The notes beneath the pieces were generated by a model. The model was given only the letters and a program-made list of their open reading frames with translations, ran no database searches and had not been told where the DNA came from. From the human T2T-CHM13v2.0 reference genome, Homo sapiens: a DNA stretch of 64,000 nucleotides. The first letter of the stretch is position 1. Each line of letters opens with the position of its first letter. Of the stretch, positions 1 to 64,000 are shown one piece after another. The position numbers and the translations under genes are program-made. The stretch lies in NCBI RefSeq assembly GCF_009914755.1, contig NC_060944.1, one strand, 5' to 3'.

Positions 1-439
1 GAGAGATTTGTGAGGAAAATTTGAAACAATGTTGATTCTGAATGTTTTTAAAAATTTCTAATATTTATGAAACAACTGTATCTCAGATGAGCTTCAATTT
101 GCAAGGCATCATTCCATTTTCATTTTTAATTCTCTGTTCCAATGCCTCTGCTAAGAAATAAGCATTTTCTCATAGGAAGAGATTATTCCTTTTAACTTTT
201 TTTCAATTTTAATTTTTATTCAGCCTCTTACCTTTTTGCTAAAACCAAAAGTTCAAAAGAAAGGTGATCAGGGCACTCCCAGGAATTTTTTAGCCATGTG
301 AGAATATATGGTGAAATGATTCAAGTAGATGCAACATGGTCTACTGGAAAAGCACTGAGATTTTGAGGAGAAAACTTAGCTCTGCCATTAGTTAATTGTC
401 ATCAAGGTCTTCCTATGAAAATTGTAGTTCAATTTTCAA

Positions 440-830
440 ACATTTATTGTTTTTCTCCAAAGTGCTAGGCATATGCTTTTGTGCTGGAGATGAAAGATGA
501 ATAACATGTAGGTGCTGTTTTTGAAGAACATCACTGAAGAGAGAGTGAGCTAAAACAAATAATGATTTGTGTGCTAGAATAGAGCCAGGTTGTACAGAAA
601 GGTTCTATTAATAGCGCTCAGTGATCCCTGCAAAAGAAGCATTTGATTCTGTCCAAAGAGATGAGTACAGAAAAAGCCAAAGAGAAGAAATGATATTTGA
701 TTTGGGATTTTGAAGGATGAATAGGATTTAACCAGATGAATACATTGGAGGAAAGATATTCTGGTAGGAACACTGTGAGTAAACAACTGTAGGACTTTGG
801 GAGGGATTGTGAGTAGAGTGTGCAAGACGG
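440..830 (-). mobile_element. Old L2 LINE fragment (3' end, antisense)
   Basis: Begins 'caaacatttattg...gtgctagg...gtgctggagat', typical of a reverse-complemented L2 3' end; boundaries approximate. Confidence 0.55.
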
Positions 831-1447
831 AAAGTACGTTGGCATTATAATGATTCATCATCAACAACACCATGTTTGCTTGCCTGGTTGAATGTCCCTG
901 AGTACACCAGCTGACATGGATGCCAGAATTCCAGCTATGAGAATTTCTCCTCTATTTATTTTAAACGTAGGTACAAATCAGTTCTCTTTGAACCCTGCCT
1001 GACTTTGCATCATGGTTTCTTCTCCTTATCTACTTCTTTGTGAATGTGATAACTCAACTTTGGAATTGTAACTTTGTTTCTGGCATCGCATCCTTCCTAA
1101 CATGCTCATTCCAAAAACTACTCTTTCACTGCACTACTTAGGCAAGAGGCCCCCGGCCATGAGTCTCAGAGTTCTCCTCCTCATATCACCAAAGTGTCCC
1201 ATGGGTTCCAGTGGAAGGTGAGCAATAACAGTATCTCCTGCAGCCACCTCACAGAACTGTTGTGAAGGATAGAGATGATAACAGATGGACCATGTATTCA
1301 CTTTGGAGGTAAATAGACTTGGATTTAAATCCTGAGTCTGACTGAGTAAGCCAAGTCAAGTTATTTAACTTCTATGGTCCTCGATATTCTCAGTTTCCTA
1401 TGATGGGGCTAATAGTACCTACTTGGTAGAATTATTGTGAGAATTTT

Positions 1448-2600
1448 CATTCAATGAATGTGGACTGAACACTTGCTATATGTGGGCTACTATTCTAGGG
1501 CCTGGGGATGTAAAAGAGAAACAAGTCCTTGCCTCCTTGAATTCAGACTGTAAATAAACAATTAACTACATAATATAATATCAGAAAGAGTTTGGTGGCT
1601 GGAAGAATAGCAAAGGGTAAGGGGAGAGAGAGAGAGGAACAGAGTGAGAGTAGTGATATTGCAGAGGGTGTTCAAGGAAAGCATCTTACCTGCATGAAAT
1701 AAAGGGATAAACCATGTAGAAATCTGGAAGAAGAGTATTTCAGGCAGATGGAAGAGCATATACAAAACCTCTGTTATGGACTAAGTTGTATCCCTCTAAA
1801 AGGCATGTGCTGAAGCCCTCACCCACAGTGTAACTGTATTTGAAAATAAGGCCTCTAAAGAAGTAATTAAGGTTAAATGAGGTCATAAGGGTGGGCTCTG
1901 ATCCCATGGACTGATGTCCTTTTAAGAAGAGGAAGACATCAGAGCTCACTCACTCTGTGCACACACAGAGGAAAGGCCATGTGAGGAGACAGGGGAAGGT
2001 GGCCGTCTACACGTCAGGAAGGGAGGCCTCACCAGTAACCACCCCTGAAGGCACCTTGGTCTTGGTCTTCTCACCTCCAGAATTGTGAGGAAATAAATTC
2101 CTGTTGTTTAAGCCATCCAGTCTGTGGTGTTTTGTTATGGCAGCCCGAGCTCACTAATAATACAGGCTCTGAGGCTGAAATGTCCCAGGCATGTGACTGC
2201 AGCAGAGTCAGTGATGGGAGGCAGTGCTGGGAAATGCCTTGGAGAAGTAGCCAGGATCCAGGACACCTTTGCCATGATGAGGAGTCAGGACTTGATGCCA
2301 AGGGAGATGGCTGTCTTTGAAGCATGTGCTTCAAGGAGTAAAATGACATGTGTTTTTAAAAGATCAAACTGGCTGCTATGTGGGGAATTGACTCTGGGCC
2401 AGAGACCATGGTCTTGAGAGCAGTTAGGTAGACAACAGGAGCCCCTAGTGGAGTTGGTGAGAAGTGGTTGGGATACATTTTGGAGATGAAGCTGACTGAA
2501 TTTGGTAATGGATTGGATGACGAATGGAAAGAAACGAGTCAGGATGACTCACTGGTTATTGGGCTGAGCATCCGAGTGAGTGATGGTGTTTTTGTGGAGA
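1448..2600 (-). mobile_element. L2 LINE fragment interrupted by an MLT1A LTR
   Basis: L2-like sequence ('cattcaatgaatg...gaacacttgctat', 'tttaaaagatca..ctggctgct', 'gagtcaggatgactc') on both sides of the LTR. Confidence 0.65.
1772..2164 (+). mobile_element. MLT1A-type MaLR solo LTR
   Basis: TG...CA ends; hallmark 'gtaattaaggttaaatgaggtcataagggtggg', 'aataaattcctgttgtttaagcca', 'ttttgttatggcagcc'. Confidence 0.85.
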
Positions 2601-2639
2601 CTGCCACTCTTACGTCTGTAATGCTATTCTGCAGACACC

Positions 2640-2960
2640 AGTGTGGCTCACTCTCTCCCGTCTTGCATGTCTTTCCTAAATGTCACCTTCTGATTCAGAC
2701 CTTCCCTGGGCAGCCTTTTAAAAATTGCATTGTTTCTCTGTTTCCCTGTCATGCCTTTCTTTTCTCTATAGTATTTATCCCCATCTAACATATTATATAT
2801 TTTACTTACCAATTTTATTTTCTTCTAAAATGTATATTTCATGCATTTTTATCTGTTTTGTTCACTGCTTTTTAGTTCACATGTCTTGAACGTGGTCTGG
2901 TATACAACAGGTGATCCATATTTCTTGAATATAAGGATGGATGAATGAATGAATGAATGG
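2640..2960 (+). mobile_element. L2 3' end with (GAAT)n tail
   Basis: 'tgtttttgttcactgct'-like body ending in gaatgaatgaatgaatg. Confidence 0.6.
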
Positions 2961-3011
2961 GTGAAACCTGGGGAAGAGGAATCAAGAACTTTGTTAAAAT
3001 GAGTACTAGTT

Positions 3012-3610
<599 letters not shown>

Positions 3611-4607
3611 AGTATTCTTCCTCTTCTAAGTGTGCTGCACCCACCTCTTAGTAGACTTTGGTTGGGATTATCTGAGAGTAGTCTTTTTTAGTTCTGTGGC
3701 TGTGTGAGCACATGGTTGGGAGAATGTGAGGAGGATGTGGCCATGACCAACTTTATCCTTTTGTAGCCACTCACTCCCCAGCGTCACACAAATGGATGCT
3801 TACGCAGATTTCCTATATCCTCCATAGGCTCCTATCTTTGTGCTGAGTATTAATTCCCATCTGTGTTCAAGGACGGTAATCAGGCAGGGGCAGTAATCAA
3901 AATGATGTGTACAGCAAAATCAAAGCTTTCGCATCATAATCAAAACCATGCAGTAAATTATAGGAATACGTGTTCTGGTTTAATCAATGACTGATCTTGC
4001 TTGGATGCTTGATACAGAGAAAATCAAAGATTTGGTTTCAAATTAGCCAAGGGGAACATATTATGAATGATCTCATATAACTTAGCATGCTATCACAGTG
4101 ATTATTTTTTAAATAATAAGATTTTGCTGTAGGTCTCACCACACTACTATTTTAGCATACAACGACTAAGAAAAATTCTTTAGTATTTGTCCTTACATAG
4201 TGTCTTGAAGAATGACCTGCCCTCCAAAAGCTTGTTACAGGAGAGATGATATAGGCATGAGCAAAAAATGGTGAATGTGCTTGTACCCAGCAGTGTTAAG
4301 TAAATTCCGATCTTTGCTGTGAATTGCGAGTGAAAAGTTTGGGGTGAGTATTTTATTTTTCATTGAGAAGTGAAATAATTGTTAGTTTGTTTAGTAGCAC
4401 TGGTTTTTGGGAATTTTTTTTCTTTTTTGTCTTTACACATTGCAGAGTAGCAGTAAAGAAATAGGTTGGTCTTTTAAAGGGTGTATTTCCTGCTTTTAAT
4501 AAACACAAGTTTTATGAGAAAAATAAATAAATTTCAATATAAAATTAAGATGTACAGAATATAGATTTAGCACATATAAAAAAGGAAACAAAAATCATTT
4601 TACCTTC

Positions 4608-4950
4608 ACTTTAGCCTGGGCTGATTTAACAAAACACCATAAACTGGGTAGATTTTTAACATCAGAAATTAATTTCTCATAGTTCTAGAGGCTGAGAAGT
4701 CCAAGATCAAGGTGCTGGCAGATTTGGTGTCTGGTGAGAGCCCACTACCTCACAGATAGCCTTCTTCTCACTGTAACTCACATGGGAGAAGTGGCCAGAG
4801 AGCTCCCTGGGACCTCTTTTATAAGGGCACTAATGCCATTCAGGAGGGAGGGCATCACCCTCAGGACCTCATGACTTCCCCAAGGCTCCATGTCTGAACA
4901 TCATCACCTTGGGGGTTAGGATTTCAACATATGAATTTTGGATTGGGACA
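4608..4950 (-). mobile_element. MaLR solo LTR (MST/MLT1A-like)
   Basis: 'ctggaggctgagaagtccaagatcaaggtgctggcagatttggtgtctggtgag'-type motif; ends 'gggggttaggatttcaacatatgaatttt'. Confidence 0.8.
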
Positions 4951-5666
4951 TAAAGAGTCTACTGCAAATTTCTTCATGTCAGTCACATTTTAACCAAAAT
5001 CATCTTACATGGACTTCTCTAGAGGTAGTTATATTTTTTAACCAACTGCACTTTTATATGATAACATATTTTTATATGCCACCTGCAAAAGGGCTACCTA
5101 ATGAGGCCACCTATTTTTTGTAAGTGTAAGAGACTCAGCTGGAAGCAAGTTCAAGTGTGAAGCACTGTCCCCTCTCTACCTGGGACATGGTGCATACAAA
5201 TGGGAGTAACATGAGCTTTGCAGGGGTCATCTTGGCCTCCTGTCCCACCTCCACCACTTACCAGTCATCATTCATTATTGTTATTCCATGAACAATGCCA
5301 CCCACAAACCCAGAGTGACTCTCAGTTCATTGCTTGTCTTCACCCAGCGTAATGCCAGTTGTGTGTCCTTAACATCTTTCTCATCTCCTTATTTTGTCCT
5401 CACTTCTCTCCCCACTGCCAATGTTTAGGCCTGCAGCAACGATTTCCTAAATTGCCCACCTTCCATCCAGCTTCCATCACACTGCTAGAGTAACACTTCA
5501 GAAAATCCAAGTTCAATCCTATTAAAATCTTATTTTAATCAGTCGTCTATTTAATTATTTTTATTATTGCCCATTACTAGGATAGAGAATTCCAAGTTTG
5601 TCAAGTAATGAACTGCATGATATTCCTGGTCTCTTTATTCAAAGTCATCTCCTACTTATACCCCTA

Positions 5667-5673
5667 ATGTGTG

Positions 5674-5720
<47 letters not shown>

Positions 5721-5726
5721 ACACAC
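5667..5726. repeat. Compound (TG)/(CG)/(CA)n microsatellite
   Basis: Directly visible: gtgcgcgcgc followed by (ac)19. Confidence 0.95.
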
Positions 5727-5871
5727 CATCTTGCCTTCCAGGCACCCTCAGCCACCTTTACTACTCCTGGCATGCTGTCTCCTGCACAAGTCTCATTGCC
5801 TTTACCCTCTGTGGAATTTCCCTCTCTGTGCTCTTACCAGATCACTTTATAAAGTTATTTTTAAATATGCT

Positions 5872-6304
5872 TGTGAAAATAAATGAAGATCACATGAACA
5901 AGAACAGAGGTGATTTATTTAGAGTTTGCAAGAGAATCAACCACTATCAGTTGCATTTGGCACAGACTTAAAGGAACACAGAAAGATAGGAAACCTTTAG
6001 AGTGAAACAAAGAGCAGGTTCCAGGTACGCTGTGGCATGAGGAAGCTGGAGTTGAGCTAACTAGACGTGAACATCTGATGTGGTTGGTTTGGGAAGCAGA
6101 TCTTGCTTCCTCCGGTTGATTCTGAGTTGAAAGGAGGGAGCCAAGAATAGGGAAGCTGGCAGTCATTGACTGTATCGTGACTGTTGGGGCCAGTTGCTGT
6201 AGAGGTTGTGGTTTGGCTTCCAGCTGGTTGCTGCAGAGGTGGTGCTCAGAATTCTGTTGTCATATATTGTCTGGCCATTGTCCGTTTGTATATTTCATCT
6301 CTCA
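5872..6304 (-). mobile_element. ERV1-class solo LTR (MER87/MER90-like; subfamily uncertain)
   Basis: TG...CA ends; near 4-bp TSD tgct/tgat; minus strand begins 'tgagagatgaaatatacaaacggacaatggccagac'. Confidence 0.65.
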
Positions 6305-8891
6305 TGATCAATCAATATTTTTTGAATGAGTACATGAATATTTCATCTCAGTAAGTGATCATTCCCTCCTCATCCATCTTAATGATAAAATTCTAATGTC
6401 CTAGGTTCTTTATCTTTCAACAAATTATGTTTCCCTTTCTTAATGGGTAGAAAAAGGAAGCTTCCCCATAGGCCTAAATGTGCTGATTTCAAGAGAAAGC
6501 ATACTTCTTTGCAACAAGAAATTGCCCAGGCCTTCACTCTTAACCACTATGCTACATCAACGTCCTTAGATGAAACAGAGACTTGGGGGCATATATTTCC
6601 CAATTTTTCAAAATCCATTTTTATCGCATATTCAATTTGGCCTGCTTACCTTATTTACATTACCTGCCTGGGATGAAAGACATTTGAGGTTGTCATTCTG
6701 GACTCTTAAGTAAGTTCTTCCTTTAAAGTAAAGAAGCTGACCTTCCAAGCTAATTTATCCCACTTAACAAGAGTAATAATAACACACCACCCACTCCAGA
6801 AAGGAAATCATGCAGATGAATGAAATAATGTTTGTACAGAGCTTGACACTCCATAAAATACTCTAATAACATGGTGTCTACACTTTGAAATGTTCAAATC
6901 CTATTTCAATAGAATTAAAAGCCATGAAGAATAAAATGTGAATTGCTTGTCAGACTTTTACATAGAGGTGCAGGGTGATACTGATGCCATTAGACAATTT
7001 AAAAGCTGGGTTTTAGCAAAGTTTCTGAGGAATCTGATTGGTTTGTGGGGGAGAAAGTGATGGTGGTACTTATTCATATCCATTTTTGTAGAAAAACAAT
7101 AGGTTATAACATGAACCGAGAAACACTTACGCAGCTAAATTTACAGAAATCTGTCTACTCATCTCCGAGGAAAAGTTTTGGCTAAGCAAGTTAATTTTGT
7201 CGTTAGACATTTGCATAGTAATTGTATTGAGTCTGAATGTGCATCTGCATGGAAAGCATGTTTTTTCAATCCTGTTCTTTGGACATGGATTAATATAGAT
7301 CCTGGCGAGTCCTTAAATAATAAATTATTGAAGTTGAATGCTTAATTACTTTACATTTAGATCTTTTATAACCAGATGCTTGAACCCCTAGTCTGCCATG
7401 TATTGCTGCTGCCTTTATTGGTGTTACCAGGTAATAGTCACCTGAGTTTTTCACATGGTCTTGGTTTGAGGGTAGTCTACTAAAGAATGCCCACATATAG
7501 TGTTTCAAATATTATTAAAGAGTGATAATTAAATGTGCCTGATGTATAAAAAGCATGTGAGGTCATTTAAACTAACACTTTTATTGTGATTGTTGTGAAG
7601 GTTATCAAAAACTTGATCATGTATATTATCTAAAGGGATTGTTACAAACCTCAAGTGACTTCAGGTCATTGAAACCATTGCATGTGGTGACCAGCTACAG
7701 AGGCCATGACATTTTTCCCTTGCCTATTGTATCCAAGGTTATTTTGCAAATCACCGCTTTGCATGGTACAACCTTCGGAGTTTCTAGAAATTGCCTGGAG
7801 TGATAAACCAGAGTATATTCAACAATAGGATTTCCTAGAATTAGTGGGAGAGGTGTAATTAAGTTACTGTGTAATATATTTCCCCCAAATGATAAATATC
7901 AATATGTGAACACTGAATATGTGCTCCTATGAAGCCACCTTAAGTGGCAGTTTTTAGCTCAGAAATTGTGAACCAATGTTTTGTCCACCTGAACCAGTTT
8001 GGGTGGATGGAAAAGACTTAAGGGCAGATTTCAGAACTTGTTTTTCTTTGTTAATTCAAAAATGATTCTACTAAACTCTAGATGAGATCAAGTGGTGATA
8101 GAGATATCAGCTGAGTGAGTTCTGTTTTCTGGAACTTTCTTGAATCTTTATTAGTAATTCATAGCATTTTTCTAGATTTCATGGCTGCAGTTTCATATTG
8201 ACATCATCCAGTATCACTCTAAAGGGACTCTAAAACTACCCTTCCTGGCATTCATCTAAGAGCTGGGAAGCCATCCGCTTATACCTGGCTTAGAATATCA
8301 TTTTTAGAGACATGACCACAAGCCTGCTGACATTCAAGAGCATGGCTTAAGTGCATCCCACTCAGAGCTTTGTGAATTCTTCTTGTAAATTATGATGCCT
8401 ATTCAAGATTTAGTGGGAATACTCCCTCTTCTCAAGCATTTATCAAAACACAAGGTGAATGCATTATCCACATTAACTGCTGTTCAAAAATTCTGTCCAA
8501 AAGTTTTGTTTCAATATAGGCAAAGTTTCTGTGTGATGCCTGGCATATGGCCAACCATATAGGATGGCCATGATCTTTATTACTGATTTCTTAGTGTTTA
8601 TTTTGAATGTAAAGTTCTTTATGTTTTTCCTAAAAGTTCCTCACTGTTTCCCTCACTCACCCACTAGCCCACATATTCACATATTTTACTTGGTTGTGAC
8701 TATTTGAAGAAAGCCCTTAAAGCTTTTTTCTAAAGCCCCCCATTTAAGATTTTCAAGTACATAGGAACCACTGGGGACTCTTACTACCATTCTGATTCTG
8801 TAGGCTGGGGCCTGAGGGTCTTCATTGCTAACTAGCTCCTAGGTGATAGGAACAGTGCTGAGAGCACACTTTGAGTGGCAAGTCTCCAAAG

Positions 8892-9075
8892 CAGTGCTGT
8901 CTAATAGAACTTTCTGTGATGATGGAAATGCTTCATATCTGTGCCATCCAAATGAGTGGCCACTTGCCCGATGTGGTTAATGAGTATTTGAAATGTGGCC
9001 AGTGCAACTCAGGAACTAAAATTTAATTTTATTTAGTTTAATTAATCTAAATTTAAATAGATACCTACCTTATTT
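8892..9075. mobile_element. MER3 hAT-Charlie DNA transposon fossil (MER5-like fragment just upstream, ~8725-8880)
   Basis: 'cagtgctgtctaatagaactttctgtgatgatggaaatg...tttgaaatgtggc'. Confidence 0.75.
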
Positions 9076-11114
9076 GACTATGCTAGGGGACTTAATTAAA
9101 GTCTTTATAGCTCCTTGGCTTTCCCCAGTCTTGAGAAAAAGAATCTGAAAGTCGAGGGCTCTTTCTTATCTCCAATTTTCCAGAATCTTGCATAGGGCCA
9201 AGAATATTATGTATGCATAGTAAATGACATTCCTATTAAGAGGTCTAGTCTGCAGTTTTGGGGGCAGACTCATAGAACTGTCAAATAATAAAAAGATTTG
9301 ACTTTGAAGCTATAAGACATGGTGGGTAGGTGGCTCAGCCTCTACCACTTACAGGATAATTTCTGACAAGTCACTTAATCCCTCTAAGCATCAATTTCCT
9401 CATCTCAAAATAGCAATCATGATTATGGTAATGTAATACCTATCTCACAGAGTTGCTGTGTTATGCACATAAAATTCCTGGCAAATTATTTTTTTCAAGT
9501 GATACTTGCTCTGCAAATGCTAGTTTTTGTGGTTATTTCAGCATGAATTTCTTTTTTCCCCTAATTAGTTATATTTCAGTAAAACAATAGAGGAAGGTAC
9601 CCTGTGTGGACATAGTTGCAATCCAATTGAGAGGTTAAATAATAACACAAAACTACATGCAGTTTTGTATCATTTCTCATGTGGAGAAAGTAGTTTCGAC
9701 GGTCAAGGAGGAGGGCTTCAGCATGTTACTTTGATTCTTTGCATTTTATATTATTTTATGTGGAAGCAAACAATATTTTTGGCCTGGGATTTTGTGTTGT
9801 TTGATTTAATTCCCTCATAAAAATGTGTCATAAATGCTTTGCTAATTGTGATTGAAATTTCATAACTCTATCTCATCTTAAAAATATCCCATTCCAATTT
9901 GCTGAATACATAATTTCCCCTTGTTTAAAGTTATATAATGGACATATTTTCTCTTTGTTTTTCTTGAGTATATTTGCTTTGAAATAGCTTTTTTGTTTTT
10001 CATACCCTCTGTTTATATATATGTATATATGTAAATATATGTGTATATATATAAACGTATATATGTATTTACACACACACATATGTATACACACATATAT
10101 TAATCAAAAGCATTGCCTACTTCAAGAAAATAAGAAAAATCACAAGGGGTAACATTTCGCAAGTGTGCAAAGCACTATTCTAAACACCTTACATATATAA
10201 ACACGTTGAGTTGTCACTGAGGCTGAGTAAACCTTTAAGCTCTTTTACTGTCTGCTGTGGTGTTGAGTTCTGAAAATATTGATAGTCCTCTTATCACTGG
10301 TAATGACATGACGTGCCATCCAATGACCTTTGTACAATCATGATTTATGTATAGGTTGAACTAGGGGCATCGCCATTTAAGAACGATTAAGACAAATCAA
10401 GGCATTTCTGAAAGAGAACAGATTGATTTTGTTTCTTAAAGTATTTATAGCTTGTAAGGCAGCTGTCTGCTTTTGTATATTCTTAAACAAGCATCATAGA
10501 CCTTATTCAATAATTTAAGTGTTTTCTTTAGAACTGTTTTGCAGCAAACCGAACTTCCCATTTGCATTGATCAGTGTTTTCACCTTCATTCTAGATTACA
10601 TTTTAAAGTAAACCAACCAATTTGGATAAATGTAAACGCAATCACTTGTTAACAATCTTCTGAGACTGAATCGGTGCTGGGTATTTCTGAGTTTCTATGG
10701 AAGGAAAATAGTTCAAAGTTCAGATTGGCTGTCTCACCACCTAAGCTCCATGCCTTGCCCCTTGCTTTCCTCCACAATAAGGCTTAGACGCAAAACACTT
10801 CGTTTTCCTGATCACCACTCAGGCATGAGAGACCAGGTGATCTATGGCTGGCCAATAGGCCAACAACAAGTAGGGAGAACCTCCTTTCATGAGTAGAAAG
10901 GCAAAGCATTGTGAAGGGAGCACCTTTCTATATTATTCCAACCTCGAATAAATGAGAATTTATTTATTTATTTTATTCCAGTTTGTTCATTTATTTCTTA
11001 TACGCTCTAAGAGGCAACTCAGTATGTTGATTATTTTTTTCAGATTCATGCCCATTCATCTTCTTAAAGTAGAGTTTCTACAGATGCTCCAGGATCAGTC
11101 TGACCTAGTACAGA

Positions 11115-11117
<3 letters not shown>

Positions 11118-11164
<47 letters not shown>

Positions 11165-11180
11165 TGTGTATGTGTGTGTG
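11118..11180. repeat. (GT)n microsatellite, ~23 pure units plus degenerate tail
   Basis: Directly visible. Confidence 0.97.
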
Positions 11181-11239
11181 CTCCTGCATGCTTTTAATTA
11201 TATATTGAAGATATGCTAAAATATTTATAATGCCTCTCA

Positions 11240-13650
11240 AAGATTCAAAGAATAATAATAAAATAAGCAGCTTTCCCTACCTTAGAGACCTTCTGTGTAC
11301 CCTTCCCTTATCCCTTCATTTTCTTCCCTACCAACATAACCACTGATCTGAATTTTGCATTTACTTTTCTCATTCTTCTCTTACAGTCATACTACATACC
11401 AGGCAGCTCTAAAGATATATTGTTTAATTTTACATGTTTTGGACTTCTTTAAAAAAAGAATCATACTGAACAAAAATGGAATCATATTGCATGTATTCTT
11501 ATGAAACTTCATTTTTCATCCAATAATGCTACTTGAAATGTATTTATGTTGATGTAGTTACTACAGCCATTTTTCACTGCTCTATATTTGTCTCACTTTT
11601 GCCAGGTTTAATTTTTTTCTATTTTATCCTTTGAACTAGCTTGAAATTATATACTTCACTCTTTTTTCTAATCTCTTGGTTACTCCAGAAATTTTGGCTT
11701 GTATACGTAACTTTAATCAAAATCTTTATGATTCTCTTGAATGATAAAATATGTTCAGCATTTTAGCTTCAGCTATTTAGTCTGGTATTTAATTACACCT
11801 TCCTAAACCACACACATTAGACATTTTTACTACAATCAATGCTTATAGAAATTCACTCACATATTTATCAGCATTTTTTTTATTTACCTCTCCTTCATGC
11901 ATCTCTGACTTTGCATTTGGGATTATTTTCCTTCTGACTGTAGTTGGTTCTGTAGGAAATCCTCCCGGGAGTATTGTTAAATATTTTCCATTTGTTTGAA
12001 TGAAAAATGGCCTTTTGAAATCTTTTGTATTAAAAGTTGGATGCACTGGGTTTTCAGTTCCCGGTTGACAGTTGTTTCTTCTTGGCACATTGGCAGCAGT
12101 TTCTCCTATAGTCTAATATTCACTGTTGCTGTTGACAAGTCATGGCAATTGTTATTCCTCTGAAGTAATCTCTTCCTCTGGTTGCTTTTAATATTTTCAT
12201 GTTGTATTGGGTGTTCTGAAATTTCACTAAGTCTCCAGGTATATGTCTTTCTAAGTTTCCTCCTCAGGATTTGTTGTGCTTCCTAAATCTGAGGTTTGAG
12301 GTAATCAGTTCTCTAGCATTTATAGCCCATTGCTACTTTGCCTCCCTCCCATTCATTCTGTTTTCCTTTTCTCAATAGACTTTTCCACTCTGTCGTGCCC
12401 TCCAACAACTTTCTTATGATTCCAACCTAGCTGTCTCACTGTGCTGCCTTCTAAATCACTTTTTCATAACTATCTTCTAGGTCAATAATTTTTCCTTCAG
12501 CTGTGTCTAATCTGCTGATAAAACATCTGTAAGGAACATGACTGTGCTGCACCCAAGCAGGCATAGGCCAAGGTAAACAACCTGGATGACTCAGCAGGTT
12601 TGTGGTACAAGTGCATAGTCCCATGTCTTATATAATCATAGCTGTGTAGAGATAACATAGAAAAGTTCACCGCCATAGCCATAACATAGAGAAGCTCACC
12701 ACCTAGCTCTCAGCCACTATTGTTTGTGTAATGTATAAAAGTAACACTGACCCTGTGAGGCAGCTGCTGAATAAAGCCATGTCTCATCTACCTGCTGTTT
12801 CTCAAGTGTTCTTCCAGCTCCCTGCCCCACATCCACCCACTCCCCCTCAGCCCTCAGCTGGGGTTGGAACTTGACCCCAAGCATGACAACATCCATTGGT
12901 TTTTAATTTTAATTACCATATTTTTAATTCCTAGATATTCTTTTTGCTTTATTTTAAAATTGATTTGGTCATTTTTTAATAGTTACTTCTTCCTTAATCA
13001 TATTATCATCTTCTTATTTATTTCCTGAAATGTGTTAGACATTCTTAGATAATTCCTATATCTATTAGAATTATGGGTTGAAGTTGTTTGTTATTTGTGC
13101 TCTTCTTATTCATGTTGACTTGTTATTTTATATATTATATATTTTCATGGAACTTTCTTTTAAGTGTTGTCTGAGACCTGGGTTCACGTCAAGGATGATT
13201 TTTGTTTGCTTCAAGTAGCTGTCCACAGAGGTAGAGGTGGGAAATCAACCAGTGGCCAATAAATTCATTCCCCAACTCCCTACAAAAGTAGTATGATGCA
13301 AGCCATAAACTCAAATACCGACCAGGTTGTGGGTATGAAATCTCTTTGGAGATTTTTTTTTTCCTTCACTTAGTGCTCAATTCATCAGGCAATTTCCCTT
13401 CTTGTTTTCTGAAAGAATTTATTGCCAGTTACAGCTTATGCTGCTGTTCCAATTGTATAAGGGATCTCTAGTGAGACTCCCCACATTGCAAAGTCCTTAG
13501 ACTTTTTCTCTGATTGCTCCAACTCACACATTTGAAATCATACAAATGGAAGCTCATGGTTGCCAAGACTCAGCAGATATCTTCAGGGTGAAACCTGGAG
13601 TCAGTGTTAATGTCTCTTCAGAGTCTTTAGTTTGTTTTCATCCTTTTCCA
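11240..13650 (-). mobile_element. Ancient L1M (L1ME-like) fragments, antisense
   Basis: L1 3'-end motifs ('aatggaatcatattgcatgtattctt'); minus ORF 11843-12088 weakly resembles the L1 ORF1 C-terminus; boundaries approximate. Confidence 0.55.
12528..12888 (+). mobile_element. LTR18 (ERVL-class) solo LTR
   Basis: Starts TGTAAGGAACATG, ends CATGACA; perfect 5-bp TSD acatc (12523-12527, 12889-12893); TGACTCA, TATA-like box and AATAAA inside. Confidence 0.85.
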
Positions 13651-13664
13651 GCAGAAGAGCCCTA

Positions 13665-14471
13665 CAAAAGAAGACATTTATGCAGCCAAAAAACACATGA
13701 AAAAATGCTCACCATCACTGGCCATCAGAGAAATGCAAATCAAAACCACAATGAGATACCATCTCACACCAGTTAGAATGGCAATCATTAAAAAGTCAGG
13801 AAACAACAGGTGCTGGAGAGGATGTGGAGAAACAGGAACACTTTTACACTGTTGGTGGGACTGTAAACTAGTTCAACCGTTGTGGAAGTCAGTGTGGCGA
13901 TTCCTCAGGGATCTAGAACTAGAAATACCATTTGACCCAGCCATCCCATTACTGGGTATATACCCAAAGGACTATAAATCATGCTGCTATAAAGACACAT
14001 GCACACGTATGTTTATTGCGGCATTATTCACAATAGCAAAGACTTGGAACCAACCCAAATGTCCAACAATGATAGACTGGATTAAGAAAATGTGGCACAT
14101 ATACACCATGGAATACTATGCAGCCATAAAAAATGATGAGTTCATGTCCTTTGTGGGGACATGGATGCAATTGGAAATCATCATTCTCAGTAAACTATCA
14201 CAAGAACAAAAAACCAAACACCACATATTCTCGCTCATAGGTGGGAATTGAACAATGAGAACACATGGACACAGGAAGGGGAATATCACACTCTGGGGAC
14301 TGTTGTGGGGTGGGGGAGGGGGGAGGGATAGCATTGGGAGATATACCTAATGCTAGATGACGAGTTAGTGGGTGCAGCGCACCAGCATGGCACATGTATA
14401 CATATGTAACTAACCTGCACATTGTGCACATGTACCCTAAAACTTAAAGTGTAATAATAATTAAAAAAAAA
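13665..14471 (+). mobile_element. 5'-truncated young L1 (L1PA2-like) with 3' UTR and poly(A)
   Basis: Close to L1HS/PA2 3' end; 'gatgacGAGttag' rather than Ta ACA or pre-Ta ACG; G-rich tract ~14307-14328; A tail. Confidence 0.92.
13697..14251 (+). pseudogene. Uninterrupted C-terminal 184 aa of L1 ORF2p (cysteine-rich CCHC region), no EN/RT domains
   Basis: ORF track: ...[18 protein letters not shown]...FSLIGGN, the known ORF2p C-terminus. Confidence 0.93.
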
Positions 14472-14914
14472 CAAAAGAGCTGTACAGGGAATCTAGGCTG
14501 GCATAGTGTGAGAAACAAAACACACATGGCAGCTCTTTTTGCCATCCACAACAAAATACTAACAATTGAGCCTATAATCAGCTAAATCCAAAGGCAACAT
14601 AATGTTCTTCCCCATCTTTTACTTGTGCAGTTGTGTTTTGGATCCAGATTAAAGACCTTAAATTTAGTACTATTAAGTTTATTGTTTGTAGGTTTGACTG
14701 AGCTCCGTAAAATTTTTTGGATCTTAATTCTATCACTTAACAGTCACAATTTTCCCCAATTTCATGTCATGCATACATTTGGCCATCACAACTTGAATGT
14801 TTTTACTACACTGTTGTAAAAATGTTGACCCAGATCAGATTAAAGCCTCAATATCCCCTCTAGGTAGAGACTCGTGTATGATGTGGCATTGACTAGGTCT
14901 GCTGTTAGGAATAC

Positions 14915-15265
<351 letters not shown>

Positions 15266-15949
15266 TGAAGTCAACACACATTGTATTTATGATTTTTTTA
15301 GCCAGAGAAGAATTAAATCAGTTAACATGAATTTGACTTATAAATCCACCTGTGTGTTAATCAAAGGGCTCCATGGATAGCCACACCCAGTCATCATTTA
15401 TCATCTCCATTTATTCCTCACTGGGGTCATTTGAAGATTCTGACTCAGAATTACATCCTTGATACCTTGCTAACAGTCAAGTTAAGCTATTATGGAATTG
15501 TGCCTATTTTCATGAATATTTGGGCAGCCTCTTTTCCTAAAGCTTATAATAAAGGCCTCTATGAACTACCATGAACTCCATGGACAGTAGGTATACAGTG
15601 TTATATTTGAGTTCCTTCCCTTTTCACCAGATGTCCAGGTAATCTGTACTTTATTTCTATAATGACATAGCATCCATCCTTTTCTCCTTTTATCTTTTGA
15701 GCATTTTCCAGGGTGCTTTCATCATCTTGGTTTTGGATTTTTATCAGAACATGTGTCCTTGAACTTGCACACAAGAAAGACTTTCAGTGATTGACACATC
15801 CAAGGCTTCTTATTTAGTTGTTCTTCAACTCAACCACATTGTCTAATAGAAACCAGCCAGGCTCTGCTGTCTGCACCATTAGGATGATTATGAAAAGAAT
15901 TTAACTAGCATTTTCCTATTTATCTTTCAAATATATAAGCTTCTACTTA

Positions 15950-16315
15950 GCAATATGAAATAACAAACCACTGCTACAGGAAAAATGTGGATAAATCTCA
16001 CAGAGATTGTGTGGAACAAATAAAACAAATGAAGTCATGTGCAAAAGACTACTTACTCTGTTGTTCTGTTTATAGGAAATTCAAGAACAAGCAAAACTAA
16101 TAAATGGTCCTGTAAGTCAGAATAGAGTTTTCCCCTGGGACTGGGAAATATTGACTGGAAGAAGCGTGAGGGAGCCTTATAGAGGCTCTATATGTTCTAT
16201 ATTTTGATCTAGGTAGTAGTTATAAGTCTGTTTACATATATAAATATTCATAAAGTTGTACATTTAATACGTGTGCATTTTACTATATGTATGTTATACC
16301 TTAATAAAGAAGAAA
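15950..16315 (+). mobile_element. Old L1M 3'-end fragment
   Basis: 'tggataaatctcaca', 'caagcaaaactaat', 'tgtgcattttactatatgtatgttataccttaataaa'. Confidence 0.65.
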
Positions 16316-16904
16316 AACTCATTTAGGTTACAAGTGAGAATCAGTTTTAGTGCAGTACTTATATGAGTATGGACTCTGGAGTCTTGGATATATAATCAGT
16401 TGATTACAATCAACATCTGAATGATTTTGGAAACTAAGTTTCCTCATCTGTAAAATGGATGATTTTCTGTGATAACTGTACATTTTTACTTTTTGTATAA
16501 GGCATAATGGAGTGATGTGTGTAAGTCACTTACCATCATACCTGCCACAATACATGCAAGTTTTAGTATAATATCGTCCTGATTCAAAACATTTCCTGCT
16601 TTTTAAAACATCCTGCTGTTTAGACAGATGACTGACATTATTCAATACATCAAATGGTATGTTTTCATTAGTTATCTATTTGTGACTTGCTTAGTAATTA
16701 TAATGGCACCTGCCATTTATGTAACTCTTTATGTTTAAAAGCTAATTTATATACATTATCTAATTTAATTATTCACAACAGTGCTATAAAAATGATATTA
16801 ATTTTATCCTCATCTTGCCAACCTAGAGCCTGAGATGCAGAGACCTGAAGTAACTTACCCAAATGACATAGTCAGGAAATATTAGAGAGAGTCATAACTC
16901 AGTC

Positions 16905-17075
16905 ATTTATCTTTCCCTCTTCAAACGGAAGGGTACATTAGAGTCACCTACAGAGCTAGTTACAAGTTCCACCCCCCGTAGTGTCTGATTCAGCAGGTTT
17001 GAGGTGGGTCCTGAGATTGCTGCATTTCCCAGGCGATGCTGACACTACCGTCCTATGGACCACACTTTGAGTAGC
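16905..17075. mobile_element. MER5A DNA transposon fossil
   Basis: 'tctgattcagcaggtttgaggtggg..ctgaga...gaccacactttgagtagc'. Confidence 0.7.
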
Positions 17076-17734
17076 AAAGCTTTGCAGATGAAGAAAGCGT
17101 AAGCATCAGACCTGAGTTCTGCCTTCAAAGAGCTTGCATTTCTTTTTTCAGGAAACAGGACTGAAGTATGAAATAATAGAAGCCTCCCTAAGGTGGTTTA
17201 TATCCTGAGAACACCCTCTTTGCTGGAAAGAAAGTTTCATAGTAGAAGAGAACTTAAGAATACTCAGATTATATATAGGAGAACAAAGTATGCTTAGATA
17301 CGCTAATTTTAATGGTGTTCAATGACTTATATGCCAAAATGTTAAAATGGTGGGAGGCCCCTAAATTAATATCCTAATTCAAGTATCCTAGTCGTGTTAT
17401 TCTCACAAATTGTCATTTCATTATGTCAAGTAATATTTTAGGGTGTTTTAACCATCGTTATTTAGGTCTTTGATTGATGTGAAAATTAGTCTCAGTGCTG
17501 TAACCACAGGTTTTTGTCAGTGTAACCCTACTGAGTTCCAGCTTCTTTTTTAAAAAAAAGTACATATGTGTACCCACAACCGTTGTTACTAATTGAAATA
17601 CTTGAAGAAAAGAGAGAAAACAGTGACCAAAATTCTTATAAAAATCAAAAGCTTTCCATTTTTTCCAGCTTTGCTTTGTTTCACAGCAGCCATTTATCAG
17701 AGTTTTAACAAGTAACAAGTAACCAGTCACCTAT

Positions 17735-18815
<1,081 letters not shown>

Positions 18816-20544
18816 TGAATCACTTTTTTGTGCTCTTCTTTGTTTTGGTCTTGTTTTGTTTGATTTGGTCTTGTTTTGTTCCTTAACCTTTTGGTGACTA
18901 GTGAGTAGCTATTGGTAGAAAGTGGGTAATTACTAAACAAATTGCAATGAGAAAAAAAAGAATTAAATAGTGTGGAACACTTGCAAATATGATAACTAAG
19001 TTTTACCAATTATGAACAGGTTAATATTTGGTTTACTGTTTGGAAAATAATAATGTACAATTTACACATTGGTTCTAATACAGTATTTAATCTGTATCTT
19101 TGTGTCATATTTAATACCACCATTTTCCAAATTGTTCCATGGAATGTAATAGGTTTTATATCAAAAAGGGGTCTGTGGCTTAATAAGTCTGGAGAACCAT
19201 AGGCTCAATAAACGGGATGGAGTGTTTTAACTCAAGGGCTTCCTTGAACCTTTAATATGTAAATAGACATTGTAAGTGTTCAAAGCAAGGACTGTACATG
19301 AAAATAAAACCCTTTACTTTCCCTAATCATTTCTTTTGGGACTTGTGTTCTGTGGAACACACTCGGGGAAGCATTGCTTTAAGGATGTTAATTTTTCTTA
19401 AAGAAAGTATATTGCCCTGGAGAGCTCAGATTGTGACAACTGGACAGGTACAAAGACTGGATGAAACAGCAGCAATTGTTAAGTTACGTGTTACAAACTC
19501 AGAATTAATATGGGAAGGATCCTGACATTTTATGAAATTAAAACTAATATTAATTGAACAGAAATAGAAAAAAACCTGGGAAGACTTGAGACAGTTTGTG
19601 ATTCCTCTCAGCTAGCTGGCATGTTTATTTTGTATTACAGTGCATAATTGACCCCCTGCTAGGTGAATTGGATTTTGCAGACTCGCCTTGTTATGTATTT
19701 CAAAGAGCTCTAAATTTAATACATGCTGCTCCTCAGGGTTCAAGCTTTGAATCACCCTCCTTTTCCTGTGTTTTAGCTGGGTAAGTTTCTCTCTTTTCAA
19801 GAACAGCAACTTTTTCAATGCAGACAGTTTAATTATAAAGATCTTCTCATTTCGGTAATGTTTTAGTGAATCTCATATTTCCTCATAAATTTAGGGAGAA
19901 TGCAGCTATTTCTAAAAATAGGAATTAATAGTTGAGTTGTTACTGGCTTTTTTATTGTCCTTTCCAGAATTACAAAAAAAATAGTCTTTGGCAGTTCACA
20001 TTGCTTCAGGTTGAAAGTATGCAAAATTTTTAAACTATTCCATATTCGTAATAAGTGAAAAAATAATTATTTTTGATTTCTCCCCTAAGGTACTAGCAAT
20101 GTGTCCATTAGGAAATTTAGCTCTTATTTTTGGTGAAGTAGCAGAATTTTTGTTTCAAGGCAAATTCAGCATAGATACTTGATTGTAAAGATATTATTGT
20201 TTGCAAATCTTTGTGGAGTTTTTTGGGGGCCAAATTGAAGCATTAACTCAAAAGAATGGCCCTTTTCTTTTATTGTTATGTTCTTTTCATTTTATTTATT
20301 TGCTTTCATACATTTTCTAATTAATTTTATGTTTTTACCAATACCAGCCCCATCACTGGGGTTCTGGTGACCACTTAATTTTACTGTGAAGTAGAAGCCA
20401 GATGATGGATAAGTCAAGCCCCAATATAATAAAGCCACCTTAACTAGTTAAACTGATATTATAGAGCTTAGCTCTGACTCCAGATATACATATATACCAT
20501 TACTTTATAGAACAACTCTCTCTGGAATAGCCGTGTTCTCTTTA

Positions 20545-20671
20545 AGCCAGGTATGATGGTGCATGCCTGTAGTCCAGCTACTGGGGAGGCTGAGGTGGGA
20601 GGATTACTTGAGCCTAGGAGTTCAAGGCCAACCTGGGCAACACTGAAAAACTTTGTCTCAAAAAAAAAAAA
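20545..20671 (+). mobile_element. FLAM (free left Alu monomer)
   Basis: Single Alu monomer with A tail. Confidence 0.85.
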
Positions 20672-22114
20672 GTTATCTTCGTCATTGAGATGTTGCATTG
20701 ATCACCCAAGTATGGTGAAGAATTGAAGAGTAGCCAATTAGAGTGCTCGATTATGAAAATATGATGCAAGATAGGGACCAGGAAGGTCACCACAGTTCTT
20801 CCTGGGGCTAGTTGCTATGAAAGATAAACCCCCACATCTCAGTAGCTTAACACTATTGAAGTTTACATTGTTGTTTACAAAATGCTCTTTCTGGTGGACT
20901 GTTTCCCTTCAAGCCATGATTCACATGGCCAGCATTCTTCCATCTTGTAAACCCATCATCTACAAACAGAGACATCCAACTTACCCTGCTAGGCTGCATC
21001 AAGCCAGAAGGAGAAAGAGTATGGACGGTCACCAGTGGAAGGTTTCTGTGAATGTGACTCTAGCTCTAACTCTGTGAGCTAGAAGTCAGTCATATCACCA
21101 AACCTCATCCCAAGGGACACTGGGGCATGTAATCCAACCACATATGCTCAAGAAGATGAAATGGATTTTGGTGAACATGCAGTGATCTTGACATACACTG
21201 CTGAATATTTGCTTTTTTATATTTACAGTGTTGAAATTAATCTGACTAATGAATTGGAGTTAGTTATCTCCAAAGGAAAAAAAAATTACACATGCACGCA
21301 CACATTAATTATACATTAGTCTTAGGCTAATAATTAATATATCCACATGTTAAGTAATTTCTTTAATAAGTTCTCTTCAAATTAGTTCAAAGATGTCTTT
21401 GGCATTCCTAGAAGGCACATTTTATTGATCTGTTCTCAATTTACAAAACAAATAACTGACTCTTTATATCTCCTGAATCTCCTTTGAACATTAAACTGAG
21501 TAGCAAAGCATCACACATAGCAAGAAAATTGATTTTGACAGTCCAGCCTTGTTAGTTATCATTTCAACAGGTGCCATTAGTATCAAGACCGAGGTGCCTG
21601 CCACAGCTCTAGTGCAATAATGTGAAGTAAATATCCATCCAAGCACCCTGGCCTCTTCTCCAAAATAGAAAATGACATCATGTAATTGGTTTTGTCTGAA
21701 CTGCTCAGTGAGTGAAAATGTGTTTCAGAAGAGTTAAGGCATGATGTCATTATTCCTGAAGTGGATTCTTGCAAAGGCTGGGCACTCAGCAGCCTGAGTC
21801 TTAAAACCAGCAGCAGTACAAAAACCTGATGCAGAACCTTAACCCCATTTATATAATATGGTGAATTTTTTCTCAAATGGGAATATGGTGCATTATCTTT
21901 AAAAACAAGAAGTGATCACATGCTCCAGAACACCACTGATGCCTCTAAGAAATCTTATTGAATTAAGACAGTTAATTAATTGTCTGCAATAGTCTTGACT
22001 CTTGCCTGTCTCTCACTTGAGCATGTGTTGTAAATTAGGCAGGAATATCATTAGGGCATCCAGTTCGTTCCCATGCCCCAGTGGCAAAGAGGGGCAGGAC
22101 ATGAAGATGATTTT

Positions 22115-22600
22115 ATTTATTTAACAAATACTGATCACCTGCTATGTGCCTTGTAATGATCTTAGTGCTGGGTATATAGCCATGAATAAAATGAGATTCC
22201 TCTTTTTATACATAATAAGCAAATAAAAATACAACCCAATGGCAGGTAGAGTTTCATGCTAGGAAGAAAGATAAAGCAAAATGACATGCTAGAGGGTGAT
22301 GCGGGAGTGGCATGGACTGGAAGATGGGCTGTCAGAGTATGACATTTGAGCAGAGGCTGAAATGCTCTGAGGGAGAAAATCATAAATCATGTGGATATTT
22401 GTTGGGGAAATGATTATAGGTGTAGGGAACAGCAGGGGCAAAGTCCTTGGATCGGAGTGTGCTTGGCAAGTTTAAAGATGAGCAAACATGAATGAGGGGT
22501 AGAGTGGCAGGGATTATGGTGGAGGAGAGGCAGAAGGAGCAGAACATGCAACATGCTGGATGCTGCTGTAGGCCCTCATAAGGGACTGACTATTGAGCCA
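22115..22600 (-). mobile_element. L2 fragment
   Basis: 'tttatttaacaaatactgatcacctgctatgtgcc', 'tgacatttgagcagagg', 'gggaacagc...caaagtcc'. Confidence 0.65.
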
Positions 22601-22981
22601 TAAAGCCACTCGATTTCAGGCTTGGCATTCATGCTCTAGCACCAGAAGTGTAATGCTGGGTGGTCTATGGGCTCTGCATTTAGGCTGGGGACTAAGATGT
22701 GACATTTCTGGACCTTGGATGATTGTCAAAGGATGGGAGGTTGGTTCTGGGTTCAGAGAATGGGGAAGTACATTGCCCATTAAGAATTTTAAGAGATCTA
22801 AGTGTGACCACAATTGATGATTTTATTATCTTCACTTCAGTGATAAAATTCTTCACCCTCCTCATTCCATAATATTCTGCTGCTTTCACCTGAAGTTCGC
22901 CAGGTATGATTAAACATTGAGTAATTCAGACCAAAGCTTCCAGATATCTAGTAACAATATACACTAGTCAAAAAACAAGAT

Positions 22982-23030
22982 CACACACACAGACACACAC
23001 ACACACACACACACAGACACACACACACAC
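22982..23030. repeat. Interrupted (CA)n microsatellite
   Basis: Directly visible. Confidence 0.93.
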
Positions 23031-23285
23031 TCTTTAGTATATTTGGCAAGGAGAAATCATTGAGTGCATGAATTTATAATGGGATTGTATATTTTCAATC
23101 AAAGATCTTACATGAAAAATGTTCAATCATTAAGATAAGGGAGACATTTATGTTATGTGGTACCCAAGATATGCCAGTAAGGTTTTTTAAAATACACTTT
23201 ATTCATTTGTTCAAAAGCCATTTTGGGTGGTGGAGGCTTACTCTGTGCTACTGAAGACATAATGAAGATCAGGAGATACCCTGGC

Positions 23286-23411
23286 AGCCGAGAGCAGTGG
23301 TGCATGCCTGTAATCCCAGCTACTCAGGAGGTTGAGGTGGCAGGATTGCTTGAGCCTGTGGGTTGGAGACCAACCTGGGCAACACAGCAAGACCCTGTCT
23401 CAAAAAAATAA
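23286..23411 (+). mobile_element. FLAM (free left Alu monomer)
   Basis: Single Alu monomer with A tail. Confidence 0.85.
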
Positions 23412-25476
23412 GTGGGAAAAAAAGACAGAGATGTCCTTGCAACAAACCAGAAAGTGAGGTATAACTATTCTAATTTTACAAACAAGGTAACTGAGGCACA
23501 GAGGAGTTCAGCCTGTGTTCGGAGTCACACAGCTGGTAACATGAAGTTGAAACACAAATGTAACTTTTTTCTACACCTTGTCTTTTTAAAACCAACAACA
23601 TCTTTCAGACACTTGCACACTTTTTTTCAGATAATTGGTGTATGTAAAGGATTTCACTCCACATGGACTATTTGGTAGATATATAACATCTTAGATATAG
23701 CCAATATCTTGTATAGGAACAATGTTTGTATGAAGTAAAGAAAAACAATAGGATAATCAATGCAAGGTAGAAAGTGATAGCACACTTCTGTGATTAATAC
23801 TAGGATAACTGGTAAAGAGTATATGCTATTTTGTATTACTATTTCCATAACTTCCAATCATGCACATGGCTGCTTCTCTACAACTCTACAAAGACAGTAT
23901 CTAACACACTGTCATACACCACTGCTTCCTATCTTGTTAAAATGCCAATTCTGACGCAGGTCTGGTGTGGGACCTGAGATTCTGCATTTCTAACAGACTC
24001 CAGGGATGCAGATGTCATTGCTCTGTGCTCTTAAATGTGGAGTTTAAGGCTATTACAGTCATTTCCGGCACCAACCAAAACACTGTGTCTTGGCCCCCAC
24101 GGCTACTGGTGGTCACTTTTGCAAGAATGTTTCCTGGGAGACCTAGTAGAGCAGCTTACAGGAGTTCACAAAGACACAAAATGATGGTAGGAAGGAATAA
24201 AGAGGAGAAGTAAAAGTGTTGCAATGGATTCTGTACCTCAATCCTGAAGAAACCACAGATCAGTCACTTCCTTCTTGTTCAAGTGTGTCAAGTGTGTCAA
24301 GTGTGTCAGCCTGATTTGGCACAGCTGACTTGATGAAGCATGATCTCACACAGCAAAGCTGTTGATCACCTTGAAGAATATGTACTTTGCTCCTTGGTGT
24401 AACCTAAATTTTACCTCGCTAAAACAAAACAAAAAGAATCTAATATTCTACTCATATTATTCATTCTGGCTGGATGCTAAAGTTAATTTCCTTAAGTGCT
24501 TCAGATACTATATTAAAACTATCCTTTTATCAAATATTTTAATATAAAGCTTTTGAAAACATGCAAGAGAATTTCTTCATTAGAGCCTTCTCCAATTTTA
24601 ATGAGCACACAAATCACCTTAAAATCTTATTAAAAATATAAATTTTGACTCAGTGAGTCTGGGATAGGGATTGAAATTTTCCTTTTCTTAAAAGATCTTA
24701 GAGAAGGTGGATACAGCATCCTTGGAGCACTCTGAATAGACGGGCCTTGGAATATCTTATCTTCACTTGTATTAGGATGGCTTTTTTGTGTGTGTGATGT
24801 TCAAAATGATGAGGAAGCTATATGTTTACATATCACCAGAAGCTTAAAATGATGGAAAGGAGGCTCCCACCCCATCATATAGGCCATTGATCAAAGATTC
24901 TGCAGTCACACTATTTCCTTACCATGATGGATTATTCAAACACCAGCTGTAGGAAAAGGATTTTTTTCAGGAAACTGATGGTCCATTGTAGTTTTTCTGA
25001 AATCAGGCTGTACTTGAGGATTACTCAGCGGGTTCCAAAGAGTACAGACATTTAAGATCCACCCCAGACCAACTAAATCAGAATCTCTGGGCATGAATCT
25101 AATGAGTAGTCTCTAGACCAGCAGCACCTGCAAGCTTATGAGCCATACAGAATCGCAGGCCCCTCCAGATCTACTGAAGTACAGCTTGAAAAGATCCCCA
25201 AGCAATTCCAACGCATGTTCAATTTTGAGAGATGCTGCTAACTGGGAGGCAAAGCTGTAGAGTTGCCGCAGCAACTTAATTGTAAGGTATTAAAAGTCTC
25301 CTTTCCTATCTAATCGTTTGGATGTCTGCCAGGTATTAGGACCAAAGGAAGACGGGCAGACATGAGAACCCATCCAATGGTGGTTACATTGATTATATCC
25401 TTCCTGAGGCATCTGAAATAGTATAAAATAATAAGGAGAGAACACCAAAAATGTATCAACTTCCATGTAACTAGTG

Positions 25477-25895
25477 TGTATTAGCCCATTTTTGCTTTGT
25501 TGTAAAAGAATATCTGAAATTTAGAAATTTAGTAATTTAGAAAGAAAAGAGGTTTATTTAGTTCGTGGTTCTGCAGGCTGTACAAGCTTGGCACCAGCAT
25601 CTGGTGAAGCCTCAGGAAGCTTTCACTCATGGCAGAAGGCGAATAGGGAGCAGGTGTGTCACATAGCAAGAGAGGAAGCAAAGGAGTGGGGAGGATGTGC
25701 CAGGCTCATTTAAAGAACCAGCTCTCGCATGAACTAATTGTGCAAGAACTCACTCATCACCAGGGCGATGGCGCCAAGACAGTCATGAAAGATTTGCACC
25801 CATAATCCAAGCAGCTCCCACTAGGCCCCATCTCCAATACTGGGAATAACATTTCGGCTTAACGTTTGGATGGGACACACATCCAAACCACATCT
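25477..25895 (-). mobile_element. MST-type MaLR solo LTR
   Basis: 'tggttctgcaggctgtacaag..tggcaccagcatctg', 'gcctcaggaagctt'; perfect 5-bp TSD tagtg (25472-25476, 25896-25900). Confidence 0.88.
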
Positions 25896-28813
25896 TAGTG
25901 CTTTACATAGACTGTTCCATCTATCTCTCCTCTTTGTCATGGGTTTTGGTTGACTTTCTCCCAGAAAGTCCTCCCTGCTTGTTTCTGGCTTTAAATCTAT
26001 TGAGTAAAATTTATCTGAAGGAAATTTAATCAATAATTCAAAACAGGAACAGATTATTCATAGGGAGAGCTGTGCTCACAGTTTTGTTAATTTGCAGTGG
26101 TAGCATTCTTTATCACTGGCTGAAACTCAAGTAAAGGAGTGAAAGATCAAGTATTTGTTGAGAAACTATTTTGTGCCTAGCATCATGCTAAGGATTATGG
26201 TGACAACCGCAAAAGGTTAGTTTCATGGCACTTGTTGGAGATGCATGTATTTAACTTGCAAATAGTATACACAACTCGTGTGTTATTAAGTTATGAAATA
26301 TTGAAAAAGCATAACATGGGAGTTTAATAATGGAACACAGACAGACTGAGCAGAAAAAAAAAATTAGTGAAGGGAGGTGTCATTTTGAATTTAGGCTTCA
26401 CAGAGCCAACAGAACTTGAGTAGATTTAAGATGTGGACATTCCATTGAGAGAAAACAGCTTCAACAAAAGCAAAATATATAAATATACATATATAAATAA
26501 CACACAGATGACAGGAAACAAATAATAATGAGAGCTTACCCTTAAACATGCAGCACTATTTTATGTTTTGCATTTTTAATTTTGGGCATAGAATTTCATG
26601 TATGTTGGGGAAACTGTAGAAATTCTTCTTATTCTAATTAAGGAAGGTAGCTTTGAAAACAAGCATATTTTAAATAGTTAAAATTTTCATTATTTTTTCC
26701 TCAAAATTATAGATTGTGGTGCTTTTTTGTAATTTTTGCTAACTTCAAAATGTAAAGTTAAAGGTTTTATGAAATATCAATTCTGAAAAAAATTTTCTGC
26801 TACTAATGATCTAAAAACTGCTATGTTAAGCAGGCTCTTTTCATAGATTAAAAATGCTCAAAATTACTTTGATGTAAACTTCATTCATTATACATGTAAA
26901 AAGCTTGGTTTACATGGCTTATAAGTCAGTTTTACAGTCTGGCTGTTAAGCCTAATTCTTTAGATAATTACTATGTGAAATTTTCGTTGTCATTAATTCT
27001 TCATTGTGGCAAACTGGCATGAGTATTCTCTATTATGGAGTAATAATATTAATAAGAAGTGCACATATTCAAAATAATGTAGAATTATATGCACTATAAT
27101 TTACATATTTGTTTAATGTCTTATTTTTTATTATCAACTTTGCTTGTTTATTTGTTTTATGTCACCTGCTGTAGAATGCTAATTGGTAACAAATTATAGC
27201 ATTATAGAATAGGTGCAAGCCATCAAAGTGTACATTTTTATGTAAATATTTTATTTTTATTATAGAATGAGTAACCTAAAGATAAATGCAGTGCATTCTC
27301 AGCAATAAGATAATGCTGAAATACATTTCAGAAGATACAATATTTTTAAACCTGACAGGAAATTATAAAACATTAGCTTACATGAAATAAGTTTCATTCT
27401 ATATGAGCTTTAATACTGCAAGATCTATGTCTATTAACTGACAATGGAAAGTTTTGTGAGGAAAATGGTTGTATGCTATATCTTTGCTTCCACTAACAGG
27501 AAACATTACAGAGTCACAATTCTTAATAGACCGCAGGCTCCTTTACAACTTAGCCATCTATATTACTCACTTTTATGTCCCTAGCATTGGTGATAGATGG
27601 TGTTATTTATTCACAATTCTTTTGCTTTCCATCTTTGCCATGAGTGTAAGTGGAGTTGACAATCTACTGCATTGACTTGGCCCTGTGACTTGCTTTAGCT
27701 AGTCAAATGTTAGTGGATGTAATGACTTTACATGTGCTTGTGTGGTATGACTCCTTCTCTTGCATTTCTGCCCTTTACTATGAGAAAAATATCTTTTAGG
27801 TAGTTGACGATTTCGAAATGAAAAGGATATGAAGATCAGAACCCAACCTGTAGCATAACACAAATCTATATGCACAAAGCACGTTCCATGCAGTCATGTC
27901 TTAGTTCTGGGATTTCTAGGTATGGGATTTCCTTGAGCTGAGCACTACATGTAATAGTGATGGTGAACTATCTAGGTATCGGTTTCTAAAGGTTTTCTCA
28001 GTAGTGGGACAGTAGCTGAGAAATAAAGGAGAAATTGGCTAGGCCAGGAGACTTCTCCATCTCTAGGGTCGCCAGGTAATAGTTCAGATTACTTCAGAGA
28101 TTTAAAGGTGCAGCATTAGAACATGGTTTTCCAGGTTAGCAGGGTCAGGCAGTTACCAGAAGATTCTGCAAGCATGACTTGGTGCCTGAGTGGGTGGCGA
28201 GCCAGGGGTCCCTGTCCAATCCCCAAGCTGAACAGAGAATAAAATCCGGATTATGATTAAGCTCATATCCACCACCACAAAATGGAGAGAAAAACAACAC
28301 AGATTTGGTTAACACCCAGTGTTCAAGGAATGAGAAAAGGGATAGGAAGCAAACTTGAAGCATTGAAAAAATATGTCAGGTCCTGAAACTGGGGGGAGGA
28401 GAAGTGGGAAGGAGATGTTCTGAAGAGCGTCACTGAGAAAGGCATATTTATACCTGAATAAGTTCTCTCCAATCTGCCTGCAATTTTTAGCTAGTTTGCC
28501 TAGTGTAGCCAGATTACAGCCTTTGGGTGTGTTCTGTGTCACCAATGAGGAGGGCTCTGTAACTGTTGATGATTGCCATAGAAGGGTGGGTTTCCTGTCA
28601 AGTCCTCCAGGTACTATCCAGATGCTCCCCCAGGATCTGACAGAGGCTGGACTAAGGGAGCCTTCTGAAGAATAGAGTAGCACACAGCTTGAGAACTGCA
28701 GTGTGGACTGAACTTGAAGCTCAGCTACATGGTGTTATAAGCAGACTTACAAAACTACCTCTCAGTTTGGGCAACTGAAACTGAAAGTTTACTATTGAAT
28801 ATAGACAAATTTT

Positions 28814-29123
28814 GGCCAGGCGCTGTGGCTCATGCCCAGCACTTTGGGAGGCTGAGGCGGGCTGATCACCTGAGCTCAGGAGTTGGAGACAAGCCTGGCC
28901 AATATGGCGAAACCTGGTCTTTACCAAAAATACAAAAATTAGCTGGGCGTGGTGGTGCGTACCTGTAGTCCCACGTACTGGGGAGGCTGGGGCCAGAGAA
29001 TAAGTTGAATCGGGGAGGCAAAGGTTGCAGTGAGCCAAGAGCGCACCACTGCACTCCAGCTTGGAGTAGACAGAGCAAGACTTAATCCCCCTACCCCCCA
29101 CCCTCCCAAAAAAGAAAAAGAAA
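28814..29123 (+). mobile_element. AluS with small left-arm deletion and C-rich tail insertion
   Basis: Alu dimer; 'ctcatgcccagcac' lacks the usual ctgtaatc. Confidence 0.9.
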
Positions 29124-30076
29124 CATGTAAAATACATTTTCATTTAAAAAGTTAAATTGTAGTATATTCACTTTTAGTAATAAATTTTTTATAATATGTC
29201 ATTACCAGGCAGACAAAAAAAACTTCAGATATTTTCTTTCAAAGTGCCTTGAGTGCCTTCTGATAGAACTGCTAACGAGCAAAACTAGTACTAGTTAAAT
29301 AGCACTAATTTGATAATACTAATTATTGTGAATTGTTTGGATGACTTCTGATACATATATTTTACTTTGAAGGGGCTTTTTCTAGGAATATTGATATTTA
29401 ATACCTGTTATATCTTCTATTTGTAAATGATTATTAAGTTGGCTACTTGCTCTGCAGAGTATTAGGAATTTCAGTTTTTACTGGTTGGTGGTTGCATGTA
29501 GTTTTGCCAAACAGAATGCTTAATAAACATTTTAAGCTTGTTCTGCCTTGGCTGTATATTTTAGTTCATTTTTTGTAAATTTTCTCAAAATTAATTGTAG
29601 GCTAGCTTACCTATAATAGTCCTTAATTACCATTTTGGGGGGGAATTCTTTTGTATAGTAATTGTTCTCCCCCAACTAGAGTTTATGTGCCTTCTCTGTC
29701 CTTCTCTGTCCCTCACCTGAATAATATAATGCTGACCATCATGGAGTAAGCACTGAACTTATAAATCATTTGAATTGGTTTTTTGATCTGAAATTCACAG
29801 CTGATGAAAGCAGTTGAAAGTCGATGTTTTCTGTGAGTCATGATTTTTTTTTTCCCCAAGCTGGAGTTGAAATCTACTTGAATATCTCTCTCCTATGACA
29901 AAGGCAAAATTAAGTATCATGATAAATTTCAGGATTAGAATAAAATAATCACTTAATAGTGATGTGAATTTTCATGAACATTCGCAGCTTGAAGAATTAT
30001 TTTAGTATGCCATGTATTTATAGTTTAATAAAACATATGTTTCTCTATAGTTCAATTTATTTTGTGCTTGAAGGAA

Positions 30077-30373
30077 TTTTTTTTTTTTTTTTTTGAGAGG
30101 GAGTCTCGCTCTGTTGCCAGGCTGGAGTGAAGTGGCGTGATCTCGGCTCACTGCAACCTCTGCCTCTCGGGTTCAAGCCATTCTCCTACCTCAGCCTCCC
30201 AAGTAACTGAGATTACAGGCACATACCAGCACGTCCAACTAATTTTTGTATTTTTAGTAGAGACGGGGTTTCACCACGTTGGGCAGGATGGTCTAGATCT
30301 CTTGATCTTGTGATCCACTCACCTCGGCCTCCCAAAGTGGTGGGATTATAGGCGTGAGCCACCGTGCCCAGCC
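30077..30373 (-). mobile_element. AluS (AluSc-like)
   Basis: Antisense Alu; 'ctgttgccaggctgg', 'gatctcttga' diagnostics. Confidence 0.92.
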
Positions 30374-31998
30374 AGAAATTATTTTTAAAACTGTGGTTTT
30401 GTATTCCCAGGATAAAATGTGTATCTTTTGTACAGCTTCACAAATTAGTATGTCCCTTTACCTATAGCAGTGCATAAAAGGATATTTCTTTAAAGATCTA
30501 TTTGTATAACATTCTACAGTCCCCTCTTTATTGAAAGTACTAATAGCAATATTTCTAAAATTATTTAATTTTCCAGTGAATGCCAAAGAGTCCCAATTAT
30601 GGGAAAATGTGTTCCATTTTGGAAAATGCTACATGCAGTTCTCATTTTCACTCAGAAAAATAAAAGGCAATTTAATTACAAAGGACGCAATTTTATAGAT
30701 TGGAAAAATATAGAAATCCAGACTGCTTGCCAAGTGGAGTGAGACTGTGTGTAATAAAGTAGATTTTGAAAACTTATGCTCAAAACACAATCAAAAAGTC
30801 ACAGAGTGTGAGGGTATTATGGATGGCAAAGAGATATTTGGCAAATGTAAGCAGGGCAGGCAGTCCTTCATTTTTTTTTTTTTAACCTCTTTTTCTAAAT
30901 GCCCTCTGCTGAAGTGGGATAGTTATTTAGGGGTAAGGAAATGATGGTGGGAAAAAATGTGGGAGACATTTTTCTCTCCACGTGCCTGAAATCTTGACAT
31001 TGTTCTCTCGATCGATGGAAATAATCAAAAAGGAGAAGGCCATAGCCCTGGTTAATTAACCAGCTCACTATTTAAGAGCACAATTCTCCAAAACAGCCAT
31101 TTATTTCTATCTAATAAACATTAATCTCAAATAAATAAAAACATATTCTCTCTCTAATTCTATTGTAAGCACCTTAAGACAAAACCTGAGTCTTCTGTTT
31201 TGTCCTAACAATGGTGCAATGTGCCCTCTAGAGAAGACCCTTCCTAAGTGTGATTGGCTGGGATGGGCTTAGCTGTTCTACCTTTTTCTAAAGGTGGCAC
31301 TCCCACATACCTTATAAATGCAGGTCTAGTTTCATCATTCCATTAATCACATGCTGACATATCAGCTTCAATTATTTAAATCAAATATTTACAGTTAACA
31401 TTAGTTATATGAAGTCGGTCCTCAGAAATCACTGTATGGAACACACTTTTATAGTTGACATTGTTTAACAATGTCCTTCTAAATGTTGGCCAAGTAATTT
31501 GCCTGAAGAGCCCTTCTCTGCCTGAAGCCATAAGTACTTGAACAGACAGTTTTTTGGGGAGATCTTCCTAGTTAAAAATATTGAGCTAATATCTAAACTT
31601 ATAGATAACTTTGGGACATTTGATTTGAGTTAAGGTTAGAACAATGCTGCGTAATTCTGGCCACATATATAATTAATTTAAATTCTTCTAGATTAAAAAA
31701 AATGTTGCAGAATGCTACAGAGCTGCAAATGAAGACTAGTATCCTGTTAAAACCATTTGATCTTTAAACTGGCTTGCTTCATTTCATAATGGATCGAAGA
31801 CAATGGACACAAAGTATATAGGCAGTAAAATAATGATAAAATAAGTGTTGGTACTCTAAAATAGAAATAAATTAGAAAATTAAGAACAAGGAAAACAAAA
31901 CACAAATGCACACACATAGCAGCTAAGCTGGCTCATACCTCAGGGCCTTTGGACCTGTTGTTCCCTATTCTTGGACCCGTTGCTTCCTTAGATCTTTG

Positions 31999-32615
<617 letters not shown>

Positions 32616-33843
32616 TGCTAGCTTCTTCTTTCTTGTCATGTGTCTCTTTTGAGATATCACTCTTCCAGAGATGCTCTCCTTGACCACCTTGTCTGAACTA
32701 TCCTTATAGTCCCCTTGTGTCATCTCCTTTTGCTTTCTTTTCTTCAGATCATTTATCAAAATCAAGTTGTTTCTTGTTCACTTCCATGTGTAAGTATTGT
32801 TGTCTGTCTACCCCAATTCAAATAGAAACTCCAGGAGAGTTTGCTCACTGCTATATCCCCCAGTTGTGCATGTGGGTACCAGGTGACACTTTCTAAGTAG
32901 TTTAAAGTGAGTACATGTTCTTAGGAACTTGCTATGTGGCCTGAAGCTTTCTAGAACTCAAAATGAAGAGAGAGAAATTAGAAAGGCAGATGCTTACCAC
33001 TGCTCCCCAGGGAATAATAATTTGAAAACCAGCACTTAATTATAATAGACTTGTATTGCCAGGAACCCCATCCAGTGGGTACTGAGCTGGTACAGTGAGA
33101 AAACTGTCAAACAGAACTTTGTACAGGAGATACTCTTATTGTGGTCCAAATCTGGAGGGTTCTATTAGATGAAGTTCATCCAAACATAGAACTTAGATTA
33201 AGGGAGTAGATGTATACTCCACAGCCAATCCTTCACAAAACTCATTTGTCTCCATTGGGTTTTTTATAAGCTCTGGAAAACAAACAAACAAAAGAGATAT
33301 TTAATAAGTTATCTATTTTTTTCCAGAGTTTCCCTTGTTCTCGTGCTGATGATTAACTTTAACTCTTCAAATCAATTGTAAGCTGCCTAAAGGCAGAAAA
33401 GATAATGTATTTAAATATGTCTTCTTATTCTTAGGACAGAAGAAGGTCCCTATACATGGCAGATGTTCATTAAGGATCAGGGTTTAGTGATGTTAATGCT
33501 ATTATATAGGTTCATTAGTCATATAAAAGTTCATTATGTGCCAGGCACTTTCAAGGCAAGTTCTGAGAAACAACATTAATGACTGGGCACAGAATCTCAG
33601 ACTAGAGGACCTCATCTGGTGAACTTGGGCATGAATGAGCACAGCAAATTAGTGGCAGAGCCTAGGGCTTATTCTGCTAATAGGAGCAATTCTAATGTTG
33701 GCATGCACTCACACAGGGAAATGTGTGATATATGTTTCCATCACATAGGGAAAGCATTAAAAATCTACATGCTTGGACTTTACTCCTAAATCAGAGATTT
33801 GGGGTCTACAGAGGTGTTGAAACCCTCCCTCAATCTTGGAGGG

Positions 33844-34210
33844 TGTATTAGTCTGTTCTCACGCTGCTATAAACAACTGCCTGAGACTAGGTAATTTATA
33901 AAGGAAAGCAGTTTAATTGACTCACAGTTCCACAGGGCTGGAGAGGCCTCAGGAAACTTACAATCGTGGTGGAAGGGGAAGTAAACACATCCTTCTTCAC
34001 ATGATAACAGGAAGGAGAAGAATGAGTGGGGGGAAAAGCCCCTTATAAAACCATCAGACCTCAATGAACTTACTATCATGAGAACAGCAGCATGGTGGTA
34101 ACCGCCCCCATGATCCAGTTACCTCCACGGGGTCCCTCCCATGACACATGGGGATTATGGGAACTACAATCTAGATGAGATTTGGGTGGGGACATAGCCA
34201 AACCATATCA
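33844..34210 (-). mobile_element. THE1 (THE1B/C) MaLR solo LTR
   Basis: 'tgtattagtctgttctcacgctgct...gagatttgggtggggacatagccaaaccatatca'; perfect 5-bp TSD gaggg (33839-33843, 34211-34215). Confidence 0.93.
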
Positions 34211-34392
34211 GAGGGATACACTGAGATACAAGGGGATAAAGCAGATAAAAAGGCAAACTCTAGTCAATTGAATTTCTCATATATCTTTCATTCTAACCCG
34301 TTCAGATGTACTAATTTGTCACATGCCATGGTTACTTTTCCCTCTTTAGACTTTCAAGTTGGAAAAAGCTTTTTTCAGATTCAGAAAGATAA

Positions 34393-34765
<373 letters not shown>

Positions 34766-35799
34766 TCCAAAATATTTTCTTAAGGGTCACTGACAATCTT
34801 GCAAGGATGTAAATGACAAGCTGTATTTGTTTGTTGACATTATCTATCAAAGAGGCTTCTAAACACTTTTGTGTTTCTGATGTGAATAAAGGAAATACAA
34901 CATTGAATAATAATCCAGGCAGGTTGCAGGTGGCATAAGGCTTCAGAACTCCACCATAGAAATGAACGTGATTGGAAATGCAGCAATCAACATTTTGACA
35001 GAAAAGTGAATGTTTCAACTGCTTTATGTTCACAAATTGTTTCTATTTTCTTTTTGTATTACAAAATGTAAGCAGTGTGAGTTTGTGTGTATATGTGTGT
35101 GTCTATGTGTGTAAATTCAAAGGTTTATCCTGTAATAAGATAGAATCAGAGATAGACTCCTTGCTATTCTCAGGTTATTTTTTCCTTGTTCACATTTTTT
35201 TACACTTGAGTAAAATACTTCTGCAAGACATATTGGAATAGTTTTGTGACTAAATCCTAGAATTTGCAAAATAGTGAATCACAATATAATGTTTCCTTTG
35301 GATACTATTTTGGCCATACTTGGTTGGCTTTCTGGAAGTATGAAGTGGAGGTTTCCCAGTGACACCTGTAGCAGTGCTTCTCAGGGACATAGAAAGACAC
35401 CAAATTCTCTTATACTGGGATTCATCCAGGTGACCAGCATTTGCTTTGCAACAATCATCTGTGGTGATTGCTCAAGTGTAGAAGGGTTTTCAAGAACTCC
35501 ATCATGGAGTTTTGTAGTGGCAGATTAGCTGTCCTCTACTTCTCCTGGAGTGGCTGGGATTCTTCAACACCAAAAGAGGCATTGAGTCTTTCTTAATTGG
35601 CTTCAGTCAGAGAGGGTGGGGATATGTGAAACTTCTCAGTCTGATCTGTTCTTCAGCTCCTCAGAAAAGTTCTACAGCTACTCCAGATCTGTTTCGATAA
35701 AGGGGCGGTGGTGCAATGAAATTATTCATAACAGCCCACTTTAGAGGTCTGCCTGAAAAAGGTGGAGTATTTTTAATAGTAGATGTGTTGAGTGTCTTA

Positions 35800-36460
35800 T
35801 CCATATCCTTTTTACCGAGGCTGGTGCACCCAGCCCTTGAGATGCCGAGTACATTATGTTGCATTCCTCCCAGGGGTGGCACACAGGCAATGACTGACTC
35901 GTATGAGGGTGTAAACGTGCAGCTCCCTTGCCTCTAGGTGGGATGTGGGATCTATGCCAGCACTGTCCAGGATAAAGTCATTAAATCTAGAAAGTTTACA
36001 TGGATTCAATGAATTCCTCTATTCGAAGTCTTACTATGTTTAATAGCAAAACAAAATAGTTACATAATGCAGTTCAATACATTTTGATATGTTGTTATGA
36101 TGAAGAAACATGAAAATTCTAAAAATGCCCATTTGTTGATTACAGAGCAATTAAGTTTTAAATGATTCAAGTGAGTCTAGGAATGTAAATCTTAACCATT
36201 GCAGAAGTGAATTAAACATGTTTAGAGAAATCACAATTAGTCAAAAAAGGTAAGGTAGATTATTCTACCTTACCACAGGGCTCAACAGGGAACTCCACAG
36301 GGATCAAGCTCATCTAGATGCCAAATCTTTGCCAGCTCCTTCCTCTGCCCCATCCTACATCTCTCACTCCCTTACAGGTTTCCCCTAAATGCATTCCCTT
36401 AATAAATCATGGGACGATTATTTTCATCTCAGCCTCTGCTTCTGGGAAACCCAGCTAACA
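35800..36460 (+). mobile_element. LTR16-like ERVL LTR split by an inverted 317-bp insertion
   Basis: 'caatgactga...cagctcccttgcctctaggtgggat' before the insert; 'ctcccttacaggtttc...aataaatc...tctcagcctctgcttctgggaaaccc' after it; 5' boundary uncertain. Confidence 0.65.
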
Positions 36461-36864
36461 ATATCGAATATGGAAACATCAAACCCCTGAATATAACCAG
36501 GGCTGCCTCTTACTTAAAGACTCATGCGTGAAATGACCTGAAGTGCTTAGAATAATCTACCTTACCTTTTTTGACTAATTGAGATTTCTCTAAACATGTT
36601 TAATTCACTTCTGCAATGGTTAAGATTTACATTCCTAGACTCATTGGAATCATTTAAAACTTAATTGCTCTGTAATCAACAAATGGGCATTTTTAGAATT
36701 TTCATGTTTCTTCATCATAACATCATATCAAAGTGTATTGAACTGCATTAGGTAACTATTTTGTTTTGCTATTAAACATAGTAAGACTTCAAATAGAGGA
36801 ATTCATTGAATCCACTTAAATTTTCTAGATTTAATGACTTTATCCTGGACAGTGCTGGCATAGA
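35951..36864. repeat. Long inverted repeat: 317-bp arms (35951-36267, 36548-36864), 280-bp spacer
   Basis: Manual reverse-complement alignment: no indels, 10 substitutions (~97% identity). Confidence 0.97.
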
Positions 36865-38419
36865 GATAAACATTTAATTGATAGCTTATTTTATGAAAAA
36901 TATAACATGGCAAAGGTTTACAGTTCTGTTTAATCTCAGCAGTGGCATGTTAAGAAGACAAACGGAGATTAGGAAACATTTTTTCTAAATAAAATACCTC
37001 ATTTTATGTGGTACTGATAAGCAGTATTTACAACATGAAATAAATTATTCCTCGTATACTTATTGAATACCTTAAAAGTATGTGCTAGGAGCTGGGAACC
37101 CAGAGTAAAATATAGGTCTTGTTCCTAAGAGGATACGTCTATTATGGGGAGATGAAAGGGGGGTTAGGGGCAAGCACAGACTTGTAAATAATCTATGAGT
37201 AAACGTCTATACACCAGATTTGCCTAGAGGATGGTGTATTTGCGTGGCAGGATATTGGGTACAGCTTTAGCAGTGAAAAGAGCAAAGTGCAAAGAGAACC
37301 TAGAAGAATGCACCACTGGGAGCTGACTATTATTATTTTCATTAAAGGTGAGTATTGCATAACTAAAATATTTCAGCTCAATGACCTAGTTAAATAAATC
37401 GTTGTAATAAATAAAAATGTCTTCCTGTCTTTATGTAACTGCTCATTTTGTGAAAAGCATAACTTGGCTGCACACCTTTTTTCCGCCTTCTTCTGATAAA
37501 TTCTTGGAGTCCAAAAGGTATCTTTCATTTAGTAGATTTTTCAAAATGTTTATATTCATAGCAAGTTCTGGTTTGGGTCAAGCAGGTGGTAGAAATCATA
37601 ACTGCCTCCAGAAATCAGGAGGGCCCACGCAGTACAGGACTTGGCAGGCCCTGGTGGCCTAAGGTCAGCCAGAGTGCAGATGCAATGCAGCAACTATAGT
37701 ACCAGCATTATTCTAGAAAGTTCTTACTTCTTGGAAGTACTGACTTGTAAGTAAAAGAGCATTTTAACTTGATCATATTCACTCTGGAGTCTTCTACATC
37801 TGAATCTAAAGGGGAACTGTATTCTTCCTGCAAATTTGGGATTCTCTAAATAAAGTTCCAGGGCACCAGAGGTTCCACTGGGTTAGACCTTTGATTTATT
37901 TTAATGAAGAGCCCTTCTTCTTTGTTGATGTCTGACAGCACATTCACAGTGATCCAGTCATTTTGGGGGTAAGATAGAAGGAATCCAGGTAGAATACAAT
38001 ATAAAAATGTCTCAAACTAGGCAAGAGAAGAGTCTAGTCCTGTGGTAGGTCATATTTGTCAAAATATTTGCTACCCTCTTAGCTGTTCATCCTCACTGAG
38101 CCTCTCTCTTCAAAAGATTATCCTTCATATCCCAACACTGTGAGGCTTGAGCACGTGCTTTGCTTTGAACAATGAAATACAAGGGAAGCAATGTAATCCA
38201 TTTCTGAGCCAAAAAAATTAAGAGCCATTGAGTGATTCTGCCAGGCAGTCTCCTGGGTCATCTCCAGAATCTGGAGTGCAGAGCCACAGTGACCCATAAT
38301 GGACATTGTGTAAGCAAGAAATAAGTATTTGTTATTCATAAATTACCAGTGTTTTGGGCTTGTTACTGCAACATTGACCCATTGGTAGAAACAACTCAGC
38401 TTCTGGTTAATAGGGTATT

Positions 38420-39990
38420 ATTTTAAAATCCGCTATGAACATTCATGTATAGTAAGTCTTTGTGGATGGACACAGGCTTTCTATTTCTCATAGATAAATT
38501 TTGTAAGCAAATGGCAAACTGTTTACAAAGTGGTTCTATGATTTCACTGTCCCACTAGCAGTGTATGAGACTTTCAGTTGCTCCACTTTCTTACTAACAC
38601 TTTGTATGACAGCATCTTTTTAATTTTAGTCATTCTAATACATGGGTAGTGATATTGCAGTATGGTTTTAATTTGTATTTCCCTAATGACTAATGATGTG
38701 AAACACCTTTTCTAGTGCTTATTTGCCATCCCAGTTTCTTATTTGGTAAAGCGTCTGTTTATGCTGATTTTAGGAGAATAGTTTCTTTTCTTATTTTCAG
38801 ATTTTGAGAGTTGTTGGCTCATATATATAGGCATATATATATATATATGTACACATATCTATATGTACACATATATATGTGTACATATATATTAGCATAT
38901 ATGTGTGTGTGTTTTTCTTAATACAAATCCTTTCTTTAGATATATGATTTTTCAAATATTTTCTCCAAGTCTGTGGCATGTCTTTTCATTCTTATAACAC
39001 CGTCTTTCAAACAGCATAAATATTTTACTTTTATAAAATCTAGTTATCAATTTGTTCTTTTATGGATTTTGGTGTTTGTGTCATATATATATATAAATAT
39101 TTGCCTAACTCAAATATTTTATCCTCTTTTTTAATAATTTATTTTTTAGTTTAGGTTTTATGCTTAGGTCTTATAAAAAATATTGAGTCATTCCATCTAT
39201 GAGCATGGTATATCTCTTCATTTACTTAGTTTTTAAATTTCTTTCAGTATTGCTTTTTAGTTTTCAGTGTATAAATCTTTCATATTTCTTGCACTTAGGA
39301 AGGCATTCAGCTCCTTGATCTATGAGTTTAAATTTATTCTCACCAAATTTGAACGTTTTTCAGACATTACGTTCTCAAATATTTTTCTGCCTCTCCCCCT
39401 CTTTCAAGGACTCTAATGACTTTTACATTAGACCACTTTTCTGGGAACAAGTTCCAGACTGGAAAAGTGGTCTAATGTAAACGTTGTCTAATGTTCCACT
39501 GGGAACAAGTACTGTGTGTAGTGCTGACCATTGTTACCCCGAAATCTTGAAATCTTGTGGGTAGTCTTTCCTCAACCTTGGGAAGTCAGTACTCAAGTGA
39601 ATACTCACTGGGATCCTGTACAGATCTTCAGAGTTATTGCTCTCTGAAGCTGTTTTCCAATATTCTTTTCTGTGAACTCAAATTGCCTTAATCTTCCTGG
39701 ATTCTCAGCAATATCTCCTCAACTCAGAATCCCTGGGTTCTCCTTTCCTGTACCAAGGATTGCCAATTCTCACAAGACAATAAGTTGGGTTACGATAGGA
39801 CTCATCTCATTTGTTTACCTGCACCCCAAGGATCACTGTCCTTTGTTACCTGACATTCTGTGTCTTAAAAACGGTTGTTTTGTATGTTTTGGCTGTTTTT
39901 TGTTTGTTCTTTTTTTTGTTTTTTTGTTTTGGTTGTTGTTTCAGGTTGTTGAGGATAATTCTTATCCCTGTTAATCCATTTTGACAGTAA
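38420..39990 (-). mobile_element. Old L1M fragments, antisense, with embedded TA/CA low-complexity tract (~38820-38910)
   Basis: 'cccactagcagtgtatgaga', 'ccctaatgactaatgatgtg', 'caaatattttctccaagtctgtggc'. Confidence 0.7.
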
Positions 39991-40807
39991 GTAGAAATAA
40001 CAAAATTCACTTATAAATTAGTATATATATTCTTGGTTCAAGGAGTAATGGGCTAAAGTAATTTTCTCCAAATTGTGTTATTTGTCTTGGCCACATCATT
40101 AACTAGCAAACCTACTCAGTTTTAATAAATGGTTGCTTTGCCAACCATTTTTTTTTTTTCAACCAGCCCCTCTCTGTTTTAAAAAGAAAATTAAGCTACC
40201 CACTTTCTGTTTACTTACATAGAATTCCACTATTTAGGCTTTTGAAAATAGCCCTTCTGACTTGTAAATAACTTATTTGACTCTGTGTGTGAGTCACTCA
40301 CTTTTATGTAGCTTGCATTGTTAACTGCATCTTCCAAATTGAATTCTGGTAATGCTGATAAACTGTTCAAATAGGTCTTTTGTATGTTTGCATCAGAGAA
40401 AGTTTTATGGGTATGTTTGGTATAATTAAGTGCTTTTTCTCTGTGTGTGTGTGTTTGTGTGTGTGTGTTTTAAATAACATGGCATAATGCTAAATAATCC
40501 AAGCAGGAATAATTTGTTTTTATTAAGTCAGATTGCCTTCTGTACATATGTTGGGGAGTAATTTAGTAGGTTATAGTTTCAGTGTAATAAAAAATGGTGG
40601 GGTTGGGGCTGGTGGAAATGATGCCTTTCTTCTGTGCCTAAGTGATAATGTAAACATAAGTCAGGAACTAAGAGTATCTGTCTGGGAATATATAATAGGA
40701 TCAAACCTAAGCACAAATATTCCCAGAGGTAGATTTTTCTTATGCTGATTTAGTTATGAACTGGTAAATTTGTTTTCATGACTCAATTTCTACAAAGCAA
40801 ACTTTAT

Positions 40808-40843
<36 letters not shown>
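40808..40843. repeat. (TA)n(TG)n compound microsatellite
   Basis: Directly visible. Confidence 0.9.
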
Positions 40844-41583
40844 CATTTTTAATGTATGTTCATTTTTTTCTGTTGATTTTTTAAATTATGTTCATTACAT
40901 AAGTTCCTAACTGATAGCATTCTCATCGTAAACAGGTCAAACTGTTCAGATAAAATAAAATTCCCTTATATCACCTTCTTATCTCCAGCTGATTTCTTTC
41001 CCAGAAGGTAATCACTGAAATGAGCTTGGTGTGGGCACCTCTCAATGGGGACCCCAAGATCCCCTTCTGTAACATACCTGCCACTTTTGAGGTTTGAATA
41101 CTCATGGGCTGCTCTCCCCTTTTCAAATGCCTATCCCTGCACCATGATTTTCTGTTTTAGTCAGTCCTATATGTCATCTATCTTTCACTGATTTCTCTCA
41201 TTTCTGGTCATCAAGGGCACCCCTTTTTATTCTATCATTTGGCTGAAAAAGTGGCAAACATGAACACTGACTTAAAAAAAATACTCCAAAAATAATTTGA
41301 GTTTAGAGCAAAAGCAAATCTATCATTGGTTAAAATTTTTTGTGTAGGTTGTATAACAAATTTAATTTTCATGAATTTCTAAGGTTGTGATTTTACATCA
41401 TTTGATTTTAGCTAATAGTTTAATTTTATGGTAGGTTTCATTAGAGGAGATAAAAGGCTTTGGTTTGCTTCGTGTCTCTGGAAAATTTATTAAATCTCCA
41501 TAGTTTTCAGAACCTAGCAAATGGTAAGCTTGTTTCCATTCTAACTTTATGAGATGCTTTGTTTCTTGTAAAGTGAATTTTGA

Positions 41584-42122
41584 GAGTGCTGTGTGCTTTA
41601 GCATCACTGGAAGCTGAACCTCAGGTAGTAGCCCTTACCTTGGTGTATGAGAGTCTGCATGAGTGCTGTGTGCTATAGCATCACTGGAAGCTGAACCTCA
41701 GGTAGTAGCCCTTACCTTGGTGTACGAGAGTCTGCATGAGTGCTGTGTGCTATAGCATCACTGGAAGCCGAACCTCAGGTAGTAGCCCTTACCTTGGTGT
41801 ATGAGAGTCTGCATGAGTGCTGTGTGCTATAGCATCACTGGAAGCCGAACCTCAGGTAGTAGTCCTTACCTTGGTGTATGAGAGTCTGCATGAGTGCTGT
41901 GTGCTATAGCATCACTGGAAGCTGAACCTCAGGTAGTAGCCCTTACCTTGGTGTACGAGAGTCTGCATGAGTGCTGTGTGCTATAGCATCACTGGAAGCC
42001 GAACCTCAGGTAGTAGCCCTTACCTTGGTGTATGAGAGTCTGCATGAGTGCTGTGTGCTTTAGCATCATTGGAAGGTGAACCTCAGGTAGCAGTCCTTAC
42101 CTTGGTGTATGAGAGTCTGCAT
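41584..42122. repeat. Minisatellite/VNTR: 7 tandem copies of a 77-bp unit
   Basis: Unit gagtgctgtgtgctatagcatcactggaagctgaacctcaggtagtagcccttaccttggtgtatgagagtctgcat; starts at 41584, 41661, 41738, 41815, 41892, 41969, 42046. Confidence 0.98.
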
Positions 42123-43355
42123 TTCCACCTTCGAAGATTCTGAAAAGGAATTAAAAAGTAGTGTCTTGAATATTGGATAAACTTAAGATTACAAGAAAAC
42201 ATTCTGGAACATGACTTTCCTCCCGCTTTTGAAGTTTTTCACTTCTTTTTCTCTAGATCTTTTTATAGATGTTCAGAGGCATTTTAGGTTGAATTATTAT
42301 GTGTTTAAGGAATTCTAAGATAATAATTACCGGGAAATTAACTCAAATTACATAATCATGTATTCGAGATAAGATACGTTGTATTGTTGTGGTAGGCAAA
42401 AATGCCATGACCCAGCAGAATAGTTTAAAATTAGCAATGTATTTTAAATACTTGAACGCTCTCTTTCATTTCAGAAGCTAGCCTGCACTTAAGTCAGAAA
42501 ACAAAAGCTAACTGCCACAGTGAATGAAATACTTTAGGAAGAGAGGAGAGAAAAACAGGCTTTTCTCATTCTGTAATTCTGAGTGTTCTTTAAATGTGTC
42601 AGAATATTTGCTTTGTCCATTTTCTGTGTCAATTTCTACTTCTTTCTTCTTGCTCAGAAAGTTTCATAATGCTCCCTCTAACATAATTAAGTCATTTATC
42701 TTTCCTCCCTCTCTTGCTGTTTACTTCCTTGCTTCCTTCCTTCTCTACCACTTCTAGTTTACATAGTAAGGGACTTCTTTGGCTTTTGGGTAGTAATTTA
42801 AGCTCCAAATTTCAGTTTCATGTTATGTAAAACACAAATGATACTTACCGTATTTCACATGGTTGTTATGTTGAGGACTGAGCCGCATTATGTGAGAAGG
42901 CTAAACATCATGTCCTTAATACTGAATATACGTTCTTTTCCCCTTTTCCCCTTTTCTTTCTTCTTTGCTGTCCCACTCTGAGACTCCTTTCTTCCAACTC
43001 TGAGATGTAGTTTTAAATCTTTTATGAAAAAAAAAAACCTTATGGAGAAAGGGAGAAGAGGTGGATTCATGAGCAGGAGGAGAATGATAACTGAACTTTT
43101 GGCATCAGCATTTACTATGGCTAGTCACCATTTTAAGCCTGTCACTAAATGAAGTTATATTCATTTAGTCTCATTACAATTCTATGAAAGTGCTATCATT
43201 ATGTCTATTTTATACTTAAGGAAGCAAAGTCTTAGATTAAGGCAAGATCACATAGCCAGTAAGTAATGGGGTCAAAATGCAGACCTTAACATTTTGGCTT
43301 CAGACTCTGTACTTTGAGTTCAGCCGGTGTTTGTGGACTTTGCCTTACCTTCCTT

Positions 43356-43658
43356 TCTTTTTTTTTTTTTTTTTTGAGACGGAGTCTCGCTGTGTCGCCC
43401 AGGATGGGGTGCAGTGGTGCCATCTCGGCTCACTGAAAGCTCCACCTCCCGGGTTCACGCCATTCTCCTGCCTCAGCTTCCTGAGTAGCTGGGACTACAG
43501 GCGCCCGCCACCATGGCCGGCTAATTTTTTTGTATTTTTAGTAGAGACGGGGTTTCACCCTGTTAGCCAAGATAGTCTGGATCTCCTGACCTCGTGATCC
43601 GCCTGCCTTGGCCTTCCGAAGTGCTGGGATTAACAGGCGTGAGCCACCGCGCCTGGCC
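43356..43658 (-). mobile_element. AluY
   Basis: 'gggttcacgccattctcc', 'ctcgtgatccg'; TSD ttaccttcctt at 43345-43355 and 43662-43672. Confidence 0.93.
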
Positions 43659-44172
43659 GATTTACCTTCCTTACTTAACCAATCATGCCACTAGCTTGCA
43701 CTGGCCTCAATACCCAACGTTTTTCCTACCTTAGGGACCTTTTCCTACCGTGGGGCCTTTGTATTCTCTATTCCATCCTTTCTGCAATTTTTCCAGATCT
43801 TTCCAGCTCAGCAAAATTGCCATCTCTCCACATTGCCTTCTTCACTCTATTCAAAGTAACGAAGGGTACTTCCCCCAAAGCAACTGATGTTCCCGTGGCT
43901 TGCTTTATTAATCACAATAGGACATGATCTTCTACATTAGGTTTTCCTCCATGTTTTCTGGCAGCCTCTGAAGGATATGAGCCATAACAGAGCATAGACA
44001 TTGCTTTTTTCTTTGTAGCTTAATCTCCAGTGCCTAGTATCATTCCCAGCGTATAATATGTTTAATGTGAACTGAATGAGAAAACTAAATGAGAGGCTTA
44101 ATTTTATACAGCAGTGAAGGTATGTCCCAGACTTATAATTTAAGGAGAACTTACTCTCTAGAAATGTGGAGT

Positions 44173-44437
44173 AGCTGGACGTGGTGGCTCAAGCCTGTAA
44201 TCCAAGCACTTCGGGAGGCCGAGGTGGGTGGATGACTTGAGCCCAGAAGTTCGAGACCAGCCTCGGCAACATGGCAAGACCCCATCTCTGCAAAAAAAAA
44301 AAAAAAAAAAATACAAAAATTAGCCAGGCAGGGGATGCGCCTGTAGTCCCAGCTACTCAGGAGACTGAGGTGGGAGGATCACTTGAGCCTGGGAGATGGA
44401 GGCTGCATTAAGCAGTGATCGCGCCACTGCGCCCCAG
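44173..44437 (+). mobile_element. AluJ-like element lacking its 3' end and tail
   Basis: Alu dimer with long middle A-run; stops at 'gcgccccag' and runs into (GA)n. Confidence 0.85.
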
Positions 44438-46056
44438 AGAGAGAGGGAGATGCAGGGTAATTGATTTGTACCTTTACTTTGAAATGTTTAATAATTAGTG
44501 ATTTTCTCAGTCCTCTCTTTTTCTCATGGGCCCCTTTAGTAAATGCTGATGGACAAGATTCACAGGCCATACTTTAAAGCCATTGATGGAGGTAGATTTT
44601 CTTCCCAGGGTGCTTTTTTGGCATGGAGTTGGCTAAGAATGTCCTTAAAGGCCATCATACATAGGTGGAAAGTAGAAATCAGTTCAAAGAAAGACTGGCA
44701 GAGCAGATCATAAGTCAATACATGAATCAAGTTGGCCTGTATCCTACCAAGTACAATCTTTTGTTTAGTGGTGTATCTACTACCACACTCTCAAACTCCT
44801 AATGATACTTTAAAATTAACCTTCATGCTCATTTTTATAATAATGTTGAAGGTCAGGCAAGAGATAATATCCTCACTTTACAGGTGGAGGAACTGAGTCA
44901 AAGAAGTACAGGACTTGTATAAAGAAAAGCTAGTCTATATGATGTCTCTAAATCCTGGGTCTGAACTACTTTAACGATATTAAAAGCTTGCTTGACATAA
45001 AATTTTAAGACTGTTACGATTAGAGTGAATGTCAGTGATATATGTGTCTAAGGAATTTGATAAATATACATGAGATGCTCTAATGAATTCAATTGCTTGG
45101 AAGTGAAGGGGAAAATGCACAAATTTTTACTTAGGCTCATGCTTTTCATGTAGAAACAAACATTGAAATTTGGAAGTGAAAAATCTACCTCTTATCTTGG
45201 GTATATATGCTGCCTATATATATGCATATAGTAAGATGTTTAAGTTTTTAAAATTAACTGCATTGTTGAATATTTGAAATACACATCTGATATTTGTTAT
45301 TGAACTTTAAAATGATATATGAGGATTTAGGTAAATACTGTCTGTCTAAAATTAATTTTGGAAAGTAACTCATAAGATGATATTTTCAATACAGTTTTGC
45401 CAGCAATTATTAAATATGTTTCGAGAAGAAAATTGCTATTCAAATTACCCATCTCATCCTTGGCACTTTCTAAAAACCAGACAAATATTTTTTAGTTTGT
45501 GAAGGCTGCTCATAACAGTTACAAGCTAATTAATTATAAAAGATTTAGCCATGCATTTGACCATAAAATAGATTGGTTGTGGCTGCTGGATTATAGTTTT
45601 AGATGATTTTATGATCCATGTATTGCCTTGACTTACTGATGATTTAAATGATTGTGTGTGGGTGATTTAAAAAGCAATAAGATTAATAAAATATTTATTT
45701 TGGGTAAAGGTACAGAATATGTTTTGAATAAATAAAGTATGGAAAAGGTATCTAAATTCCTCATACATTTTTAAAATCAGTTAATAAATAGTAAACATGC
45801 AAGAAGCTCATTAACTATAGAAATTTAGCCTATTAATTAGGGAGTGTTCATTTTTAACCACTATGTTCATTTTCTAGTCTAGTACATAATATTTTTCACA
45901 AGTCTTCAGAACCTCATTTTTCCTTTTATATAATAATGACTCTCCAAATATCTTTTTGTTTCTTGGTCATTATTTATCTTTTAATAAGACAATAAAACCA
46001 ATAATAAAAGTGTATTCCTATAGCCAATAGCCAAGAATCAAAATATGCCTTTATGG

Positions 46057-46356
46057 GTTTTTCTTTTCTTTTCTTTTTGAGATAGAGTCTTGCTCTGTTG
46101 CCAGGCTGGAGTGCAGTGGCACGATCTCAGCTCACTGCAATCGCTGCCTCCCAGGATAAAGTGATTCACCTGCCCTAGCCTCCCAAGTAACTGGAATTAC
46201 AGGCACGTGCCACCACGCCCGGGTAATTTTTTGTATTTCAGTAAGATGGAGTTTCACCATGTTGGCCAAGATGGTCTCGATCTCCTGACCTCATGATCTG
46301 CCTGCCTCGGCCTCCCAAAGTTCTGGGATTACAGGCGTGAGCCACCACGCCCGACC
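46057..46356 (-). mobile_element. AluS (AluSc-like)
   Basis: Antisense Alu dimer; short TSD cctttatg. Confidence 0.92.
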
Positions 46357-49300
46357 ACCTTTATGTTATTTTATTTAACCTTCAAATAATTATATAAAAT
46401 TGATATTATTTCTTTACTCCACCAATGCTTATTGGGCAACTAACAACTATGAACCCTTCTGAGAATTTGGGGTACAGTGGCAAAATAAAGTTGTCAAAGG
46501 GCCCTGTCCCCTTGGGGATCACAATCTCAAGGCGGCGGGGAACATCCGGAAATAAGATAGTTATAGTTGGTGATGCATTACCAGAGACGTGTGATGCCAT
46601 AATAGTGACTAACCCAAGGACAGTGAGTTAGCTTTTGTTGCATAAATTACCCCCAAAATTTAGTGGCTTAAGACAACTCTTTGTTTAGGCTCATGTTTCG
46701 GCTATTTGAAATTTGGGGTAGGCCCAGCTAGCTGTTTCTGCTGATGTACGTCAGACTAAGTTCAGTTAGAGGAACTTATAGGAGAGCTGTGAACTTCCAG
46801 ATGAGTCGAAGACAGGCTGAGGGTATCCTCAACTGAGATGGCTTATTTCTGTGTCACATGGTGGTGGTAGGGATCCCAAGTACAGCACGGGTCATTAGTA
46901 AAGCAGACGTTCTGGCCTTCATTTCATTCTTTTGAGTGTATGCTGTATAAAAATTGACCAAATTATCCACAAATCTTCCTGTACCACTTGTCAAGGTTGA
47001 AAACCCAAGAAAAAATAAGATTCTTTCTATCACTGGAGTGATATTACTGAGCTTTTCAGAGTCTATTCTCATGCCAAGATGTATGTTTGTTAAATTTTGA
47101 GCCGGATGTGGTTTTCATTCAGAAAGTATTTGATGATGACTTCTCAAGCAAGGAATAACTATAATAGCTTATGTGCTTTTGGGATATTTTAGGTAAGGGT
47201 GAAAATAATAATTCTGAGAAACATACAAGTATTGCTTTTTTCTTCACATTCCCTAATTTTCTTCTTTTGTACATTCCACGGAACAATGCCTTCTCATATA
47301 TTCACCTGACGTGTTGAACATCAATATAGGATTGAATGAAGCAAAACCTTATGTATGAGTTACACTGGAGAAAATCAAATAACTATATATTTTTTTCTGG
47401 CATTAGAAAGTCAGAAAGATATACAGAATTAGTGCCAATGACTGTATCAGTTGTTCAATGAAGAGAAGATAAAGAGGTCATATAGCAGAGAATTGTATTT
47501 GTATACTCTTGTCTATAAAATTTAGAACATTTTGGTTGTTGTTTAAATTTATATAAGCTTGTTTTATTCTTGGTATATGTGCCAATATCTACCCTTTAAA
47601 ATCCATGCCATTCAGGTAGCTCAAAGGATATACTCAACTCTGACATTTGTAATAAGTGAATAGGCTAACTTGCTGCAATTTGATAAAAACAGAAGCACAC
47701 ATTAAGTTAAATATTTGTGGAGATTTGGGTGTGATTCACAAAACTTTTCTCTCATTTTATTTTTCATTAATTCATTCAACCAATGCATACTAGAAGTGTA
47801 TTATTTGTTAGGCATTGTTTTCGGTGCAGGGAACACTGATAAATAAACAGGTAATGTTACTGCTGCCTTTGAGCTTCTAGTCTATTAAACATTAGATGGA
47901 CAAGTCAGTCTTTCTACTTTTTAGAAACAACCAGCAGATAATATTTGTTAACAAAAGTCATGATGTAAGGAATTTACTAAAGGAATTCAGAAAAGATTAC
48001 ATATTTTTCTGGTTACATAATATAAGAAATTTACTGAAAGATTATAGAAAAGATTATGACTAAACTGTATCCAGTATTTTAGTGATTTGTTTAGCAGATT
48101 ATTAATTTAGGTAAAGGTCATTTTGATTGGAAACATCTATCAAATCAGTCCATGAGGTAAAAGAAAGCAAAAGAAAGCAGAGTCTAACAAAGGAGACAGA
48201 ACATTTTAATAAGAGATACCTTTAAATTATATTTTATACCATACGAATTGGTCTCTTTGTTTGAGAATTCAAATATTTTACAGCCAATACCACATACATT
48301 TACATTCGGATTCTATATACTCTTCTAGTTTCTAGTTATATACAGATATTTCAGATAATAAGAACCAAATCTTGCCTCAAATGCTAACATCGTGGATGAC
48401 AACATAGAGCCTACTGTAATCCATTGTGATATGAGCAATGATGGTAGGTTTGACAGCTGCATAGGGATCACAGGAGAAACTGTACCTGAGCTGTACCTGT
48501 ATCAAACAACTACATAATTTTTTCTGTCATTGGGAAGTCAGAAAGATATACAGAATCAGTGCCATACCTGAGAGTTCAACTGTGTGCAAATAGCTCACAC
48601 CGTCTCTAAGTGTTTTATTTCTATAATAAGAAAGGTAAGATTTACCAAACTCTTTCTTCTTTATTTTTATTATACATCCTTTATTAGTGATTACTAGCCC
48701 ATGCTCAAATGTTAGCTTGCCTCGAATCAAATCCTAGAGTCACTCTTAATTATTTTTATGGTATTAGGTAAGTGATTTCACCTCCCTAAGACATAGTTTC
48801 TTCTTCCATAATATGAGATTTATGAGGAAGGTCCTAACTTGTAGTAGGGTGGTCAGGAGGCTTAAGTGAAATCATAGCTAAAACAGTTAACAATTCCTGA
48901 AACCACACAAGTACACTGGATATCCTGACTATTGGTACTTGTATTCATACTTGCATTTATAATACGCATTTCTCAGATACCCCAACAGTTCATATCCAGA
49001 CACCCCCAATGGATACACCTGAGACTGATACCAGGTCATCATTTTTCGTTCTCATGCTGCCAGCTACACAAGAGGCACGCACTGTGGATCCACAGACGAA
49101 ACAGACAGAGGCTATGTTCCATTCAAGACCTGGAACAGATGATCCCTTTTCCACGACAAGGACCAACCTCTGCCAAAACAAATCACTTGGCACAATTTCT
49201 AACTCTAAATTAATGTCTTCACTTATTTGCTTAATAACTCCCTCCATCCTCGCTGTCAGATCAGGCTAGGAGAGACTCCATTGGATGAGCAGTAGACTGC

Positions 49301-49826
49301 TCTTCCCCAGGTGCCTAGCACAGTGCCTGATGCACCACAGGCTCTCAGTGTGTGCTTGTTGAAGAAACAAAGACACAGTCTGCCCTTTTCATTGAAAGCA
49401 GTGCCCCAAGGCAGCGGGTCCAATCCAGGTCACCTCCATTGTGCCTTCCCATGAGGGCTTGCTCAACCCTCTCCCACCTCCTGTGGCCACCTCTCTAGAG
49501 AAGCTTCTTCCAGCTTGCCAGACAGTCTAGCTTGGAATGCTGAACAGCATCCCTGGTCCTTCTGAATTTTCTAGCTGGGGAAGCAAAATGTCAGTCTATG
49601 ATTAATCCCACACAATAGGTGGTAAGAAACATACCGATGCCATATCTTGGCCTGAGGCACAACTCTTCTATGGAGTTGAGTTTCCTGTAAATTCGTGGCT
49701 GTTGATTGTTAGTGTGCAGTCTTAAGGCCTTAACATGTATTTATAAACAGTCTTCTTTTTAAAAGTGCAGGAGCAGTGTATATAGTATGCGGTATGCCAC
49801 TATTTTTTTTAAAAAAGATATATCGC

Positions 49827-49852
49827 ATATATATATATATATATATATATAT
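49827..49852. repeat. (TA)n microsatellite
   Basis: Directly visible. Confidence 0.9.
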
Positions 49853-52808
49853 GACTTTTTCTTGCTTGTATTATCCCTATGTTTTATTTTATTCTCCAAA
49901 GTTGATATTGTTTTCTTCTAAGGAATGCAATTCCAAAAAAACAAATATTGAAACCAATAAAGACATAAAATTTATGGTTAATAGCTTCATTTCATTTGTT
50001 AAATGTAATTAACGTATCTTTTTATTACTAAGATTATTTACCATTTTAATGTATATAATGACTATTGCATTAGATTTTATTTTTAAAATGCTGTTACGCA
50101 AACTTAAAACCAAAATTACCAGTGTTCTATGGGACAGCTCTAAATACAGTATAGCTATTAAAAATATATATTCTTAAAGTGTGCTAGGAAGAAAAAACAC
50201 TTGACATGAACTATTCTGACATTTAAATCTTCTCTTATTCTTGTCAGCACTGCCACAGCAAATGATAAAGGTGGTATTAATAGCCATATAATTTTCTGAA
50301 ATTTTTGTAACATTTTTTAACTCACAAGGCAGCTGGACATGTTTACAGCTTGAAATCTTTTATTGCATTATTTGTAAGATATTAATATATGGATATCATA
50401 TATGAAGGAAATAAAATGCATAATTATTTTCTGGCACATTGACTTGCATTTAATTAAATAGTTTTTTCCTACTTAAGTTCATCTATCTATCGAACATTTC
50501 TATGTTCTAGTTATTCTTTGAACAACTGCCTTCTTATAGATAAGAAAATTTTCGGTTTGCTGATTGGTAAATTGGTAGTTACTCCTCCATTTTTGGTTCT
50601 TGTTAGTTTTCTAACACTAGGTTCAAACTCTTGAAGAAAATATTTTGTTCTGCATGCACCTTTGCAGAATTCTTCGAAAATTTGCTGGCAGAATAGTTGT
50701 AGAAAACCCCAATTACAGATAATAATTTTGCCATTTTCCTGATGACCCCTAGAGAGGAATAAATTTGCAAAATTAGTTTAATTTTGTTTTACTCCTGTGT
50801 CTTGTGCTTTCTCATTTCCTTTCCTCAAGTTATAGAAAATACATAAGCCCAGTACAGATTCAGTCCCCTCTTCCACTCTACTCTGGCCAGTCACCTCTCT
50901 TCATCAATCCTGGGGATGACTAAAGAGAAGTAGGGAATATATGATCCTTCCACTGACCAGCTATGTGCAGGGACATTTGGCAACTGAGTTGACCTTTATC
51001 TGGACAATGATAGAATGAGAACCCCTCTTAGAGGTTAATGTGAAGATCAAATTAGTTAATAGAAGGGAAGACACTTTGGAAAGTGAACCACAAAGGCCAC
51101 CAGTAGGAGTAGAATACTAGGAAATGATCTTTCTAAATGCCAATCTGGTCAAGTGCTTCCTGCAGCCTGTCTCCAACAATACAAAGTATCCAAGCTCCTT
51201 AGAATGGCATTCAGATCTCTAAGGATAGCTGATGGCTTCTTGGACTGCCCTTTGATTCCTAAGAGATACTGCCCATGGTTTTTCCTTTCCTCAAATTCCT
51301 GGTAAGACACCTCTGTCTTCCTTCTACACACTATTCAATACCGTCTTCTCTTTGACATGACCTTTTCCTTCCACCTCTTTTCACTTCTCTCTTACCTGCA
51401 GGGTTAGGAGACACCTGCTATGTGAGTGTATGTAAACCATACTTCACAGAGCAAGCCTTAAAAAAATACCAGCTTTCATCCTTTTTCCTTCCCTTCCTAT
51501 TAAACCCTATACAGTCATATGTACAATGTATTGAATAAGTATGGTGAGAAAAGAAAGTGATATATTTGTATTTCTTGTACAGTCTTCTACAAATCTCTGA
51601 AATTAGACATGACTGTGATTTTTTTTTAAAATAAGTGGATGTTAGGATCTGGGCTAATAGGGTTGGGGGTCTGAGGGAGACTTTTCATTGTATACATTGA
51701 TTTGATCTTTTGAATTTTTAATCATGGGAATATATTTCTCATGTCAATATTAAGTAACATAAATAAAAATTTAGTATAAAATTTTAAGTCTAGAAAAGTC
51801 GAATGTAAAAGTTTCATTCACTCGCCTAATATCTAAATTATGTGACTTACAAGCATATGGTGGAGAAAAGAATATGGCTCCCATTATCAATATTTCCTCC
51901 CTTCCCCTTGTCCTATTTCTCCTCCATTACTCAGTAGAACACTCTGACATCCTTAGGGTTGAAGCAGAGGTGGAGAGGAGAGTTAAGGAGCATAAAGATT
52001 TTACTTGAAAGGCATTGGTTTAATCAGTTTTTGGCAGCTGAGCTTGACAGAAAAACAATGTATTTCTCAGTCTGGCTATGGTCCCATTGCAGATCAAGAG
52101 GGGGCTGTGCTCTGTGTCACCTCCACTCTAAGGCCCAGTGACGGAGCCTGCACCGTTTCTAATGTTTCCGGTTACTGTGGCAGAAGGAAAAAGCGTATGA
52201 CGAATCACACACTGGCTCTTCAAATGTCTGCCCAGAAGTGACACAGTCCCCTTGAGCTATAAGTTCCTGGTCAAAACAAACAACATGGCCACACCTAACT
52301 TCGAAGTGGGCAGAGACATGCAGTGACCCATGTATCTAAAAATACTAAAAATAATGGTAAATAGCACTGATAAATATTTTCTGAAAAATATAAATCAAGA
52401 GTGGAATTCCTTTTAATTTTTCATTTAGTTATAGTTTGGGCTGTGAGATGGTTGTGTTACACATGAAATTCACATAATTAGAAAACTATAGGTGAGTATG
52501 CTTTAACCCCCTGCCCCAACTTCCTCCTCTTTCTTTGTTCTTGTTTTCTTCCCCTCCTCTTTCGCTTATATTTTCCTCTGACCTCACCCTAAAAACACAG
52601 TTTAACCTACAAGGTACCAGAATACCAAACCAAACCAACCAAACAAAAACAACAACAAAAATTGGGTGCCCTCTGGAATGTTTGGCTCCAAAAAAAATAT
52701 TGAAATCTATAGCACCACTGAAATGTCTAATATTACCAATGTGGCATTAATAAATGGACAGTCGTGCTCTTTTGTAGCTTTTCTCTCTGGAAGGAAGATA
52801 TTGGATAG

Positions 52809-53102
52809 TTTTTGTTTTTTAGAGACAAGGTCTTACTTTGTCACACAGGCTGAAGTTCAGTGGAACGACATTGGCTTATTGCAGCTTGACCTCCTGGGCT
52901 CAAGTAATCCTTCTACCTCAACCTCTAGAGTAGCTAGGACTACATCACCAAGCCGGGCTACTTATTTTGAAAGTTTTGGTAGAGATGGGCTCTTGCTATG
53001 TTGTCCAGGATGGTCTCAAACTCCTGGCCTCAGCAATCCTCCTGGAGGCCTTGATATCCAAAAGTGCTGGGATTACATGTGTGAGCCCCTGTACCTAGCC
53101 AG
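52809..53102 (-). mobile_element. Diverged AluJ
   Basis: 'gcagcttgacctcctgggctcaag', 'tcttgctatgttg'. Confidence 0.85.
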
Positions 53103-54831
53103 ATAGTTCTTACTGTGACAAGGGGACAAGAAGCCTTTTCTCAGGGAGGACCAATGGCAATTCTTTTTACCCCACACTCTCAACAATGATTCTTCCAGGA
53201 CCATTTCCATTTCTTCAGTCTATTGCCTCCTTTCTCATTGAGTGGCGAGCACTCTTGAGACCCAGCAGTTTGCTCTATCTCAACCCACTGTGACAAATAG
53301 GTAAACATAGGCTGGGATGTAAGGAATGGATAATGGATACTGGTTTTAGTTACCCCACCAGAGACATTTTAAGTTAATGCAATTGATGAGTAAAGCAACA
53401 TGTATGGTTCTCTCTCACCAGGAGAGGAAAGGAATAGAAAGAATAGAGAAATATAGCCTACTAGTCAGTTTGGTGTTTGTTCCAAAATAAACCCTAAAAT
53501 CTTTGCAGAGGCAAATTGCTTATTACTGTACCGTCAAGTGAAATGCTCCATGAAATATGTTCTGTTTTGCTAGACGTGTTTGGACAATTTCCTGAAACTG
53601 TTAAACTGCTCAATGGTATTAACTCTTCTCCAACAGGCCATTAGAAATTTTAGCATTTAAAAGAGAGAAGAGGGAAAATACAGTTGGCTCAGTTGAGAAG
53701 CAATCTCTTGGAGCTGGTAATTATGTCACATCTGTTTGGAGAAACAAGTTGGCCTTTAAGAGAGTGAATGGGGTAACAATTTAATTAAAGATGGGTTAGA
53801 TTGCATGGAAATTACTTGCTATTATTATTGGAGGAATCTATCAAAATGGACCACTGGGAAAGCACTGTTTTCACTGTTTCTTGAGGAAATTGTTCTTGGC
53901 ATAACAGTAGAATTTAACTTCCTTTTCTGAATGTAAGTTTCAGCCCTGCTGTATGGAGGAGTGAGATCATTGCATAGGGTCTGTGCACTTCCCCAGTTTC
54001 TGTTTTCTTCCTTTCTTACTCAGATGCTGTTCTTTTATAACTTTGTTTAACATAACACTTGAGCCAACATGGTATGATCTGGTTTGTGGTCGCTTTCTTT
54101 GGTTTGCAAGAATTTTGGAAGGTATTATTTGCGTTTAAAACAAACTATTTGCCTATTGGCCATCTGGCCAGTAATTCCAGCATAGAATTCTAAGCTCTGT
54201 GAACTTGAACCTAACTCAATTGAACTTGCTAATCTAATAATAAGTCTATTGCCCCACCTCAATATTACCAGTGGGATGGTAGAAGGTTTTATAAGCACCT
54301 CAGTTTTTTTCTCAGTGTGAAATCATCTATATCAATCTTTTTGGTGCTGTACCCTATACTGAACATGGAAATTCCACCATTTAACATGCTAAACAGCTAG
54401 CAAAGAACTATTCCATAGATATTGAACTTGAAAACTATACATTTTAATAAGCCAAAGTACATCAGGAAAAATCAGAGCTTTAATGAAGCTACAATTGTAG
54501 ATATGTTAAAAAAGACACCAAGTTCATTGTAAATGAATTTCCATTTGTTGGTTGATTATTTATAGGGTGAATTGCCAAAAAAGATAGAGTTAAATAATCA
54601 GTCCATCTAACTGACCTTAACTAATGTAAAATTACTTTCTGTAAGCCCAGGTTAGTTATAAAAAGATTGACCCTTTACCGCAGTTTATCTGATATAATCT
54701 CAGATTAATTAATCTTGATTAGTTTGTTATTTGCCTCAGATTTTTAATTTTAAAAGGATATTATTGGAATTGTACTTTTTAAAATAGTTTTAATAAAAAT
54801 ATTACATAGGTCTATTCATATAATAAAACTA

Positions 54832-55268
54832 TAGTAGAACCTTGAACAAAATAGAGGTGAGGAGAGCTGACTCTTTACATAGTCAAAAATCCACTTATAA
54901 CTCTTGACTCCCTAAAAACTTAATGACTAAGAGCCTACTGTTGACCAGGAGCCTTACCAATAACATAGTCAATTAACACATATTTTGTATGCTATGTATT
55001 GTATACTGTATTCTTACAATAAAGTAAGGTAGAGAAAATAAAATGCTACTAAGAAAATTGCAAGGAAGAGAAAATATATTTACTATTAGTTAAGTGGAAG
55101 TGGATCATCATAAAGGTCTTCATCCTGTTTGTCATCACGTTGAGTAGGCCATGGAGGAGGGGGCATGGGAGGACTTGGTCTTACTGTCTCAGGGATGGCA
55201 AAGGCAGAAGAAAATCAGAATATAAGTTAATCTTGCAACTCAAACTCATGATTTTCAAGGATCAACTG
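54832..55268 (-). mobile_element. Tigger2a (TcMar-Tigger) non-autonomous DNA transposon
   Basis: Degenerate TIRs (tagtagaaccttgaa / ttcaaggatcaactg), TA on both flanks, internal 'aagtggaagtggatcatcataaaggtcttcatcct'. Confidence 0.85.
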
Positions 55269-55903
55269 TAATTTCTTAGTAATAAACCCTTTAGTCTCAC
55301 AAGTGTCATGATTTGAACAACAAATTGTATGGTCACGTTGGTCACCCTAGGTAGAAATTTGCTGATTTCAGCAAATTGGAAGTTACTGCATGATTGTCAG
55401 GATCTGAGAAAGCAACTGAGAAGTAATAGTTACAATAAGTTACAAACCTTTTAGGACGGTGAACATTTTAAGGCGTATGTTTTCTCCATGTGTCACAACC
55501 AACAGTAAACAAAGATCAAAATCATGGTAGAAAAGCAGGATTTAATGGACATCAGAGAAATTGCAGATCTGGAATACAAGGCAATAAAAATTTACAACAA
55601 GGAAGTGGTAAGCCAGAGAGAGCTGCTTCATGGTGGTAGGCCCAGGGGGATTGGAGAGAGTGGTGCCAGAAAGTTGGATAGAAAAGTTAATGCAACAATT
55701 ATAAAGAAGATAAGAACGTAGTATTTGAAAATAAATATTTTAACAAGATAAATATAATACAAAAAATGGAATAAGAAAAATACATTATTATCGAATATTC
55801 TGTATTGAGTTTTGGAAGTTTATGTGTCTCCTTTTCTAATGCCATGATTTTGCAATGCATTATTGTTAGTAATTTTTAGGTCTGCCTATCCAAATTAGGC
55901 TTT

Positions 55904-56380
55904 TGCAGCATCTAACACCCTCCACCCTAGCTCACTTGGTGGGTGAGCCTCCAATGACTACACCCAAGGAGGATTTAACACAGGGATTTTATGACTTGCA
56001 ACAAGTCAGGAGGACATGGGGTTGGGGTAGTTCAGCAGTGCCTGTCTGAACAAAGGTGAAAATTGGGCTTTTATTGGGCTGATCAAGGGGGAGTAAAGGC
56101 AGCCAGGAGCAGTCGCCTGTCATGCTTCTACCTATATTGCATGTATAGAAAAGGGAAAATAAACTCCTTCCTGGGCAGGGTTTTAGTATGCTAAGGAGGG
56201 GAGTTATTCAACTTCAATCCAACTCAAGCATCAGCATTGCTGCGTCCATCCCAGTTTTGTTTTGCTGGGGCTGAACTTCTTCCTATAACTTTTTGAAACA
56301 ACAAGAACTCAAGGTGTGACAGTTACAAGTGGGCCCTTTTTCACAGTGTGTACCTAAACACGTGAGGACCCTGGATTACA
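55904..56380 (-). mobile_element. Probable ERV solo LTR (family not assigned)
   Basis: GC-richer block with TG...CA ends and minus-strand AATAAA (ttttatt ~56070); recognised by style only. Confidence 0.45.
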
Positions 56381-57591
56381 GAATGACAGACTCGAAGTGA
56401 CTCAAGTTCCGGTTGTTCATCTTTAGATGGTAAAGATGGCTGTACGTACTATCCTTGCTTATTTCCAATCTATTGTTTAAACTCTTGTATATGTAATACC
56501 GCAGAGGCTAGAGATACAACCTTTGACCAAATGAGTGAATTCAAGTAATCCATTACTAATGTGATCTGGAAACAAACATGGTGTTGAATGTGCATATGTC
56601 AGTTCTATGTTGGGAGTTCACTATAAGTAGGAGTTCTCTAAAAGCACTTCCACGTAGAATGCAATGATTATTTAAAAATAAGTAATAAAAATGTGCAAAT
56701 TTAAAACATGTATATGCTTTGAATTATATATATATATATGAATTATATTTTACTATGTATACAATGAAAACTGAACAGTAACCTCAGCTATTGTATAAAA
56801 GTGAAACCAACAAAAGATTTTTTGGGGAGGAAGATTATTTTACTACTGACATAAAGAATTGCCAGGAAACAATGACAGCAAACACAACCAACTTTTAGTT
56901 GCCATTTAAGAAAAATTCTTTCAGATAATGCATTCCTTTATTACTTGAACGGAGGGCAGACCACTCCGTCCATTCTACCCTTGGCACACATCACTTCCTA
57001 AACTGTCTTATTGCTTTTAATTGTATATTTTTTCCCTTAATTTCAATTAAAATCTATAATTCATTAGCCGTCAAAACCTGACCTGTTTGAAGTAGTAGCA
57101 ATTCAACATTAAACCTCGACTAGTGTTGAATAATATTTTGGGGCTTTGTGTTGTATGCTACAGAGTGACCCCCCCCAAGTTCCTTGCCCATGTGTGGCTA
57201 GACAATGGAAATAGTTCCGTGCTTCAACATGTTCCCCAAACACATTCCACAGGAGAGCGCATCCGAGCATCAATTCTTGTAAGACAACTGGGAAATGAAG
57301 TCATAATTTGAGCTGAAGCAAGGAAGATTATTAAATATATTTTCCATGTGCTTTGAAAATATATGCAAAGTAAAGCAATCAGTGCTTGCCACTTTGTTTG
57401 TATTCTAAAAGAAAGCTAGTTAAGGTTTTTCATCAAACTGTATTCTTCTTTAGGCTTATAAAGTACCATGAAGAGGAGGTAAAGAGAGAGTGGATATTTC
57501 AGTGGCTAAACCCAAAGTTTTTTAGCATTTAGACTATGGCACCCTCTAGAAAAGCAATTTAAAATGTGAAAAAAGAGAGGACAGTTAAAAA

Positions 57592-57665
57592 ATAGATTAG
57601 ATAGATAGGTAGATAGATGGATAACAGGTAGGTAGACAGATGATTGATAAAGAGATAGGCAGATC

Positions 57666-57713
<48 letters not shown>
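57592..57713. repeat. Complex (GATA)n tetranucleotide STR; pure (ATAG)12 at 57666-57713
   Basis: Directly visible. Confidence 0.96.
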
Positions 57714-58299
57714 CATGAAGATGGTTGAGGTGACTACACCCTATGCTTCCTTCTGAAGTTTCGGGAATAATTGTTCATTTTCCAAGTGACTGCTCAATAC
57801 AACATTGCTCTGTTAGGTAATTTAATGACTGGTGTAAGTACAAAAAACATTGCCATCTGCTTTGTTTCTTTTGGCCTTAATTATAATGTTATCTTCTTTT
57901 CAGAGGCTATATTGTGAAACACTTATTATTCACCATTATTTCTGGCAGTGATTATAATTTATGACCAACAGTGCAGCACTGAATAATGTCTTGATTGATT
58001 GACTGATTAATGTAGATTTTGTAGGTGATAAGGGACAAAAAGCCTGAGAAGATTTTCTGGAAATGTAAAAGTAATTTTATTTTCTACTATGTTTGATGCC
58101 CAAAGATCACTGTACTGATAATTTTAGTGAATAAAGTGTCAACTATAACAAGGAGCTTGTTTATTCTATCAACCATGTGATTTCAAAACTGGAGCTTGCT
58201 TTCACTTTTGAAATTTTCCATAAGCTAAATCTAATCCTCTATATTTACAACGAAATTAATTTTCTGAGTTATTTATTTTAGGATAACTCTGATCTTTTT

Positions 58300-58617
<318 letters not shown>

Positions 58618-58784
58618 AACCCTGATCTTTTTCAAACTGCAATTTAAAATTTACTGATCACACAGAACTGAATTGATTTTTAATTGTCATTCTGAAGAAG
58701 TAATTAAACTTTAATTACTACTTCTGAAAGAGAGGGTTTTTACTAGGACTTTTTCTGACAGGACAATAATTTCATTTTTTGCAA

Positions 58785-59900
58785 TTTTTATTTATAATTG
58801 GCAAATAATGATTACATATGTTTATGGGGTACAATGTGATGCTATGTGTATATATTGTTGAATGATTAGATCAAACTAGTTATCATATCCATCACCTCAC
58901 ACACTAATCATTATTTTGTAGTGAGAACACTTAAAATCTGCACTGTTAGCAATTTTGAAATATATATTATTATTAATTATGGTCACCATGCTGTGCAATA
59001 GATCTCAAAAATTATTCCTCCTGTCTAACTGAAACTTTGTACCTTTTGATTAACATCTCTGTCTCAGCCTCTGGTAACCACCATTCTACTCTCTACTTCT
59101 GTAAGTTTGATTTTTTTAGATTCCACATATAAGTGAAATCATAACAGTATTTACTTATCTTTCTCTACCTGGCTCATTTCACTTAGCGTAACTTCCTCCA
59201 AGTTCATTCATGTTGTTGCAAATGACAGAATTTGCTTCTTTTTTTTAAGGCTGAACAGTGTATATATACATACAAAACATTTCTTTATCCATTCATTAAC
59301 TGATGAATGGAGATAAATATATATAAAACATTTCTTCATCCATTGATTAACTGATGGACACTTAGGTTGGTTCCATATCTTGCCTGTTGTGAATAATACT
59401 TCAAGAACATAGGAGAGTGGATATTTCTTTAACAGTTGATTTCAAATCCTTTGGATATGAACATGGAAATGAGATTGGTGAATTCTAGGGTAATTCTATT
59501 TTCAGTTCTTTGAGGCATATCTATACTGTTTTCCCTAATTGGCTATACTAGTTTATATTCCTGCCAACTGTGTACAGGGGTTCCCTTTACTCCACATTCT
59601 CGCCAACGTTCGTTATCTTTTGTCTTTTTGATGATAGCCATTCTAACAGGTGTGAGCTGATATCTCACTGTTGTTTTAATTTTAATTTCTCTGACAATTA
59701 GTGATATTGAGCATTTTTTCATAAACTGGTTGACCATTTGTATATCTACTTTCAAGAAATGTCTATTTAAATTCTTTACCCATTTTTTTAAAAAATTCGA
59801 TTCTTTGTTTTCTGCTATAAGATTGTTTGAGTTCCTTATATATTTTGGATATTCACTCCTTATCAGATGTGTGGTTTGCAAATATTTTCTCTCGCTCTGG
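58785..59900 (-). mobile_element. L1MA-type 3' end including degenerate ORF2 C-terminus
   Basis: Minus ORF 59543-59881 (..[32 protein letters not shown]..) is ORF2p-like; L1MA 3' UTR motifs. Confidence 0.88.
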
Positions 59901-60491
59901 GTTGTCTCTTCAGCACAGAAATGGACAGTCGCACGTTACCACCTGTATGATCATTATTTTAAACACAAGCAGGAAAAGCTTTTGGGTTCCAAAGTTTCAG
60001 TCATTATGATTGAAAAACTGCCAAACTGGTAGTGAAACATTTATTGGATTGGGGATTAAGCTATTCATTCTTTTCGCATTAAAACAATGATGTAGTTTTA
60101 TTCGTAAATCTATAAAGTTAAGTGCACAGTCATCACTTTTAGTACGTTCTGATTCATTGAAATCCTGTAAAATTTTATGGAAAAATCTGTGTAAACAAGC
60201 TTTAAATAAGGCAATATTCCAATACCAAAACTCGGGATTTAGGCATAGGTGCTATATTTACAATTCTTAAGTAATTTTCATGTATTTCACATATTTTTAA
60301 AACTCATGTTACAAAATAGCCTAATTCTCTTTACTTTCTGTGTATGAGGGAGGAATTAACATTTTGTAATATAAACCTCCCAAAAGTTATTCAGAATATT
60401 TCTAAAATAAACTGTTTTAGATTCTTGGAGAAATTCTGTGATGTCAAAATCTCTTTCCTTTTTTTAAACAATAAAAAACATTGTGGCTTTG

Positions 60492-61025
60492 TTTTTTTAA
60501 TTGATAAATAATAATTATATACATTTATGGGGTGCATTTATGGGGTGCAATGTATACATATATCAAATTTTACCCCATATTGTACATTGGGTACAATCTG
60601 TACCCTCATAATACAAATTGTACCCCAATGTACAATATGGGGAGCAATTTGATACATGTATACATTGTGGAAGGAGTAAATCCGACTAATATATCCATTA
60701 CCTCACGTACTTATCATTTCTTTGTGGTACAAACATTTCAAATTCATTCTCTTAGCAATTTTGAACTATACGTTATTATTAACTCTAGTCACCTAATGTT
60801 TAATGGATCACCAGGAATTATTCCTCTTGTCTAATGGAAACTTTGTACCCTTTGACCATCATCTCCCCTTTTACCTCCCACCCTCTCCCAACGTCTGGTA
60901 GCTACCATTCTACTTCCTACCTCTACGAGTTCGAATTTTTAGATTCCACATATAAATGAGATCATGTAATATTTGTCCTTCTGTGCCTGGCTTATTTTAC
61001 TTAGTATAATGGCTTCATTTTTTTA
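60492..61025 (-). mobile_element. L1MA-type 3' UTR fragment
   Basis: 'catttatggggt', 'gaaactttgtaccctttgacca', 'tttagattccacatataaatgagatcatg'. Confidence 0.85.
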
Positions 61026-61654
61026 AAATGTTTAAACCAAAGGTTTCAATACATAAATCTAGACACAAACAAGTACTGTGTGATTCCATTTTTTATAAAG
61101 TTCAAGAACAAGCAAAGTTGATCAAAGACAAGAGACAAGAAACTTTCAGTAGTGTTGGACATATTCTTTAATCTTTGTGGAGGCCACACAGGGATATAGA
61201 TGTGAAGAAATTCACTAAGCTATGCAGTCAGTATTAGAGCCCCTGGATGTACATGTGTTATGCAGTAATGAAGGGCACACACACACTCATTCATTCACAC
61301 ACAGCAAAAGCAATCTATGAAGTGACAACACGACACAGTGAACACTGTTTTCATGGTAAAGTTGCAATAAGACAAATTACATTATTTTTACAGTATAAAC
61401 AATTATATTCAATTAAATGCACGAAGTGTGCTAGAATATATTGGATAATTCGGAACGAATACCTATACTGCAGGTGCTGAAGCCAAGAGAGAAACATCCC
61501 CATTGAAGTATTGTAAGAATTCTGTCCCCCCTGCCAGTTGCTATGAGATATCACTGAAATATGGTAGTGTTTTCTAAAATCTACTGCATGAGGATAGGAC
61601 AAACATGCTTTCAGTGAAATGATAAAACGCTACCAGAACTAAAAGAAACAAAAG

Positions 61655-61979
61655 TGGTCAGGTGCAGTGGCTCATGCTTGTAATCCCAGCACTTTGGGAG
61701 GCCAAGGCAGAAAGATCGCTTGAGCTCAGGAGTTCAAGACCAGCCTGGGCAAAATAGTAAGACCTCTGTCTCTATTAAAAAAAAAGTTAAAAATAACAAC
61801 AAAAAATTAGCTGGGCATGGTGGTGTGTGCCTGTAGTCCCAGCTACCAGGAGGCTAAGGTGGGAAGATGGCTTGCCCCAGCAGGTTGAGGCTGCAGTGAG
61901 CCAAGATCATGCCACCCCATTCCAGCCTGGACAACACAGTCCCTGTCTCAAAAAAATCAAAAAAGAAGAAGAAGAAAAA
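61655..61979 (+). mobile_element. AluJ
   Basis: Diverged Alu dimer with A/GAA tail. Confidence 0.9.
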
Positions 61980-62024
61980 GTATTTTAAACCTGTCATTAA
62001 GAAGAAAAAAGATGTAATTACACA

Positions 62025-62510
<486 letters not shown>

Positions 62511-62764
62511 GAAAACAGATTATCTACCGTAATAAAGCAAGAAACCCAATCCCTAAACAATACTGTGCCCCATAGAGTAAAGCCGTTTCATTTCTCTTTT
62601 AGTACTTTTTCTACCCTAACAAAGAAAATTGTGGCTAAAAGTTAAAACAAAAACAGTATCTTTTTGCTAGTTTCATGATATATCTTGTATGTATGTATGG
62701 GTGAATATTCTTATATTATTATTTTTGGTTCATGTAAAGTAATTTTTCCAAGTGAATATCTAAG

Positions 62765-62930
62765 ACCAATGCTTCTGAAACTTTAATAGTCATACAAATC
62801 ACCTGAGGATTTTGTTAAAACTAATATTCATCTCCAGGAGTTCAGGGGTTAGGCTAAGATTCTGAGTTTCCAATAAGTACCCAGGTGATAGTAATGCTAC
62901 TGGCCTACACACTACTCTTTGAGTAATAAG
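62765..62930. mobile_element. MER5-type DNA transposon fossil
   Basis: 'caaatcacctgaggattttgttaaaa...taagattctg...ccaggtgat...actctttgagta'. Confidence 0.7.
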
Positions 62931-63785
62931 GTCTTAGATTAAAGTGGACTTGGGCCCACTAACATTGATTAGCTTATGACAGGAAGACAAAAAACAAAAA
63001 CAAAGGAACAAACAAAAACATAGAAGGTAAAATGTTAAAATCAAGGCACAAAGTATTGCTGTATGGAAAGTGTCTGAATTTTCAATATATTCAGCCCTGG
63101 AGGAAGAGCTTCCCACTACCACTTATTTACTGTTTCTGTTCTAAACTGGCTATAATAGCCCTTCAATTATAGAGCTGTTTCAGTAATAGCATCTGCTTCA
63201 TTATAACAGCAGTTTTATTAAACTAATAGTTGTTAGCATGAAGACACCATTACAGTAAATTACATTTATAATTATGGCTCTAAATATACTCAGGTTGCAT
63301 ACAATTATTAAAAATTTCCACCCTAATCATTTACCTTTCCTGAAGCTTTCCTCCTATCACATAGATGCTGTGAGCGTGTGTTAGTGTATGCAGGCTTTTC
63401 TATGAGGCTGCTTTCCTATATCCCATACAATTATTCAAACTGATGCCTGGTGTATCTAGAAATTTGTATTCCTAGCTCAGAGAGCAGCTAATTAGAACCT
63501 CCTTCCCAATCTCTACTTCCCACAATCTGGGTCATTTCCTTGTTTAGTGCCTTGATCAGAAATAATTTATTGTCTGGTTGTGCATGGCTTTGAGGGAGGC
63601 ACAATATAAAGAAAAGTTCATATAAGAAATGTGCACATTTAACATCAATGCATAACAAACACCCCAAAGCATAGTGGCTTCAGCTAAAAACTGTCTATCA
63701 TTGCATTTGGGACAGCTGGGAGTGCTTATCTAGATTTGGCTCAGCTGGGCAGGTTAGTTAAGGTGGCTCTGTTACACAGTGTCTT

Positions 63786-64000
63786 TATTAGTCTGTTCTC
63801 ATGCTGCTAATAAAGACATACCCAAGAATGGGTAATTTATAAAGGAAAAAGGTTTAATGGATTCTACATGGCTGGGGAGGCCTCACACTCATGGCAGAAG
63901 GCAAAGGAAGAGCAAAGTCACATCTTACATGGCAACAGGCAAGGGGGCGTAAGGAGGGGAACTTCCCATTGTAAAACCATCAGCTCTTGTGAGACTTGTT
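63786..64000 (-). mobile_element. THE1 MaLR LTR, cut by the window end
   Basis: 'tattagtctgttctcatgctgctaataaagacatacccaaga..gggtaatttataaagg'. Confidence 0.88.

What the first reader, a model, noticed from the sequence alone, without database searches (positions are those of the whole stretch)
35951..36864. 317-bp near-perfect inverted duplication of unique DNA inserted into an LTR
Seen: 35951-36267 is the reverse complement of 36548-36864 (no indels, 10 substitutions), with a 280-bp spacer. The arms are AT-rich and match no repeat I recognise. The left arm interrupts an LTR16-like element that resumes in the spacer in the same orientation. Inference: the left arm is the derived copy, made by template switching to the opposite strand a few hundred bp downstream, and ~3% divergence suggests an ape-era event unless gene conversion homogenised the arms. 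Predicted consequences: a ~317-bp non-Alu dsRNA stem if transcribed (ADAR, Dicer or MDA5 substrate), hairpin/cruciform fragility, and a spacer that could invert recurrently.
Basis: partly seen in the sequence, partly recalled or inferred. Interest (0 to 1): 0.7.

Follow-up and report, generated by a model that had tools for sequence, protein, structure and literature searches.

The report
Inverted local duplication splitting an old LTR
A 317-base stretch of unique intron DNA in the human PLCB1 gene was copied backwards into an ancient retroviral LTR 280 bases upstream, probably in ape ancestors, leaving a real but ordinary hairpin-forming repeat.

Summary
Arms 35951-36267 and 36548-36864 are 317 nt each, with 10 substitutions, no indels and a 280-nt spacer. 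The arm sequence occurs only at these two places in the reference genome.

The spacer and the DNA just upstream of the left arm are two colinear pieces of one old, dispersed LTR-like repeat. That repeat has at least 40 scored places at 68-77% identity and a unit of about 400-460 nt. So the left arm is the derived copy, inserted cleanly.

The inner junction lies in a 7-nt microhomology next to a small palindrome at the source boundary. The outer junction is blunt, and there is no target-site duplication or poly-A tail. This fits a double template switch (pattern 1-4-3-2).

Arm divergence of 3.2% (95% interval 1.5-5.8%) points to roughly 7-30 My. The LTR is of the order of 100 My old.

The name "LTR16" could not be tested, because no repeat library was available. 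The sense RNA would fold into a stem that is 97.8% paired, but it lies deep in a 257-kb intron. The long spacer and short perfect tracts argue against marked fragility or frequent flipping. Interest is low to moderate.

The parts
35784..35950 (+). 5' piece of an old solo LTR-like repeat (about 167 nt). It begins with TG.
   Evidence: Single-sequence nhmmer with 8 family copies gave 7 colinear hits to window 35785-35958, 4 of them with E below 0.01. Smith-Waterman on the pieces apart was colinear for 6 of 7 copies. The start was placed by eye.
35951..36267 (-). Left arm: the derived, inverted copy of 36548-36864, inserted into the LTR.
   Evidence: 317 nt, 10 mismatches. It is unique in the genome apart from its partner. 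It splits the LTR.
36268..36460 (+). 3' piece of the same LTR-like repeat (193 nt). It ends in CA and has AATAAA at 36401.
   Evidence: 12 other genome places match spacer positions about 50-204 at 71-92% identity. All 8 of 8 fetched copies match at 68-74%. The shared 3' end is shown, and the hexamer.
36461..36547 (.). 87 nt of single-copy DNA between the LTR end and the source arm. This is the rest of the spacer.
   Evidence: No genome match beyond spacer position 204.
36548..36864 (+). Right arm: the source copy, single-copy AT-rich intron DNA.
   Evidence: The downstream stretch 36865-37800 is also single-copy.
36249..36274 (.). 26-nt perfect hairpin (11-bp stem, 4-nt loop) across the arm/LTR junction. 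Its last 7 nt (36268-36274) are LTR sequence.
   Evidence: The 11-mer occurs at 36249-36259 (-), 36264-36274 (+) and 36556-36566 (+), against 0.09 expected. The DNA fold is -10.5 kcal/mol, z = -5.9.
36548..36566 (+). Source boundary: a small palindrome (4-bp stem, 4-nt loop, 36548-36559), followed by the 7-nt microhomology CCTTACC (36560-36566). The same 7 nt also open the LTR's 3' piece.
   Evidence: Read directly.

Best explanation
A solo LTR of an ancient endogenous retrovirus family sat in intron 3 of PLCB1. Its 3' end was followed by 87 nt of unique DNA and then by the stretch that is now the right arm. Much later, one replication or repair accident made a DNA strand leave its template inside the LTR. 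It copied 317 nt of the opposite strand a few hundred bases downstream, then returned to the point it had left. This is the four-point template-switch pattern 1-4-3-2.

The result is an inverted copy inserted cleanly into the LTR, with the source kept. The return or entry at the inner junction used a 7-nt microhomology next to a small palindrome. The outer junction is blunt.

Shown: the anatomy, the uniqueness of the arms, the split LTR and the junction motifs. Inferred: the order of strand switches, whether a fork or a broken end was involved, and the date.

The structure now probably does nothing. Its only likely molecular effect is a long nuclear stem in PLCB1 pre-mRNA that editing enzymes could act on.
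For: - The arms are exact as described.
- The arm has 2 places in the whole genome, both here.
- The spacer matches 12 other places at 71-92% identity.
- A full-length copy used as query gives 40 scored matches out of 59 candidates, at 68-77% identity.
- The upstream piece and the spacer piece, compared apart, hit adjacent parts of the copies in the same order and strand: 7 of 8 by nhmmer, 4 of them with E below 0.01, and 6 of 7 by Smith-Waterman, with an extrapolated gap of -7 to +10 nt at the junction.
- By eye, the LTR alignment runs up to 36268.
- There is no poly-A and no target-site duplication.
- The 11-mer at the inner junction is also in the source arm (3 matches against 0.09 expected), and it forms a perfect 11-bp hairpin.
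- In print, pattern 1-4-3-2 is a majority pattern that generates single inverted repeats in great apes (PMC7954356, passages).
Against: - The copied stretch (317 nt) is longer than any in the great-ape short-range set (median 12, maximum 128; PMC7954356, passages). That method targets short events.
- The outer junction has 0-1 nt of microhomology. This fits end joining as well as a switch.
- The upstream LTR piece is weakly supported per copy: E values run from 3e-5 to 0.67, blastn found nothing, and a whole-genome search found only the query itself.
- The window's LTR is about 360 nt against about 400-460 in the copies.
- No outgroup genome or second human haplotype could be consulted, so polarity rests on the LTR alone.
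- The junction motif was noticed after the fact.
Confidence: 0.8

Rival explanations
1. A double-strand break inside the LTR was repaired by end joining that captured a 317-bp fragment copied or released from the neighbouring DNA. The fragment went in by chance in inverted orientation, with no strand switching at a fork.
For: The outer junction is blunt, with 0-1 nt of microhomology. The insertion is clean, with no gain or loss beyond about 10 nt.
Against: The source is intact in place. The inner junction coincides with a 7-nt microhomology and a palindromic source boundary, which free-fragment capture does not predict. The two models overlap, because fold-back priming at a resected end is also a template switch.
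Confidence: 0.12
2. The event is much older than 3% divergence suggests (monkey-era or earlier). Arm-to-arm gene conversion has kept the arms alike, possibly because the RNA stem is useful.
For: Gene conversion between close inverted arms is well known (general knowledge). The arms lie only 280 nt apart.
Against: The mismatches are spread along the arm with no significant clustering (P = 0.10 and 0.12). 3 of 5 transitions give G-U pairs in the sense RNA, against 2.5 expected from neutrality (my count), so there is no sign of selection for pairing. Power is low with 10 sites.
Confidence: 0.12
3. The structure is a DNA transposon or MITE with long terminal inverted repeats.
For: Its shape alone: two long inverted arms around a short middle.
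Against: The arms are not multi-copy (2 places). The middle is the continuation of the LTR that lies outside the left arm. There is no target-site duplication. 97% arm identity is far above the 68-77% of the old repeats nearby.
Confidence: 0.01
4. The inverted copy is an assembly or sequencing artefact.
For: Fold-back chimeras occur in long-read libraries (general knowledge). Reads could not be consulted here.
Against: There are 10 substitutions between the arms, a 280-nt spacer, and precise junctions in unique DNA.
Confidence: 0.02

Closest known systems
Short-range template-switch mutations (four-point model, pattern 1-4-3-2) in great-ape genomes (PMC7954356, passages read)
   Same: A reverse-complement copy of nearby sequence is inserted with the source kept. 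This creates a single inverted repeat and lengthens the sequence.
   Different: The copied stretch is 317 nt, against a median of 12 and a maximum of 128 in that set. The switch spans about 900 nt. The evolutionary direction is inferred from a split LTR rather than from outgroups.
Long, highly paired predicted dsRNAs of the human genome (dsRNAscan preprint PMC11838218, section 10 read)
   Same: It meets both cut-offs: above 300 bp and above 96% paired. That class holds 2,018 of 5,134,754 predictions.
   Different: Most of that class forms between inverted LINEs and 88% is intergenic. This one is made of unique DNA and lies within a gene's intron. Whether it is in their table is unknown, because supplements were closed.
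Inverted duplicates of vertebrate genomes (PMC5398296, abstract and section 12 read)
   Same: Its arm length and spacer fall inside their definition (arms 10-10,000 nt, spacer 0-1,000 nt). 4,315,271 such duplicates are listed in human.
   Different: That work treats intergenic cases statistically. This is a single, long, non-repetitive, intronic case with a resolved origin.
Inverted Alu pairs (Alu-IRs) used as fragility models (PMC10164571, passages read)
   Same: Similar arm length (about 300 nt) and an inverted arrangement.
   Different: The arms are unique DNA made by local duplication, not by two transposon insertions. The 280-nt spacer lies in the range where yeast assays show 20- to 300-fold lower instability than with 12 nt.
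LTR16 / LTR33-type ERVL (class III, ERV3) solo LTRs
   Same: It is an old, dispersed LTR-like repeat of a few hundred nt. Print lists LTR16A (6,966 copies), LTR16C (6,631) and LTR33 (9,260) as eutherian (PMC4419796, Table 1 passage), and places LTR16A-E under ERV3 (PMC5753468, passage).
   Different: Assignment to LTR16 rather than another old LTR family was not tested.

Membership tests
Template-switch inverted insertion (four-point model, 1-4-3-2) | The inserted segment is the reverse complement of nearby sequence, and the source is retained. | tested here: met
   307 of 317 bases complementary, with the source 280 nt downstream.
Template-switch inverted insertion (four-point model, 1-4-3-2) | The strand returns to the point of departure: no loss or gain of flanking sequence, no target-site duplication, no poly-A. 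| tested here: met
   Pieces compared apart with 7 copies were colinear in 6, with an extrapolated gap of -7 to +10 nt. The flanks are not duplicated.
Template-switch inverted insertion (four-point model, 1-4-3-2) | Microhomology at the switch points. | tested here: inconclusive
   The inner junction has a 7-nt microhomology plus a 4-bp palindrome. The outer junction has 0-1 nt.
Template-switch inverted insertion (four-point model, 1-4-3-2) | The ancestral state without the insertion is seen in an outgroup. | not testable with these tools
   No primate genomes or other human assemblies were available. Polarity is inferred from the split LTR only.
Template-switch inverted insertion (four-point model, 1-4-3-2) | The copied length lies within the published short-range distribution. 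| tested here: not met
   317 nt against a maximum of 128 (PMC7954356 passage). This is a difference of scale, not of pattern.
DNA transposon / MITE with long terminal inverted repeats | Multi-copy arms and a target-site duplication. | tested here: not met
   2 places in the genome, both here. No duplication at the flanks. The middle continues the outer LTR.
Solo LTR of an endogenous retrovirus | A dispersed repeat family with a defined unit of a few hundred nt. | tested here: met
   13 places with the spacer as query. 40 scored of 59 candidates with a full copy as query. Pairwise extents give about 400-460 nt.
Solo LTR of an endogenous retrovirus | TG...CA termini and a poly-A signal near the 3' end. 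| tested here: met
   The window copy begins with TG at 35784 and ends with CA at 36460, with AATAAA at 36401. The same hexamer sits at the matching place in 4 of 8 copies (ends placed by eye).
Solo LTR of an endogenous retrovirus | A 4-6 nt target-site duplication at the flanks. | tested here: inconclusive
   None was seen by eye for the window copy or for L003, L005 and L006. It may have decayed at this age.
LTR16 (ERVL / ERV3) | Best match to the LTR16 reference among all LTR families. | not testable with these tools
No Dfam or Repbase library was available.
LTR16 (ERVL / ERV3) | Association with an ERVL-type internal region. | not tested
   Naming by inner genes is barred for this finding, so it was left out.
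Long highly paired dsRNA class (above 300 bp, above 96% paired) | Length and pairing cut-offs. | tested here: met
   The stem is 317 bp. 307 pairs are Watson-Crick and 3 are G-U, giving 310 of 317 (97.8%) in the sense RNA. MFE is -552 kcal/mol, z = -55.
Long highly paired dsRNA class (above 300 bp, above 96% paired) | Evidence that it forms in cells (editing or small RNAs). | not testable with these tools
   No reads or editing tables were available. It lies on the sense strand of PLCB1 intron 3 by annotation.

The most novel reading that the evidence does not exclude
The hairpin is not inert. As one of the few long, almost perfectly paired, non-repeat stems inside a gene that is highly expressed in brain (that expression is recalled, not tested), it might be a strong nuclear substrate for A-to-I editing or for small-RNA production. 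It might also be kept alike by arm-to-arm conversion, making it older than its 3% divergence suggests. It would then be an ape-specific structured RNA born in one step by a template switch some 2.5 times longer than any in the published great-ape set.
Probability: 0.07. Interest if true: 0.55.

Novelty: new member of a known kind. Interest (0 to 1): 0.3.

Why it matters
The case is a clean, datable example of how one replication or repair slip can create a 317-bp hairpin from unique DNA. The ancient LTR acts as a built-in marker of which arm is new. The case lies between the short template switches (tens of bases) catalogued in apes and the kilobase-scale inverted duplications of clinical genetics, and its inner junction shows the sequence features that may have guided the switch.

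It also belongs to a rare class. About 2,000 of 5 million predicted human dsRNAs are this long and this well paired. Its position deep in an intron makes any immune or disease consequence unlikely. For the retroviral remnant itself there is nothing unusual: it is an old, broken solo LTR.

Tried and rejected
**Transposon with long inverted ends.** Rejected. The arms are single-copy and the middle continues the outer LTR.

**Retroposed copy.** Rejected. There is no poly-A tail and no target-site duplication.

**Known structured RNA.** Rfam at E up to 1 over 35000-38000 gave 2 weak matches. Both lie outside the arms and far below their gathering scores.

**Upstream piece as part of the LTR.** A whole-genome search with 35500-35950 found only the query itself. 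blastn against the 8 copies found nothing. Only single-sequence nhmmer and Smith-Waterman showed the weak colinear matches, so the 5' piece rests on weaker evidence than the 3' piece. L004 gave no upstream hit, because its copy is cut short by another repeat, and I dropped it. L010's upstream hit was off the diagonal and counts as a miss. One off-diagonal hit of L003 to 35632-35774 (E = 0.16) was seen in 1 of 8 copies and taken as chance.

**Soft mask.** RefSeq lists no masked stretch of 100 nt or more between 34787 and 38820. At first sight this speaks against an LTR. But the mask covers only 12.8% of the window and 25% of chr20, so it is not a full repeat annotation.

**Clustered mismatches as a sign of error-prone synthesis.** Not significant (P = 0.10 and 0.12).

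**Snap-back alternative.** I considered that the 7 nt after the left arm were newly made by snap-back copying rather than being LTR sequence. By eye, copies L009, L007, L005 and L003 carry similar letters at the homologous place, so I treat them as LTR sequence. A replacement of similar letters cannot be excluded. A formal small alignment was run with a wrong end-gap setting and its output is unusable.

**Print.** Five searches gave no paper on this structure by their listings:
- PLCB1 with 'inverted repeat' and 'intron 3'
- PLCB1 with dsRNA, hairpin and intron
- PLCB1 with LTR16, LTR33 and ERVL
- the template-switch search
- the long-dsRNA search

PMC12562434 names PLCB1 only in a patient-cohort context and was not used. 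Supplementary tables were closed, notably Table S5 of PMC11838218, and may list this hairpin.

Full report
**1. The observation**

The inverted repeat is exactly as described. Arms 35951-36267 and 36548-36864 are 317 nt each, 97% complementary and 280 nt apart. A base-by-base comparison gives 10 mismatches (5 transitions, 5 transversions) and no indels. Complementarity ends abruptly at both ends: none of the first four bases beyond either end pair. Each arm is 29% G+C and the spacer is 46%.

Across the whole window, 10 inverted pairs of at least 80 nt lie within 5 kb of each other. The other nine are 74-83% complementary. I checked one of them, 3128-3582. It is built from a very high-copy repeat of about 178 nt, with 3,542 first-look candidates at 89-95% identity. 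That is the ordinary kind of inverted pair, made by two transposon insertions.

**2. The arms are unique DNA**

A search of the whole reference genome with the right arm found two places, the two arms themselves. The 936 nt downstream of the right arm are also single-copy.

Two caveats apply. Matches in the closed regions of the reference are not shown. The search also cannot see repeats more than about 35% diverged.

**3. The virus remnant: is it real, how old, what family**

*Evidence that it is a repeat family.*
- The spacer, used as query, finds 12 other places in the genome at 71-92% identity, all over spacer positions about 50-204.
- I fetched eight of these places with flanks. All eight match the spacer at 68-74% identity.
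- Pairwise comparison among the eight defines a unit of about 400-460 nt with a common 3' end.
- One full copy used as query gives 40 scored matches out of 59 candidates, at 68-77% identity. The tool states that such counts are lower bounds.

*The window's copy.* It ends in CA at 36460 and carries AATAAA at 36401. The same hexamer sits at the matching place in 4 of the 8 copies. By eye, the copy begins with TG at 35784, where the copies also begin. I saw no target-site duplication. I looked for no paired copies around an internal region, because the notes bar inner genes.

The remnant is therefore real. It is a solo, LTR-like member of an old dispersed family, about 360 nt long here, and split into two pieces.

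*Age.* Identity of 68-74% to the other copies gives Jukes-Cantor distances of 0.32-0.42. Half of that is each copy's own share. At 1.0-2.2 x 10^-9 substitutions per site per year (rates recalled), this means roughly 75-210 My. Local alignments flatter identity, so "of the order of 100 My, eutherian-wide" is the fair reading.

*Family.* The name LTR16 could not be tested, because no repeat library was available. Print places LTR16A-E under ERV3/ERVL (PMC5753468, one passage). It lists LTR16A, LTR16C and LTR33 as eutherian, with 6,600-9,300 copies each (PMC4419796, Table 1 passage). This fits the age found here but does not single out one family. Naming it more closely needs either a library comparison of the LTR or inner genes. 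The latter is barred, so I stop there.

RefSeq's soft mask does not cover the LTR. The mask covers only 12.8% of the window and 25% of chr20, so this says little.

**4. The left arm splits the LTR**

The DNA upstream of the left arm and the spacer were always compared with the copies as separate pieces.
- Single-sequence nhmmer with each of the 8 copies gave a strong hit to the spacer, 36271-36470 (8 of 8, E from 1e-14 to 2e-11).
- In 7 of 8 it also gave a second hit to window 35785-35958, on the same strand. That hit lies in the part of the copy immediately 5' of the first. E values were 3e-5, 2.5e-4, 1.2e-3, 4.9e-3, 0.24, 0.29 and 0.67. L004 gave none.
- Smith-Waterman on the pieces apart was colinear for 6 of 7 copies. 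Extrapolating each alignment to the junction leaves -7 to +10 nt unaccounted for.
- By eye, the copies' letters continue from the last bases before 35951 to the first bases from 36268.

The left arm is thus an insertion into a much older LTR, with no measurable loss or gain of flanking sequence. The right arm, 87 nt beyond the LTR's end, is the source.

blastn and the whole-genome search did not detect the upstream piece. It is therefore the weaker half of the argument.

**5. Junctions and mechanism**

There is no poly-A tail and no target-site duplication. The outer junction (35950|35951) has at most 1 nt of microhomology.

The inner junction is more telling.
- The source arm begins with a small palindrome (4-bp stem, 4-nt loop, 36548-36559), followed by CCTTACC (36560-36566).
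- The same 7 nt are the first bases of the LTR's 3' piece (36268-36274).
- As a result, the 11-mer TCTACCTTACC occurs three times in the window against 0.09 expected: once in each arm, and once across the arm/LTR junction.
- The junction is therefore a perfect 26-nt hairpin.

The simplest reading is a double template switch of pattern 1-4-3-2. A growing strand left its template at the LTR site, copied the opposite strand from 36864 back to 36548, and returned. Pairing at the 7-nt repeat and the small palindrome helped at the inner switch.

A fork-based slip and fold-back priming at a resected broken end both fit, and I cannot tell them apart. A pure end-joining capture of a fragment fits the blunt outer junction but not the inner one.

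In great apes, pattern 1-4-3-2 is one of the two majority patterns and creates single inverted repeats. The copied stretch there has a median of 12 nt and a maximum of 128 (PMC7954356, passages). This event has the same pattern at a larger scale.

**6. Date of the duplication**

Ten differences in 317 nt give 3.2% divergence, with a Poisson 95% interval of 1.5-5.8%. Two paralogous arms diverge like two species.

The recalled genome-wide divergences are human-chimpanzee about 1.2%, human-orangutan about 3.1% and human-macaque about 6.5%. Against these:
- the probability of 10 or more differences at 1.2% is 0.006;
- the probability of 10 or fewer at 6.5% is 0.008;
- 3.1% fits well.

In years this is about 13-32 My depending on the rate, with outer limits of 6-58 My.

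If the two tight groups of mismatches arose in single events, or during the copying itself, the count falls to 7 (2.2%). A human-chimpanzee-level age is then no longer excluded (P = 0.09). The clustering is not significant (P = 0.10 and 0.12).

Arm-to-arm conversion would make the true age older. An ape-era origin is the best estimate.

**7. Consequences**

The structure lies on the sense strand of PLCB1 intron 3. The intron is 256,799 nt long, and the structure is 116.5 kb and 139.4 kb from the flanking exons.

*RNA stem.* Folded as RNA, the 914 nt form one stem of 317 positions. 310 positions are paired: 307 Watson-Crick and 3 G-U. MFE is -552 kcal/mol, against -184 +/- 7 for 20 shuffles. 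This passes the cut-offs of above 300 bp and above 96% paired. Only 2,018 of 5,134,754 predicted human dsRNAs meet them. Most of those form between inverted LINEs, and 88% are intergenic (PMC11838218, section 10).

*Immune sensing.* That paper also notes that such stems in introns are removed by splicing. Exposure to the cytoplasmic sensor MDA5 is therefore unlikely. Nuclear editing is plausible but untested.

*Selection.* Three of the five transitions give G-U pairs, where 2.5 are expected by chance. There is no sign of selection for pairing.

*DNA fragility.* In yeast, widening the spacer of Alu inverted repeats from 12 to 100 bp lowers recombination 300-fold. Widening from 12 to 200 bp lowers rearrangements about 20-fold. 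Dropping from 100% to 94% identity lowers them about 15-fold (PMC10164571, passages). With 280 nt and 97% identity, this repeat should be fairly stable, except in long single-stranded DNA.

*Flipping.* The longest perfect tract between the arms is 76 nt, and the spacer is in the ancestral orientation here. Frequent flipping is not expected and was not tested.

**8. Verdict**

The structure is real and was correctly read by the first stage in its essentials. It is a locally duplicated, inverted 317-nt segment that splits an ancient solo LTR. It was made by a template-switch-type accident in ape ancestors. It is a new, well-resolved member of a known kind. It is somewhat unusual for its length and for being non-repetitive and within a gene, but nothing suggests a function.

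Noticed in passing
window 3128-3272 and 3438-3582: A 145-nt inverted pair at 80% complementarity with a 165-nt spacer. It is made of a very high-copy repeat of about 178 nt, with 3,542 first-look candidates at 89-95% identity. It is an ordinary SINE-type inverted pair.
   Followed up: partly
window 36249-36274: A perfect 11-bp stem with a 4-nt loop straddles the arm/LTR junction. It exists only because the 7 nt that open the LTR's 3' piece repeat a 7-mer just inside the source arm.
   Followed up: yes
window 36275-36303: The hexamer ACAGGG occurs three times within about 30 nt at the start of the LTR's 3' piece (read). Compared with copy L009, the window seems to carry about 11 extra nt here (by eye). 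This may be a small local duplication. It makes alignments at the junction ambiguous.
   Followed up: no
window 36246-36255 (+ strand): The inverted copy places the string AAG followed by GTAAGG on the sense strand of the PLCB1 intron. It resembles a splice-donor consensus (motif recalled, not scored). No exon is annotated anywhere near.
   Followed up: no
G000 C10:88343444-88343612 (+), C10:88161590-88161758 (-), C10:80625052-80625220 (-): Three hits of the LTR family on chromosome 10 have identical scores, identity and query span. They are probably copies carried within a segmental duplication.
   Followed up: no
window 1-64000; chr20: RefSeq's soft mask (stretches of 100 nt or more) covers only 12.8% of the window and 25% of chr20. 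This is far below the usual repeat content of human DNA, so old repeats like this LTR are not masked.
   Followed up: yes
window 11955-13155: The only annotated functional element in the window is an enhancer ('MED14-independent group 3 enhancer'). It lies 23 kb from the finding and appears unrelated.
   Followed up: no
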